Source: Eledone cirrhosa
Taxonomy: Eukaryota
Assembly (NCBI GenBank): GCA_964016885.1
Contig: OZ024751.1
Span: 18,042,001 to 18,106,000, forward strand
Reading direction: 5' to 3'
Length of the DNA: 64,000 nucleotides
Shown here: in pieces, positions 1 through 64,000 of the stretch
How the letters are laid out: every line of letters starts with the position of its first letter
Numbering within the stretch: position 1 is the first letter of the stretch
The notes under the pieces: model-generated
Seen by the model: the letters and a program-made list of their open reading frames with translations, nothing else
Told to the model about the DNA's origin: nothing
The model's database searches: none
Program-made: the position numbers and the translations under genes

Positions 1-3000
1 GTGGTGGTGGTAGTAGTGGTTGTATGTGTTTTGTGGGAGGTGGTGGTAGTGGTAGTAGTAGTAGTGGTTGTATGTGTTTTGTGGGAGGTGGTGGATGTGG
101 TGGTGGTGGTGGTAGTAGTGGTTGTATGTGTTTTGTGGGAGGTGGTGGATGTGGTGGTGGTGGTGGTAGTAGTGGTTGTATGTGTTTTGTGGGAGGTGGT
201 GGATGTGGTGGTGGTGGTGGTAGTAGTGGTTGTATGTGTTTTTTGTGGGAGGTGGTGGATGGTGGTGGTGGTGGTGGTAGTGGTTGTATGTGTTTTGTGG
301 AGATGGTGGATGTGGTGGTGGTGGTGGTAGTAGTGGTTGTATGTGTTTTGTGGGAGATGGTGGATGTGGTGGTGGTAGTAGTGGTTGTATGTGTTTTGTG
401 GGAGGTGGTGGATGTGGTGGTGGTGGTGGTAGTAGTGGTTGTATGTGTTTTGTGGGAGGTGGTGGATGTGGTGGTGGTGGTGGTGGTAGTGGTTGTATGT
501 GTTTTGTGGGAGGTGGTGGATGTGGTGGTGGTGGTGGTGGTAGTGGTTGTATGTGTTTTGTGGGAGGTGGTGGATGTGGTGGTGGTAGTAGTGGTTGTAT
601 GTGTTTTGTGGGAGATGGTGGATGTGGTGGTGGTGGTGGTAGTAGTGGTTGTATGTGTTTTGTGGGAGATGGTGGATGTGGTGGTGGTAGTAGTGGTTGT
701 ATGTGTTTTGTGGGAGATGGTGGATGTGGTGGTGGTGGTGGTAGTAGTGGTCGTATGTGTTTTGTGGGAGATGGTGGATGTGGTGGTGGTAGTAGTGGTT
801 GTATGTGTTTTGTGGGAGGTGGTGGATGTGGTGGTGGTGGTGGTAGTAGTGGTTGTATGTGTTTTGTGGGAGGTGGTGGATGTGGTGGTGGTGGTGGTGG
901 TAGTGGTTGTATGTGTTTTGTGGGAGGTGGTGGATGTGGTGGTGGTGGTGGTAGTAGTGGTTGTATGTGTTTTGTGGGAGATGGTGGATGTGGTGGTGGT
1001 GGTGGTGGTGGTAGTAGTGGTTGTATGTGTTTTGTGGGAGATGGTGGATGTGGTGGTGGTAGTAGTGGTTGTATGTGTTTTGTGGGAGGTGGTGGATGTG
1101 GTGGTGGTGGTGGTAGTAGTGGTTGTATGTGTTTTCTGGGAGGTGGTGGATGTGGTGGTGGTGGTGGTAGTAGTGGTTGTATGTGTTTTGTGGGAGGTGG
1201 TGGATGTGGTGGTGGTGGTGGTAGTAGTGGTTGTATGTGTTTTGTGGGAGATGGTGGATGTGGTGGTGGTGGTGGTGGTGGTAGTAGTGGTTGTATGTGT
1301 TTTGTGGGAGATGGTGGATGTGGTGGTGGTAGTAGTAGTAGTGGTTGTATGTGTTTTGTGGGAGGTGGTGGTGGTGGTAGTAGTGGTTGTATGTGTTTTG
1401 TGGGAGATGGTGGATGTGGCGGTGGTAGTAGTGGTTGTATGTGTTTTGTGGGAAATGGTGGATGTGGCGGTGGTAGTAGTGGTTGTATGTGTTTTGTGGG
1501 AGATGGTGGATGTGGTGGTGGTAGTAGTGGTTGTATGTGTTTTGTGGGAGGTGGTGGATGTGGTGGTGGTGGTGGTAGTAGTGGTTGTATGTGTTTTGTG
1601 GGAGGTGGTGGATGTGGTGGTGGTGGTGGTAGTAGTGGTTGTATGTGTTTTGTGGGAGGTGGTGGTGGTGGTGGTGGTGGTAGTAGTGGTTGTATGTGTT
1701 TTGTGGGAGGTGGTGGATGGTGGTGGTGGTAGTAGTGGTTGTATGTGTTTTGTGGGAGATGGTGGATGTGGTGGTGGTAGTAGTGGTTGTATGTGTTTTG
1801 TGGGAGGTGGTGGATGTGGTGGTGGTGGTGGTAGTAGTGGTTGTATGTGTTTTGTGGGAGGTGGTGGATGGTGGTGGTGGTAGTAGTGGTTGTATGTGTT
1901 TTGTGGGAGGTGGTGGATGTGGCGGTGGTAGTAGTGGTTGTATGTGTTTTGTGGGAGATGGTGGATGTGGTAGTAGTGGTTGTATGTGTTTTGTGGGAGG
2001 TGGTGGATGTGGTGGTGGTGGTGGTAGTAGTGGTTGTATGTGTTTTTTGTGGGAGGTGGTGGATGGTGGTAGTGGTGGTGGTAGTGGTTGTATGTGTTTT
2101 GTGGGAGGTGGTGGATGTGGTGGTGGTGGTGGTAGTAGTGGTTGTATGTGTTTTGTGGGAGGTGATGGATGTGGTGGTGGTGGTGGTAGTAGTGGTTGTA
2201 TGTGTTTTGTGGGAGGTGGTGGTTGTGGTGGTGGTGGTGGTAGTAGAGGTTGTATGTGTTTTGTGGGAGGTGGTGGATGTGGTGGTGGTGGTGGTAGTAG
2301 TGGTTGTATGTGTTTTTTGTGGGAGGTGGTGGATGGTGGTAGTGGTGGTGGTAGTGGTTGTATGTGTTTTGTGGGAGGTGGTGGATGTGGTGGTGGTGGT
2401 GGTAGTAGTGGTTGTATGTGTTTTGTGGGAGGTGGTGGATGTGGTGGTGGTGGTGGTGGTAGTAGTGGTTGTATGTGTTTTGTGGGAGGTGGTGGTTGTG
2501 GTGTTGGTGGTGGTAGTAGTGGTTGTATGTGTTTTGTGGGAGATGTTGGATGTGGTAGTAGTGGTTGTATGTGTTTTGTGGGAGGTGGTGGATGTGGTGG
2601 TGGTGGTGGTAGTAGTGGTTGTATGTGTTTTGTGGGAGATGGTGGATGTGGTGGTGGTGGTGGTAGTAGTGGTTGTATGTGTTTTGTGGGAGGTGGTGGA
2701 TGTGGTGGTGGTGGTGGTAGTAGTGGTTGTATGTGTTTTGTGGGAGGTGGTGGTAGTGGTAGTAGTAGTAGTGGTTGTATGTGTTTTGTGGGAGGTGGTG
2801 GATGTGGTGGTGGTGGTGGTAGTAGTGGTTGTATGTGTTTTGTGGGAGGTGGTGGATGTGGTGGTGGTGGTGGTAGTAGTGGTTGTATGTGTTTTGTGGG
2901 AGGTGGTGGATGTGGTGGTGGTGGTGGTAGTAGTGGTTGTATGTGTTTTTTGTGGGAGGTGGTGGATGGTGGTGGTGGTGGTGGTAGTGGTTGTATGTGT

Positions 3001-3816
3001 TTTGTGGGAGGTGGTGGATGGTGGTAGTAGTAGTAGTGGTTGTATGTTTTGCGGGAGGTGGTGGATGGGGGTGGTGGTGGTAGTAGTGGTTGTATGTGTT
3101 TTGTGGGAGGTGGTGGATGGTGGTAGTAGTAGTAGTAGTAGTGGTTGTATGTGTTTTGCGGGAGGTGGTGGATGGGGGTGGTGGTGGTAGTAGTGGTTGT
3201 ATGTGTTTTTTGTGGGAGGTGGTGGATGGTGGTGGTGGTGGTGGTGGTAGTAGTGGTTGTATGTGTTTTGTGGGAGGTGGTGGATGTGGTGGTGGTGGTG
3301 GTAGTAGTGGTTGTATGTGTTTTGTGGGAGGTGGTGGATGTGGTGGTGGTGGTGGTAGTAGTGGTTGTATGTGTTTTTTGTGGGAGGTGGTGGATGGTGG
3401 TGGTGGTGGTGGTGGTAGTAGTGGTTGTATGTGTTTTGTGGGAGGTGGTGGATGTGGTGGTGGTGGTGGTAGTAGTGGTTGTATGTGTTTTGTGGGAGGT
3501 GCTGGATGTGGTGGTGGTGGTGGTAGTAGTGGTTGTATGTGTTTTGTGGGAGGTGGTGGTTGTGGTGGTGGTGGTGGTAGTAGTGGTTGTATGTGTTTTG
3601 TGGGAGGTGGTGGATGTGGTGGTGGTGGTGGTAGTAGTGGTTGTATGTGTTTTTTGTGGGAGGTGGTGGATGGTGGTAGTGGTGGTGGTAGTGGTTGTAT
3701 GTGTTTTGTGGGAGGTGGTGGATGTGGTGGTGGTGGTGGTAGTAGTGGTTGTATGCGTTTTGTGGGAGGTGGTGGATGGCGGTAGTGGTGGTGGTGGTGG
3801 TGGTGGTGGTGGTGGT
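1..3816. repeat. G-rich tandem satellite, unit about 39-57 bp: GGTTGTATGTGTTTTGTGGGAG(G/A)TGGTGGATGT(GGT)nAGTAGT
   Basis: Unit repeats continuously from the window start. Length varies with (GGT)n copy number. The overlapping V-rich and G-rich ORFs are translations of this repeat. Confidence 0.97.
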
Positions 3817-4087
3817 AAGGCTGAAGAAGAACAAGAGAAGCAACATCAATAATAATAACATGAAAAAAGAAGATAGCAACAATTAGAACAACAACATCGA
3901 CTTCAACATCAACAAAGACGTGGGGAGGTGTTGATGGGTGTGTGTGGGTAAGGGCAAGGGGTGTGATGATAGGGGCACATTCGGAAGGGTGAGTCGGTGT
4001 AGTTATGGGGTAGAATTTGACTGAAGGTACGGGAAATTGACTGACAAGGAGCGTCTGTTGTCTATATTAGTTAGGAGGTAATGATGA

Positions 4088-4122
<35 letters not shown>

Positions 4123-4428
4123 ATGGTGGTGAGGGAAGAAACAGAAAAAGAAAAAGAAAAAGAAGAACAAGAAAAAGAAGACAAAGAAGAAAAAGAAGAA
4201 CAACAACAAATGACTGACTGAGAAACTGAAGACAGAGAGGGAGAGAGAGAGAGAGAGTAAGAGAGAAAGAGAATGGGTAGAAATAATATAGGGCAGAGTC
4301 GATTATATCGAATCTAGCATTTGATTGGTAATATATTTTATCGAATCCCGAAGGATCAATTTCGAAATAGTATTAGTAGTAGCAGTAGAAGAATTTGTAA
4401 CAGTAGAAGTTGTACTATGTAGTAAAAA

Positions 4429-4822
4429 TAATTGTTTCTACTTTTGGCACAAGGCCAGAAAAAATCCAGTGTATTACTGGTACTTTATTTTATCGACCCC
4501 TTAAGGATGAAAGGCAAAGTTACCCTCGGCGGGATTTGAACTCAGACCGTAAAGGACCGTAACTCGTTGCTGCAAAGCATGGCGTCTGACTTTACCGATT
4601 CTGCTAAACCACCGCCCTTATAATAATAAGTAATAATTGTTTCTACTTTTGGCACAAGGCCAGCTATTACCCAGTGCATTACTGGTACTTTATTTTATTG
4701 ACGCCGTAAGGATGAAAGGCAAAGTTCGCCTCGGTGGGATTTGAACTCAGAATGGCAAGGGGCGTAACTCTATGCTGCAAAGCATGGTGACCGACCCTCT
4801 ACCGATACCACCAATCCACCCG
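4429..4822 (-). mobile_element. Two adjacent copies of a tRNA-derived SINE (family 1)
   Basis: Minus strand shows an A-box-like TGGCAGWATCGG region, B box GAGTTCAAATCC, body GCCTTTCATCCTTACGGGGTCGATAAAATAAAGTACCAGT and tail GGCCTTGTGCC..AAGTAGAAACAATT. The same sequence recurs about 35 times in the window. Confidence 0.9.
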
Positions 4823-4949
4823 TTGTAATAATAGTAGTAAAATGTTATGGTGAAGTGTAGTTCGATTAAACCGAACCCAATTGCTAGAAACACATCTAAA
4901 ACACCTCTATTCTATGGTATAAAGAGGATCATTTTCAACTGTCTGTACT

Positions 4950-5680
4950 TCTATTGATTTCTGGTTTCTCACAAGACCAGCAAAACTTTTTTGGGGGGAA
5001 AGTGCAAAATTGATTAACTCAACATCAATACATGACTGTTATTTTAATTTATCGATTAAGGAAGGATGGAACGGATAGTAGGCTTCGGTGTGTGGGGGAG
5101 GAGGATTTGAATTCAACTTAAAGAGGCAGAACAAACAACACAGTTGAATTTTAATCGATAGTCTACCAATTGTATTAACCCACCATCCTTGTTTAATCAT
5201 ATATTAAAACCTTCCATCTTATTTTTTTTAGAAACATAATATTTATTAAGTAATGTTCAAAACATTAGCTTACTAATTAAAGAAATTGATAATTTTACTT
5301 GAATTTATTATAAATAGTGTGACAAAAACGTTTAGCAGAGTTGCAGTGCTGTGTTACGTAACCCCTGATAGAGTTGCAAAAACACCGTCGTTACATATGG
5401 TGTTTCCTGATCATTTTAAACCTGGTGGAGTTCATCCCCTCTCCAAGTTTCAACACAACGGATTTATTCCAGAAGAGGGCAAATGATAGAATGAAAGTGA
5501 GCAAGAGCTTAGAGGAAGAATCGACCTACTACTGGACTGGTATTTAATTTTATATCGACATCAAACTGATGAATAACAAAGATGAGCTCGACAGGATTTG
5601 AACTCAGAACACAAAGAGCCGGGAGTAATACAGCAAAGCATTCTCACCATCGTTTTCACGACTCAACCAATTAGCTGCCA
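4950..5680 (-). mobile_element. Diverged family-1 SINE remnants (about 4950-5190 and 5530-5680)
   Basis: Degenerate matches to GGATTTGAACTCAG and CTGGTA..TTTAT..ATCGAC motifs. Confidence 0.6.
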
Positions 5681-5992
5681 AATAACCAAGTGTAAAGAGG
5701 AACCGAAAGTAAAGTATCAAATGTTCGTATACGGTTGATCTCTTGGTACAGTGGAAAATATTATTGAACTAACGTTGACAATCTCAAACTGTGAAGAGAT
5801 TGTTAAAGTATGGTGTTTATTTCACACGCAGAAATCACCCCTAGGGATTCTTGGCGTGAATATACACACGTACACACTCACATACAAGTGTGTGGTGTAT
5901 ATATATTTATATATACATACCTATCTGTATGTATCGTATATATGTATAGAGAGAGAGAGAGTGTGTGTATTATAACACGTGTATCTATGTGC

Positions 5993-6089
<97 letters not shown>

Positions 6090-6402
6090 GAAAGTGTGTG
6101 TTATAACAGTTATAACACACGTGTGTGTGTATGTGTATTATATATATATAGTGAAGTTGGACTAATGATCATAATGTCGAGGGTTCGAATCACATGGTTG
6201 TGTTGAGTCATGAATAGAATATGTCATTTCCCGATTCCTCAGTCCACTAAACAGAAAATGAAGACCACCAGAAGTTACGGTTACCAATTTTATAGACTGG
6301 CGTCCTTTCCAGGGGGGGTTCTTGAACATTTACTAACACCGACGAAAAATGAAAACAATTATAATCACAGGCCTCACGAGCCTGTTGACTTTCGGCAGAC
6401 TT

Positions 6403-6450
<48 letters not shown>

Positions 6451-6455
<5 letters not shown>

Positions 6456-6643
6456 AACAAGTATGACCCCGACGGCAGAGCTCAAGCCATTTCGACGGCT
6501 ATTTCTGGCCTAGAAATAGCCGTCGAAACGGCTTGAGCTCTGTCGTCGGGGTCATACATGTTCCTATTACCCACTCTACTACCCAAAGTATTGAGTACTT
6601 AGTGCGTTATGGTCCATCTGGATCCTTACCACAATTCCTTCGT

Positions 6644-6645
<2 letters not shown>
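6451..6645 (+). mobile_element. Family A fold-back element with the 3' half of a hammerhead (PLE terminal-repeat-like)
   Basis: Inverted arms 6451-6506 and 6512-6567, then a unique tail, flanked by (TA)n on both sides. GAAA-CGGC..GCCG-TC forms stem III with a GUC site. Five more copies occur in the window. Confidence 0.8.
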
Positions 6646-6676
<31 letters not shown>

Positions 6677-6749
6677 GTAGACATTACAATACAATAGAAG
6701 AGAACATAATAGTGTTGATGTTGCAGATGTGCAACGAAAGAACTTTGAT

Positions 6750-6802
<53 letters not shown>

Positions 6803-6803
6803 G

Positions 6804-6955
6804 TATTTTTAACTGCTGGTCAGTCAATGATAAACATTGATTGCCAAATAAATTAACTATGGAGATATAAAAGATACAGAAACGAAAACCAGCCAAACAG
6901 TGAGTGTGCTCTGTTATTATTTCTGGCAATATTACAACAATATAACCCTCCCCAA

Positions 6956-6960
<5 letters not shown>
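6804..6960 (+). mobile_element. Family C (TA)n-flanked short repeat
   Basis: Similar to 20446-20530 (-), 24731-24897 (-) and 25019-25180 (+); ends CCTCCCCAAGTATA. Confidence 0.7.
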
Positions 6961-7020
<60 letters not shown>

Positions 7021-7022
<2 letters not shown>

Positions 7023-7285
7023 ATTAGAAAGTGAACAACACGATATATAACTATCCCATTACCAAAGGTTTCAGGACCCTAGAAAATATTAACATATGTC
7101 TAGGTCTCTCATCCCTCTTTCTGATAAGCGGCCTAGACGTATGTTAATATTGTCTAGGGCCCTGAAACCTTTGGCAATGGAGTAAATGGTGTAATTATAT
7201 ATGTTGTTCACTTTCTAATTAAATAGCTCTCTTTTATACATAGAGCACTCTTTTTTCCTTTGCTTTTTCTTCGGAAATACTTAAA

Positions 7286-7286
<1 letters not shown>
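7021..7286 (+). mobile_element. Family B fold-back element with hammerhead-like core (CTGATAA..GAAACC)
   Basis: Inverted arms about 7021-7105 and 7131-7221, tail ending in (CA)n/(TA)n; relatives at 19704, 41510 and 50449. Confidence 0.75.
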
Positions 7287-7355
<69 letters not shown>

Positions 7356-7430
7356 TTATTAATATAACAGATTAAAGTTTAAGCAAAGAATCGCTGCTTT
7401 CAGCCCTAACGGGATCTTCTGAAACTCACA

Positions 7431-7792
7431 CTCACAGCCTTCTTTAAAGGCTTCAACCTCTCTATACAGGTTGAGGCCAACCTCTGGGTCGTTAATTACC
7501 TCGACGTTACCCTCAATTTATCGAATGGCTTGTATTACCCGTATAGAAGGCCGAATGATACGCTTAATTACATAAGTAAGCATTCCAACCATCCTGCCAG
7601 CATAAGCAAGAACCTGGTAAGAAACGTTTCGTTGAGGCTTTCCCGTCTATCTACTAACGAGCATATTTTCAACGACCATACCACTTATTACAATGAAGCT
7701 CTTGCTCGGAGTGGATTTGTCGATAAGGTAGCATATACAGAGTACGAGAATAGACCTAGAAGAAATAGATCCCGTCGCATTATATGTTATAA
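7431..7792 (+). pseudogene. Penelope-like RT C-terminal (motif 7/thumb/linker) fragment, probably Naiad-like
   Basis: Open frame FFKGFNLSIQVEANLWVVNYLDVTLNLSNGLYYPYRRPNDTLNYISKHSNHPASISKNL..RLSRLS..YYNEALARSGF..RRIICYN matches the PLE pattern FLDVT..Y.KP..Y..SNHP. The clade assignment is from memory and not searched. Confidence 0.85.
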
Positions 7793-7885
7793 CGTTTCCA
7801 CGAACCAAAGTATCGTCTTCCTGTCTTCCTCCGGTTGCAACGTTTTTAGAAATATCCACTTCTACGTTTACAGATTGACTTTGTT

Positions 7886-7936
7886 AGTTTCAGAAGATCC
7901 CGTTAAGGGTGAAAGCAGCGATTCTTTGCTTAAACT
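7886..7936 (+). ncRNA. Type I hammerhead-like motif with variant core CAGAAGA (family G)
   Basis: Stem I AGTTT/AAACT, stem II CCC-gttaa-GGG, GAAA, stem III AGCA/TGCT, CUU site. Also on the minus strand at 7376-7426 and 13820-13870. Confidence 0.7.
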
Positions 7937-8225
7937 TTAATCTGTTATTTGAATAAATATTTGCTCTATGGTTCTTATATATTTGATATATATTTATCCT
8001 TATCGAGCCCTCTTTGGATTTTAGTCTTCAAATTTATTATTATTACTATATATATATATATATATATATATAATACATTAACTGAGAAAGATTTAAGCAA
8101 TACTCCGACCGACATTCATCTCACTCAGCAAACATTAGGATAAACCTGAGTATAACCCTAATTATATTTTGGGGGTGCTAACTGTATTATATTTTGCAGA
8201 TAGCCGGCTGTATTATTTTATATGA

Positions 8226-8325
<100 letters not shown>

Positions 8326-8419
8326 ACATGCAGACATCGAGAGATATATAAAAACGTACATATTTAAGAGAGTGTGTGGTTTTGAATATGCAATGAATAC
8401 CAGATTTTAACAATTTCTA

Positions 8420-8683
8420 ACTCCTGTTTGAAAGCATTGGTGTTAATTCCAGCTGGACACACGTCGGTCACTATGTCACCATCGTGTTGCCCAGAATACG
8501 ATACCCTTTTCATCACACTGGGGACTTTTTGTTGTTGGAATTTTTTGATTTTGTTTTTACACATTTCTATCTTCGTTATAACCTTTTTACACGGCCAAAA
8601 CCCACTTTGTATCGTCCTCTGCCGTTCTGTGCCATCTGTAATGTTTTTCTTTCATGTTAACCCTTGTGGCCAATAAAAAAAAT
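8420..8683 (+). mobile_element. Possible 3' end of a poly(A)-type LINE
   Basis: Ends AACCCTTGTGGCCAATAAAAAAAA (AATAAA merged into an A tail); no coding motif recognised. Confidence 0.3.
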
Positions 8684-8695
8684 CACCACCACCAC

Positions 8696-8728
<33 letters not shown>

Positions 8729-9474
8729 CTTCATCTTCCCAAATGACAAACAGGCAGCACCACCTGGAATAACTCTTGTTGTTCCTTTGCTCTTTCTTTT
8801 TTTTATCTGAGTTCAATACCCCTAACGTCTGCTCCTCGCCGCTACCACCTCAACCCCAACCACCAGTAAATGTTTTCTTAACAACGAAAGTCCTGCTCTA
8901 AAGTTTATCCAGAAAACATCATTGTTTGTCTTTCGGTGTTCTTTAGTTAAGTTATGTTAACTGATCTTGTAGGTCTTGGGTCTGGTTGGTTAAGGTCGGG
9001 ATGTTAGGGTTGAGCTAAACTGGGCTCGGCTTTCTTTCTTTTTCTTGTTTATTTTTCTTTCTTTCCTTTTTTCCTTATATCTTTCTTTTCATCTTTTTCT
9101 TCCTTTCTTTCTTTATCTTCTGTCTCTATTTTTATTTTTATTTATTTCTCGCAGATTTTCTTCTTGGTTTCTTTCTTTCCAGTCTTTTTCATTCCTTCTT
9201 CAAATCTTAACATCCTGTACCACATGAAACCACATTAATAAGATATTCTTCAAAAGTGCAGTACTACACCTTTATCACATTAAAACTTGACACCTTTTTA
9301 AAAAATATAGCACATTTTTACAATGATCTGTCCACCATGAAATATATTATAAACATATCTCCAAACTATTTTCTGCTGAATCATTGAAGAATGTTAAGAA
9401 TAAATTAACCCTGTCTGTTTCCTCTGCACAGTGTATGTAGCTATCACTCTTAACTATACTTATTCAGATGTGCA

Positions 9475-9630
9475 GGCAGCGAATTGGTGGAGTCGTTAGA
9501 ACGTCGGATAGAATGCTTACATGGTATTTATTCCGGCTCTCTGCTCTGAGTTCAAATCCAATCGAGGTCAACTTTGCTTTTCATCCTTTCGAGGTCGATA
9601 ACAAAAGGTACTAGTCTAGCACTGGGCTCG
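9475..9630 (+). mobile_element. Diverged family-1 SINE
   Basis: GAGTTCAAATCC..GAGGTCAACTTTGCTTTTCATCCTTTCGAGGTCGATA. Confidence 0.75.
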
Positions 9631-9844
9631 ATTCTTACTCTCTCTGGAAGAAATCTGCTGTACTCAGGCCTAGAGACAGGTATGGTCCGCTAGGCTTGAA
9701 GTACCTAAGAAACGCCGTATGTCAATACGGTGCCCCTACGACTCTAAGGACCATGCAAGCATTCAGATGTACACCATTTTCATACTAACCACTGATACAT
9801 TAACTACACTCAACTAGACATACTACACTCTTATATTTTAACTA

Positions 9845-10650
9845 AAAACACCTGATTTTGTTCTATTCTATTTTACGTGAGGTTTATATTTACCAGTGTC
9901 GAGATCCAAAGTGTGGTCTAATATGTTGATCATACATATATTGAGGTTTAACTAATCTAAGGAATGATCATTTCTGTGAGGCTAGACTGCAACACAATCA
10001 ACGCTATATATTTCGTATCTAACGTTATGAATTTTGTTAATAGTCTATCCCAAATGTATAAGTATTTGAGATCAAATACCTCAGCACTGGCGTAAATAAC
10101 TACCTATACAAACATCAAATGGATCATTCATGCTTTTCACCAATAAAATTTCGTTAACGCAAAGCAGACATTTTCTAGCGTGCATGATTATTTCGGCAAC
10201 ATTTCTACTGATGTTGCTCCATTTGTTATCAAATTCTCATACCCTCCCTGCTTAGAAGTAGCTAGGAGATTGAGTGATATATCTCAACAATGTCGAATTA
10301 AGTTAACTTGCAGCTACATTTGCTCTTGATATTATTAAACCAGCCATCTACAGCGCTGCTGTTGTATTATTGTCGCAAGTTAATGGTTTTCCTAATATTG
10401 TCATTGATATTATAAACGTATGCTTGCTGACCATACCAAGTTCACACTTTGCAGGATTTGTCAGCCAGCATTTGGGGATTGCTGTAAAATGTTGCTAATG
10501 GTCTTTGAAGTAATGTATGCTTCGCGCTTCGTTAAATAATCTATCCTCTTATTTAATTTTAGTCCAGCTGCTATGCTTTTAGCTTCCTTGTTGATATCTA
10601 CGGAGTAGGTAGTGATGTTAACTGTCGTATATATTCATCTAAAATTGTTT
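9845..10650 (-). pseudogene. Degraded Penelope-like reverse transcriptase
   Basis: Minus-strand peptides in the expected order, with frameshifts and stops: AYIT..KDH..LTNPAKCELGMVSKHT, then YSVDCVAV (degenerate Y.DD position), then NILDHTLDLDTGKYKPHVK. Confidence 0.75.
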
Positions 10651-10772
10651 ATAACGCTAGTTAGCTATATAGCTGAATATAGATTTATCGTTATGTGTAT
10701 ATATGAGGGTTTATATATATAAGTATGCACGTAAGTATTGCATATATATGACATGATCACACACACACACAC

Positions 10773-10810
<38 letters not shown>

Positions 10811-10814
<4 letters not shown>

Positions 10815-10993
10815 GTTTCTACTTTAGGCACAATGCCAGCTATTACCCAGTGCATTACTGGTACTTTATTTTATCAACCCCGTAAGGATGAAAGGCAAAG
10901 TCAACCTCGGCGGGATTTGAACTCAGATCGTAAAGGGACGTAACTATGCTGGAAAGCATGGCGTCCGACCCTCTACCGATACTGCCAATCCAC
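10811..10993 (-). mobile_element. Family-1 SINE, near full length
   Basis: A/B boxes, body and tail match the other copies. Confidence 0.9.
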
Positions 10994-11121
10994 AATGTAT
11001 GTTCAGAACATGGGTTCTCTTCCAATCACGAAAATTAACCAACGCCCAGACACTTTAGATCTATAAATAATCAAGTGAGTCATGAATTCTGGCCCACCCT
11101 GTATATATATATATAATATTC

Positions 11122-11433
11122 AAAATATAAGAGATTGGCTGCTCGACCCCTAATGTCTTGAACCTTCAATACCACTACAGGTATTGAAGGTTCAAGATCT
11201 GAGGGGTATGTCGAACAGCCAATCTCTTATGTTTTATCTGATGATGGCGTACTTAAAAACCACAGTACCCTTGAAATATGTATAATAAAATATATATTTT
11301 TGTTATGAAAATTGTCATTTATTAATATTTTGAATATTATAGATACTCCAGATCAATTTTTGTTGAGTGCTTCTAATCTATTGTAAAATTGTATTCGTTG
11401 AATAATCAACGAATCATATAAACCTTTCGTTTT
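11122..11433 (+). mobile_element. Family E fold-back element with a complete hammerhead
   Basis: Hairpin about 11122-11235, hammerhead, 3' RCTC/GAGY hairpin at 11345-11370, (TA)n on both sides; relatives at about 52510-52690 and 59036-59230. Confidence 0.8.
11228..11294 (+). ncRNA. Minimal type I hammerhead ribozyme
   Basis: Stem I TATGTTTTAT/ATAAAATATA (10 bp), CTGATGA, stem II GG.GTAC/GTACCC, GAAA, self-complementary stem III ATATGTAT, AUA site. Confidence 0.85.
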
Positions 11434-12072
11434 ATATATATATATATATATATATGAACAACAATTTTGAGGTTTAAGAAAAATATTGAGAAACGGAAGA
11501 AGACCAATACAACAACAACAACAACAAATCAAGGAGGATCATTCAAGAACGATATGAAAACAGGATAACAACAATAATATCTATAGCACAAACAACAGCA
11601 ATAAACAAAACAACCACAACAACAATTACTAGAGAAATAAAGCAAAACAAACAACAACACACAGAATAAAGAATAAGAACAACAGTACCAACAATGAGCG
11701 ATATTTGCAAAGAGTTACATCCATGAAGGAAATCAGGTAGAGGAATATGAACTCCAATAACTAAAATAACAAAACCAACATCAACAATGATACAGGAAAT
11801 TTTGGTTAAATGAAACATATAAATGACGAAAAAATGCTTGCCCACCCCCCGAAATGATTCAAACAACCTTAGAAAATGGAATTACAACAATAGACAGCAA
11901 GAAAACACCAACAATAAATACCAACAATAATAACAATGACAAGCATAGCAACAAGGAGAGCAAGTAAGGAAAGCTTGGTTGGTCGGCCATAATTAGGGTG
12001 TAATAGGAAAATTGAAAGTTGTAGCCCTTAAGGGATGAGAAAAGTAGAGGGTAATTTAATGGTATTTCTTTA

Positions 12073-12286
12073 TTATATATACATATATATGTGTGTGTAC
12101 ATTGTGTGTATTATATACATACACTTATATATATATATATATACACATACATATATACATACATAAACAAACATATATACGCATACATAAGTACGAACAT
12201 ACATACACACCCATAGATATATATACATATATACATGCATACATAAATACATACATATACATACAGACATATATATACATATAGAC

Positions 12287-12321
<35 letters not shown>

Positions 12322-12548
12322 CAGACATGTATAAATATATATACATAGATATACATACATATACGTATAGACATGTATAAATATATATACATATATATAT
12401 ATATACATATACGTACAGAGATGTGCATATATAAATACAGACGTATATATATATATACATACAGACACGTATATATATATATATATATACATAAATGTAC
12501 ATACACATACAGACATGTATACATATGTATATATACAGACATATGTAC

Positions 12549-12585
<37 letters not shown>

Positions 12586-13384
12586 TATGTATGTATATAT
12601 ATATATATATATTTATATACATATGCAAACATACATGTATATATTTACATAGACATATATATATATATATATATACATACAGACATATATATACATAGAC
12701 ATTTATATATATATATATATACATACATACAGACATATATATATATACATATAGACACATATATATATATACATGTACATACAGACATATATATATATAC
12801 ATATAGACACACACACATATATATATATATACATAGACATATATATAAGTATACATATACATACAGACATATATATATACATATACATACAGACATATAT
12901 ATATATATACATATACATACAGACATATATATATATATACATATACATACAGACATATATATATATACATACAGACATATATATATACATATACATACAG
13001 ACATATATATATACATATACATACAGACATATATATATACATATACATACAGACATATATATATATATACATATACATACAGACATATATATATATATAT
13101 ACATATACATACAGACACACATATATATATATACATACATACAGACACATATATATACATATATATGCATACAGACATACATATATACATACAGACATAT
13201 ATATATATAAATATATACATACAGACATATATATATATATAAATATATACATACAGACATATATATATATAGAAATATATACATACAGACATATATATAT
13301 ATAAACATATACATACAGACATATATATATATATAAACATATACATACAGACATATATATATATATAAACATATACGTACAGAC

Positions 13385-13415
<31 letters not shown>

Positions 13416-13475
13416 AGTCTGTATGTATATGTTTATATATATGTATGTATATGTTTATATATATATATATGTATG

Positions 13476-13565
<90 letters not shown>

Positions 13566-13570
13566 CATAC

Positions 13571-13614
<44 letters not shown>

Positions 13615-13636
13615 CATATATAAAGATATACATACA

Positions 13637-13678
<42 letters not shown>

Positions 13679-13700
13679 CAGCTATATATATATACATACA

Positions 13701-13742
<42 letters not shown>

Positions 13743-13744
13743 CA

Positions 13745-13799
<55 letters not shown>
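12073..13799. repeat. (TA)n-based compound micro/minisatellite with recurring CATACAGACA motif
   Basis: Visible directly; source of the Y/I-rich ORFs. Confidence 0.95.
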
Positions 13800-13803
<4 letters not shown>

Positions 13804-13965
13804 CAAAATTTTAGATTAAAGTTTAAGCAAAGAATCGCTGCTTTCACCCTTAACGGGATCTTCTGAAACTAACAAAGTCAATCTGTAAACGCAGAAGTGG
13901 ATATTTCAAAAAACGTTGCAACCGGAGGAAGACAGGAAGACGATACTTTGGTTCGTGGAAACGTT
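13800..13965 (-). mobile_element. Family G PLE terminal-repeat fragment with CAGAAGA hammerhead
   Basis: Reverse complement of about 7790-7955. Confidence 0.85.
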
Positions 13966-14011
13966 ACCTATGCAAATATGTTTATACCATTACTTATTTG
14001 CATAGGTAACG

Positions 14012-14149
14012 TAGTCCAGAATTAGCCGTCGAAACGGCTTGAGCTCAGCCGTCGGGGTCCTACTCGTTCCTATTACCCAGTCTACTACTCTAAGTATTGA
14101 GTACTTTGGTACGTTATGGTCCACCTGGTTCCTTATCACATTTCCTTCG

Positions 14150-14208
<59 letters not shown>

Positions 14209-14349
14209 CAGACATATATATATAGTCGAAACGGCTTGAGCTCAGCCGTCGGGATCCTACTCGTTCCTATTACCCACTCTACTACCCTAAGTATTGAGTA
14301 CTTTGGTGCGTTATGGTCCACCTAGTTCCTTACCACATTTCCTTCGTTA
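14012..14349 (+). mobile_element. Two tandem 5'-truncated family A elements (14012-14152 and 14225-14349) separated by (TA)n
   Basis: Match to 6512-6645. Confidence 0.85.
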
Positions 14350-14487
14350 TATATATATATATATATACATACATATATATATATACTATGAAAGGAAAAG
14401 AAATGGGTGGGTGACGGTGGGAGGAGTAAGAAAAGCATACAGCTATATATACACGCTCACATGCAATTATACACTCACACACATACA

Positions 14488-14521
<34 letters not shown>

Positions 14522-14657
14522 CGTGGATGAGTGTGTGTGTATAATGTGTATAAAAAGACATAGGTAGATACACAGATATATATTTCGCACAACTAAACAC
14601 ACACACACACATAAACACACATACATGCTCACATACACACACACACATCTATGTGTT

Positions 14658-14700
<43 letters not shown>

Positions 14701-15364
14701 GTGTGTGTGTGTGTGCGTGTGTGGATGAGTGTGTGTGTGTATAATGTGTATAAAAAGACAGATAGGTAGATACACAGATATATATTTTGCACAACTTAAC
14801 ACACACACACACAAACACACATACATGCTCACATCCACACCCACACTGAAAAGCTTGCACACATGTTGTAATAGTATGTTTCTGTTGTTACAACCCACCA
14901 TTGTATTGCCTATTGCCCACAAGGTATGTAATATTTTATTCAATTATCTTCTATTTAATTTTATATTTTCTCCTACTTAATTTCAGTTTTCTCTTGTTTG
15001 GAGTTGTTTTTGTCCCATTCATTCAGGTTTGCTTACTTTTGTTTCTCTATTTCTTTTTCTTTTACCTCAAACTATTATTTAATGGTTAACCGTCGTTGAC
15101 TTTTCGTAGTTACTGCAGCAGCAGCTGCTGTAGTAGTAGTAGTAGTAGAGATTGTGGCAGTGGTGGTAGTGGTGCTTGTAATGGCATTGGTAGTAGCCGT
15201 TGTCGTCATCGTCATAATTATAACTTGGCTGTTGTTTCTAACAGTTCGAACGACCGCGTTGTGGATTTGTTTTTTATGATGTTGGGGTTCTCTTCGAAAT
15301 ATATATATATATATTCGATAAGCTCCGTCCCATAATTATATATTTATATATATTACATTGAGAG

Positions 15365-15432
15365 TCGGCTTTCCTGATGATTTCTCCCGAATGAAACAGT
15401 TCTAGTTCTGTATAAGCCATTTCTATATCAAA
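15365..15432 (+). ncRNA. Degenerate family F hammerhead
   Basis: CTGATGA-TTTC-tccc-GAAT-GAAACAG..CTG-TA; stem I imperfect. Confidence 0.55.
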
Positions 15433-15451
15433 TATATATATTTATTATTTA

Positions 15452-15632
15452 ATTGGCAGTATCGGTAGAGGGTCGGACGCCATGCTTTCCAGCATAGTTA
15501 CGTCCCTTTACGATTTGAGTTCAAATCCCGCCAAGGTTGACTTTGCCTTTCATCCTTACGGGGTCGATAAAATAAAGTACCAGTAATGCACTGGGTAATT
15601 GCTGGCCTTGTGCCTAAAGTAGAAACAATTAT
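15452..15632 (+). mobile_element. Family-1 SINE
   Basis: TGGCAGTATCGG A box, GAGTTCAAATCC B box, body and tail. Confidence 0.9.
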
Positions 15633-15835
15633 TTAATGAGGTGTAAGATACAAATCTTTTAATAAAAACGGGATGACAACAAAGAGAAAAATATGGTTTC
15701 TTTTGGAATATCTAAATACACAGACAGAGATGTAGGCCTGATATAGCTGTCTGTCTGGTTTCATCATATGGTGTTGGACAGATATAGATATATAACAAGT
15801 ACATGATGAAATGACAAGTCAGTCAATCATATTGA

Positions 15836-15960
15836 TAACCTCCCCACAGCCCCGGTGGACAGAATAGAGAATGTGTTTCCTCGGCGGACGGCATGGGAGA
15901 CGCGCTGAAAGAGCTATTCCAACTCGCGAGGCTCACACCTGCGGCTGGCCAGCTCAGCGC
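15836..15960 (-). mobile_element. 3' coding remnant of a CRE-like (restriction-like endonuclease) non-LTR retrotransposon
   Basis: Minus strand reads RRCEPRELE*LFQRVSHAVRRGNTFSIL, matching the C-terminal LFQRIS.A..RGNA pattern; homologous to 29306-29412. Confidence 0.6.
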
Positions 15961-16565
15961 CATGTATATATATATAACAGTCGATCGACAAGATCTCAGG
16001 CCTCATGCCCTTAACGAGTGTGGTGGCACTCGTCAAATCGGACCAAGGGAACAATGAGAAAGACAGAGATAGACAGAGACAGAAACAGAGACAGGCAGAG
16101 AGACAGCAGTAGAGATAGACTACTGCTATTTCTAGTAGAATGGGTTGCCACATAGAAACTACCCCATTAATGGTGTAGTTGGCGTCCATGGTCTTGTAGT
16201 TTGGAGAATTGATGTTATTGATGTGAAACGCCATGTTAGATATAACCGGGCACACCTATGTTCAAAGACATTCCAGGCCTAGCCACTTCATTTATTTTTA
16301 CATGCACATTTTTATCTATCGCTAAAGACTCAAGGCTTATTATTTCGGGTGCATTGCGCACGATGGTACGATCATGAACTCGATTCTCAGCAGGGCCTTT
16401 CTTGTGTCCTTAAGCAAACAATTTATTTCATGTTGCTTTAGTGCAATCAACTATCAAATATGATTTATACCTGTAATTCAAACGGCAAGTCATGTCACAC
16501 ACGCATGATCCACACCACGCTGAATACCTACCTACCTTAGAGTACATATATATATATATATATAT

Positions 16566-16860
16566 ATTATGAAAATAAAACAAAGAAGCCTTCAATACAT
16601 CAAAAGTCTTTATTAGCCAACAATGTTTCGTCCTATTAAGGACTCATCAGGGCAATTAAAACTACAAGAGGCACTATCGGCCAATACAAGCCGAAAACTC
16701 AGACGAATATGGCTAATAAAGACTTTTGATGTATTGAAGGCTTCTTTGTTTTATTTTCATAATTCTTCGGCTCTGTTTAATTACACTAAGCTATACCTTT
16801 TACTGTCATTTCTATAATACGAAGAGGGTGTTTAACTCCAACACGCTCCAGTATTTCAAT

Positions 16861-16864
<4 letters not shown>
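16566..16864 (+). mobile_element. Fold-back element with a canonical hammerhead in the inverted arm
   Basis: Arms 16566-16619 and 16710-16763, tail to (TA)n; (TA)n upstream. Confidence 0.8.
16616..16653 (-). ncRNA. Canonical minimal type I hammerhead ribozyme
   Basis: Minus strand: GCC-CTGATGA-GTCC-ttaata-GGAC-GAAAC-att-GTT^GGC. Confidence 0.9.
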
Positions 16865-16922
<58 letters not shown>

Positions 16923-16987
16923 CATATATATATATATATAGCATGCTCAACTTCTTGCATGTTAAATGCTGTTCGGTTGATTATATC

Positions 16988-17400
16988 TCATCATCATCAT
17001 CCTCAGCCGAAATGGACTCAACAATTGATCTCCACGTGGGTCTGTGGTTCATTGTCGTTGCGAAGTCCTGGATTTCAACACCAGAATCTCTGGCGATGAC
17101 GTCGGGGCAGGAGAGCTTGCGCCCCTATTATTAGTGACTGCTTGTGGTTTCCAAGACACTATTGGGGACACAGTCTCATAGGTAGTACGATGGCAGTGGA
17201 CAGCAAATCTTATTCTCCTCTTACGTATAACGACTGATATGCATAGGATATGCGGCGTATATTTCTCTCAAAGTCAGATGTGCGCCAACATTTGTTCTGA
17301 ATGCGCTGAAGCAGGCGAGTGTAAGTGTCACCAAGGTGCTTTTGTTTATATCTACTGGAACACTACATGCTGGAACAAACGACTGGCCGACTACAACAAT
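16988..17400 (-). mobile_element. RTE-like LINE 3' fragment with (GAT)n tail
   Basis: Minus-strand peptides DTYTRLLQRIQNKCW, HLTLREIY, RRIRFAVHCHR..VSWKP, GRKLSCPDVIARDSG..MNHRPTWRSIV, then GATGATGATGA. Confidence 0.8.
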
Positions 17401-17813
17401 AAATTTATCTATGATTATATAATGAGATGCTCGTTTCCGAGTATCTTAAAAGACAGTAAGGCGGGAACTGAAGGGAAAATATGGGGGCTGTATTTAATAA
17501 GACTATCAATGGAGAAAAACTTACATCATGTGTGGTTGAGATGATACTAATGCATCATTGTTTGATGAGCAGGGCCAAAGAATGTGGACATAATGATAAA
17601 TAATCTACCCGAATATAAGATAGATAGATATACATTTTGTACACCGTGTAGATGGAATCGTTGCGGTCGTCAGCTCGTGATGACGCCTTTGCGTTTTGTA
17701 TAAAGATATATGTCTGCATGTACTTATGTGTGTTTATACAGATGTCTGTACATGATTTAGGGCTGCGAATTGGTAGAAGTGTTAGAGCATCGGAAAAATG
17801 ACTTGTGTATATG

Positions 17814-17957
<144 letters not shown>

Positions 17958-18165
17958 TTGTAACACTGCATTTTGTTTTTCGTTTTGGTTATTATCCCTT
18001 GTTTATTATTTAGATGATTGTGGTCTTCCTCCCAAATTTAGAAGTCATCATAATCATCATCATCATTATTATTATTATTAGTTTATTTATCTATTCATTT
18101 TTCATTTTATACAATGTCCGAAATTGTAGTTTATACGGATTGAGACAGGACCTGCGGATACAAAA

Positions 18166-18197
<32 letters not shown>

Positions 18198-18492
18198 CAG
18201 TTTTCCCGATAGAGTCTCACGGCAATAATGATACAAATTTTTAGGCCATTTTTTTAGGGTCTTCATAAAATATGTACAATCTTTACCTCTAAAATTAAAT
18301 ATACGTTGAGGCCGAAACAAAAAAATATCAAGTAAACAAATTAGAGCTGTCCCCAAACCCCCACGAAGAAAAATATTAGAACGGAATATTTTTTCGGGGG
18401 GGTCCAGATTGTTTTACTAATTATTTGCATTCTTTCTCTTCCATACTCACTTTCTTGCAGAGATATATCCTATATATATCACAATACCTCAC

Positions 18493-18583
<91 letters not shown>

Positions 18584-18587
<4 letters not shown>

Positions 18588-18705
18588 ATAATAATAAATG
18601 TGAAGACTAAAATCCGAAAAAGCCTCGATAAAGATAATATATATATATCAAAATATCCCGTTAAGGGTGAAAGCAGCGATTCTTTGTTTAAACTGTAATC
18701 TGTTA

Positions 18706-18712
<7 letters not shown>
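18584..18712. mobile_element. Rearranged family G fragment (minus-strand 3' tail joined to plus-strand hammerhead 3' half)
   Basis: 18584-18652 is similar to the reverse complement of about 7980-8047; 18655-18712 is similar to 7897-7955. Confidence 0.7.
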
Positions 18713-18758
<46 letters not shown>

Positions 18759-18933
18759 CTCTCCGTTTGTTTTGCCGAGACTAAGTAAGTGACATAGTCA
18801 CTACTTTAAAACTCATAGCGAATGGTCTTCTAAATGTTTTTAATTAAGCATACAGTATCTTGCCAAATATACTGAACATACATTCATGTATACATCGCTA
18901 TTTCAGAGCACCAATACTAATATATATATATAT

Positions 18934-19029
18934 AGTAACCCCACAAAAAATGTATACACACATTAACAGCATTCTAATAAATATTGCCTGTGCAGGTATT
19001 CAAAGTGTGCATACATTTTTGGACACCAT
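18934..19029. mobile_element. Diverged Tc1/mariner-type MITE
   Basis: Imperfect TIRs AAAAAATGTATACAC / GTGTGCATACATTTTTGGACACC; related to 43901 and 63175. Confidence 0.6.
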
Positions 19030-19050
19030 ATATATATATATATATATATA

Positions 19051-19287
19051 TAACGAAGGAGGTGTGGTAAGGAAACAGATGGACCATAACGCACCAGGGT
19101 ACTCAATACTTAGAGTAGTAGAGTGGGTAATAGGAAAATGTTTAACCCCGATAGCAGAGCTCAAGCCGTTTCGACGGCTATTTATGGACTAAATTACAAT
19201 TTTTAGCGTCACTAAACATTCTAATTTAGTCCAGAAATTGCCATCGAAACGGCTTGAGCTCTGCCGTCGGGGTTAAACATTTTCCTA
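19051..19287 (-). mobile_element. Family A fold-back element
   Basis: Reverse-orientation copy of the 6451-6645 type; arms about 19130-19196 and 19223-19287. Confidence 0.85.
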
Positions 19288-19703
19288 TATATATATATAT
19301 ATATATATATATCGTTGAGGAAGTAAATTCCGGTCCGCTGGCTTCTAGAAGTCTTATATATTTTTATGTGAGCTGATAGAGGGCAGTTTAAGGATTTACA
19401 GAAACCCAAGAAGCTAGATTTACCATCTTTCTAGCGAGTCCGGGTATGCTTTTTACATTCATTTGATTTATTGATTTATTGATATTTTATCTGAGTGTCC
19501 CGAATCTTCCAGATCGCAATTTTTCGGTCGTATGGTTGATTGTAGACATGTTCTATGTGTGACGGTATTTTAACGATAGTTATAGCTCTGATTTATCTGA
19601 ATTATTGAGCCCTCTGCCGCTCATTTCGAATTTTGTTTATCGTAAATTCGTGAGCTGATTTTCCGATACTCGATTATTCTACTATATATATATATATATA
19701 TAT

Positions 19704-20062
19704 AATTATGTAATAAACAACACAATATAATTATTCCATTACCCAAGGTTTCACGAAGTTAGACGATTCTAACAGAAACGTCTGTTTCCTTCATCAGATG
19801 AAATATCTTTATTATGGATATAAGATATGAAATTGAAATCTATTACAAATGAAAGCGAGGCTGAATTAAAATAACGGAAAAATACATATTCACACAGAAT
19901 CAGATATAAATTTTATCACACGTTTCTGTTAGAATCGCCTAACTTCGTGAAACCTTAAGTAATGGAATAATTATATTGTGTTGTTTATTATATAATTAAC
20001 TAGCTCTGTACTATACATAGAGCACTCTTCTTTCCTTTACCTTTTCTACGGAAATACTTAAC
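19704..20062 (+). mobile_element. Family B fold-back element with a complete hammerhead on the minus arm (19733-19804)
   Basis: Minus strand: ATTTCAT-CTGATGA-stem II-GAAACC-ttg-GGTA^ATGGAAT (7-bp stem I); arms 19704-19780 and 19921-19997. Confidence 0.8.
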
Positions 20063-20076
20063 ACACACACATATAC

Positions 20077-20116
<40 letters not shown>

Positions 20117-20120
<4 letters not shown>

Positions 20121-20340
20121 ATAATAATACATTTGAAAACTAAAATCCAAAGAGGGCTCGATAAGGATAAATATATATCAGATATATAAGAACCGTAGAG
20201 CAAATATTTATTAAAATAACAAATTAAAGTTTAAGCAAAGAATCGGTGCTTTCACCCTTAACGGGATCTTCAGAAGATCCCGTTAAGTGTGAAAGCAACG
20301 ATTCTTTGCTTAAACTTTAATCTGTTATTTTAATAAATAT
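20117..20340 (-). mobile_element. Family G fold-back element centred on the hammerhead core
   Basis: Palindrome centre GGGATCTTC-A-GAAGATCCC at about 20272. Confidence 0.85.
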
Positions 20341-20399
20341 ATATATATATATATATAAATATATATATATACTGCTTACACACACACAACCACACACAC

Positions 20400-20436
<37 letters not shown>

Positions 20437-20740
20437 TAAATATATTGTTATACTTGGGGAGGGTCATATTGTTGTAATAATATTGCCAGAAATAATAACA
20501 GAACACACTCACTGTTTGGTTGGTTTTCGCTTATATATATATATAAAGAGGGGTAGACAGACAGAGAGAAAGAGAGGCGACAGAGAGATATATGTAGAAG
20601 CCGGACTGGTGTAAGATAAAGTGTAAAGAGGGATTTGAACTCAATGCGTAGAAAGTTGGAAAGCAATACCGCAAATAATGTTGTCCATCGCTCTACGGAT
20701 ACTACGAATCACCTGCCTTTGATTTACATATACTACTGAT

Positions 20741-21050
20741 GTCAACTCTGGATGTCGGTGAGCATGTCCAGCCAACCTCAGTCTCCTCTGTGTCACCTTT
20801 GAGCTGACTTTTGGGATACTCCCATACAGCTCTGAGTTTTTCATCCTCAGTGTATACTGATTAATGTTCAGAGCCATCCTCAGCATGGACACAGTAGAAG
20901 AGGAAGACCAAGGTTAACGTATGTTGATGCCCTAAGGAAAGACACTGGTCTGTTGGAGATGCAGGACATGGAAGCGATAATGAAGGACAGAGACTGCTGG
21001 AGAGAACTCGTCCATGGATCTCGGGAATTTTACCCGCCTTAGATAGATAG
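20741..21050 (+). mobile_element. 5'-inverted RTE-like LINE 3' end with (AGAT)n tail and an 11-bp TSD
   Basis: Minus segment MLRMALNI..ELYGSIPKVSSKVTQRRLRLAGHAHRHPELT; plus segment HGHSRRGRPRLTYVDALRKDTGL..MKDRDCWRELV*; ATACTACTGAT at 20730-20740 and 21051-21061. Confidence 0.88.
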
Positions 21051-21061
21051 ATACTACTGAT

Positions 21062-21820
21062 TTCTAATTTAGGCAGAAGCCCAACAGTTTGTGACAGGTA
21101 TAATATATTAAATGTAAATATATTAAAAGTCCTAAGGCAAAGCTAAACATGGTGGATTTTAAACTCAGAACGTAAAGGGACGTAACTAAATGCCACGAAG
21201 ACTCTCTAACGACTCCGACAATCCATCCTCTTTAATAAAGATATGATAATTGTTTCTACTTTTGGCACAAGTCAAGTGATTTCCCAGTGCATTACTGGTA
21301 CTTTATTTTATCGACCCCCATAAGGAGGAAAGGGAAAGGTAACCTCGGCGGGATTTGAACTGAGATCGTAAAGGGCCATAACTATGGTGCAAAGCATGGA
21401 GTCCGACCCTCTACCGATACTGTCAATCCAACAATAATAATTGTTTCTACTTTTGGCACAAGGCCTGCAATTATTGCACTGTATTACTGGTACTTTATTT
21501 TATCGACCCCGTAAGGATGAAAGACAAAGTTAACCTCGGCGGGATTTGAACTCTGACCATAAAGGGACGTAACTCTTTGCTGCAAAGCATGGCGTCCGAC
21601 CCTCTACCGATACTGCCAATCGACCGCCCTGGTTTCTGATCTAAGCAGAAGGCTACCAAATTTTAGGAGAAGGGAAAGTCAATTGAATTAACCCCAATGA
21701 GATGCTGGTACTTTATTTATCGACCACATAAGGACGAAAGGCAAACTAAGAACAGCGGGTTTTGAACGTAACTATATACCTCAAAGACACTTTAACGACC
21801 CTGTCAATCCATTAACCTTA
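21062..21820 (-). mobile_element. Cluster of four family-1 SINE copies or remnants
   Basis: Near-full copies at 21248-21431 and 21438-21630; diverged copies at 21062-21230 and 21631-21820. Confidence 0.85.
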
Positions 21821-22089
21821 ATATAGATATAATTATAAAGAGTAGTAATAATAGCAGCAACAATAATAATTGCAACAAATAACATTAAAATTGTTAGAGA
21901 AATTGAAGAGAAATATATCTAAAGAATGTGGCAGACAATCGGAGACAAATTTATTATATATTATTATATATGTAAACAGCTGTAAGGAAGATGTACATAA
22001 TTTCATTTAATGTAAGATGAATGAAAACGAAACAACAGAAATTTATAGACTGCAAATACACATATACCCACGTTCGGACGTATACAGGC

Positions 22090-22216
22090 ACGTATGTATA
22101 TGTATATATATATATATATATATATAAATATGTATATATATATATATATGTAAATATGTATATATATATATGGAAATATGTGTGTGTATATATTTATACG
22201 TGTGGGTTCATGTATA

Positions 22217-22295
<79 letters not shown>

Positions 22296-23201
22296 CTGTG
22301 TGAGGTTTTGTGTGTGAGTGTATATATGCTTTGATAAATGACAACGTATATATTAATGTGTATGTATGAGTAAGCAAAAATGAAACATTTCGAATATATA
22401 TATTTACATATACATACACACGGGATACATACCAAATATAATAATATATCATACGTACATAATATAAATTATGTGTATATAATGTATATAGACTTATACG
22501 TATTTCCGGTTGTTTCTTTTGTCCGCCATTAAAAAATATGTATCGTTGTTTGGTTTTTAAAAGAAAAATATTTTCGTCTTTTATCCCAAAGGGAATTTAT
22601 ACATCTTATATTTTTCACTCACACCTTCAATTTATACACCACCGTATACATACCTGTATATATAAATAAATATATACACTCACACACTCACACACATATA
22701 TATATATATATATAAATATATATACACCAACCCCCTTATATTCATATATATAAATATACACACAAACATATATAAATGGATATATACAGACATTTATATA
22801 AATGAATATATATACACACCCACGCATATATCTATAAATACACACACACACACACACACATATATAAATATACACACACATTTATAAATACACACACACA
22901 TAAATGCACACACACACACACACACTCGCATATATATATATATATATATATACAGTGTGTGCGTGAGGGTGAACGTGTGTGTCTTATTAACAGGAAATAA
23001 AGAAATATTTTCTACATATGACAAGTAACACAATAACTCTTCCATGTTTTGTCTATTTTTTGAAGCAATCTAAACAGAAAATAAAAGCTTTATCGTATTT
23101 GTTTATAGTAATAGAAAAAAGAGGCCGACAATAAACGCACACACAGATTATATATATATATATACACTCATATATATATATATATATACATAATATACAC
23201 G

Positions 23202-23233
<32 letters not shown>

Positions 23234-23286
23234 CATACATACACATACATATATATACATATTCACACACATATAAATATATTTTC

Positions 23287-23326
<40 letters not shown>

Positions 23327-23720
23327 ATGTGTGTGTAGAAATGTACATATAGATATGTGTATATATAAATATATATATATATATATAAATATATATATAT
23401 ATAAATATATATATATCTACATATATATCTATACATATATATATACATATATATACATATATATCTATATACATATATATCTATACATATATATACATAT
23501 ATATACATATATATCTATACATATATATACATATATATACATATATATACATATATATACATATATATCTATACATATATATACATATATATACATATAT
23601 ATACATATATATACATATATATCTATACATATCTATACATATATATCTATACATATCTATACATATATATATACTTATATATATATATATATGTATATGT
23701 ATGTATAAATGTACATTCAC

Positions 23721-23763
<43 letters not shown>

Positions 23764-23800
23764 GATAAATGTACACATATATGTGTGTGTGTGTGTGAGA
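22090..23800. repeat. (TA)n/(CA)n/(TG)n low-complexity region including (TACATATATA)n-like tracts
   Basis: Visible directly. Confidence 0.9.
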
Positions 23801-23958
23801 GAAAGAATATGTATGTATAGTTATGTATAGTTCTATCCAAAATCTGGAGGATATATTACGATATAGAAACATTAATATAGGTTTTTTCTATACAGAATAA
23901 TATTGATTACAACAAAATAATTATCTTTCTGTCTCACCTTATCTCTCTCTATCTCTCA

Positions 23959-23989
<31 letters not shown>

Positions 23990-24070
23990 TACATACATTG
24001 GGTCATCACGATGGAATTTGTAGAAATTTGTAGAAAAGTGAACAAATTTCTATATATTTCATACTTGGCA

Positions 24071-24728
<658 letters not shown>

Positions 24729-24730
24729 AT

Positions 24731-25180
24731 GTTATACTTGGGGAGGGTCGTATTGTTGTAATACTATTGCCAGAAATAATAACAGAACACACTCACTGCT
24801 TGGTTGGTTTTCGTGTCTGCATCTTTAATTTCTCCATAGTTAATTCAATTGGCCATCAATGTTTTTCATTGATTGACCAACGGTCAAAAATACGGATATA
24901 AATATATATATATATATATATAGTCTAACCAAAGTTCTTTCATTGCACATCTGCAACATCATCAGGGGTACAATTACCATGTTTTCTCATGACTTTAGTT
25001 AGACTATATATATTTATGTCCGTATTTTTTACCCTTGGTCAGTCAATGATAAACATTGATGGCCAAATGAATTAACTATACAGATATAAAAGAAGCAGAA
25101 GCGAAAACCAATCAGTGGGTGTGTTCTGTTATTATTTCTGGCAATAGTACTACAACAATATGAGCCTCCCCAAGTATAAC
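24731..25180. mobile_element. Inverted pair of family C repeats enclosing (TA)n and a family D hammerhead-like element (24921-25006)
   Basis: 24731-24897 and 25019-25180 are diverged reverse complements. Minus 24927-24970 reads CCC-CTGATGA-T-GTTGCA-gatg-TGCAAT-GAAAGAACTT; a relative lies at about 6716-6755. Confidence 0.7.
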
Positions 25181-25228
25181 AATATCTGTTTCGACACATG
25201 ATTTCATATAAAAAACCTCGCAAAACAA

Positions 25229-25274
<46 letters not shown>

Positions 25275-25319
25275 CACTGTCTCTGTCATTTGGTCTCCCT
25301 TATTGTCTCGCTGCCTATA

Positions 25320-25359
<40 letters not shown>

Positions 25360-25361
<2 letters not shown>

Positions 25362-25559
25362 TAGAGTCAGGACTCCCAAGGCTCAGCTCGGACGTTTCTA
25401 AGGCTAAATCCGGGAAACTAATACTCAGGATCTAGCTTTCGAAACCGCCGGAGCTCTGCCGTCGGGGTCCTTTCTCTTTTCCTATTACGCACTCTACTGC
25501 CCTAAGTATCGAGTACTCTGGTGTTTTATGTTCCACCAGTTATCTTACCACACTCTCTT

Positions 25560-25563
<4 letters not shown>
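25360..25563 (+). mobile_element. Diverged family A fold-back element
   Basis: GAAAC..GAGCTCTGCCGTCGGGGTC..ACTCTACT..GAGTAC. Confidence 0.75.
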
Positions 25564-28190
<2,627 letters not shown>

Positions 28191-28412
28191 GTACTTGTCT
28201 GACAATGCGTGATTGGGTTGGGGTTGCCCTGTGTCTGATATGTTCTCTGTGTGAGAATGTCTTCAGGACTGAAACCCTAGTAGATGTGTCCTGGTCCCGT
28301 TGATTGTTGGCAGAAAAAGTGTTGCAGTATGATCAGCTAAAAAATGAAACCACATATATCAACGATTGTAACGATAGCAGTATTATCAACATCAACAACA
28401 ATACTAGCATAA

Positions 28413-29002
28413 ATAATTGTTTCTACTTTATGCACAAGGCCAGCAATTTGGAGGGGCGAACCCAGTTCAGCGGTGGAAAGTCTATTAAATCGAACCCAGA
28501 TCAGCGGTGGAAAGTCTATTAAATCGAACCCAGTTCAGAGGTGGAAAGTCTATTAAATAGAACCCAGATCAGCGGTGGAAAGTCTATAAAATCGAACCCA
28601 GTTCAGAGGTGGAAAGTCTATTAAATCGAACCCAGATCAGCGTGGGAAAGTCTATTAAATCGAACCCAGTTCATTACTGGTGCTTTATTTTATCGACCTC
28701 TTAAGGATGTAGGGCAAAGCTAACCTCGGCGGGATTTGAACTCAGAACATAAAGGGACGTAACTATGCTGCGAAACTTAGTGTGCGATGCTCTACCCATT
28801 CTGCCACTTAATACTAGCATAACTAATTGTTTCTATTTTTGGCATAAGGCCAGCAATTATCCCAGTTCATTACTGGTGCTTTATTTTATCGACCTCTTAA
28901 GGATGAAAGGCAAAGTTAACCTCGGCGGGATCTGAACACATAACGTAAAAGGACGTAACTATGCTGCGAAGCATGGGGTCCGACGCTCTACTGATTCTGC
29001 CA
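28413..29002 (-). mobile_element. Two family-1 SINEs; the first contains a 34-bp tandem expansion (about 28457-28672)
   Basis: Six or so units of CAG(C/A)GGTGGAAAGTCTATTAAATCGAACCCAG(A/T)T inside the SINE body. Confidence 0.88.
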
Positions 29003-29305
29003 CCTAGTACTAGCATAAATTATGGCAACAGCAATGTCAACAACAACAACAAAACCAGCAACTGTGTGAGCAAATTCAACAGTAACAACGACGAAGATCG
29101 TATAAGAAAAATCATCAACAACGACAGCATCTCCAACCGTAACAACAACATGAAGAACATACGTTGACATGAATGTTGTAGTACATAGTTGCATTAATAC
29201 TGACAACAGAACAAAAAACCAACATGGACTACAATAGCAACAAGGACGACAATACAGTCAATAACAACATCAATTAACCTTTATGAGATCGTAAAAGATC
29301 AAATA

Positions 29306-29412
29306 CGCAGGTGTGAATGACTCGCGAGGTGGAATGACTCTTTCAGCGCATCTCCCTAACCATTTCCGGGGAAACGCCTTCTCCATTCTGTCCGCCAGGG
29401 CTGTGGGGAGGC
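29306..29412 (+). mobile_element. CRE-like non-LTR C-terminal remnant
   Basis: E*LFQRISLTI-(frameshift)-RGNAFSIL; homologous to 15836-15960. Confidence 0.6.
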
Positions 29413-29987
29413 CAGCACGTGGGACCCCATTTGCTAACCATATGGATTAAGACATATAACCTCTCTTTTTCTTTTATTTGCTCTTTTACAACAGTTACAG
29501 CAACGACAACAATGGCGGCATTAACAATGGTAACAACAGTAGCGCCAGTTGTAGAAGTAGCTAGAATGAAAAAAAAAAAAAATAACAGCGCAAGAATATC
29601 TGGGTGCTATGTAAAAGCTTCGTCTATTAAAGGCCCCCCCCCCCCCCTTTGGGCGGTTTCAACTTTTGGGTGGGTGATGATCCACTGAACAGACGTTCTT
29701 GGGTGATTGGAAATTTGGGTAGGCGATATAGGATTTGAGTATTACTAAAGTGTTTGAAAATATGCTACACTTTGATCATTTTTACTACATCATAAAATGT
29801 CAGTTTACGAACCAGAAAAATACATTTTACCTAACATTTTTTATATGCTTTTAAATATTCACTTTTCATGTGGGCGGTAGACCATTTTACCATGTCAAAG
29901 TGGGCGATGACACATAAAATCTCTATTAGAACCTTTGTTCTATTAGAAATACCTCTCAGATCTAACAATCATTATCTATACGATGAA

Positions 29988-30178
29988 GGCGGGGATTGGC
30001 AGTATTGGTAGAGGGTCGGGCGCCATGCATTGCATCATAGAGTTACGTCCCTGTACAGTCTGAGTTCAAATCCTGCCGACGTTAACTTTGCCCTTTATCC
30101 TTATAGGGTCGATAAAATAAAGCACCAGTAAAGTACTGAGGTAATTGCTGGCTTTTTGTCAAAAGTAGAAACAGTTAT
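29988..30178 (+). mobile_element. Family-1 SINE
   Basis: Full A/B boxes, body and tail. Confidence 0.88.
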
Positions 30179-30809
30179 CTACACGACGAAAATTGTTGCT
30201 ACTGGAATATTTAAACCTCACGTTCTCTGTTATTACTTGAACAAATAAACAATACTCTCTCGAAAAAAAATTCATTGGGTAATAAGGTTGTGTTTCCTAC
30301 AATAGCGAACTTACTCATAAGTCTTAAGTATACACAACACTATTATTATTAGCAATCAATACAGAACATTATGAGGCAACGACAATGTTAACTTAAGAGA
30401 TAGCTCAATGAAGATTGCAATTGGTAAATTAATGTGTGAGACAACCCGAAGAAACACCCTCTTATCTAATGCTATGGCAGCCATAACATGGGTAGATAAA
30501 CTGTATGAGAGAAATCACTAATGTGTTTTGCTATACTTCAAAAAGTCACTGGATTGACGACTGTAACGGAAATATGAACGAGAGATCTCGCATGAGTTTG
30601 ATTCCTGGTTTAATCGAAATATCGGCTAGGATGAGAAACAAAAGATGGAAAATTACTACCAAGGTCATTATCATCAAGGTCATCACTAAGTCAGTAACAA
30701 GGTCATTTTTTTCAAGTTCACTACAGCTGTAAATACCTCAAATGAATAGTGAATATGTTGGAATAAACTTAGACAACTGAAACAACCAACACTAAACCTC
30801 TAACTTATA

Positions 30810-31740
30810 CCACTACAATCATCATCACTTTTACTACTAACATCACCACCACAACCAGTAGCACCACCACCACCAGCACCACCATCACAACCAGCAGCAC
30901 CAGCACCACCATCATCACAACCACCACCACAACCACCACCATCACAACCAGCAGCACCAGCAGCACCATCATCACAACCACCACCACCACCACCACAACC
31001 ACCACCATCACAACCACCACCACCACCACCAGCACCGCCACCACCACCACCATCACCACCACCACCATCACAACCACTAGCACCATCACAACCACCACCA
31101 CCATCATCACAACCACCAGCACCACCAGCACCACCACCATCACAACCGCCGCCGCCACCGCCACCACCACCACCACCACCACCACCACCACCACCACCTG
31201 GGGCTATGTTATACTGCAGCAATATGAATGTTGATTTTCCTCACGAAAAGATACCTTGTGTGGCTCCCCAAACTTGATCCTTGCCTACAGCGTTGTCATG
31301 GAAATTGACCTCGGTTTACTCCTGGGAGGTAGTGGTGGTGATAGTGGTGGTGATGGTGGCTTCGGTAGGGTTAGTGGCAGTGGTTGTGTTGGTGGTAGTG
31401 GTGGTGATGGTGGCTCTGGTAGGGTTAGTGGCAGTGGTGGTGATGGTGGCTCTGGTAGGGTTAGTGGCAGTGGTGGTGTTGGTGGTAGTGGTGGTGGTGT
31501 TGGAAGTAGTGTTAATAGTGATGCTGATGGTTGCTGTGGGTGGTGAGGTTAGTGGTGGAGGCTGTGGTATTGTGGGTGGAGCTGTTAGTGATCGTGGCTG
31601 TGATGAGGTTAGTGGCAGTGCTGTTGTTGGTGGTGGTAGTGTGGGTGGTGATAGAGCTGCTGGTGGCTGTCGTTAGGTTATTTGGGGTGGTGGTGGTGGG
31701 GGTGGGGGGTGGGGTGCTGAAGGGGGGGTGACGGTGTTGG
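30810..31740. repeat. (CAC/CAG)n degenerate trinucleotide tract (30810-31198) and opposite-strand (GGT)n-rich tract (31325-31740)
   Basis: Visible directly. Confidence 0.9.
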
Positions 31741-32079
31741 AGCCATTGGTGTTAGTGGTAGCGTGAGGAATAGGTTTAGTTGAGTTTGTAATATTAATTT
31801 TCATAATAATTGTTTCTAATATTAATATTAATTTTCATAATAATGATTTCTACATTGAACACGAGGCCAGCAATTTGAGGAGAAGTAAAAGTCTATCAAA
31901 ATCGACACCAGTACTTCACTGGTACTATGTTTTATCGACCCCGTAATGATCTTGTCTTAATGTCTTCTAGTTAACAGAACCAAGCTAACATGAGATCCAC
32001 AAATCCGGCCGCACGCTGGGCATTTGAGGTTTTGTTGGGGAAAAGCCTAATGAAACCTCATTATCGAATTTACTGCTTT

Positions 32080-32225
32080 GACGCATAGAGTTACGGCCCT
32101 TGCCATACTGAGTTCAAATCCTGCCAAGGTTAACTTTGCCTTTCAATCTTACGGGGTTGATAAAATAAAGTACCAGTAATGTACTGAGTAACTGCTGGCC
32201 TTGTGACAATAGTAGAAACAATTAT
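32080..32225 (+). mobile_element. 5'-truncated family-1 SINE
   Basis: B box, body and tail. Confidence 0.85.
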
Positions 32226-32256
32226 CGAATTTACTGTCTTCTTGTCTTGAAATATA

Positions 32257-32458
32257 CGACGTTTGGCTGAAAAGCTCATAGGCTGACCATGATACTTTCA
32301 TGGAATGACTAAATGAGGTTTATTTTTCAACATAGGCCCTATTATTAAACAATGCAGTTATTAATCAGAAGACTTTAATGAAATTAATGCATGCATGATT
32401 TTACAGCTCTAGCATCACTCCTTCATTGTCAGCCTATGAACTTTTCAGTCTACTCTCG
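32257..32458. mobile_element. Mariner-type MITE
   Basis: TIRs CGACGTTTGGCTGAAAAGCTCATAGGCTGAC / GTCAGCCTATGAACTTTTCAGTCTACTCTCG, TA on the left; relative at about 63396-63562. Confidence 0.75.
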
Positions 32459-33120
32459 TGACCTTGTTAGAAATTGTTATCGTGGGCTATGAATTTACCC
32501 CTAAAACGTTCCTCAGTATGGTACATTCGCGTGCAAGCATCCTTTTGTTTTTTTCTAAAGCTGCCATCAGTTAACTATGAAGGCATGTGTCCTCACTCCA
32601 GACTGCTGATGTTGTCCAAAGGAAAGGCAAATGCTGATATAAATTAGCATATGTGTCATTATTGGTGACAACAGTAAATGAGTCGAGACTGCAAATCATT
32701 TGATCAGACATTATAATTATTCCGAGGTTAACTTTGCCTTTCATCCTTACGGGGTTGATAAAATAAAGTACCAGCAATACACTGGGTAATTTCTGGCCTT
32801 GTGCCAAAACTAGAAACAATTATAATTATTCCGTCAACCCAAACTTTCACTGTTACTTTATTTGTGATTTTATTTGTTCCAAATCATAATCTGCTCGCAA
32901 ATAGATACTGAACGAACAAAAATAAAATTATACCGTTGCGGTATTTGAACTCAGAGTGCCCATATAAATACGTCAAAATGTTATATTTAATGTTCTAACA
33001 ACCTTTAAAAAAACTAAAAACTGCCCCACCTACAGTTTTCACCTGTTTAGTGCTGAAATGTTGGTTTATTTGTTTTATATGGCTATAACATAAGAGTACA
33101 GCTTCCTTCTTTATAATATT

Positions 33121-34245
33121 ATTGACAGAATCGTTAGAGCGTCGGACAACAAGCTTTGCAGTAAAGAGGTAGACGCGTTACGTTTTGAGTTCAAATCCCG
33201 CCGAGATTAACTTTGCCTTTCATCCTTACGGGGTCGATAAAATAAAGTACCAGTCACGTACTGGGGTAGATTTAATCAACTTCCCCTTCCTCAAAATTGC
33301 TGACCATGTGCCTATATATGAAACCATTATTATTTTAATTATTATTATTATATTGCTATAACGTAAGGGTACATCTTCCTGAGTTCAAATCCCGCCCTGT
33401 AACGTACTGGGGTCGATTTAATCGACCCCCCCCCCCCTCCAAAAAAAAAAATTACTGGCCTTGTGCCTATACTAGAAATCATTCGGTGGATTGGCAGTAT
33501 CGGTAGAGGGTCGGACGCCATGCTTTGAAACAGAGTTACCTCCTTTTATGATCTGAGTTCAAATCCCGCCGAACTTTGCCTTTCATCCTTACGGAGTCGA
33601 TAAAATAATGTACCAGTAATGTACTGGTGACTTTGCTAGCCTTGTGCCAAAAAGTAGAAACAATTATTACTAATACGATTACAATTATTATTACTACGCT
33701 GTGGATTGGCAGTATCGGTAGAGGGTCGGACGCCATGCTTTCCAGCATAGTTACGTTACTTTACGATCTGAGTTCAAATCCCGCCGAGGTTGACTTTGCC
33801 TTTCCTCCTTACGGGGTCGATAAAATAAAGTACCAGTAATGCACTGGGTAATTGCTGGCCTTGTGCCTAAAGTAGAAACAATTATTATTACTACGCTGAG
33901 GTTAACTTTGCCGTCCATCCTTACGGGGATCGATAAAATAAAGTACCAGTAATGCACTGGATAATTGCTGGCCTTGTGCCTAAAGTAGAAACAATTATTA
34001 TTACTACGCTGAGGTTAACTTTGCCGTCCATCCTTACGGGGATCGATAAAATAAAGTACCAGTAATGCACTCGATAATTGCTGGCCTTGTGCCTAAAGTA
34101 GAAACAATTATTATTACTACGCTGAGGTTAACTTTGCCGTCCATCCTTACGGGGGTCGATAAAATAAAGTACCAGTCACCCATTTAAACGACTTTCCCCA
34201 TCTCCCCCAAAATTGCTGGCCTTGTGCCTATATAAGAAACAATTA
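33121..34245 (+). mobile_element. Family-1 SINE cluster with tandem about 113-bp repeats of the SINE 3' half (33897-34245)
   Basis: Full copies at 33121, 33485 and 33701, then three units starting ACGCTGAGGTTAACTTTGCCGTCCATCC. Confidence 0.9.
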
Positions 34246-34504
34246 TTACTATTACTTCTAATATTACTATAACTCTTCTAGTAGTAGTAGTAGTTCTGTT
34301 GGCGGCGGTGGTGGTGGTGGTGGTGGTGGAGAATTTTGCTTCTCATGTCTATTCAATAGCATTCCATCTTCCAGTTAAAGCTACCGTCAACAAGAGAAAA
34401 AACTATATACTTCCATTCTGACATGCGCGAAAACTATGATTAATGACGGCGGAAGTCGGTGGACATCATTCATTTCATTCCGGCTTATTTTCTTTCTGTC
34501 TGCG

Positions 34505-34583
34505 TGTATATATATGTGTATATAATATATGTATATATATATATATGTGTATATAATATATGTATATATATATGTGTATATAA

Positions 34584-34660
<77 letters not shown>

Positions 34661-34755
34661 GTTTATATATATATGTATATATATATATATATGTATATAT
34701 ATATACATATATATATATACACACTTAGACACACAAATATATATATTATATTTAT

Positions 34756-34799
<44 letters not shown>

Positions 34800-34848
34800 T
34801 TACACACACGCATATATATGCACACACTTACACATATATATATATACC
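34505..34848. repeat. (TA)n compound microsatellite
   Basis: Visible directly. Confidence 0.9.
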
Positions 34849-35324
34849 TGTCTAGAAATTAGCCTGTATCTTCCACACTTCACCCCAATTCACCCTTATT
34901 GTACAACGGACGCATCACTAAGTCAGGTCAGCTTACAGTTTTGTTGGTCCTACAATTATTATTTTTATTATTATTGCAGTTTTTCTACTTTTTGTTGCTT
35001 TTATTATCCACAGCGCTGTCGTCTTTGACCATGTGACATACGGCTGCCCTCAAGCACTTAGTAAAATCAACCTGAGTCAGTCTCTAGATACAACTCATGT
35101 GAATCGTTCTCCCCTCACACCCCATTTCTTTCATATTCCTTCCTTACAACCCACATCTAACATCCCACATTTCACAGCAAAGGGTCCATATCCGATCCTT
35201 CTCAGCGTCTCATTCAAATTTTTATATGTTTTGCTTATCGGAACCCTAGATGTATACCTACAAACAAATAAACTAACCAGCCAAGCTACCTTGGATCCTA
35301 CACCCACCATTATCATGACTATGG

Positions 35325-35680
35325 TGGGTTGGTAGTATCGGTAGAGGGTCGGACGCCATGCTTTGCAGCAAAGAGTTACGACCCTTTTATGGTCTGAGTT
35401 CAAATCCGCCGAGGTTACCTTTGCCTTTCATCCTTACGGGGTCGATAAAATAAAGTACCAGTAATACACTGGGATAATTACTGGCCTTGTGCCAAATGTA
35501 GAAATAATTATCATGAATAGTCTCAGCATACTCAAAAGCACCACCACAAAAGCCATCACCCTCACAACCACTACAGCCACCATAACCACTAGCAGCATAA
35601 CAACTAACACCATCATCACAACAAGCACTATTACTACAACAATTTCTTCCATCAGCATCATGACCATTAACAAAATCACA
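35325..35680 (+). mobile_element. Family-1 SINE plus a 3' CA-rich flank shared with 62741-62905
   Basis: AATAGTCTCAGCAT.CTCAAAAGCACCACCACAAAAG.. follows the SINE tail at both sites. Confidence 0.8.
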
Positions 35681-36146
35681 CCCGTCACCCTTTCACCCCA
35701 TCACCACGGCATTCAATTACAAATGAAACCACGATGACCACACCACACCACTTAACTTTACTTTTGCCGACATTTAAGATATATGTGTGATAAAACGAAA
35801 CTATCGTTGACCTCTCTACCTTAAGTCTTTTGCATATTATTGACCTTTTTAACCCTTCATGCCAAAAAATATTAACAGCTACATATACGTAAAAGAATCT
35901 ATATGATTCAAAACAAACCTGGCACGAGTCAGAGCGAAGGTTTGGAAAGATGAGGCCAAAATAGAAGCTGCAGTGTCATAGTAGAATAAACCAGCTCCCA
36001 GCAAGGAACTAACATTAAACCACTATCCTTAAGTAGCTAAAGTGTCTTGGACTTATAATGAATGACCCTCTAATGATCACAACGTTCGACAACAATGGAT
36101 TCTGGCTAAATTTTCAAAGAAACAAATTTCCTTTTGCCTTTCCTTA

Positions 36147-36177
<31 letters not shown>

Positions 36178-37792
36178 CATTATTATTATTATTATTATGT
36201 TAATGTTGTTGCTGTTATAATTGTTGTTTCTTTTGCGGTTTTTGTAGGGTATTGATATATATATTTATATTTTTGTTAATTTTTTTTTTAGTTTTCTGTA
36301 TAGTTGCTGTTCGTGTTGATGATGATGATGACGATGATGTAATTGTGTTTGTTGTTGTTATGAGGATATTCGTAGGTGTTTTTCTTTTTTTTTTCTTTGG
36401 TTTTTATTATTATAATATTTTGCTATATTTTTCTTAATGTTGTTGCTGTTATAAATGTTGTTGCTTTTGCGGTTTTTGTAGGGGTATTGATATATATATA
36501 TATATATATTAACTATAATAAAGAAAGGAGTGCGGGATTGCGTCCAGAATATATTTTTTTACCCCGTTTGTAAAATAAGTTGGATTATTTTGAATAAATA
36601 ATGAATGACTATTACTTAATTTATGTGCTAAATTTCGTGGGTGTTGATTAAATATATTTTATAGCTTATTTAAAGATCTTTAAAACTCACTTCTTTAAAA
36701 TGTTTAAATGTCAACACTTCCGGTTAGCGGCCGTTATTTTATAACATATAAAAATATCGCATATTTCCGTCGCTAATTTTCTCCTAATGCAGTTTATATA
36801 TAATATCGTTTTTTAAAATGTATCATGGATTACTTTACTGATTACATAAGACAGTGTAACACAGTCTTCTTTCAATCTCTGTGTATATTGTCAATTGTGA
36901 TTTTATCTGATGTATCATATCTACATGTATATATATTTGTGTCTTATATCAATATACACACTACACATGCTGGCAGAAAACCACCCGGGGTGTGGTTTTT
37001 CTACTAGTATATATATATATATTTTAATTTTATTTAGTTTTCTGTATAGTTGTTGTTCGTATTGTTGATGATGATGTTGTAATGAGGATATTCGTAGGTT
37101 TTTTTTTTATTATTATTTGTAGGCTTTTTTTGTTAATTGTAGTTTTTTTGTTTGTGTTTTGTTTTTTGTTATTTGATTTTTTTTTGGGGGGGGGGGGTAG
37201 GTTTTTAGGTTTTTTTTTAGGTTATATTTTGGGGGTATTTTTTTTTAATTATCTCCAGTGAAATGAAAGTCGTTTGCTGCTGCTGCTAAGTGACCGCTGT
37301 TATATCATTGGTTGAATCCATTAAGCTAATTGCGCCTGTATCATACTGACCACACGCCACACGTATTTGTTTGTGTCTCTTACGATTCTCTTTTGTTTGC
37401 TTGTTTTCCTTTACAAGGACGGCCATGTGAAGCGCATGAATATGTGTGTGTGTGTATATATGTGTGTTTGCGTACCAGTGTTTTAGTGTATGCGTATATA
37501 AGCTTATGTATGTGTTTTTATGTGTATATCTGTCTGTGTATGCGCGCATGTGTGTGTGTGTGTGTTTGCCAGTGTATGCGTATATAGGCGTGCGTATGTG
37601 TTTCTGTGTCTATATCTATCTGCGTGCGTCTGTGTCGGTCGTGTGTGTACGTGTGTGTACGTGTTTGAGCGTTTTTATATATTTGTTTATTAGTGTGTGT
37701 GTGTGTATGCGTGTGATATGTATACATATGTATACATATATACATAGACATGTATATATACATAGACATCTATATATATATGTATATATATA

Positions 37793-37973
37793 TAACGAAG
37801 GAGTTGTGGTAAGGAACCAGGTGGACCATAACGCACCAGAGTACTCAATACTTAGGGTAGTAGAGTGGGTAATAGGAGAAAGTATGACCCCGACGGCAGA
37901 GTTCAAGCCGTTTCGACGGCAATTTCTGAGCCGTCGAAACGGCTTGAGCTCTCCCGTCGGGGTCATACTTTCT

Positions 37974-37978
<5 letters not shown>
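37793..37978 (-). mobile_element. Family A fold-back element
   Basis: Arms about 37872-37920 and 37930-37978, (TA)n on both sides. Confidence 0.85.
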
Positions 37979-38019
<41 letters not shown>

Positions 38020-38856
38020 GACATGTGTATGTGTGTATGTATGTATAAATAAATACATATATGTATAAATAAATACGCACAGACAGATGAGTCTTGAATC
38101 CAATCCTGTAGGATGTCCTTCTCAAGAGGCAAAATCAAAACATCAAAATCACTGCACATCAAAATCATTTTCTCCGAAACATATTCTGCACACGTATTTA
38201 GTTCTCAATCAGTTAATGTTTAACTGATTGTGTACTATTGGAATTGTCTGAACAATGTTGGAAAACTTTTATTTGCATCTTTTCTTTTATCGGTACCACC
38301 CACACAATCTCTGGATACCTTTAAACCCCAAATACTGATTTCTTGTATAGGCACAAGGCGGGGGTGGGGGGAGTCGATTAAATCAACCCCAGTACGTTAC
38401 TGGTTCTCTATCTTATCGACCCGTTGTTAGTTACACTCCAAATACTAATGACAGAGAGAGATGTTCGTAGGAAACTCCCAGACGTCGAAACTCACCCGGC
38501 TCTTTCTGTAATTTTAGGGGAATAAAGGGCCGCCACTCTGAAAGCACAACTTCACATAATGCTGATAACTATGTTGTTGGTTATGATGATGGCAATGACA
38601 GGGATGATGATGATGTACGTGTGCGCCTGCGTATGTGTGTACATTCAAGAATTCTACATATGCTTATAGTATAGGTCCTGCTTATGAATTTGTAGCTAAC
38701 GCTTATTTTGATTTGGAATACTTGAAGAGATTATTGAATTATTAGTATTATATATATATATATATATATATATGCATCAACTATATCATATATATATATA
38801 AATAATCTATATATACATCCTCTATATCATATGTTGTGTGTATATATATATATGTA

Positions 38857-38959
<103 letters not shown>

Positions 38960-38987
38960 CTTATCTATATATACATCCTCTATATCA

Positions 38988-39025
<38 letters not shown>

Positions 39026-39749
39026 GGCGGATATTTATATATGTATACACACGTTTCTCGAATGATAACTTGATAAAGATAAGACTTTAACAATCCTTAG
39101 AATTTTCAAGCAGTCAAACGTAAGTTTCTCTTTAGATCCGCAAACTGTTTGGAAATACGATGGTTTAGCTTGTAAAAGGAAGAATCACTGGAAAGAAGTT
39201 AGAACTGACGGAACTACAACAATAAGAACAACAATAAAAAATCACATCACATGAGTTTCTCTAAAGCCTGTTGGACTGGAGAAGATTTCACGAGAATTCT
39301 AGCTTTCTCCAAGAATCTGTCTCATAAATATTTAACTAAAATATTCCGATTTGCCACCAAATCCAGCCGTTACAAGCAGATTTAGTCCTGTGTGTAGAGA
39401 AAGACACAAAGACATTGATTTTTACATATTGTTATTGATCTCGGCAACATGAAATGTAATATAAAACTTATTTCCACGTATATATCGAACTTAAACATAT
39501 TAGACATAGTAAAAGTAATAACTGACTTCAGAATTGCACACAGAAACACACAGACAGGCAAAACCACACGTACACAAACACACGTCTACGCGCGCAGACA
39601 TATACGCGTACGTACTCACACAGATTGTACATACAATGATGCATTCATATATATATATGTGTGTGTGTGCGTGTCTGTGTGTTTATGTATGTGTGTGTAT
39701 GCATGAGCATAAAAGCGCATATTGACTTATATGTGTATTAGACATTTAT

Positions 39750-40205
39750 ATATATATAAACTTTCTAATACATATATAGTGTATATATATAAACTTTCTA
39801 ATACATATATAGTGTGTGTATATATATATATATACTTTCTAATACATATATAGTGTATATATATATACTTTCTAATACATATATAGTGTGTGTATATATA
39901 TATATATATACTTTCTAATACATATATAGTGTGTATATATATATATATATACTTTCTAATACATATATAGTGTGTATATATATATATATATACTTTCTAA
40001 TACATATATAGTGTGTATATATATATATATAAACTTTCTAATACATATATAGTGTATATATATATATAAACTTTCTAATACATATATAGTTTATATATAT
40101 ATATAAACTTTCTAATACATATATAGTGTATATATATATATATATAAACTTTATAATACATATATAGTGTATATATATATATATAAACTTTATAATACAT
40201 ATATA

Positions 40206-40240
<35 letters not shown>

Positions 40241-40390
40241 TTCTAATACATATATAGTGTATATATATAAACTTTCTAATACATATAGTGTGTATATATA
40301 TATATATAAACTTTCTAATACATATATAGTGTGTATATATATATATATATAAACTTTCTAATACATATATAGTGTATATATATATATAAA
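39750..40390. repeat. Minisatellite ACTTT(C/A)TAATACATATATAGTG-(TA)n, about 17 units of variable length
   Basis: Visible directly. Confidence 0.93.
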
Positions 40391-40831
40391 GTATGTATGT
40401 ATATATATTTATATATATATATAGTGTAAATATATAGGATAAAGGAATGCAACTATACGAACAAGCACGCGTGCTTAAATACTCATTCAGATGTAAAACC
40501 AAACAAACACATTCGCATATATAATCATAATGGATTCTGTGGCTGTGAAATAATGTCATGTAGAAATACTTCAAAGTTTTATAATCCGCAATTACAACAA
40601 CACAAACAAATACCTTATAGACATAAGTAAACAACAACAGCAACAACAGCAATGGGAAGTAAGACGACAACAACAATAACAGCAAGAATAATTACAGTAA
40701 CGACAACACCTACATCATCATCAATAAATACATATCATCTATAAGAGACCATCATAATGATAATGATAATGTTTTCAATTATCTCCCACCAACATCATCA
40801 ACATCACTCCCAGCATTAGTTTTTAATTTAA

Positions 40832-41140
40832 GGTCCTCGTCGGTCACGAATGACCATGGTTTTGCTCCTAGAAAAAAATCCCCTCCAAGGCACAGGCCTA
40901 GGTAAAGTGTATTTGTGGAAGACCACTAGTCGCCTATGCATATCAGTCTTCCCTCTCTACGCCATCGATTTTGTCCAAGGGAAAAACAATTGTAGGTGCA
41001 GCTTGGCACCAGTGACGTCGCAACTCATTTCTACGGGCTGAAATAAAGTGTCTTGCTGAAGGCTTCCACGCATAACCCGGTCTGGGAATCGAACTCACAA
41101 TCTCACGATTGCAAGCCGAAATCTTGAACCACTAAGCTAT
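40832..41140 (-). mobile_element. Second tRNA-derived SINE family
   Basis: Minus strand starts TAGCTTAGTGGTT (A box), then GAGTTCGATTCCC (B box), then AGCAAGACACTTTATTTC; fragments at about 16350-16530 and 32570-32660. Confidence 0.7.
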
Positions 41141-41509
41141 CCAATAAAAAAACTACAAAAATATATTTAGTGACACAGCCAACTAAATAGGTTTGTGGCA
41201 GTTGAGACTTCCGAGGTTTTCTGGACCCGTACAACATCCCTGCTCTCTGCAATCGTAGTGGTTTTGGGTACAGGCAAGTGCGAGTCTCAGGAGGCGGAGT
41301 GGTTAGTTTAGCGTGTCTCCCTTGCCATCCTCCTGGGCCATGTCTTCTCCATCCTGCACCCATCATGGTCACAAGGCAGACTTACCCATAGATTTAATTT
41401 ATGGTGGCGGCATGATGAATAATTTTACTTATGCTTTAGCAGCATCGTAACTCATTCACAAATGTTTAATGCTGAAATATGTTTCTATATATATCATATT
41501 TTTTATCCA

Positions 41510-41614
41510 TAACATCTCTCTCTGATGACCGATCCAGACGTATATTAATATTGACTGGGATCCAGAAACCTTTGGTAATGGAATAGTTATATTTTGTGTT
41601 GTTCACTCTCTAAT
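41510..41614 (+). ncRNA. Family B hammerhead motif
   Basis: CTGATGA-cc-GATCCAG..CTGGGATC-ca-GAAACC-ttt-GGTA^ATGG; stem I weak. Confidence 0.6.
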
Positions 41615-43900
41615 ATATGTATATACATATATAAATATATACATATCGAATTGTGATTTTTTTATAATTCGGTATTTGTTTGTTATCTAGAGAAATTGAC
41701 AGAAAAATTAAGAATAATCGACCCCACCAATGGTATTATTATATCTTTCGGCATTAAAAGAATTAAAGCCTAATTCGTCTTCAGCTGGACTGGAAATTAG
41801 TGCGCAAAGTAGCGGAATGTCAGAGACGAAACATTAACTAACGTTCTAACGGCTCTGCGATTACAGTGAAGCAAAATAAATACAGTATGGTCTCTGCTGA
41901 AATTAATTTCCTTATGGGTATGTTGATTGCAAGCATGACATGGTCCCGTATCTCCCGGGGAAGGCATAGAGGGGTCGTATTGATATACAGCGTTTCCATG
42001 ACATTTTTTAAAACCTGGTAGTGTCTATCTCATCTTCAGGTCTGAATACAGTAGAGGTCTTCCAGGAAAGTATAGAGAGTGAGAGAATGGAAAAGAAAAA
42101 TAGATAAAGGATGAAACGCCTCCAGTACTTTACTTGTACTTTTTTATCAGCCTCGAATGGATAAAAGGAAAGTTGATAACAGCGGGATTTGAACTCAGAG
42201 AGCAGAGAGCCGAAGTAATACCGCAAAGGGTTGTATCCGATGTTCTAATATTCACCGTCTATATGCTGATTAAGGCTGATTTATAAATAAAAACAACGAC
42301 AGCAACAACGAACATCATTAAGGTGGGACCAGTGAAGAAAGCCTTTCCTTGGTTGCTGGTTTTTCTTCTAGAAATAGGAACCAAATCAGACTAAAATCAG
42401 ACTATATATCCTCGTTGTCCGATCTACTGAACAGCCTGCTCGTAAAATTAACGTGTAAGCGGATGAGAAACCAACAGACACGTGTGACCTTAAAGTAACT
42501 TGCAGGGAGATTCAACATGACAAAGTGTGTCACAAGGCCGACCATTTAATTATGGGTACAGATCATCGGATGGGATAAAAAGAACAATTTCTGCCTACCC
42601 AATTTCACACACGAGGCTTGTGTCAACCCGAAGCTACGGTTAATAAAAGTTGATGAAGAGCCCATGCAGTAGGATCGAACCGGAATCCACTGATTACAAA
42701 GAGGACTTCTTAACTATTCAGCAAAGCTGTGCCCACAGAAATCACAATATTCAGTCTTAAATGGAAGACATATAGGATAATGTATTTTGATTCTCTACAA
42801 ATAGGATTTTACTCCGGGAAATGTGAATATAATTGTGGAGTTTTAAGTGAACATTTTTGGATGTTTTGGATTCTATTTTTTCCTATATATTTTTAATGGA
42901 ATTATATGTTTACTTAAATAAACTATAGCGGTCTGTGTGGATAATGTATGGAAATACAACAACATATTTTCAGTCGTGAACTACCTCAGGCGTTTCGTTT
43001 TGTTTCTTGCCTGAACACATTACAAGCTACATTACATTAATTCACTAGCCAATGCAGGTATATAAGTGTATGTATGTATATATATGAGTTTTTGTGTGTG
43101 TATATGTATAAATTTATTTATATATATATAATGTAAATACACTCACACGTTTATATATATGTGTAATATGTGTATATATAATATATGCGTGTACGTATCA
43201 ATGATTGCTCATGTGTAAGTGTAGGTTTTTGTATGTACGAAACAATGGAGGGAGAGAGAGAATGAGAGAAAGAGTATATCACCCTTTATCTCTCAAATTT
43301 TAAAATACGGAGAATTTACATTAAAATTAGATGAAAATGTGACGTTATAGGAGGAGGAGGAGAAGAAAAAGGAGCAGAAGAAGAAAAAGGCGACGGAAAA
43401 GGAAAAGAAGCAGTCAATAATGACGGAGAAAAGGACGAAGACGAAAATTTTAGCAAAGTCACCCAAGTTCACTGAAAAGCAACTGTCAAAATTATTATTT
43501 CTCCAAATGTTATAAGTTTTATGGGAGTGGACAGTAAGAAGTTATCGATAGTAATTTTAACGTTCTTTGGCTTTTGTCGTAGTTTTTGATGTTGGACACG
43601 TTCGTAGTGTGCCAAGCTATATGACAACAGATCTCATTTCAATGAAAGAATAAACCTCTTTCTCCATCTAACAAGGTTCACTCCCTTACTGACAGGTTAA
43701 TTCATTGCCAAAGGACAAGACTTTAGGCTTGATGTTCTTGTCGTGTCTCATCTTCTCTTGACTATGTGTGTAGTCGAAGTCGTGAGTATATGTGCGCACG
43801 TATGTGTATGTGAGCCTGTTTCTATATATACACACACCTCTCGCTGTCTATACACATGGATATATATATATATATGTGTGTGTGTGTGTACAGATATATA

Positions 43901-44084
43901 CAGGGTGTCCCACAAGAATCTATACACACTTTGATTACCTGTACAGGCAATATTTATTTTCCACAAAATATAATTATCTACAGACATAATTCAATTGTAT
44001 GTAAACAGCAAACATGTTTACATAATTTAATAAGGCATTTTTTTTTTTTCTGTTGAAGTGTGTATACATTGTTTGGGGGACACC

Positions 44085-44087
<3 letters not shown>
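43901..44087. mobile_element. Tc1/mariner-type MITE
   Basis: TIRs CAGGGTGTCCC..TATACACACTT / AAGTGTGTATAC..GGGACACCCTG in a TA context; relatives at 18934, 44447, 49760 and 63175. Confidence 0.8.
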
Positions 44088-44129
<42 letters not shown>

Positions 44130-44352
44130 TTTTCCAAGAGATGTCAACTCGAATGGACCTGTTATTTTTATCGAAAGACATTTTTTTCCAACTCCACGCC
44201 GCCCGTCCTTTCAATCTATCTTATTTCTCATTCTTTCTTCTGATGAAGGACTAGCGTCCGAAATGTTAAGACCTTCTTCCTGCTATTTCAAGTGTTAACC
44301 TAATATATTCCTTCCAGATACTGTACCGATTGTGTTGTTATTTCTGTTTACC

Positions 44353-44357
<5 letters not shown>
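44130..44357 (+). mobile_element. Family H element with a minimal hammerhead (44236-44271)
   Basis: TCTT-CTGATGA-a-GGAC-tagc-GTCC-GAAATGTT^AAGA; truncated sibling at 48102-48218. Confidence 0.75.
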
Positions 44358-44396
<39 letters not shown>

Positions 44397-45246
44397 ATGT
44401 ATATATATATATATATAATATAGATGGATAGATAGATAGATATATACAGGGTGTGTCCCCCCACAAAAAAAAATGTATACACACTTCAACTTGAAAAACA
44501 TTTCCACTGGACTTTGTTACCTATTTACGTGTCCATGCATACATACATTCTTTGCACACGTAAACAGGTAACACAGTCCAGTGGAAATTGATAGTAATTT
44601 TGTTTACATACTCTAATTTGCCAATGTGTACATTAATACTATTACTTATTTTTTCGCTTTATGCTCTCAAGACGAGGCCAGGAACTACATCTCCGTTCGC
44701 AAAATGGATGAAAAAGAGATTATTTTCTGAATTAAACAACCGATTTGGCTGTTTAAGTAACGGCTTATCTCAGACCTTTTCTCTCGTTATCTCACTTTAT
44801 TCTCTTGCTTCTTATTTTCGTTAGGAAGATGTGTCTTTCAATTGGGTATGGCTGCGACGATAGAAGGAAAAGAAAGCTGGCATTGATTCAAATGTTGTTG
44901 ATATTTGGCCAGAAATATCTGAGTTAATATAGACTTATATGACATGGACATATTTGTATGTGATAAAAGTAATAACACTTATGTGACAATTTCAATCCAT
45001 TTATTAGCTCTGTTTATCACATCGACATCTCACATGGTTGTAGCTGTGGTTGGCTTGATGGAGAACCGGTCCACAACCAGAGAGACTGATGGTTCGTATT
45101 TTATCTTAACTCAATCGTTGTATTATTTCTGTAGTCAAACTACATAAATTTAAACAACCCAACTGAAATAGTTCTAAATAGGTTCTTCTGTTTTGCATAG
45201 ACTTCAAGAAGTTCTACATTATTAACATTAAGTTAACAATGGGCGC

Positions 45247-46025
45247 TGGAGGATCGGACGCATGCTTTGCAGCATAGAGTTATGCCCCTTTAAGGTGGGA
45301 GTTCAAATGCCGCCGAGGTTAACTTTGCCTTTAATCCTTACGGGACCGATAAAATAAAGTACCAGTAATGTACTGGGATAATTGCTGGCCTTGTGCCAAA
45401 AGTAGAAATAATTATTATCTATATGGCGGGGAATTGGCAGAATCGGTGGAGGGTCGGACACCATACTTTCCAGCATAGTTACGTCCCTTTACGGTCTGAG
45501 TTCAAATCCCGTCGAGGTTAGCTTTGCCTTTCATCCTTACGGGGTCGATAAAATAAAGTACCACTAATGTACTGAGATAATTGCTGGTCTTGTGCCAAAA
45601 GTAGAAATAATTATTAATGAAGTGGGAAATAGAATGAAAAGACATATATAAAAACAGAATGTGGGTGTATAATTAACTAATTTAAATAACTATCATGTTG
45701 TTTTATATAATTGTTTCTTCTTTTGACACAAGGCAAGCAATTATCCCAGTGAATTACTGGTGCTTTATTTTATCGATCCCGTAAGGAGAAAGGCAAAGTT
45801 AACCACAACGGGATTTAAACTCAGTCCGTAAAGGGGCGTAACTATGCTGCAAAGCATGGCGTCAGACCTACAGATGACTGCCAATCCCCCACCCTTTGTG
45901 TTATATAATTGTTTCTAATTTAGGTGCAACGTTCACAATTTTAGGGGAGGGAAATCGATTAAATCGACACAAGTGTATTACTGGTACATATCTACACCGA
46001 AATGATAAAAGTCAAAGTTGACCCC
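45247..46025. mobile_element. Family-1 SINE cluster: two plus-strand copies (45247-45615) and two minus-strand copies (45708-46025)
   Basis: Match to the consensus seen in other copies. Confidence 0.88.
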
Positions 46026-46036
46026 AGAATCTAAAG

Positions 46037-46314
46037 CGGTCATTGGCAACCTGTGTCCCGCGAAGCTGTCTGAATGGCTCGCCTAAGTCACCTAAGTAAA
46101 ATCTTTCTGATTTTTTACCCTAACTTCTCAATCGTAATTTATCTTCCTATCATTTTTACCATGAAGGAAAACAACGTATAAGAATTCTGAAGAAACGAAT
46201 CAAAACAACCCGAGTCACCGCCCTTTTTTTTAAATTTGGGCACGAATGTAGGCCCGCCTGATGATGAACCATATCGCATGCGGCCCGCTTCTCGAAAAGG
46301 GTTGCCCATGCCTG
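46037..46314. mobile_element. hAT (Charlie-like) MITE
   Basis: TIRs CGGTCATTGGCAACC / GGTTGCCCATGCCTG, subterminal GCGGCCCGC, near-perfect 8-bp TSD ATCTAAAG / ATATAAAG. Confidence 0.75.
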
Positions 46315-46469
46315 ATATAAAGGTTCGTAACTAAACGCTGTAAAGCTTTTTGTCCGCCGCTCTTATGATGCTGGTAATCAATCTAGATGTATATAACTGC
46401 CCCAGTGTTATATACAAAAATATTGAACAGAGAGATCTAGAAAAAGGCATTGAGTTAAACACAGATTGA

Positions 46470-46508
<39 letters not shown>

Positions 46509-46510
<2 letters not shown>

Positions 46511-46653
46511 ACAGAGGTCCGACGAGCCATTGATTATCTGTATTGATCTAGTCGGGCTAGATCGATACAGATCGAACCTTGAGCTGATTAATAGCGAAAC
46601 GCGCGTCACTAACCCACAAACGTAATGAAGGAGTAACCATTCGTCCTTATTTC

Positions 46654-46656
<3 letters not shown>
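46509..46656 (+). mobile_element. Family I element with a long-stem-II hammerhead (46516-46610; core mutated to CCGACGA)
   Basis: GGT-CCGACGA-GC..GC-GAAACGCGCGTC^ACT; (TA)n on both sides; siblings at 49843-49985 (-) and about 51075-51192 (+). Confidence 0.75.
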
Positions 46657-46693
<37 letters not shown>

Positions 46694-46979
46694 GAGAGAG
46701 AGAGAGAGATTATATGAACCGAAGACAGAATGAAAGAATGGAAGTGAAAATCATAACGAAATTATTACGATTTGCGATTAGCAGAAGCAAAAAGACTTCA
46801 ACCAGAAACCGATTTCAACATTGTTGCCAACAATTGTGAACTGTGGTTTGGACGTAGCCCAAGATATTTTTACAACCCTCTTCCTCTCCATTCACCTCTT
46901 ACTACTTCTCCGAGCTTAGCCTCTTCGACAAATCATATGACACTCAATTGACCTTCACCACCTCCAGCATATAGCATAG

Positions 46980-47210
46980 GCAAACACACAGATAGACACA
47001 CACATATACTCTCTCTCTCTCTCACATACACACAGATAGACACACACATACACTCTCTCTCTCTCTCACATACACACAGATAGACACACACATACACTCT
47101 CTCTCTCACAAACACACAGATAGACACACACATACACTCTCTCTCTCTCACATACACACAGATAGACACACACATTCTCTCTCTCTCTCTCTCTCTCACA
47201 TACACACACT
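46980..47210. repeat. About 38-40 bp minisatellite ACACACAGATAGACACACACATACACT(CT)n
   Basis: Visible directly, about five units. Confidence 0.9.
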
Positions 47211-47605
47211 CTACGAAACAGACAAACATTCACATAAACACAATAATTCTCAGTAACATGCACACAAACGCACACATACATACGCACGCACACACAAGGA
47301 CACACATGCGTAGAAATATTTCCACGCATACAAATACATACATGCTCACATTTACAGAAACGTACACATCGCACCGATATCCGTACGAAAGTGCAACGTA
47401 AAATCGAGGAGAGACAATTTCCTTGAGTGTAATTTCGTGTCGCCCATCACTGCAATTTGTCAGGTGATGCACGCTAGTGCCTCATTTGAAGGTGAGATGG
47501 TTTGGTGGCAGTGGTAATGGTGCAGGAATTTTAAGAGGCGTGGAGGCGTAGATGTGGTTATGTTTAAGACTGTGGCATTACATATTAATATTGTTGACAG
47601 GGGCA

Positions 47606-47636
<31 letters not shown>

Positions 47637-47640
<4 letters not shown>

Positions 47641-47696
47641 GAGAGACAAACACAGATATATATATATATATATATATATATCTGTGTTTGTCTCTC

Positions 47697-47735
<39 letters not shown>

Positions 47736-47822
47736 TAAAGAGAGACAAACACAGATATATACATATATGCGTCCAAATCACAAGGGACGTAAATGTATAT
47801 ATCTGCGTTTGTCTCTCTCTTA
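47637..47822. repeat. Alternating inverted repeats of GAGAGACAAACACAGA separated by (TA)n
   Basis: Perfect pair at 47637-47657 / 47680-47702; second pair about 47740-47758 / 47800-47820. Confidence 0.8.
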
Positions 47823-48061
47823 CGCCCCTTTACAGTCTGAGTTCAAATTCCGTCGAGGTTAATTTTGCCTTTTATTCTTACGGGGTCGATAAAATAAAGT
47901 ACCAGTAATGCACTAGGGTCCATTTAATCGAACCTCCCTCCCCCTTAAAAAATTACTGGCTTTGTGCCTAAAGTAGAAACAATTATATTCTAAGGCTCGG
48001 AATTTTTTTTTCTATGAGCTATTTTAATTATATTGTGAGTTTTTAACTCAATATATACTTT

Positions 48062-48100
<39 letters not shown>

Positions 48101-48387
48101 TATGAAGGACTAGCGTCTGAAACATTAAGACCCCTTCCTGCTATTTCAAGCGTTAACCTAATATATCCCTTCCATATACTGTACCGATTGTGTTGTTACT
48201 TCTGTTTACCTTTTACATATATATATAAATGAATCACACGCAACAACGCAGCAAGCCATTTTTTCATATATGTATATATATATACATATATGTGTTTGAA
48301 CAATAAAAACAGAAGTCAGACATAGGTAGAGCATTAGTTCATTGTTTTACAATCGTTTCAGAGGGTCGATTGATCGATGGTGATCGA

Positions 48388-48473
48388 TGTATTGACTAGC
48401 ATGGTAGTGGCTATGTCACTACCTATTTCTAGTTTCGAAAAACCTGTTCAATCGGCCGTCTTCCTCAGAAACA
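48388..48473 (-). ncRNA. Hammerhead-like motif with extended stem III
   Basis: Minus strand: TGTTT-CTGAGGA-AGAC..GTTT-ttc-GAAA-CTAG-[GGTAGTG..CACTACC hairpin]-CTAG-TC^AATACA. Confidence 0.5.
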
Positions 48474-49807
48474 GTGATTGAACAGGGTTCAATCACTTAA
48501 TCAATCATTGAACAGGGTTCAATCACTTGTTAAAACACGTATATATAAATAACTTTTTAATCCGGACGGATCTTTGAGGATACTGTAGGCGGTGATCACA
48601 AAAAATACCGGTCTCAATGCTGAATCACACTGCAAGCATTTTTCCAGGGGCACATTGAGTTCTAACAACGTTATTAGTTCCACCGCAACCTGGTGGACTA
48701 CGGTATATATGTATTTCAAAAAGATAACAAAGAAAGCACAAGACAAATAACGGAAAGAAGGCAAAACGAAAGACAATTTTTTAAGGGAAAACCTTGAAAA
48801 TATGTATTTATATATATATATATATACAAGTGGAAGCTTAGTAAAATCGAAGCTTTGGCTGTGACCAAGCAAAACGACCTACAATTAGGAATGAGTAGCA
48901 AAGCACTCGATAATGTCAGGCCTTAGAGTAATAGCATACGTTTAGACAGCTTGACATATTGAAAATTCTGGCAGGCAGACCTAGCCACACAATACCAAAC
49001 ACAACGAAGAAACTAATAAGGTTAAACAACTGACCTGGACATATCGAACGATTTTTTGCAATACATTCGATAGGTTTCTATGAAATCCGAAATCATCCAT
49101 CCAGCTTACGTAATATGCAAGCCTGTGGTATTCCATGATCGAACAGAGGATTCACATCGTCAAAAGGAAATTTCGTTCTATGTTTCAAGCCGGTGTGGAC
49201 TGGAACACTGAACTGCTATCGTCTGTAGCCCCAGGTGTTTCACTGTCACGTGTTGTTTCCAACAAGGGAAGTAACCCCCGGTTTTTGCGTGGGTAAATTC
49301 AAAGTGCAAACAAAGGAATTCAATTCCGTTCCACATTCCGAATGAAAAGCTCTCGACTAGAAGTTATTAGACAAACATTATTAGTAACGGTAGAGGGTCG
49401 GACACCATGCTTTGACATATAGAGTTACGGCCCTTGTGCCAAAAGTAGAAACAATTATTAGTAAAGATTAAAAGTTTAAGAAAAGACTTTCTGCCCTCAC
49501 CGTAAGCGGGATCATCTCTCACGTTGCTGAATACTGGTCGTATCTTGGTCGCTTATGTCAATCAAAATACAATCTACGACATGGAATGGATTTACCTTTC
49601 TTGTCATGTTGTATTTTCCTCGACACCGGCGATATAGTTAGAAACAGCTACGTCCCTTGTTTTAGCAAAATCATAAGCGAAGGAAAAGTAACCCGCGTTA
49701 ATATGAATTTTTCAACGTGGCATATAGCAATATTTGGATAAATCGACAGTCGATCGACTTTTGATTACCTGTACAGGCAATATCTATTAGAATGCTGTTG
49801 AAGTGTG

Positions 49808-49840
<33 letters not shown>

Positions 49841-50006
49841 GGTGGTTACTCCTTCATTACGTTTATTGGTTGGTGACGCGTGTTTCGCCAACGATCAGCT
49901 CAAGGTTCGATCTGTATCGATCCAAACCGACTCTGTGATCCGCTGCTTGTCAGACCCTCTTAGTGGTAATGAAAAAATAATTATACATGTCGTACGATAT
50001 ATATAT

Positions 50007-50067
<61 letters not shown>

Positions 50068-50241
50068 CATATAACATTACGTTCATCTTCAAAGCTTTAT
50101 TATGCATACATTCATACATATATATATATTTACAGTTGTTTTTTGAAAATAAATCTTTTACGAAGGGCTGAAGGGTTAAAGTTAGTACAAAATGTGGTGT
50201 GCTCGTGCACACAGATGCTATAATATATATATATATATATA

Positions 50242-50420
50242 TGGCAGTATCGGTAGAGGGTCGGACGCCATGCTTTCCAGCATAGTTACGTCCCTTTACG
50301 ATCTGAGTTCAAATCCCGCCGAGGTTAACTTTGCCTTTCATCCTTACGGGGTCGATAAAATAAAGTACCAGTAATGCACTGGGTAATTGCTGGCCTTGTT
50401 CTTAAAGTAGAAACAATTAT
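50242..50420 (+). mobile_element. Family-1 SINE
   Basis: Near-consensus copy. Confidence 0.9.
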
Positions 50421-50448
50421 ATATTATAAATATATGTATGTATATATA

Positions 50449-50788
<340 letters not shown>

Positions 50789-50958
50789 ACACAGTTCAAG
50801 AATAACCAATCTTAAAGAGAGAGATGGAGATAGTAGAGGAGATATGAGAGGAGAGATTGGTGAGTTAGTCAGAAGCCAACGCGTAAAGGCATTAATAATG
50901 TCTTCCTTGTGAAGTTTGTCGTCTTGTTTTCCTTAACTAATGAATATATATATATATG

Positions 50959-50995
<37 letters not shown>

Positions 50996-51099
50996 AGGGA
51001 GTGTAACGTGGAGTTACTGTAGGTTCACCCGGGTGAGCGCTCGATGTTTAGGTTCACTTCAGTGTCGAGGTGTATTATTTTTTCATTACCATTTTAAAG

Positions 51100-51184
51100 G
51101 GTCTGACGAGCCGTGGATTACAGAGTCGGGCGAAATCGATACAGATCGAACCTTAAGCTGATCAGTGGCGAAACGCGCGTCACC
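51100..51184 (+). ncRNA. Type I hammerhead with an approximately 60-nt stem II domain (family I)
   Basis: GGT-CTGACGA-GCC..GGC-GAAACGCGCGTC^ACC; palindromic stem III ACGCGCGT. Confidence 0.75.
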
Positions 51185-51531
51185 AACCAATAATATATTT
51201 ATTAAAATAACAGATTAAAGTTTAAGCAAAGAATCGCTGCTGCTTTCACCCTTAACGGGATCTTCTCAAGATCACGTTAACTATAACCTCTACATATATA
51301 TATATAGATAATAACTAGAAATTGATTAACATATATATAAAAATATATAAACATGAATAATCACAGGAGATATTTTTACAAGTGTTAATCAATTTCTAGT
51401 TATTATAAAATGCTCGGACCTACTCGATAGAATCTTGGAGCTTATTTTCCGGGTGATATGGCGCATGACTTTCTGGCATGACACCCATAATTTTGATTTG
51501 GATTAAATTCATTTAATTTATCTTAATTTTG

Positions 51532-51562
<31 letters not shown>

Positions 51563-51566
<4 letters not shown>

Positions 51567-51988
51567 AGATCAAAAGATGGTTAAAGGAGTTCCATGTATT
51601 TTATTATGCGCATTTCAAAAACAAACATCAACATGCAATAATATTTGTGTTTTCATCAGATAAAACAGGAGGACATGATATGAAGGCTAAAAAACACTTG
51701 TGGATAGTGCAGTTTTAAATCAACATATCAACATATGATGATTTAAAACTGCACTATCCACAAGTGTTTTTTAGCCTTCATATCATGTTCTCCTGTTTTA
51801 TCTGATGAAAACACAAATATTATTGCATGATGATGTTTGTTTTTGAAATGCGCATAATAAAATACATGGAACTCCTTTAACCATCTTTTGATCTTATATT
51901 ATGTATACTCCAGTCCTACAAACTGTAGAGTGCTTCTTATCCGATATCTGCATTGCTTTATTGTACTACAATAAAACTCACCTCCTAC

Positions 51989-51991
<3 letters not shown>
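51563..51991 (+). mobile_element. 160-bp-arm fold-back element carrying a complete hammerhead on each strand
   Basis: Near-perfect arms 51563-51722 and 51739-51898; tail with ACTC..GAGT hairpin; (TA)n on both sides. Confidence 0.9.
51794..51864 (+). ncRNA. Minimal type I hammerhead ribozyme (mirror copy on minus strand at 51597-51667)
   Basis: TGTTTTAT-CTGATGA-long stem II (ACAAATATTAT/ATGATGTTTGT)-GAAA-palindromic ATGCGCAT-A^ATAAAATA. Confidence 0.9.
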
Positions 51992-52034
<43 letters not shown>

Positions 52035-52082
52035 TATAGATAGGTAAATATACACGGGTGTGTATGATTGTGTATAGAAGAT

Positions 52083-52468
52083 TATATTAATAAGAGGAAT
52101 TCCAACTTTGTCTGATTTACTCGTTTTATTTACAATCCTTTAAAATATATATAATGGTATTATAATGAAATAGTATGATAGAATATTAAATTCTAAGTGT
52201 TAATTGAACAAGTACTTTCATGCTTTCGCAATCTTCAGGTTCATGATATGTGGTGACAGTCGAGTTTGCAATTTTCACAGTTGAAAATTGCAAACTCGAC
52301 TGTCACCACATATCATGAACCTGAAGATTGCGAAAGCATGAAAGTACTTGTTCAATTAACACTTAGAATTTAATATTCTATCATACTATTTCATTATAAT
52401 ACCATTATATATATTTTAAAGGATTGTAAATAAAACGAGTAAATCAGACAAAGTTGGAATTCCTCTTA

Positions 52469-52476
<8 letters not shown>
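52083..52476. repeat. Apparently perfect 195-bp-arm palindrome with a 4-nt loop and a hammerhead in each arm
   Basis: Centre ATTTTCA-cagt-TGAAAAT. Plus 52316-52354: TGAAC-CTGAAGA-t-TGC-gaaa-GCA-t-GAAAGTACTT^GTTCA. Mirror copy at 52205-52243. Confidence 0.9.
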
Positions 52477-52508
<32 letters not shown>

Positions 52509-52587
52509 TATCCTGATATCTTCCAAAAGTAACGGTCGCATTTTGAAAGGGTACGTCAATGTTTATTTATAAAACTGGTATATATTG

Positions 52588-52652
52588 TATTTTGTCTGAT
52601 GAAGGCATACCATAATTTAACTTGGTATCCTTGAAATATGTATAATGAAATA
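52588..52652 (+). ncRNA. Minimal type I hammerhead ribozyme (family E-like)
   Basis: TATTTTGT-CTGATGA-AGG.ATACCA..TGGTATCCT-t-GAAA-TATGTA-TA^ATGAAATA. Confidence 0.85.
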
Positions 52653-53017
52653 AATATGGTTTTATAAATATAGTTTCCATTTGTTAATATCGTATATATA
52701 TTTATATATTTAATGTGTGTACGTAAATGCATACATACATGCACTTACATATGTCTAGGTAACACAATAGCTATATATCTGTACGACCTTTTTTCTCCTT
52801 TATCAATGACCTACCTTCTCCACCCCACCTCTCTAAGACCAAACTGTCTCCTTATCTCTCCACACAAAACATACACACACACAACATCCCGCACATACCA
52901 ACTCATCTTCCATTAACGGTCCACTCGCTGACTCGTCCATTCTCTCTAGCTCCCCCACACTCGAGCTCACTCTCTTTCTAACTTATTCGGTCTGTACTTT
53001 CCTCCCTTTCTAACTTA

Positions 53018-53041
53018 ATCTCTCTCTCTCTCTCAATCTCT

Positions 53042-53096
<55 letters not shown>

Positions 53097-53287
53097 TCTC
53101 TTCCCCCTTTCTCTTTCTCTCTCTTACTCTCACTCTCTTCTCCCCCCCTCTCTCTCTTACTCTCACTATATTTCCTTCTTTCTCTCTCTCACTCACTCTC
53201 TCCTCCTTCCCTCGCTGTCTCTCTCTCTCTCTCTCTCTCTATTTCTCTCACTATCTTCCCCTTCTCTCTCTCTTTCTCCATCTCTTA

Positions 53288-53330
<43 letters not shown>

Positions 53331-53360
53331 TCTTCGCCCCTGCTCCCTCTCTCTCCTCGT
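53018..53360. repeat. (CT)n polypyrimidine tract
   Basis: Visible directly. Confidence 0.9.
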
Positions 53361-53887
53361 CACAGTGTCTCCCAAAACCATTTCTACCTATGTTCTCAAT
53401 TTTAGCCGTCGAGATTCCATTAGGGAATTTGTCCTCCTGGAACTTAGAGGAGAGTCTTTTAGGCTGCCATCTTCCTGGGAACGGTTACCTTTTATGCATT
53501 AACAATGCCACCATTTTAAGTCTTTCTCTACAGATTTTCGCCATTTCTCCTTCATTCCTCTTTCGTTTCTTTCTTTTCTTTCTTCTCCTTATTTGGTGCT
53601 TTTCTTTCTCCTTTCTTTTCACTTTTCTTTCTTTTATTCTTTCAAATATCCATCGATATTTCTTCCTTACTTTTGTTTAATTCTCCTTACATCCTATCTG
53701 TCCTTTTCTATCTATCTATCTATTTATATATTTATCTCTCTACGTATCTATTTATCTATATGCGCGTGTGTCTGTATATATATATATATGTGTGTGTATG
53801 TATATATGTGTATATATATACATATATATGTGTGTGTGTGTATGTATATATATATACATATTTCTGCGTATGTATATATGTGTGTGG

Positions 53888-53982
<95 letters not shown>

Positions 53983-54161
53983 ACATATACGTATATATAT
54001 ATTGAATTATTATTTATTTATTTTCGATCATTGTATTTTCTTTTTTATTTTTCCCTGTTTCCCTTTTTGTTGCTAGAATTGGTTCGATCTCATTTCTGCT
54101 AACAATCAATCTCATACAGACCCATCTACTTATAGATGGGTATCAATGAAACAATCAATAA

Positions 54162-54502
54162 TAATTGTTTCTACTTTAGGCACAAGGCCAGCAATTAACC
54201 AGTACATTACTGGTACTTTATTTTAACGATCCCCTTAGAATGAAAGGCAAAGTCAACCTCGGCGGGATTTGAACTCAGAACGTAAAGGGTCATAACTCGA
54301 TGCTGTAAGGCATGGTGTCTGCCGCTCTACCGATACTGGTAAATGATTTCTAAATAATTAAAATAACTATAGTACTAATAATAATTGTTTCTACTTTAGG
54401 CACAAGGCCAGCAACTAGCCCAGTGTATTACTGGTACTTTATTTTATAGAACCCCGTATGGATGAAAGGCAAAGCTAACCTCGGTGGGATTTGAAATCAG
54501 AA
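54162..54502 (-). mobile_element. Two family-1 SINE copies
   Basis: Match to the consensus seen in other copies. Confidence 0.88.
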
Positions 54503-55903
54503 TTGGTGGTGGTGGTGGTGTCGTTGGTGGTGATGTTGTTGGTGGTGGTGGTGTTGGTGGTGATGTTGTTGTTGGTGATGTCGTTGGTGGTGGTGGTGTT
54601 GGTGGTGGTGGTGTTATTGTTGGTGGTGATGTCGTTGGTGGTGGTGTCGTTGGTGGTGGTGTTGGTGGTGTTGTTGTTGTTGGGGCTGATGCTGGTGGTG
54701 GTGTTGTTTGCGGTGATGTCGTTGGTGGTGTTGTTGGGGGTGGTGTCGTTGGTGGTGGTGGTGTTGGTGGTGGTGGTGTTGGTGGTGGTGTTGTTGGTGG
54801 TGGTGTCGTAGGTGGCGGAGTCGTTGTGTGTGTGTGTGTGTGCGTGTGTAAATGCGAGTATGTGTGCATGCCAGTATGTGTGTGCATGTGAGTGTGTGTG
54901 TGTGCATGCGAGTGATATGTGTGTGCGTGCATGCGAGTGAGTGCATGTGTGTGCATGCGATTGTGTATGTGTGTGCATGCGAGAGTGTATGTGCATGCAA
55001 TAGTGTGTATATGTGTGTGTGTATATATATGTGTGTGTGTGTGCATGCGATGTATGTGTGTGCGTATGTGAGAGTGTATGTGTGTGTGTATGCGAGTGTG
55101 TAGGTGTCTGTGTGTACGTGAGTGTGTGTATGCATACGTGTGTGTGTGTGGGTGCGTGCATTAGAGTGTGTATGTGCATGCGAGTGTGTATGTGCATGCG
55201 AGAGGGTGTGTGTGTGTGTATGTATGTATGTGTGTATGCACACGTGTATATATGTGTGTGTGTGTGTGTATGTGTGTGTGTGTGTGTGTGCATGCGAGTG
55301 TATGGGTGTGTGTGTGTGTGTGAGAGAGTTTGTGTGTGTGTCTGCGAATGTGTATGTATGTGTGTATGTGTATGTGAGAGTGTGTGTGTATGCATACGTG
55401 TGTGTGTATGTGTGAGTGTATGTGAGAGTGTGTGTGTATGCAAACGTGTGTTTATGTGTGTGTGGTGTGTATGTGTGCATGCGAGTGTATGTGTGTGTGT
55501 GTGGGTATGTGAGAGTGTGTGTGTGTGTGTATGCGAGTGTGTATGTGTGTGTGTGTATGTAAGAGTGTGTGTGTATGCATACGTGTGTGTATGTGAGTGT
55601 GTGTGTGTGTGCATGCGAGCGTGTATGCATACGTGTGTGTATGTGAGAGTGTGTGTGTCTGTGCATGCGAGTGTATGTGAGAGTGTGTGTGTATGCATAC
55701 GTGTGTTTATGTGTGTGTGTGTGTGTGTGTGTGTGCATGCGAGTGTATGTGAGAGTGTGTGTGTATGCATACGTGTGTTTATGTGTGTGTGTGTGTGCAT
55801 GCGTGTGTATGTGTGTATGTGTGTATGTGAGAATGTGTGTGTGTGTACATGCGAGTGTGTATGTGAGAATGTTTTTTTATGGATACGTTAGTGTGTGTGC
55901 GTG

Positions 55904-55937
<34 letters not shown>

Positions 55938-56678
55938 TGATGATACATTTAAATATTACGAAGCCACAAGGAGTTGTTTCCTGGTCTAAACAAAACAATG
56001 AGGTTAATTACTGGAAAGAAACTAGCGACACATTAGAGCAAACAATAGACATAACGAATGTACTATATATGTGTGTGTATGTGTGTGTATGTGTGCGTGT
56101 GTGTGTGTGTATGAGCGTGTGTGTGTGCACATGTGTGTGTATGCGTACTTGTGTGTGCATGAGCGTGTGTATGTGTGTGTACATGTGTGTATGAATATGT
56201 GTGTGTATGCGTAGTTGTGTGTATATGAGCGTGTGTGTGTGTGTGTACCTGTGTGTGTGTGTGCATGTGTACCCGTGTGTGTATGTATGAGTATATGTGT
56301 GTGTATGTGTATGTATAAATATGCGTGTGTGTACCTGTGTGTGTGTACGAGTTTATGTGTGTGTGTGTGTTTGTGTGTGTTTCTACGAAAATATGTCTAA
56401 ATGTTTGTCTCTAACCATGCTGTGTGTGTATGTGTATGTGTGTGTGTGTGTCTATGAAAGTGCGTGTAAATGTTTGTCTGCAACCATGCTGTGTACCTCT
56501 GTGTGTACCTCTGTGTGTGCGTTAGTGTGTATGTTTGTGTGTGTGTGTATGTGAAAGAAAGAGAGAGACACAGAGAGAGAGAGAGAGAACGTACGTTGGT
56601 GCATCTGGGTGCTCTTATGTATGTGTGCGTATCTGCGAAAGTCTGTGTATGTAAATGTTTTTCTATACACATGATGTG

Positions 56679-56744
<66 letters not shown>

Positions 56745-56900
56745 AAAAAAGAGAGAGAGAGAGAGAAAAAAAACCCTGCATGAATCTATGTGTGTGTGTG
56801 TAAATGTTTATCACTACCCCTGCTGTGTGTTGTGTACCTATGTGAATATTTGTGTGTGTGTATGTGAAAGAGAGAGAGAGTGAGAGAGAGAGAGGGAGAG
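54503..56900. repeat. (GGT)n tract followed by long (GT)n-derived low-complexity repeats with GCATGCGAG motifs
   Basis: Visible directly; source of the H/T-rich and C/V-rich ORFs. Confidence 0.92.
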
Positions 56901-57040
56901 AGAGAGGGGGAGAGGGAGAGAACGTACGTTTTTGTATCTAAGTGTGTAATTGTTTGTGAAAGTGTGTGTGTGTCAATATTTGTCACTACCCTTGCTGGGT
57001 GTAGTGTACCTGGTTGTGATTGTGTGTGTGTGGTGTGTGT

Positions 57041-57099
<59 letters not shown>

Positions 57100-57134
57100 T
57101 GTATATAACAGGGGCGGGGAGACAGATAACGTAT

Positions 57135-58640
57135 ATATGTGTATCATCGAAAGTGTGTATATATGTATGTATTTGTGAAAGTGTGTATATATGTGTATCT
57201 GTGTTAGTGTGTATATATGTGTATCTGTGAAAGTGTGTATATATGTATGTATTTGTGAAAGTGTGTGTATATGTATGTATTTGTGAAAGTGTGTGTATAT
57301 GTATGTATTTGTGAAAGTGTGTATATATGCGTGTCTTTGAAAGTGTGTATATATGTGTATCTGTGAAAGTGTGTATATATGTATGTATTTGTGAAAGTGT
57401 GTGTATATGTATGTATTTGTGAAAGTGTGTATATATGTATGTATTTGTGAAAGTGTGTATATATGTGTATCTGTGAAAGTGTGTATATATGTATCTATTT
57501 GTGAAAGTGTGTATATATGTGTATTTGTGAAAGTGTGTATATATGTGTGTATTTGTGAAAGTGTGTATATATGTGTATCTGTGAAAGTGTGTATATATGT
57601 ATGTATTTGTGAAAGTGTGTATATATGTATGTATTTGTGAAAGTGTGTATATATGTGTATCTGTGAAAGTGTGTGTATATGCGTGTCTGTGAAAGTGTGT
57701 GTATATGTATGTATTTGTGAAAGTGTGTGTATATGTATGTATTTGTGAAAGTGTGTATATATGTATGTATTTGTGAAAGTGTGTATATATGTGTATCTGT
57801 GAAAGTGTGTGTATATGTGTGTATCTGTGAAAGTGTGTATATATGTGTATCTGTGAAAGTGTGTGTATATGCGTGTCTGTGAAAGTGTGTGTATATGTAT
57901 GTATTTGTGAAAGTGTGTATATATGTATGTATTTGTGAAAGTGTGTATATGTATGTATTTGTGAAAGTGTGTATATATGTATGTATTTGTGAAAGTGTGT
58001 ATATATGTGTATTTGTGAAAGTGTGTATATATGTATGTATTTGTGAAAGTGTGTGTATATATGTATGTATTTGTGAAAGTGTGTATATATGTGTATCTGT
58101 GAAAGTGTGTGTATATGTGTGTATCTGTGAAAGTGTGTGTATATGCGTGTCTGTGAAAGTGTGTGTATATGTGTGTGTCTGTGAAAGTGTGTATATATGT
58201 GTATCTGTGAAAGTGTGTGTATATGTGTATCTGTGAAAGTGTGTGTATATGTGTGAATCTGCGAAAGTGTGTGTATATGTGTGTATGTATCTGTGAAATT
58301 GTGTATATGTGTGTATCTGTGAAAGTGTGTATATGTGTGCATCTGTGAAAGTGTGTATATATGTGTTTCTTTCAAAGTGTATATATGTGTATCTGTGAAA
58401 GTGTGTGTATATATATATATCTGTAAATGTGTGTATATAAGTGATTCTGTGAAAGTGTGTATATATGTCTATTTGTGAAAGAGTGTATATATATGTGTGA
58501 ATCTTCGAAAGTGTGTGTATATGTGTGTATGTATCTGTGAAAATGTGTATATGTGTGTATCTGTGAAAGTCTGTGTATATATGTGTATCTGTGAAAGTGT
58601 GTATACATATATATGTATCTGTGAAAGTGTGTGTTTATGT
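57135..58640. repeat. About 26-32 bp minisatellite GTGAAAGTGTGTATATATGT(ATGT)AT(T/C)T
   Basis: About 50 tandem units, visible directly. Confidence 0.95.
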
Positions 58641-58967
58641 GTGTTTGTCTGAGAAGGTTAGTGTGTATATAAATGTTTGTCCCCCCATGCTGTGTGTGTG
58701 TATGTGTGAGAGAGGGTGACAGTGAGACAGAGAGTACGTGGCTGTGTATGTATGTGTGCCTTTATGAGAGTACGTCTGCGTGTGTTTGTGCGTGTTTGTC
58801 TGAGAAGGTTAGTGTGTATATAAATATTTTCTACAGGTATGGTGTAAGTTATGTATAAACTGTGTGTGTTGGTCTGGGAATATGTGTATACGGGAGATTG
58901 TAAAATTTTACGTTCGTGTGTTTGAGAGTTAGTGTACAAGTTTTGGGTGGCAGCGTGAGGGAGAGTC

Positions 58968-59035
<68 letters not shown>

Positions 59036-59040
<5 letters not shown>

Positions 59041-59230
59041 ATATTAAATAAATGAAAACTATATTTATAAAACCGTATATATATATATATAAATATGGCT
59101 TTATAAATATAGTTTCCATTTATTTAATATCATTGAATATTATACTCCAGAAAAACTGTTGAGTGCTTTGAATCAGTTATAAACATTTATATTTGTTGAA
59201 TTACCAACAAATTAAATATCCCTTTTGTCT
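59036..59230 (+). mobile_element. Family E-like fold-back element lacking the hammerhead
   Basis: Arms 59036-59078 and 59093-59135; ACTC-CAG..CTG-TT-GAGT hairpin at 59144-59166. Confidence 0.75.
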
Positions 59231-59249
59231 ATATATATATATATATATA

Positions 59250-59381
59250 CGTTATTCCGGGTTGAATCGGAGGTAACCACAGTAAGTAAGGTACTCAATA
59301 CATTGCAGAGTATAAAAGTTTTAATATAGATGAGATTCTACAGGACTAGAACTGTTTCATTCTTTAGAAATCATCAGGAAT
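59250..59381 (-). mobile_element. Family F element with a complete hammerhead (59335-59381)
   Basis: Minus strand: ATTC-CTGATGA-t-TTC-taaa-GAA-t-GAAA-CAG-ttctagtc-CTG-TA^GAAT; (TA)n on both sides. Confidence 0.85.
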
Positions 59382-59386
59382 ATATG

Positions 59387-59472
<86 letters not shown>

Positions 59473-59798
59473 AATGAAGTATAAACAACATAAGATAATT
59501 ATTTCATTTACCAGTGGTTTCTTGAAGACAGATATTTATGTCTGTCTTGTCGTATGTATATGTGTAAATGTATATTCATGTATATATCAACACTCATACA
59601 TATATGTATGTACATAGGTAAATGTATATGCATGTATATATGAACACTCATATATACATATATGTGTGTGTATGTGTGTGCATAAGTGTCTATATAAAGC
59701 GATGAAATGCCTATGATAGTTGGAAGATCACTGATGAAGGACAAACTTTTTTCATATGTAACCTATTTGCAACTCCGCAGCACCCTTATTATCATATT

Positions 59799-59875
<77 letters not shown>

Positions 59876-60276
59876 ATGTATGTATGTATGTATGTATGTA
59901 TGTACACACTAAACACACTGTGAAACTATCACGATCGCAAACCTTATTACGTCATCTGCTATTCTCCAAAGAGATGAAGAAAACAGAGTACATGAAAGAA
60001 CCAGTGAATATCTCTTTAGATACGTTACAACCTGTAGTTAATAAAGAGGTGCCTAAAGAAAAACACACGCCGTTTAATAAAGGGAGATCACCCAACCTCC
60101 TCTTTCATATGGTTGTTTTGTTGAAACAGACTGTATATAGAAAGGTTTGAAGAAAAAAAAAGGTTTCTTTAAAAAATGTATAGATATACAAATGCCTCGA
60201 ACGAATTGAAATACAATAGACCGAGATTTTTGGTGAACAATAAACTTAAATTAAATAGTGTACCCGAAAAATATGT

Positions 60277-60277
<1 letters not shown>

Positions 60278-60319
<42 letters not shown>

Positions 60320-60471
60320 ATATATATATATTTCATATATATTATATATTTATTATATGTATGGTATATATATGTTATATATATTTATATATTATGTATA
60401 TTCATCTATTATATTTATTATATATATATTATATATATATACATATATATATATTATATATATTATATGTA

Positions 60472-60515
<44 letters not shown>

Positions 60516-60874
60516 GTATATATATATATATATATATGTATAAATACATATGTATATTATACATATATGCACATAAACATACGTATATATATATTATATA
60601 CGTGTATAAATACATATGTATATTATACATATATACACATACATATATGTACATATTATATATATGTATATATACATACATATATTATACATATATTGAC
60701 ATACTTACACATTATATATATGTATATATACATACATATATTAGACATATATAGACATACTTACACATTATATATATGTATATATACATACATATATTAT
60801 ACATATATAGACATACTTACACATTATATATATGTATATATACATACATATATTATACATATATAGACATACTT

Positions 60875-60925
<51 letters not shown>
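60278..60925. repeat. TA-rich region with about 52-62 bp tandem units
   Basis: Visible directly. Confidence 0.85.
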
Positions 60926-60927
<2 letters not shown>

Positions 60928-61796
60928 CACACTCAAATGAATATGGGTGTTTGTGGCTGAGAGAGATAAAGAAAAAAATTGAAGGCACCCTTACGAAAAA
61001 CGCACACACACTTCCAAATAAAACATTTATCAATTGAAATGAAGCACATTTTTCTACCAATTATGCAGGATCTCGGAAATAATCTCATATGGGGAGGATT
61101 CTTGTAATAAAGTGTACTCCACCAAATATACATTATTGCCAGGCTGTCTTGTTGGACACGGTGATGGATTAAGTCTGCCAACGAATAATCCGGATGTGCC
61201 GGAAAAAATACCCTTTAAAAAATGTTTTTAATAATCTAACATTTCTACTCGGGTATTGAAATAGCTTTGACATGGTCACAACTTAACACATTCGTAGCCA
61301 GACACTTGTAGGCTTTATATTGGCAGTATCGGTGGAGCATCGGACAACATGATTTATGGCATAGAATTACGGCCCTTGACGATCTGAGTTCAAATCTTGC
61401 CGAGGTTAGTTTTTCCATTCATCCTTACGGGGTCGACAAATTAAAGTACCAGTAATGAACTGAGATCTCTCTGCGAACTTTCTCCCCCCCCCCCCCTCTG
61501 TCTGTCTCCCACTCTCTCTTTCTTGCTCTCTACCTCTCTCTTTCCATATATATATATATTTATATATGTGTGTGTGTGTGTGTGTACAATATATTTACGA
61601 TCTGATTTCAAATCTTGCCGAGGTTAACTTTACCTTTTATTCCTACGGGGTCGATAACATATAGTCCCAGTAATGCACTGGTGTCAATTCAGTCGACATT
61701 CCCTGTCCCCCAAAAATGGTTGGCCTAATGCAGAGTGGCACGCCTACTCAAACAATTCCGTCAATACACCGCCCTTCATTGTTGTATCACATTATT

Positions 61797-62740
61797 ATCG
61801 GTAGAGGGTTGGACGCCATGCTTTCTAGCATAGTTACGTCCCTTTACGGTTTGAGTTCAAATCCCGCCGAGGTTAACTTTGCCTTTCATCCTTGCGGGGT
61901 CGATGAAGTGAAGTACCAGTAATGTACTGGGTAATTGCTGGCCTTGTGCCTAAAGTAGAAACAATTATTTTACGGTGGATTGGCAGTATCGGTAGAGGGT
62001 TGGACGCCATGCTTTCTAGCATAGTTACGTCCCTTTACGGTTTGAGTTCAAATCCCGCCGAGGTTAACTTTGCCTTTCATCCTTGCGGGGTCGATGAAGT
62101 GAAGTACCAGTAATGTACTGGGTAATTGTTGGCCTTGTGCCTAAAGTAGAAACAATTATTTTACGGTGGATTGGCAGTATCGGTAGAGGGTTGGACGCCA
62201 TGCTTAGCAGTATAGAGTTACGGCCCTTTACGGTCTGAATTCAAATCCCGCCGAGGTTAACTTTGCCTTTCATCCTTGCGGGGTCGATGAAGTGAAGTAC
62301 CAGTAATGTACTGGGAAATTGCTGGCCTTGTGCCGAAAGTAGAAACAATTATTTTACGGTGGATTGGCAGTATCGGTAGAGGGTTGGACGCCATGCTTAG
62401 CAGTATAGAGTTACGGCCCTTTACGGTCTGAATTCAAATCCCGCCGAGGTTAACTTTGCCTTTCATCCTTGCGGGGTCGATGAAGTGAAGTACCAGTAAT
62501 GTACTGGGTAATTGCTGGCCTTGTGCCTAAAGTAGAAACAATTATTTTACGGTGGATTGGCAGTATCGGTAGAGGGTTGGACGCCATGCTTAGCAGTATA
62601 GAGTTACGGCCCTTTACGGTCTGAATTCAAATCCCGCCGAGGTTAACTTTGCCTTTCATCCTTTCGGGGTCGATGAAATAAAGTACCAGTAATGTACTGG
62701 GATAATTGCTGGCCTTGTGCTAAATGTAGAAACAATTATT
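61797..62740 (+). mobile_element. Head-to-tail tandem array of five family-1 SINEs (unit about 187-190 bp)
   Basis: Units joined directly by AATTATTTTACGGTGGATTGGCAG; further copies at 61321, 61597 and 62903-63065. Confidence 0.95.
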
Positions 62741-63174
62741 ATAAATAGTCTCAGCATCCTCAAAAGCACCACCACAAAAGTCGTCACCCTCACAACCACT
62801 ACAGCCACCATAACCACCACCAGCATAACAACACCATCATCACAACAAGCACTATTACTACAACAATTTCTTCCATCAGCATCATCACCATTAACAAAAT
62901 CAGCATAGAGTTACGGCAGCATAGAGTTACGGCCCTTTACGGTCTGAATTCAAATCCCGCCGAGGTTAACTTTGCCTTTCATCCTTTCGGGGTCGATAAA
63001 ATAAAGTACCAGTAATGCACTGGGATAATTGCTGGCCTTGTGCTAAAAGTAGAAACAATTATTTTACGTAAGAATGTTGAAGTTCGACTTTTTATTTTCT
63101 CGCATTTCATCTACCATATATCCTCGATTAACTATACACAACTTTGATTTAAATCCATTCGTCAAAGATATATA

Positions 63175-63299
63175 CAGGGTGTCCCGACAAAATGTATACA
63201 CAATTTGATTACCTGTACAGGCAATATTTATTAGAATGCTATTGAAGTGTGTATACATTTTTTGCGGGGAATGGCGGGGGGGGGGGGGGGGGCACCCTG
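63175..63299. mobile_element. Tc1/mariner-type MITE
   Basis: CAGGGTGTCCC..AATGTATACAC / GTGTATACATT..GGCACCCTG. Confidence 0.75.
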
Positions 63300-64000
63300 G
63301 ATAATATAATTTGATTTTGCTAAACTGGGCGCTGGAATAACTGCACTTTAGATATGATACAGGCTCGGGTAGTATGGAATCTAAAGTAAAATATACGAAG
63401 GTTGACTGAAACTTTCATAGATGACTAAGATACTCTCATTGAATGACCAAATGAGAGTTATATTTCCAGCAATCTAGGCAATTATTAATAAGAAGAGTTG
63501 AAATATATGCTCGCAAGATTTCACAGCCCAAGCATTATTCGTTTATAATCAGCCTATGAACTACCGCCCAAAATGTTGCGAGATGTGATCGAACCCCGAA
63601 ACGATGTCTATGAACCGTGTTTTTTCTAACCCACGTCGTTATCTCTGCACCCCATCGAATATACTTGCAACGACTCAAATCTATTATAAAATATATTTAC
63701 CCAATGAGTTGCTCAGTGCGATTGAACCCGGGTTCGTGTGACTATGGGCCGCATTGTTTATCCACGTGTATATGGCTTCAATCTATTGTCTTATAATTTT
63801 CAAATAATACGTCTTCCAACTCAGTATAGAAAAGGCGGACGAACTAAGAAGCTACAGCTGCGTCGCACCAGTAACCTGTAGTGAGCACGTTATGATAACA
63901 ATGATCTTTAAACATGATAACAATAGATTAGCTTTGCACGAGAGGTGAAAGAAGCTCGTGTCACGTCCGTGCTTTCTCTTCAAGGACATTAGCGATACAA

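Follow-up and report, generated by a model that had tools for sequence, protein, structure and literature searches.

A Broken, Internally Deleted Copy of a Hydra-Motif Penelope-Like Element in Eledone cirrhosa and the Hammerhead-Like 3' End of Its Family

We found that the repeat copy described here is very probably a 5'-truncated, internally deleted Penelope-like element (PLE) with Hydra-clade motifs, likely target-primed into a (TA)n tract and likely deprived of 1.5 kb by a microhomology jump, and that its junction has no further copies. It lies in a window of 64,000 nt of Eledone cirrhosa DNA, the whole stretch that was analysed. The copy is a single broken one, ordinary debris, and as one among many broken copies it is itself of little weight. 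The value of the locus is that it ties a hammerhead-like repeat, family G, to its own retroelement, and G should therefore be annotated as the 3' end of a PLE and not as a retrozyme family. Three points at the family level are worth a note: a fixed U4A core, spliced retrocopies, and a rule relating the two ends of an insertion.

Layout of the Copy

The features of the copy are listed in table 1. The initial annotation had described a stop-free reverse transcriptase (RT) fragment running directly into G, an inverted partial copy of G upstream, (TA)n on both sides, and the absence of the region where a GIY-YIG endonuclease would be expected. This description was accurate throughout. The RT-derived part reaches 7793 and lies in a frame that is stop-free from 7410 to 7940; 7353-7430 aligned with 7959-7882 at 93.6% identity (blastn), the exact end of the inverted arm being 7426, which faces 7886. 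In comparison with three natural copies that have both landmarks (of four compared), 1,472-1,518 nt are missing, namely the rest of the linker, the putative GIY-YIG endonuclease, and the 3'UTR with its intron. The catalytic YRDD (parent residues 346-349) lies upstream of the retained fragment and is also absent. Lacking this motif, the nuclease and an upstream pLTR, the copy was likely dead on arrival.

Table 1. Features of the element copy and its flanks, in window positions
Feature	Position	Strand	Evidence
(TA)n target microsatellite, left side, after short (CA)n	7300..7350	.	sequence
Inverted 5'-truncated arm, copies G 7960 to 7886, starts at short (tail-less) end	7353..7426	-	blastn 93.6%
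Arm-to-arm junction, 4-nt microhomology with parent RT sequence and 6-nt tandem duplication	7423..7435	+
ORF fragment: RT palm end, thumb, linker start; residues ~369-489 of the 709-aa ORF (RT fragment as first described, 7431-7792)	7431..7793	+
Deletion junction, 3-nt microhomology, ~1.5 kb gone	7791..7793	+
Family G, last pLTR exon up to the short 3' end	7791..7960	+
Predicted type I hammerhead fold	7870..7945	+	compared with File S2 of PMC8557442
87-nt tail separating the two family 3' ends (7960, 8047)	7961..8047	+
(TA)n target microsatellite, right side	8048..8072	.	sequence

Repeat finding in the window was dominated by microsatellites. Two further short fold-back repeat insertions lie in TA tracts just upstream (7024-7222 and 6454-6567), the former with a CTGA motif inside.

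The Parent Element Carries Hydra-Clade Motifs

The fragment is identical at 115 of 120 amino acids (96%) to a natural frame of 604 aa. The parent protein has 949 homologues among 7,994 scored, and the AlphaFold model of the parent ORF (pLDDT 90, from a 115-row alignment) had TERT as its four best Foldseek matches (E 3e-9 to 6e-8). Sequence profiles were blank or weak: Pfam gave no significant RT match for the fragment, the parent ORFs or 60 of the 120 homologues listed, and PDB sequence searches with the parent ORF gave no significant RT or GIY-YIG match. The Pfam GIY-YIG profile matched 2 of 55 homologues, both below the cut-off; the IVY..YIG motif and the following R/H/E/N-type residues are present in the natural ORFs. 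The proposal that the peptide is a piece of a PLE RT thus held, by its identity to an ORF that is modelled as TERT-like and has Hydra motifs.

These motifs are RWR at residue 37 and DKT at residue 115 in locus L107 (DKT instead of DKG), a CxCX5C linker, and CxxC and CxH flanking the nuclease E and N; CCHH is absent, and a single Cys lies between the two halves of the GIY-YIG motif. In the parts of PMC8557442 used here, the Hydra clade of C-terminal EN+ PLEs (e.g., Hydra-1_Obim and Hydra-1_Ajap) shares RW[KR], DKT, the CxCX5C linker, the CxxC and CxH around the nuclease E and N, and the lack of CCHH. The same source gives it a single ORF of similar length (~709 aa here), (TA)n targets, which were also met in the window copy and in the downstream flanks of other loci, and a sense type I hammerhead near the 3' end. 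The present unit is about 3.3 kb with its pLTR intron of about 0.75 kb, to which this length is due, and about 2.5 kb when spliced; elements of the Hydra clade are short, at less than 3 kb (PMC8557442). Hydra-1_Obim differs from it in the N-terminus and the hammerhead when compared by eye, and is a distinct family.

On these predicted features the parent is classed as a PLE with a TERT-like RT and a putative GIY-YIG endonuclease in its ORF, its Hydra-clade membership resting on motifs, and would be a new family carrying such motifs, that is, a new member of a known clade. A first assignment to the Neptune clade was dropped once the Hydra motifs had matched. A protein search of the same genome with the predicted protein P0001 gave matches of 53-57% identity only and no closer family (12 fetched, mainly ORFs compared). 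PF26215, which we take to be an animal HTH domain, and PF28514 are precomputed for many homologues and were absent from the Pfam scans run here. At L047, two other Penelope-type ORF pieces (66-1381 and 6653-8206) flank a Hydra-type copy, one a GIY-YIG with extra Cys/His and the other a YVDD RT.

Family G Is the Element's Own 3' End

The position of G relative to the RT was determined in 20 RT-anchored loci of 9.4 kb each. In 16 of them G lies directly downstream and points the same way, at 1.07-1.92 kb from the start of the fragment; in one it follows across a similar deletion, and in three there is no downstream G. In tandem copies it also stands directly before the ORF leader, and it occurs as an inverted copy upstream. 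Partial tandem and inverted 5'-truncated copies, as of a pseudo-LTR, were both found. This placement makes G the terminal ~257 nt, at once 3' end and pLTR end, of an element of about 3.3 kb. The initial annotation had taken the RT element for the autonomous partner of G. The association stood, and retrieval of genomic copies confirmed G as the terminus of those bearing the RT; what fell was the notion of G as a separate family with a partner, since it is the element's own terminus (17 of 20 loci).

Motif counts in the genome drop toward the 5' end, from 27,717 for the tail to 25,440 for the core and 11,989 for the start of G, with search patterns unlike in length and mismatches; such a fall is expected from 5' truncation. 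Apparent 3' ends at about 7997 were rejected as artefacts of TA repeats. In three loci (L076, L092, and L221), 5'-truncated copies begin behind the same short end of a foreign repeat, a sign that they may have a target or a junction in common.

A high-copy, hammerhead-bearing pLTR sequence is also what characterizes the animal non-LTR retrozymes, non-autonomous PLE derivatives, in the portion of Li et al. (bioRxiv 10.64898/2026.07.22.740005) used here. Unlike them, the window copy is single and non-tandem, keeps RT coding sequence, and has a junction without copies.

A pLTR Intron and Its Spliced Retrocopies

In the parent, G starts 2 nt behind a splice acceptor (pyrimidine tract and CAG), and in some copies 735-767 nt are missing, from GT donors immediately after the stop codon up to this acceptor. 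The apparent start of G at 7791 is explained by this acceptor 2 nt upstream and by the other long G copy of the window (13760-13966, minus strand), which is of the donor-1 spliced type with one mismatch. That copy sits in a short fold-back and directly adjoins another repeat family.

At no more than one mismatch, genome junction matches numbered 7,287 unspliced, 289 with donor 1, and 148 with donor 2, so that precisely spliced ones made up 437 of 7,724 (~6%). Thirty G copies taken in order of position gave 28 unspliced and one for each donor. The intron lies in the pLTR/5'UTR and is retained in most genomic copies. Contigs from runs X1 and X2, both of one other sample, contained these two GT..AG joints as well as a third. 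This third joint uses the same acceptor, spans 788 nt (L044:6056-6845), and was seen in one contig of run X2. In L049 and L050, the last ~130 nt of the intron are a diverged tandem duplicate (~80%), with a second acceptor-like site about 143 nt upstream.

A spliceosomal pLTR intron ending upstream of the hammerhead is shared with the Penelope of D. virilis, as given in the part of Cervera and de la Pena (2014, PMC4209133) used here. The acceptor lies about 80 nt before helix I in the present family but at helix I in D. virilis. The present family also differs in that about 6% of its genomic junctions are spliced, from at least two donors. A literature search for spliced PLE retrocopies, over a limited set of papers, returned nothing relevant. 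With such a low spliced share, the family offers a handle on why introns mostly stay.

The Deletion Junction Is Unique in the Assembly

The RT side and the G side of the junction have three letters in common, with a single substitution 4 nt upstream. The initial annotation had suggested that the junction may mark a deletion-derived non-autonomous lineage, and had named its recurrence in genomic copies as a check. It does not recur. The 26-nt junction gave one match at no more than two mismatches, the window copy itself, in the assembly (3.0 Gb, 1,796 contigs), which may have collapsed near-identical copies. With a 120-nt query, 40 of 1,398 candidates were scored and none of the 39 others joins RT to G; the one match reaching 10 nt further is G preceded by TA repeats. 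The RT fragment used as a query agreed with this. Among the best 40 of 4,635 candidates of the DNA search, 38 match the fragment alone (97-98%) and stop at the junction, and the other two are the window itself and L002/L031, where RT is joined to G at other breakpoints. In 28 other fetched loci the match likewise stops at the junction, and the flanks, examined in 25 of these, go on into the linker. Among the contigs listed from four runs, none crosses the junction at 7792, a result that carries no evidential weight.

Across 106 loci (88 with matches), 14 jumps of more than 100 nt were found: eight rows of splice joints, one of them listed twice, and six other deletions whose breakpoints are all different. 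Because the junction is unique and the other deletions each have their own breakpoints, it founds no non-autonomous lineage. Mobilisation in trans would be possible, considering that the parent family is large and that 27 of 71 scored protein matches are free of internal stops, and L031 does join RT to G at a nearby place. Its breakpoints differ on both sides, however, and the window copy has no upstream pLTR for transcription. A lineage mobilised by the full element is thus refuted for the present assembly, and we give it practically no chance.

The G-side breakpoint of the window copy lies only 2-5 nt behind the splice acceptor. Spliced retrocopies exist, and on the RT side a GT precedes the breakpoint by 5 nt. 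The gap could accordingly be a mis-splice, left when an RNA spliced from a cryptic donor in the linker to the pLTR acceptor was retrotransposed. The join is not the product of GT-AG splicing, however: four extra letters are kept on the RT side and the first two letters of the exon are absent. Mis-splicing would need about four changes, where microhomology needs one substitution, and we regard it as very improbable.

Another possibility is that a full-length or longer insertion lost the 1.5 kb later, by microhomology-mediated DNA repair. Such repair leads to the same end state as a jump of the RT and differs from it in timing, and the two are indistinguishable from one copy; the 3-nt microhomology fits both equally. 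The copy is young, being 97-98% identical to its relatives, and long jumps cluster near the exon start, which points, weakly and from few cases, to a property of the template rather than to random breaks. Later repair is therefore somewhat unlikely, and a microhomology jump during reverse transcription is preferred.

Together with the window copy, three of the six other long jumps (L031, L123, and L176) have breakpoints within about 30 nt of the acceptor; two of these four cases were picked by the query, so the clustering is a lead only. Something specific may act at the exon start near the acceptor, since a random deletion seldom lands 2-5 nt behind it and three other jumps are nearby. In L123 and L176, a position of about 115-119 in the ORF leader is joined to the start of G with a loss of about 2.9 kb, through unlike junctions; these loci are candidates for a mini-element or a jump hotspot.

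Two 3' Ends and the Formation of the Copy

The family has two 3' ends, a short one at 7960 and a tail end at 8047, and in tandem copies the ORF leader comes directly after the tail. In 86 tail-anchored loci, an inverted G arm was found in 48 and none within reach in 38. Of these 48 inverted partners of a tail-ended arm, 46 begin at the short end; an additional structure (L181/L182) carries a tail on each side. The inverted partial repeat had earlier been regarded as a typical trait of PLE insertions, and the family agrees with that. Among the tail-primed arms truncated inside G, 21 of 63 begin at 7946-7960 (p 1e-9 against a uniform distribution, with ends blurred by AT-rich microhomology and a range chosen post hoc), and among the inverted arms ending inside G, 12 of 25 end at 7880-7893 (p 9e-7, the range again post hoc). 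Both ends of the window's inverted arm, 7960 and 7886, are modal ends of the family.

The formation of the window copy by a microhomology jump could then have proceeded as follows. Nicking of the two strands of the TA tract by the element's putative GIY-YIG nuclease would have been followed by the priming of two cDNAs, at the tail end (8047) and at the inner end (7960). Synthesis from the inner end would have halted at helix I of the hammerhead (7886), a frequent stop in the family. The tail-primed cDNA would have run through G, switched at the very start of the exon to the matching 3-mer in the linker, continued for another 362 nt, and paired with the other arm over four shared bases. The modal arm from 7960 to 7886 fits two primers on two target strands with two start sites on the RNA. 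This two-primer, two-site scheme resembles LINE twin priming.

With Poseidon_Ac (PAc; Frangieh et al. 2024, PMC11167929), a PLE of a different clade, the family shares two 3' ends with an intervening tail and AT-rich targets. In vitro, PAc uses two primers on two target strands, starting at two RNA sites, and its hammerhead is dispensable for insertion (PMC11167929); the present family would share with it the extension of both strands and may share this dispensability. The tails differ: 87 nt upstream of the start codon here, and 30-40 bp inside the start of the ORF in PAc (PMC11167929). A tail frequently found at one end only is also reported in the part of Craig et al. (2021, PMC8557442) used here. 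As 46 of 48 inverted insertions carry the tail at a single end, the family offers a handle on the priming of the two ends.

The 87-nt tail contains a bulged stem (7963-7971/7998-8008). Twin bulged stems with identical 4-bp outer arms, each following one of the two 3' ends by a few nucleotides, occur at 7963-8008 of the window and just behind the tail in L140, L143, and L154.

A Conserved Predicted Hammerhead Fold with a U4A Core

The predicted fold in G has helix I at 7870-7878/7937-7945 and 7886-7890/7932-7936, helix II at 7899-7901/7907-7909, GAAA at 7911-7914, and helix III at 7914-7917/7927-7930, with a predicted cut after 7931. Three helices thus surround the core, with A15.1-U16.1, a NUH triplet, and U.U at 10.1-11.1. 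The core at 7891-7897 is CAGAAGA, whereas the canonical one is CUGANGA (C3 U4 G5 A6 N7 G8 A9), and position 4 is A in 93 of the 100 matches listed. A relaxed descriptor, drawn after the motif had been seen, gave one match in G and none in 5,000 shuffles of G or in 500 shuffles of the whole copy. The minimum-energy fold pairs the core otherwise and is not unusually stable (z -0.95), and Rfam gave no matches in the window. The label of hammerhead family given to G by the initial annotation needs one qualification: a type I fold is predicted, and the core is non-canonical.

Apparent canonical CTGA cores in G were rejected as fold-back artefacts at position 4. Of the seven T-bearing matches among the 100 listed, four overlap a match on the opposite strand, and the three that were fetched are fold-backs centred on position 4. 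Such insertions (window 20114-20340, L145, L146, and L148) are centred exactly on an interrupted palindrome at core position 4 and give one of the arms a spuriously canonical core. The idea of a hammerhead on the minus strand at the junction was also dropped, the descriptor finding none on that strand.

A sister subfamily gave 187 matches, of which 30 loci (L205-L234) were examined; position 4 is A in 14 of the 15 with an intact helix I arm and C in the other. Comparison of five of eight sister copies with 30 G copies found differences in 0 of 55 helix and core columns against 21 of 90 others (p 2e-5), and in 0 of 38 against 17 of 77 when the columns of the search pattern were left out (p 6e-4); this conservation comes without compensatory pairs. 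The subfamily is older, with helices and core unchanged and loops altered. One of its loci, L224, lies beside a different PLE RT (43% identical).

In File S2 of PMC8557442, all 26 Hydra-clade rows have U at position 4, against A here, and loop III is 1-3 nt, against 9 nt here; U.U at 10.1-11.1 occurs in 14 of the 26. U10.1-U11.1 is also known from natural ribozymes in Perreault et al. (PMC3088659), whose text, in the part used here, names no position-4 variant, although its Figure 5 may list some. A search for a U4A hammerhead in a limited set of papers found none, and bioRxiv supplements may list position-4 variants.

Judged from its predicted structure, the G motif looks like a hammerhead under constraint that fails the canonical core. 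Tentatively, selection may have preserved the whole hammerhead fold in a family of more than 25,000 core copies and a sister subfamily although U4A became fixed, the motif being either an active core variant or a silenced ribozyme that serves the retrotransposition complex as a structural signal. Of 63 truncated direct arms, only one starts within 5 nt of the predicted cut; copies end at the borders of helix I rather than at the cut, which favours the silenced ribozyme. If true, a conserved fold with fixed U4A would amount to a natural experiment on whether cleavage by PLE hammerheads is needed at all. Other hammerhead-like motifs in the window, at 51103 (+), 16650 (-), 50545 (-), 51659/51802, and 52596, have canonical CTGANGA cores and belong to unrelated families.
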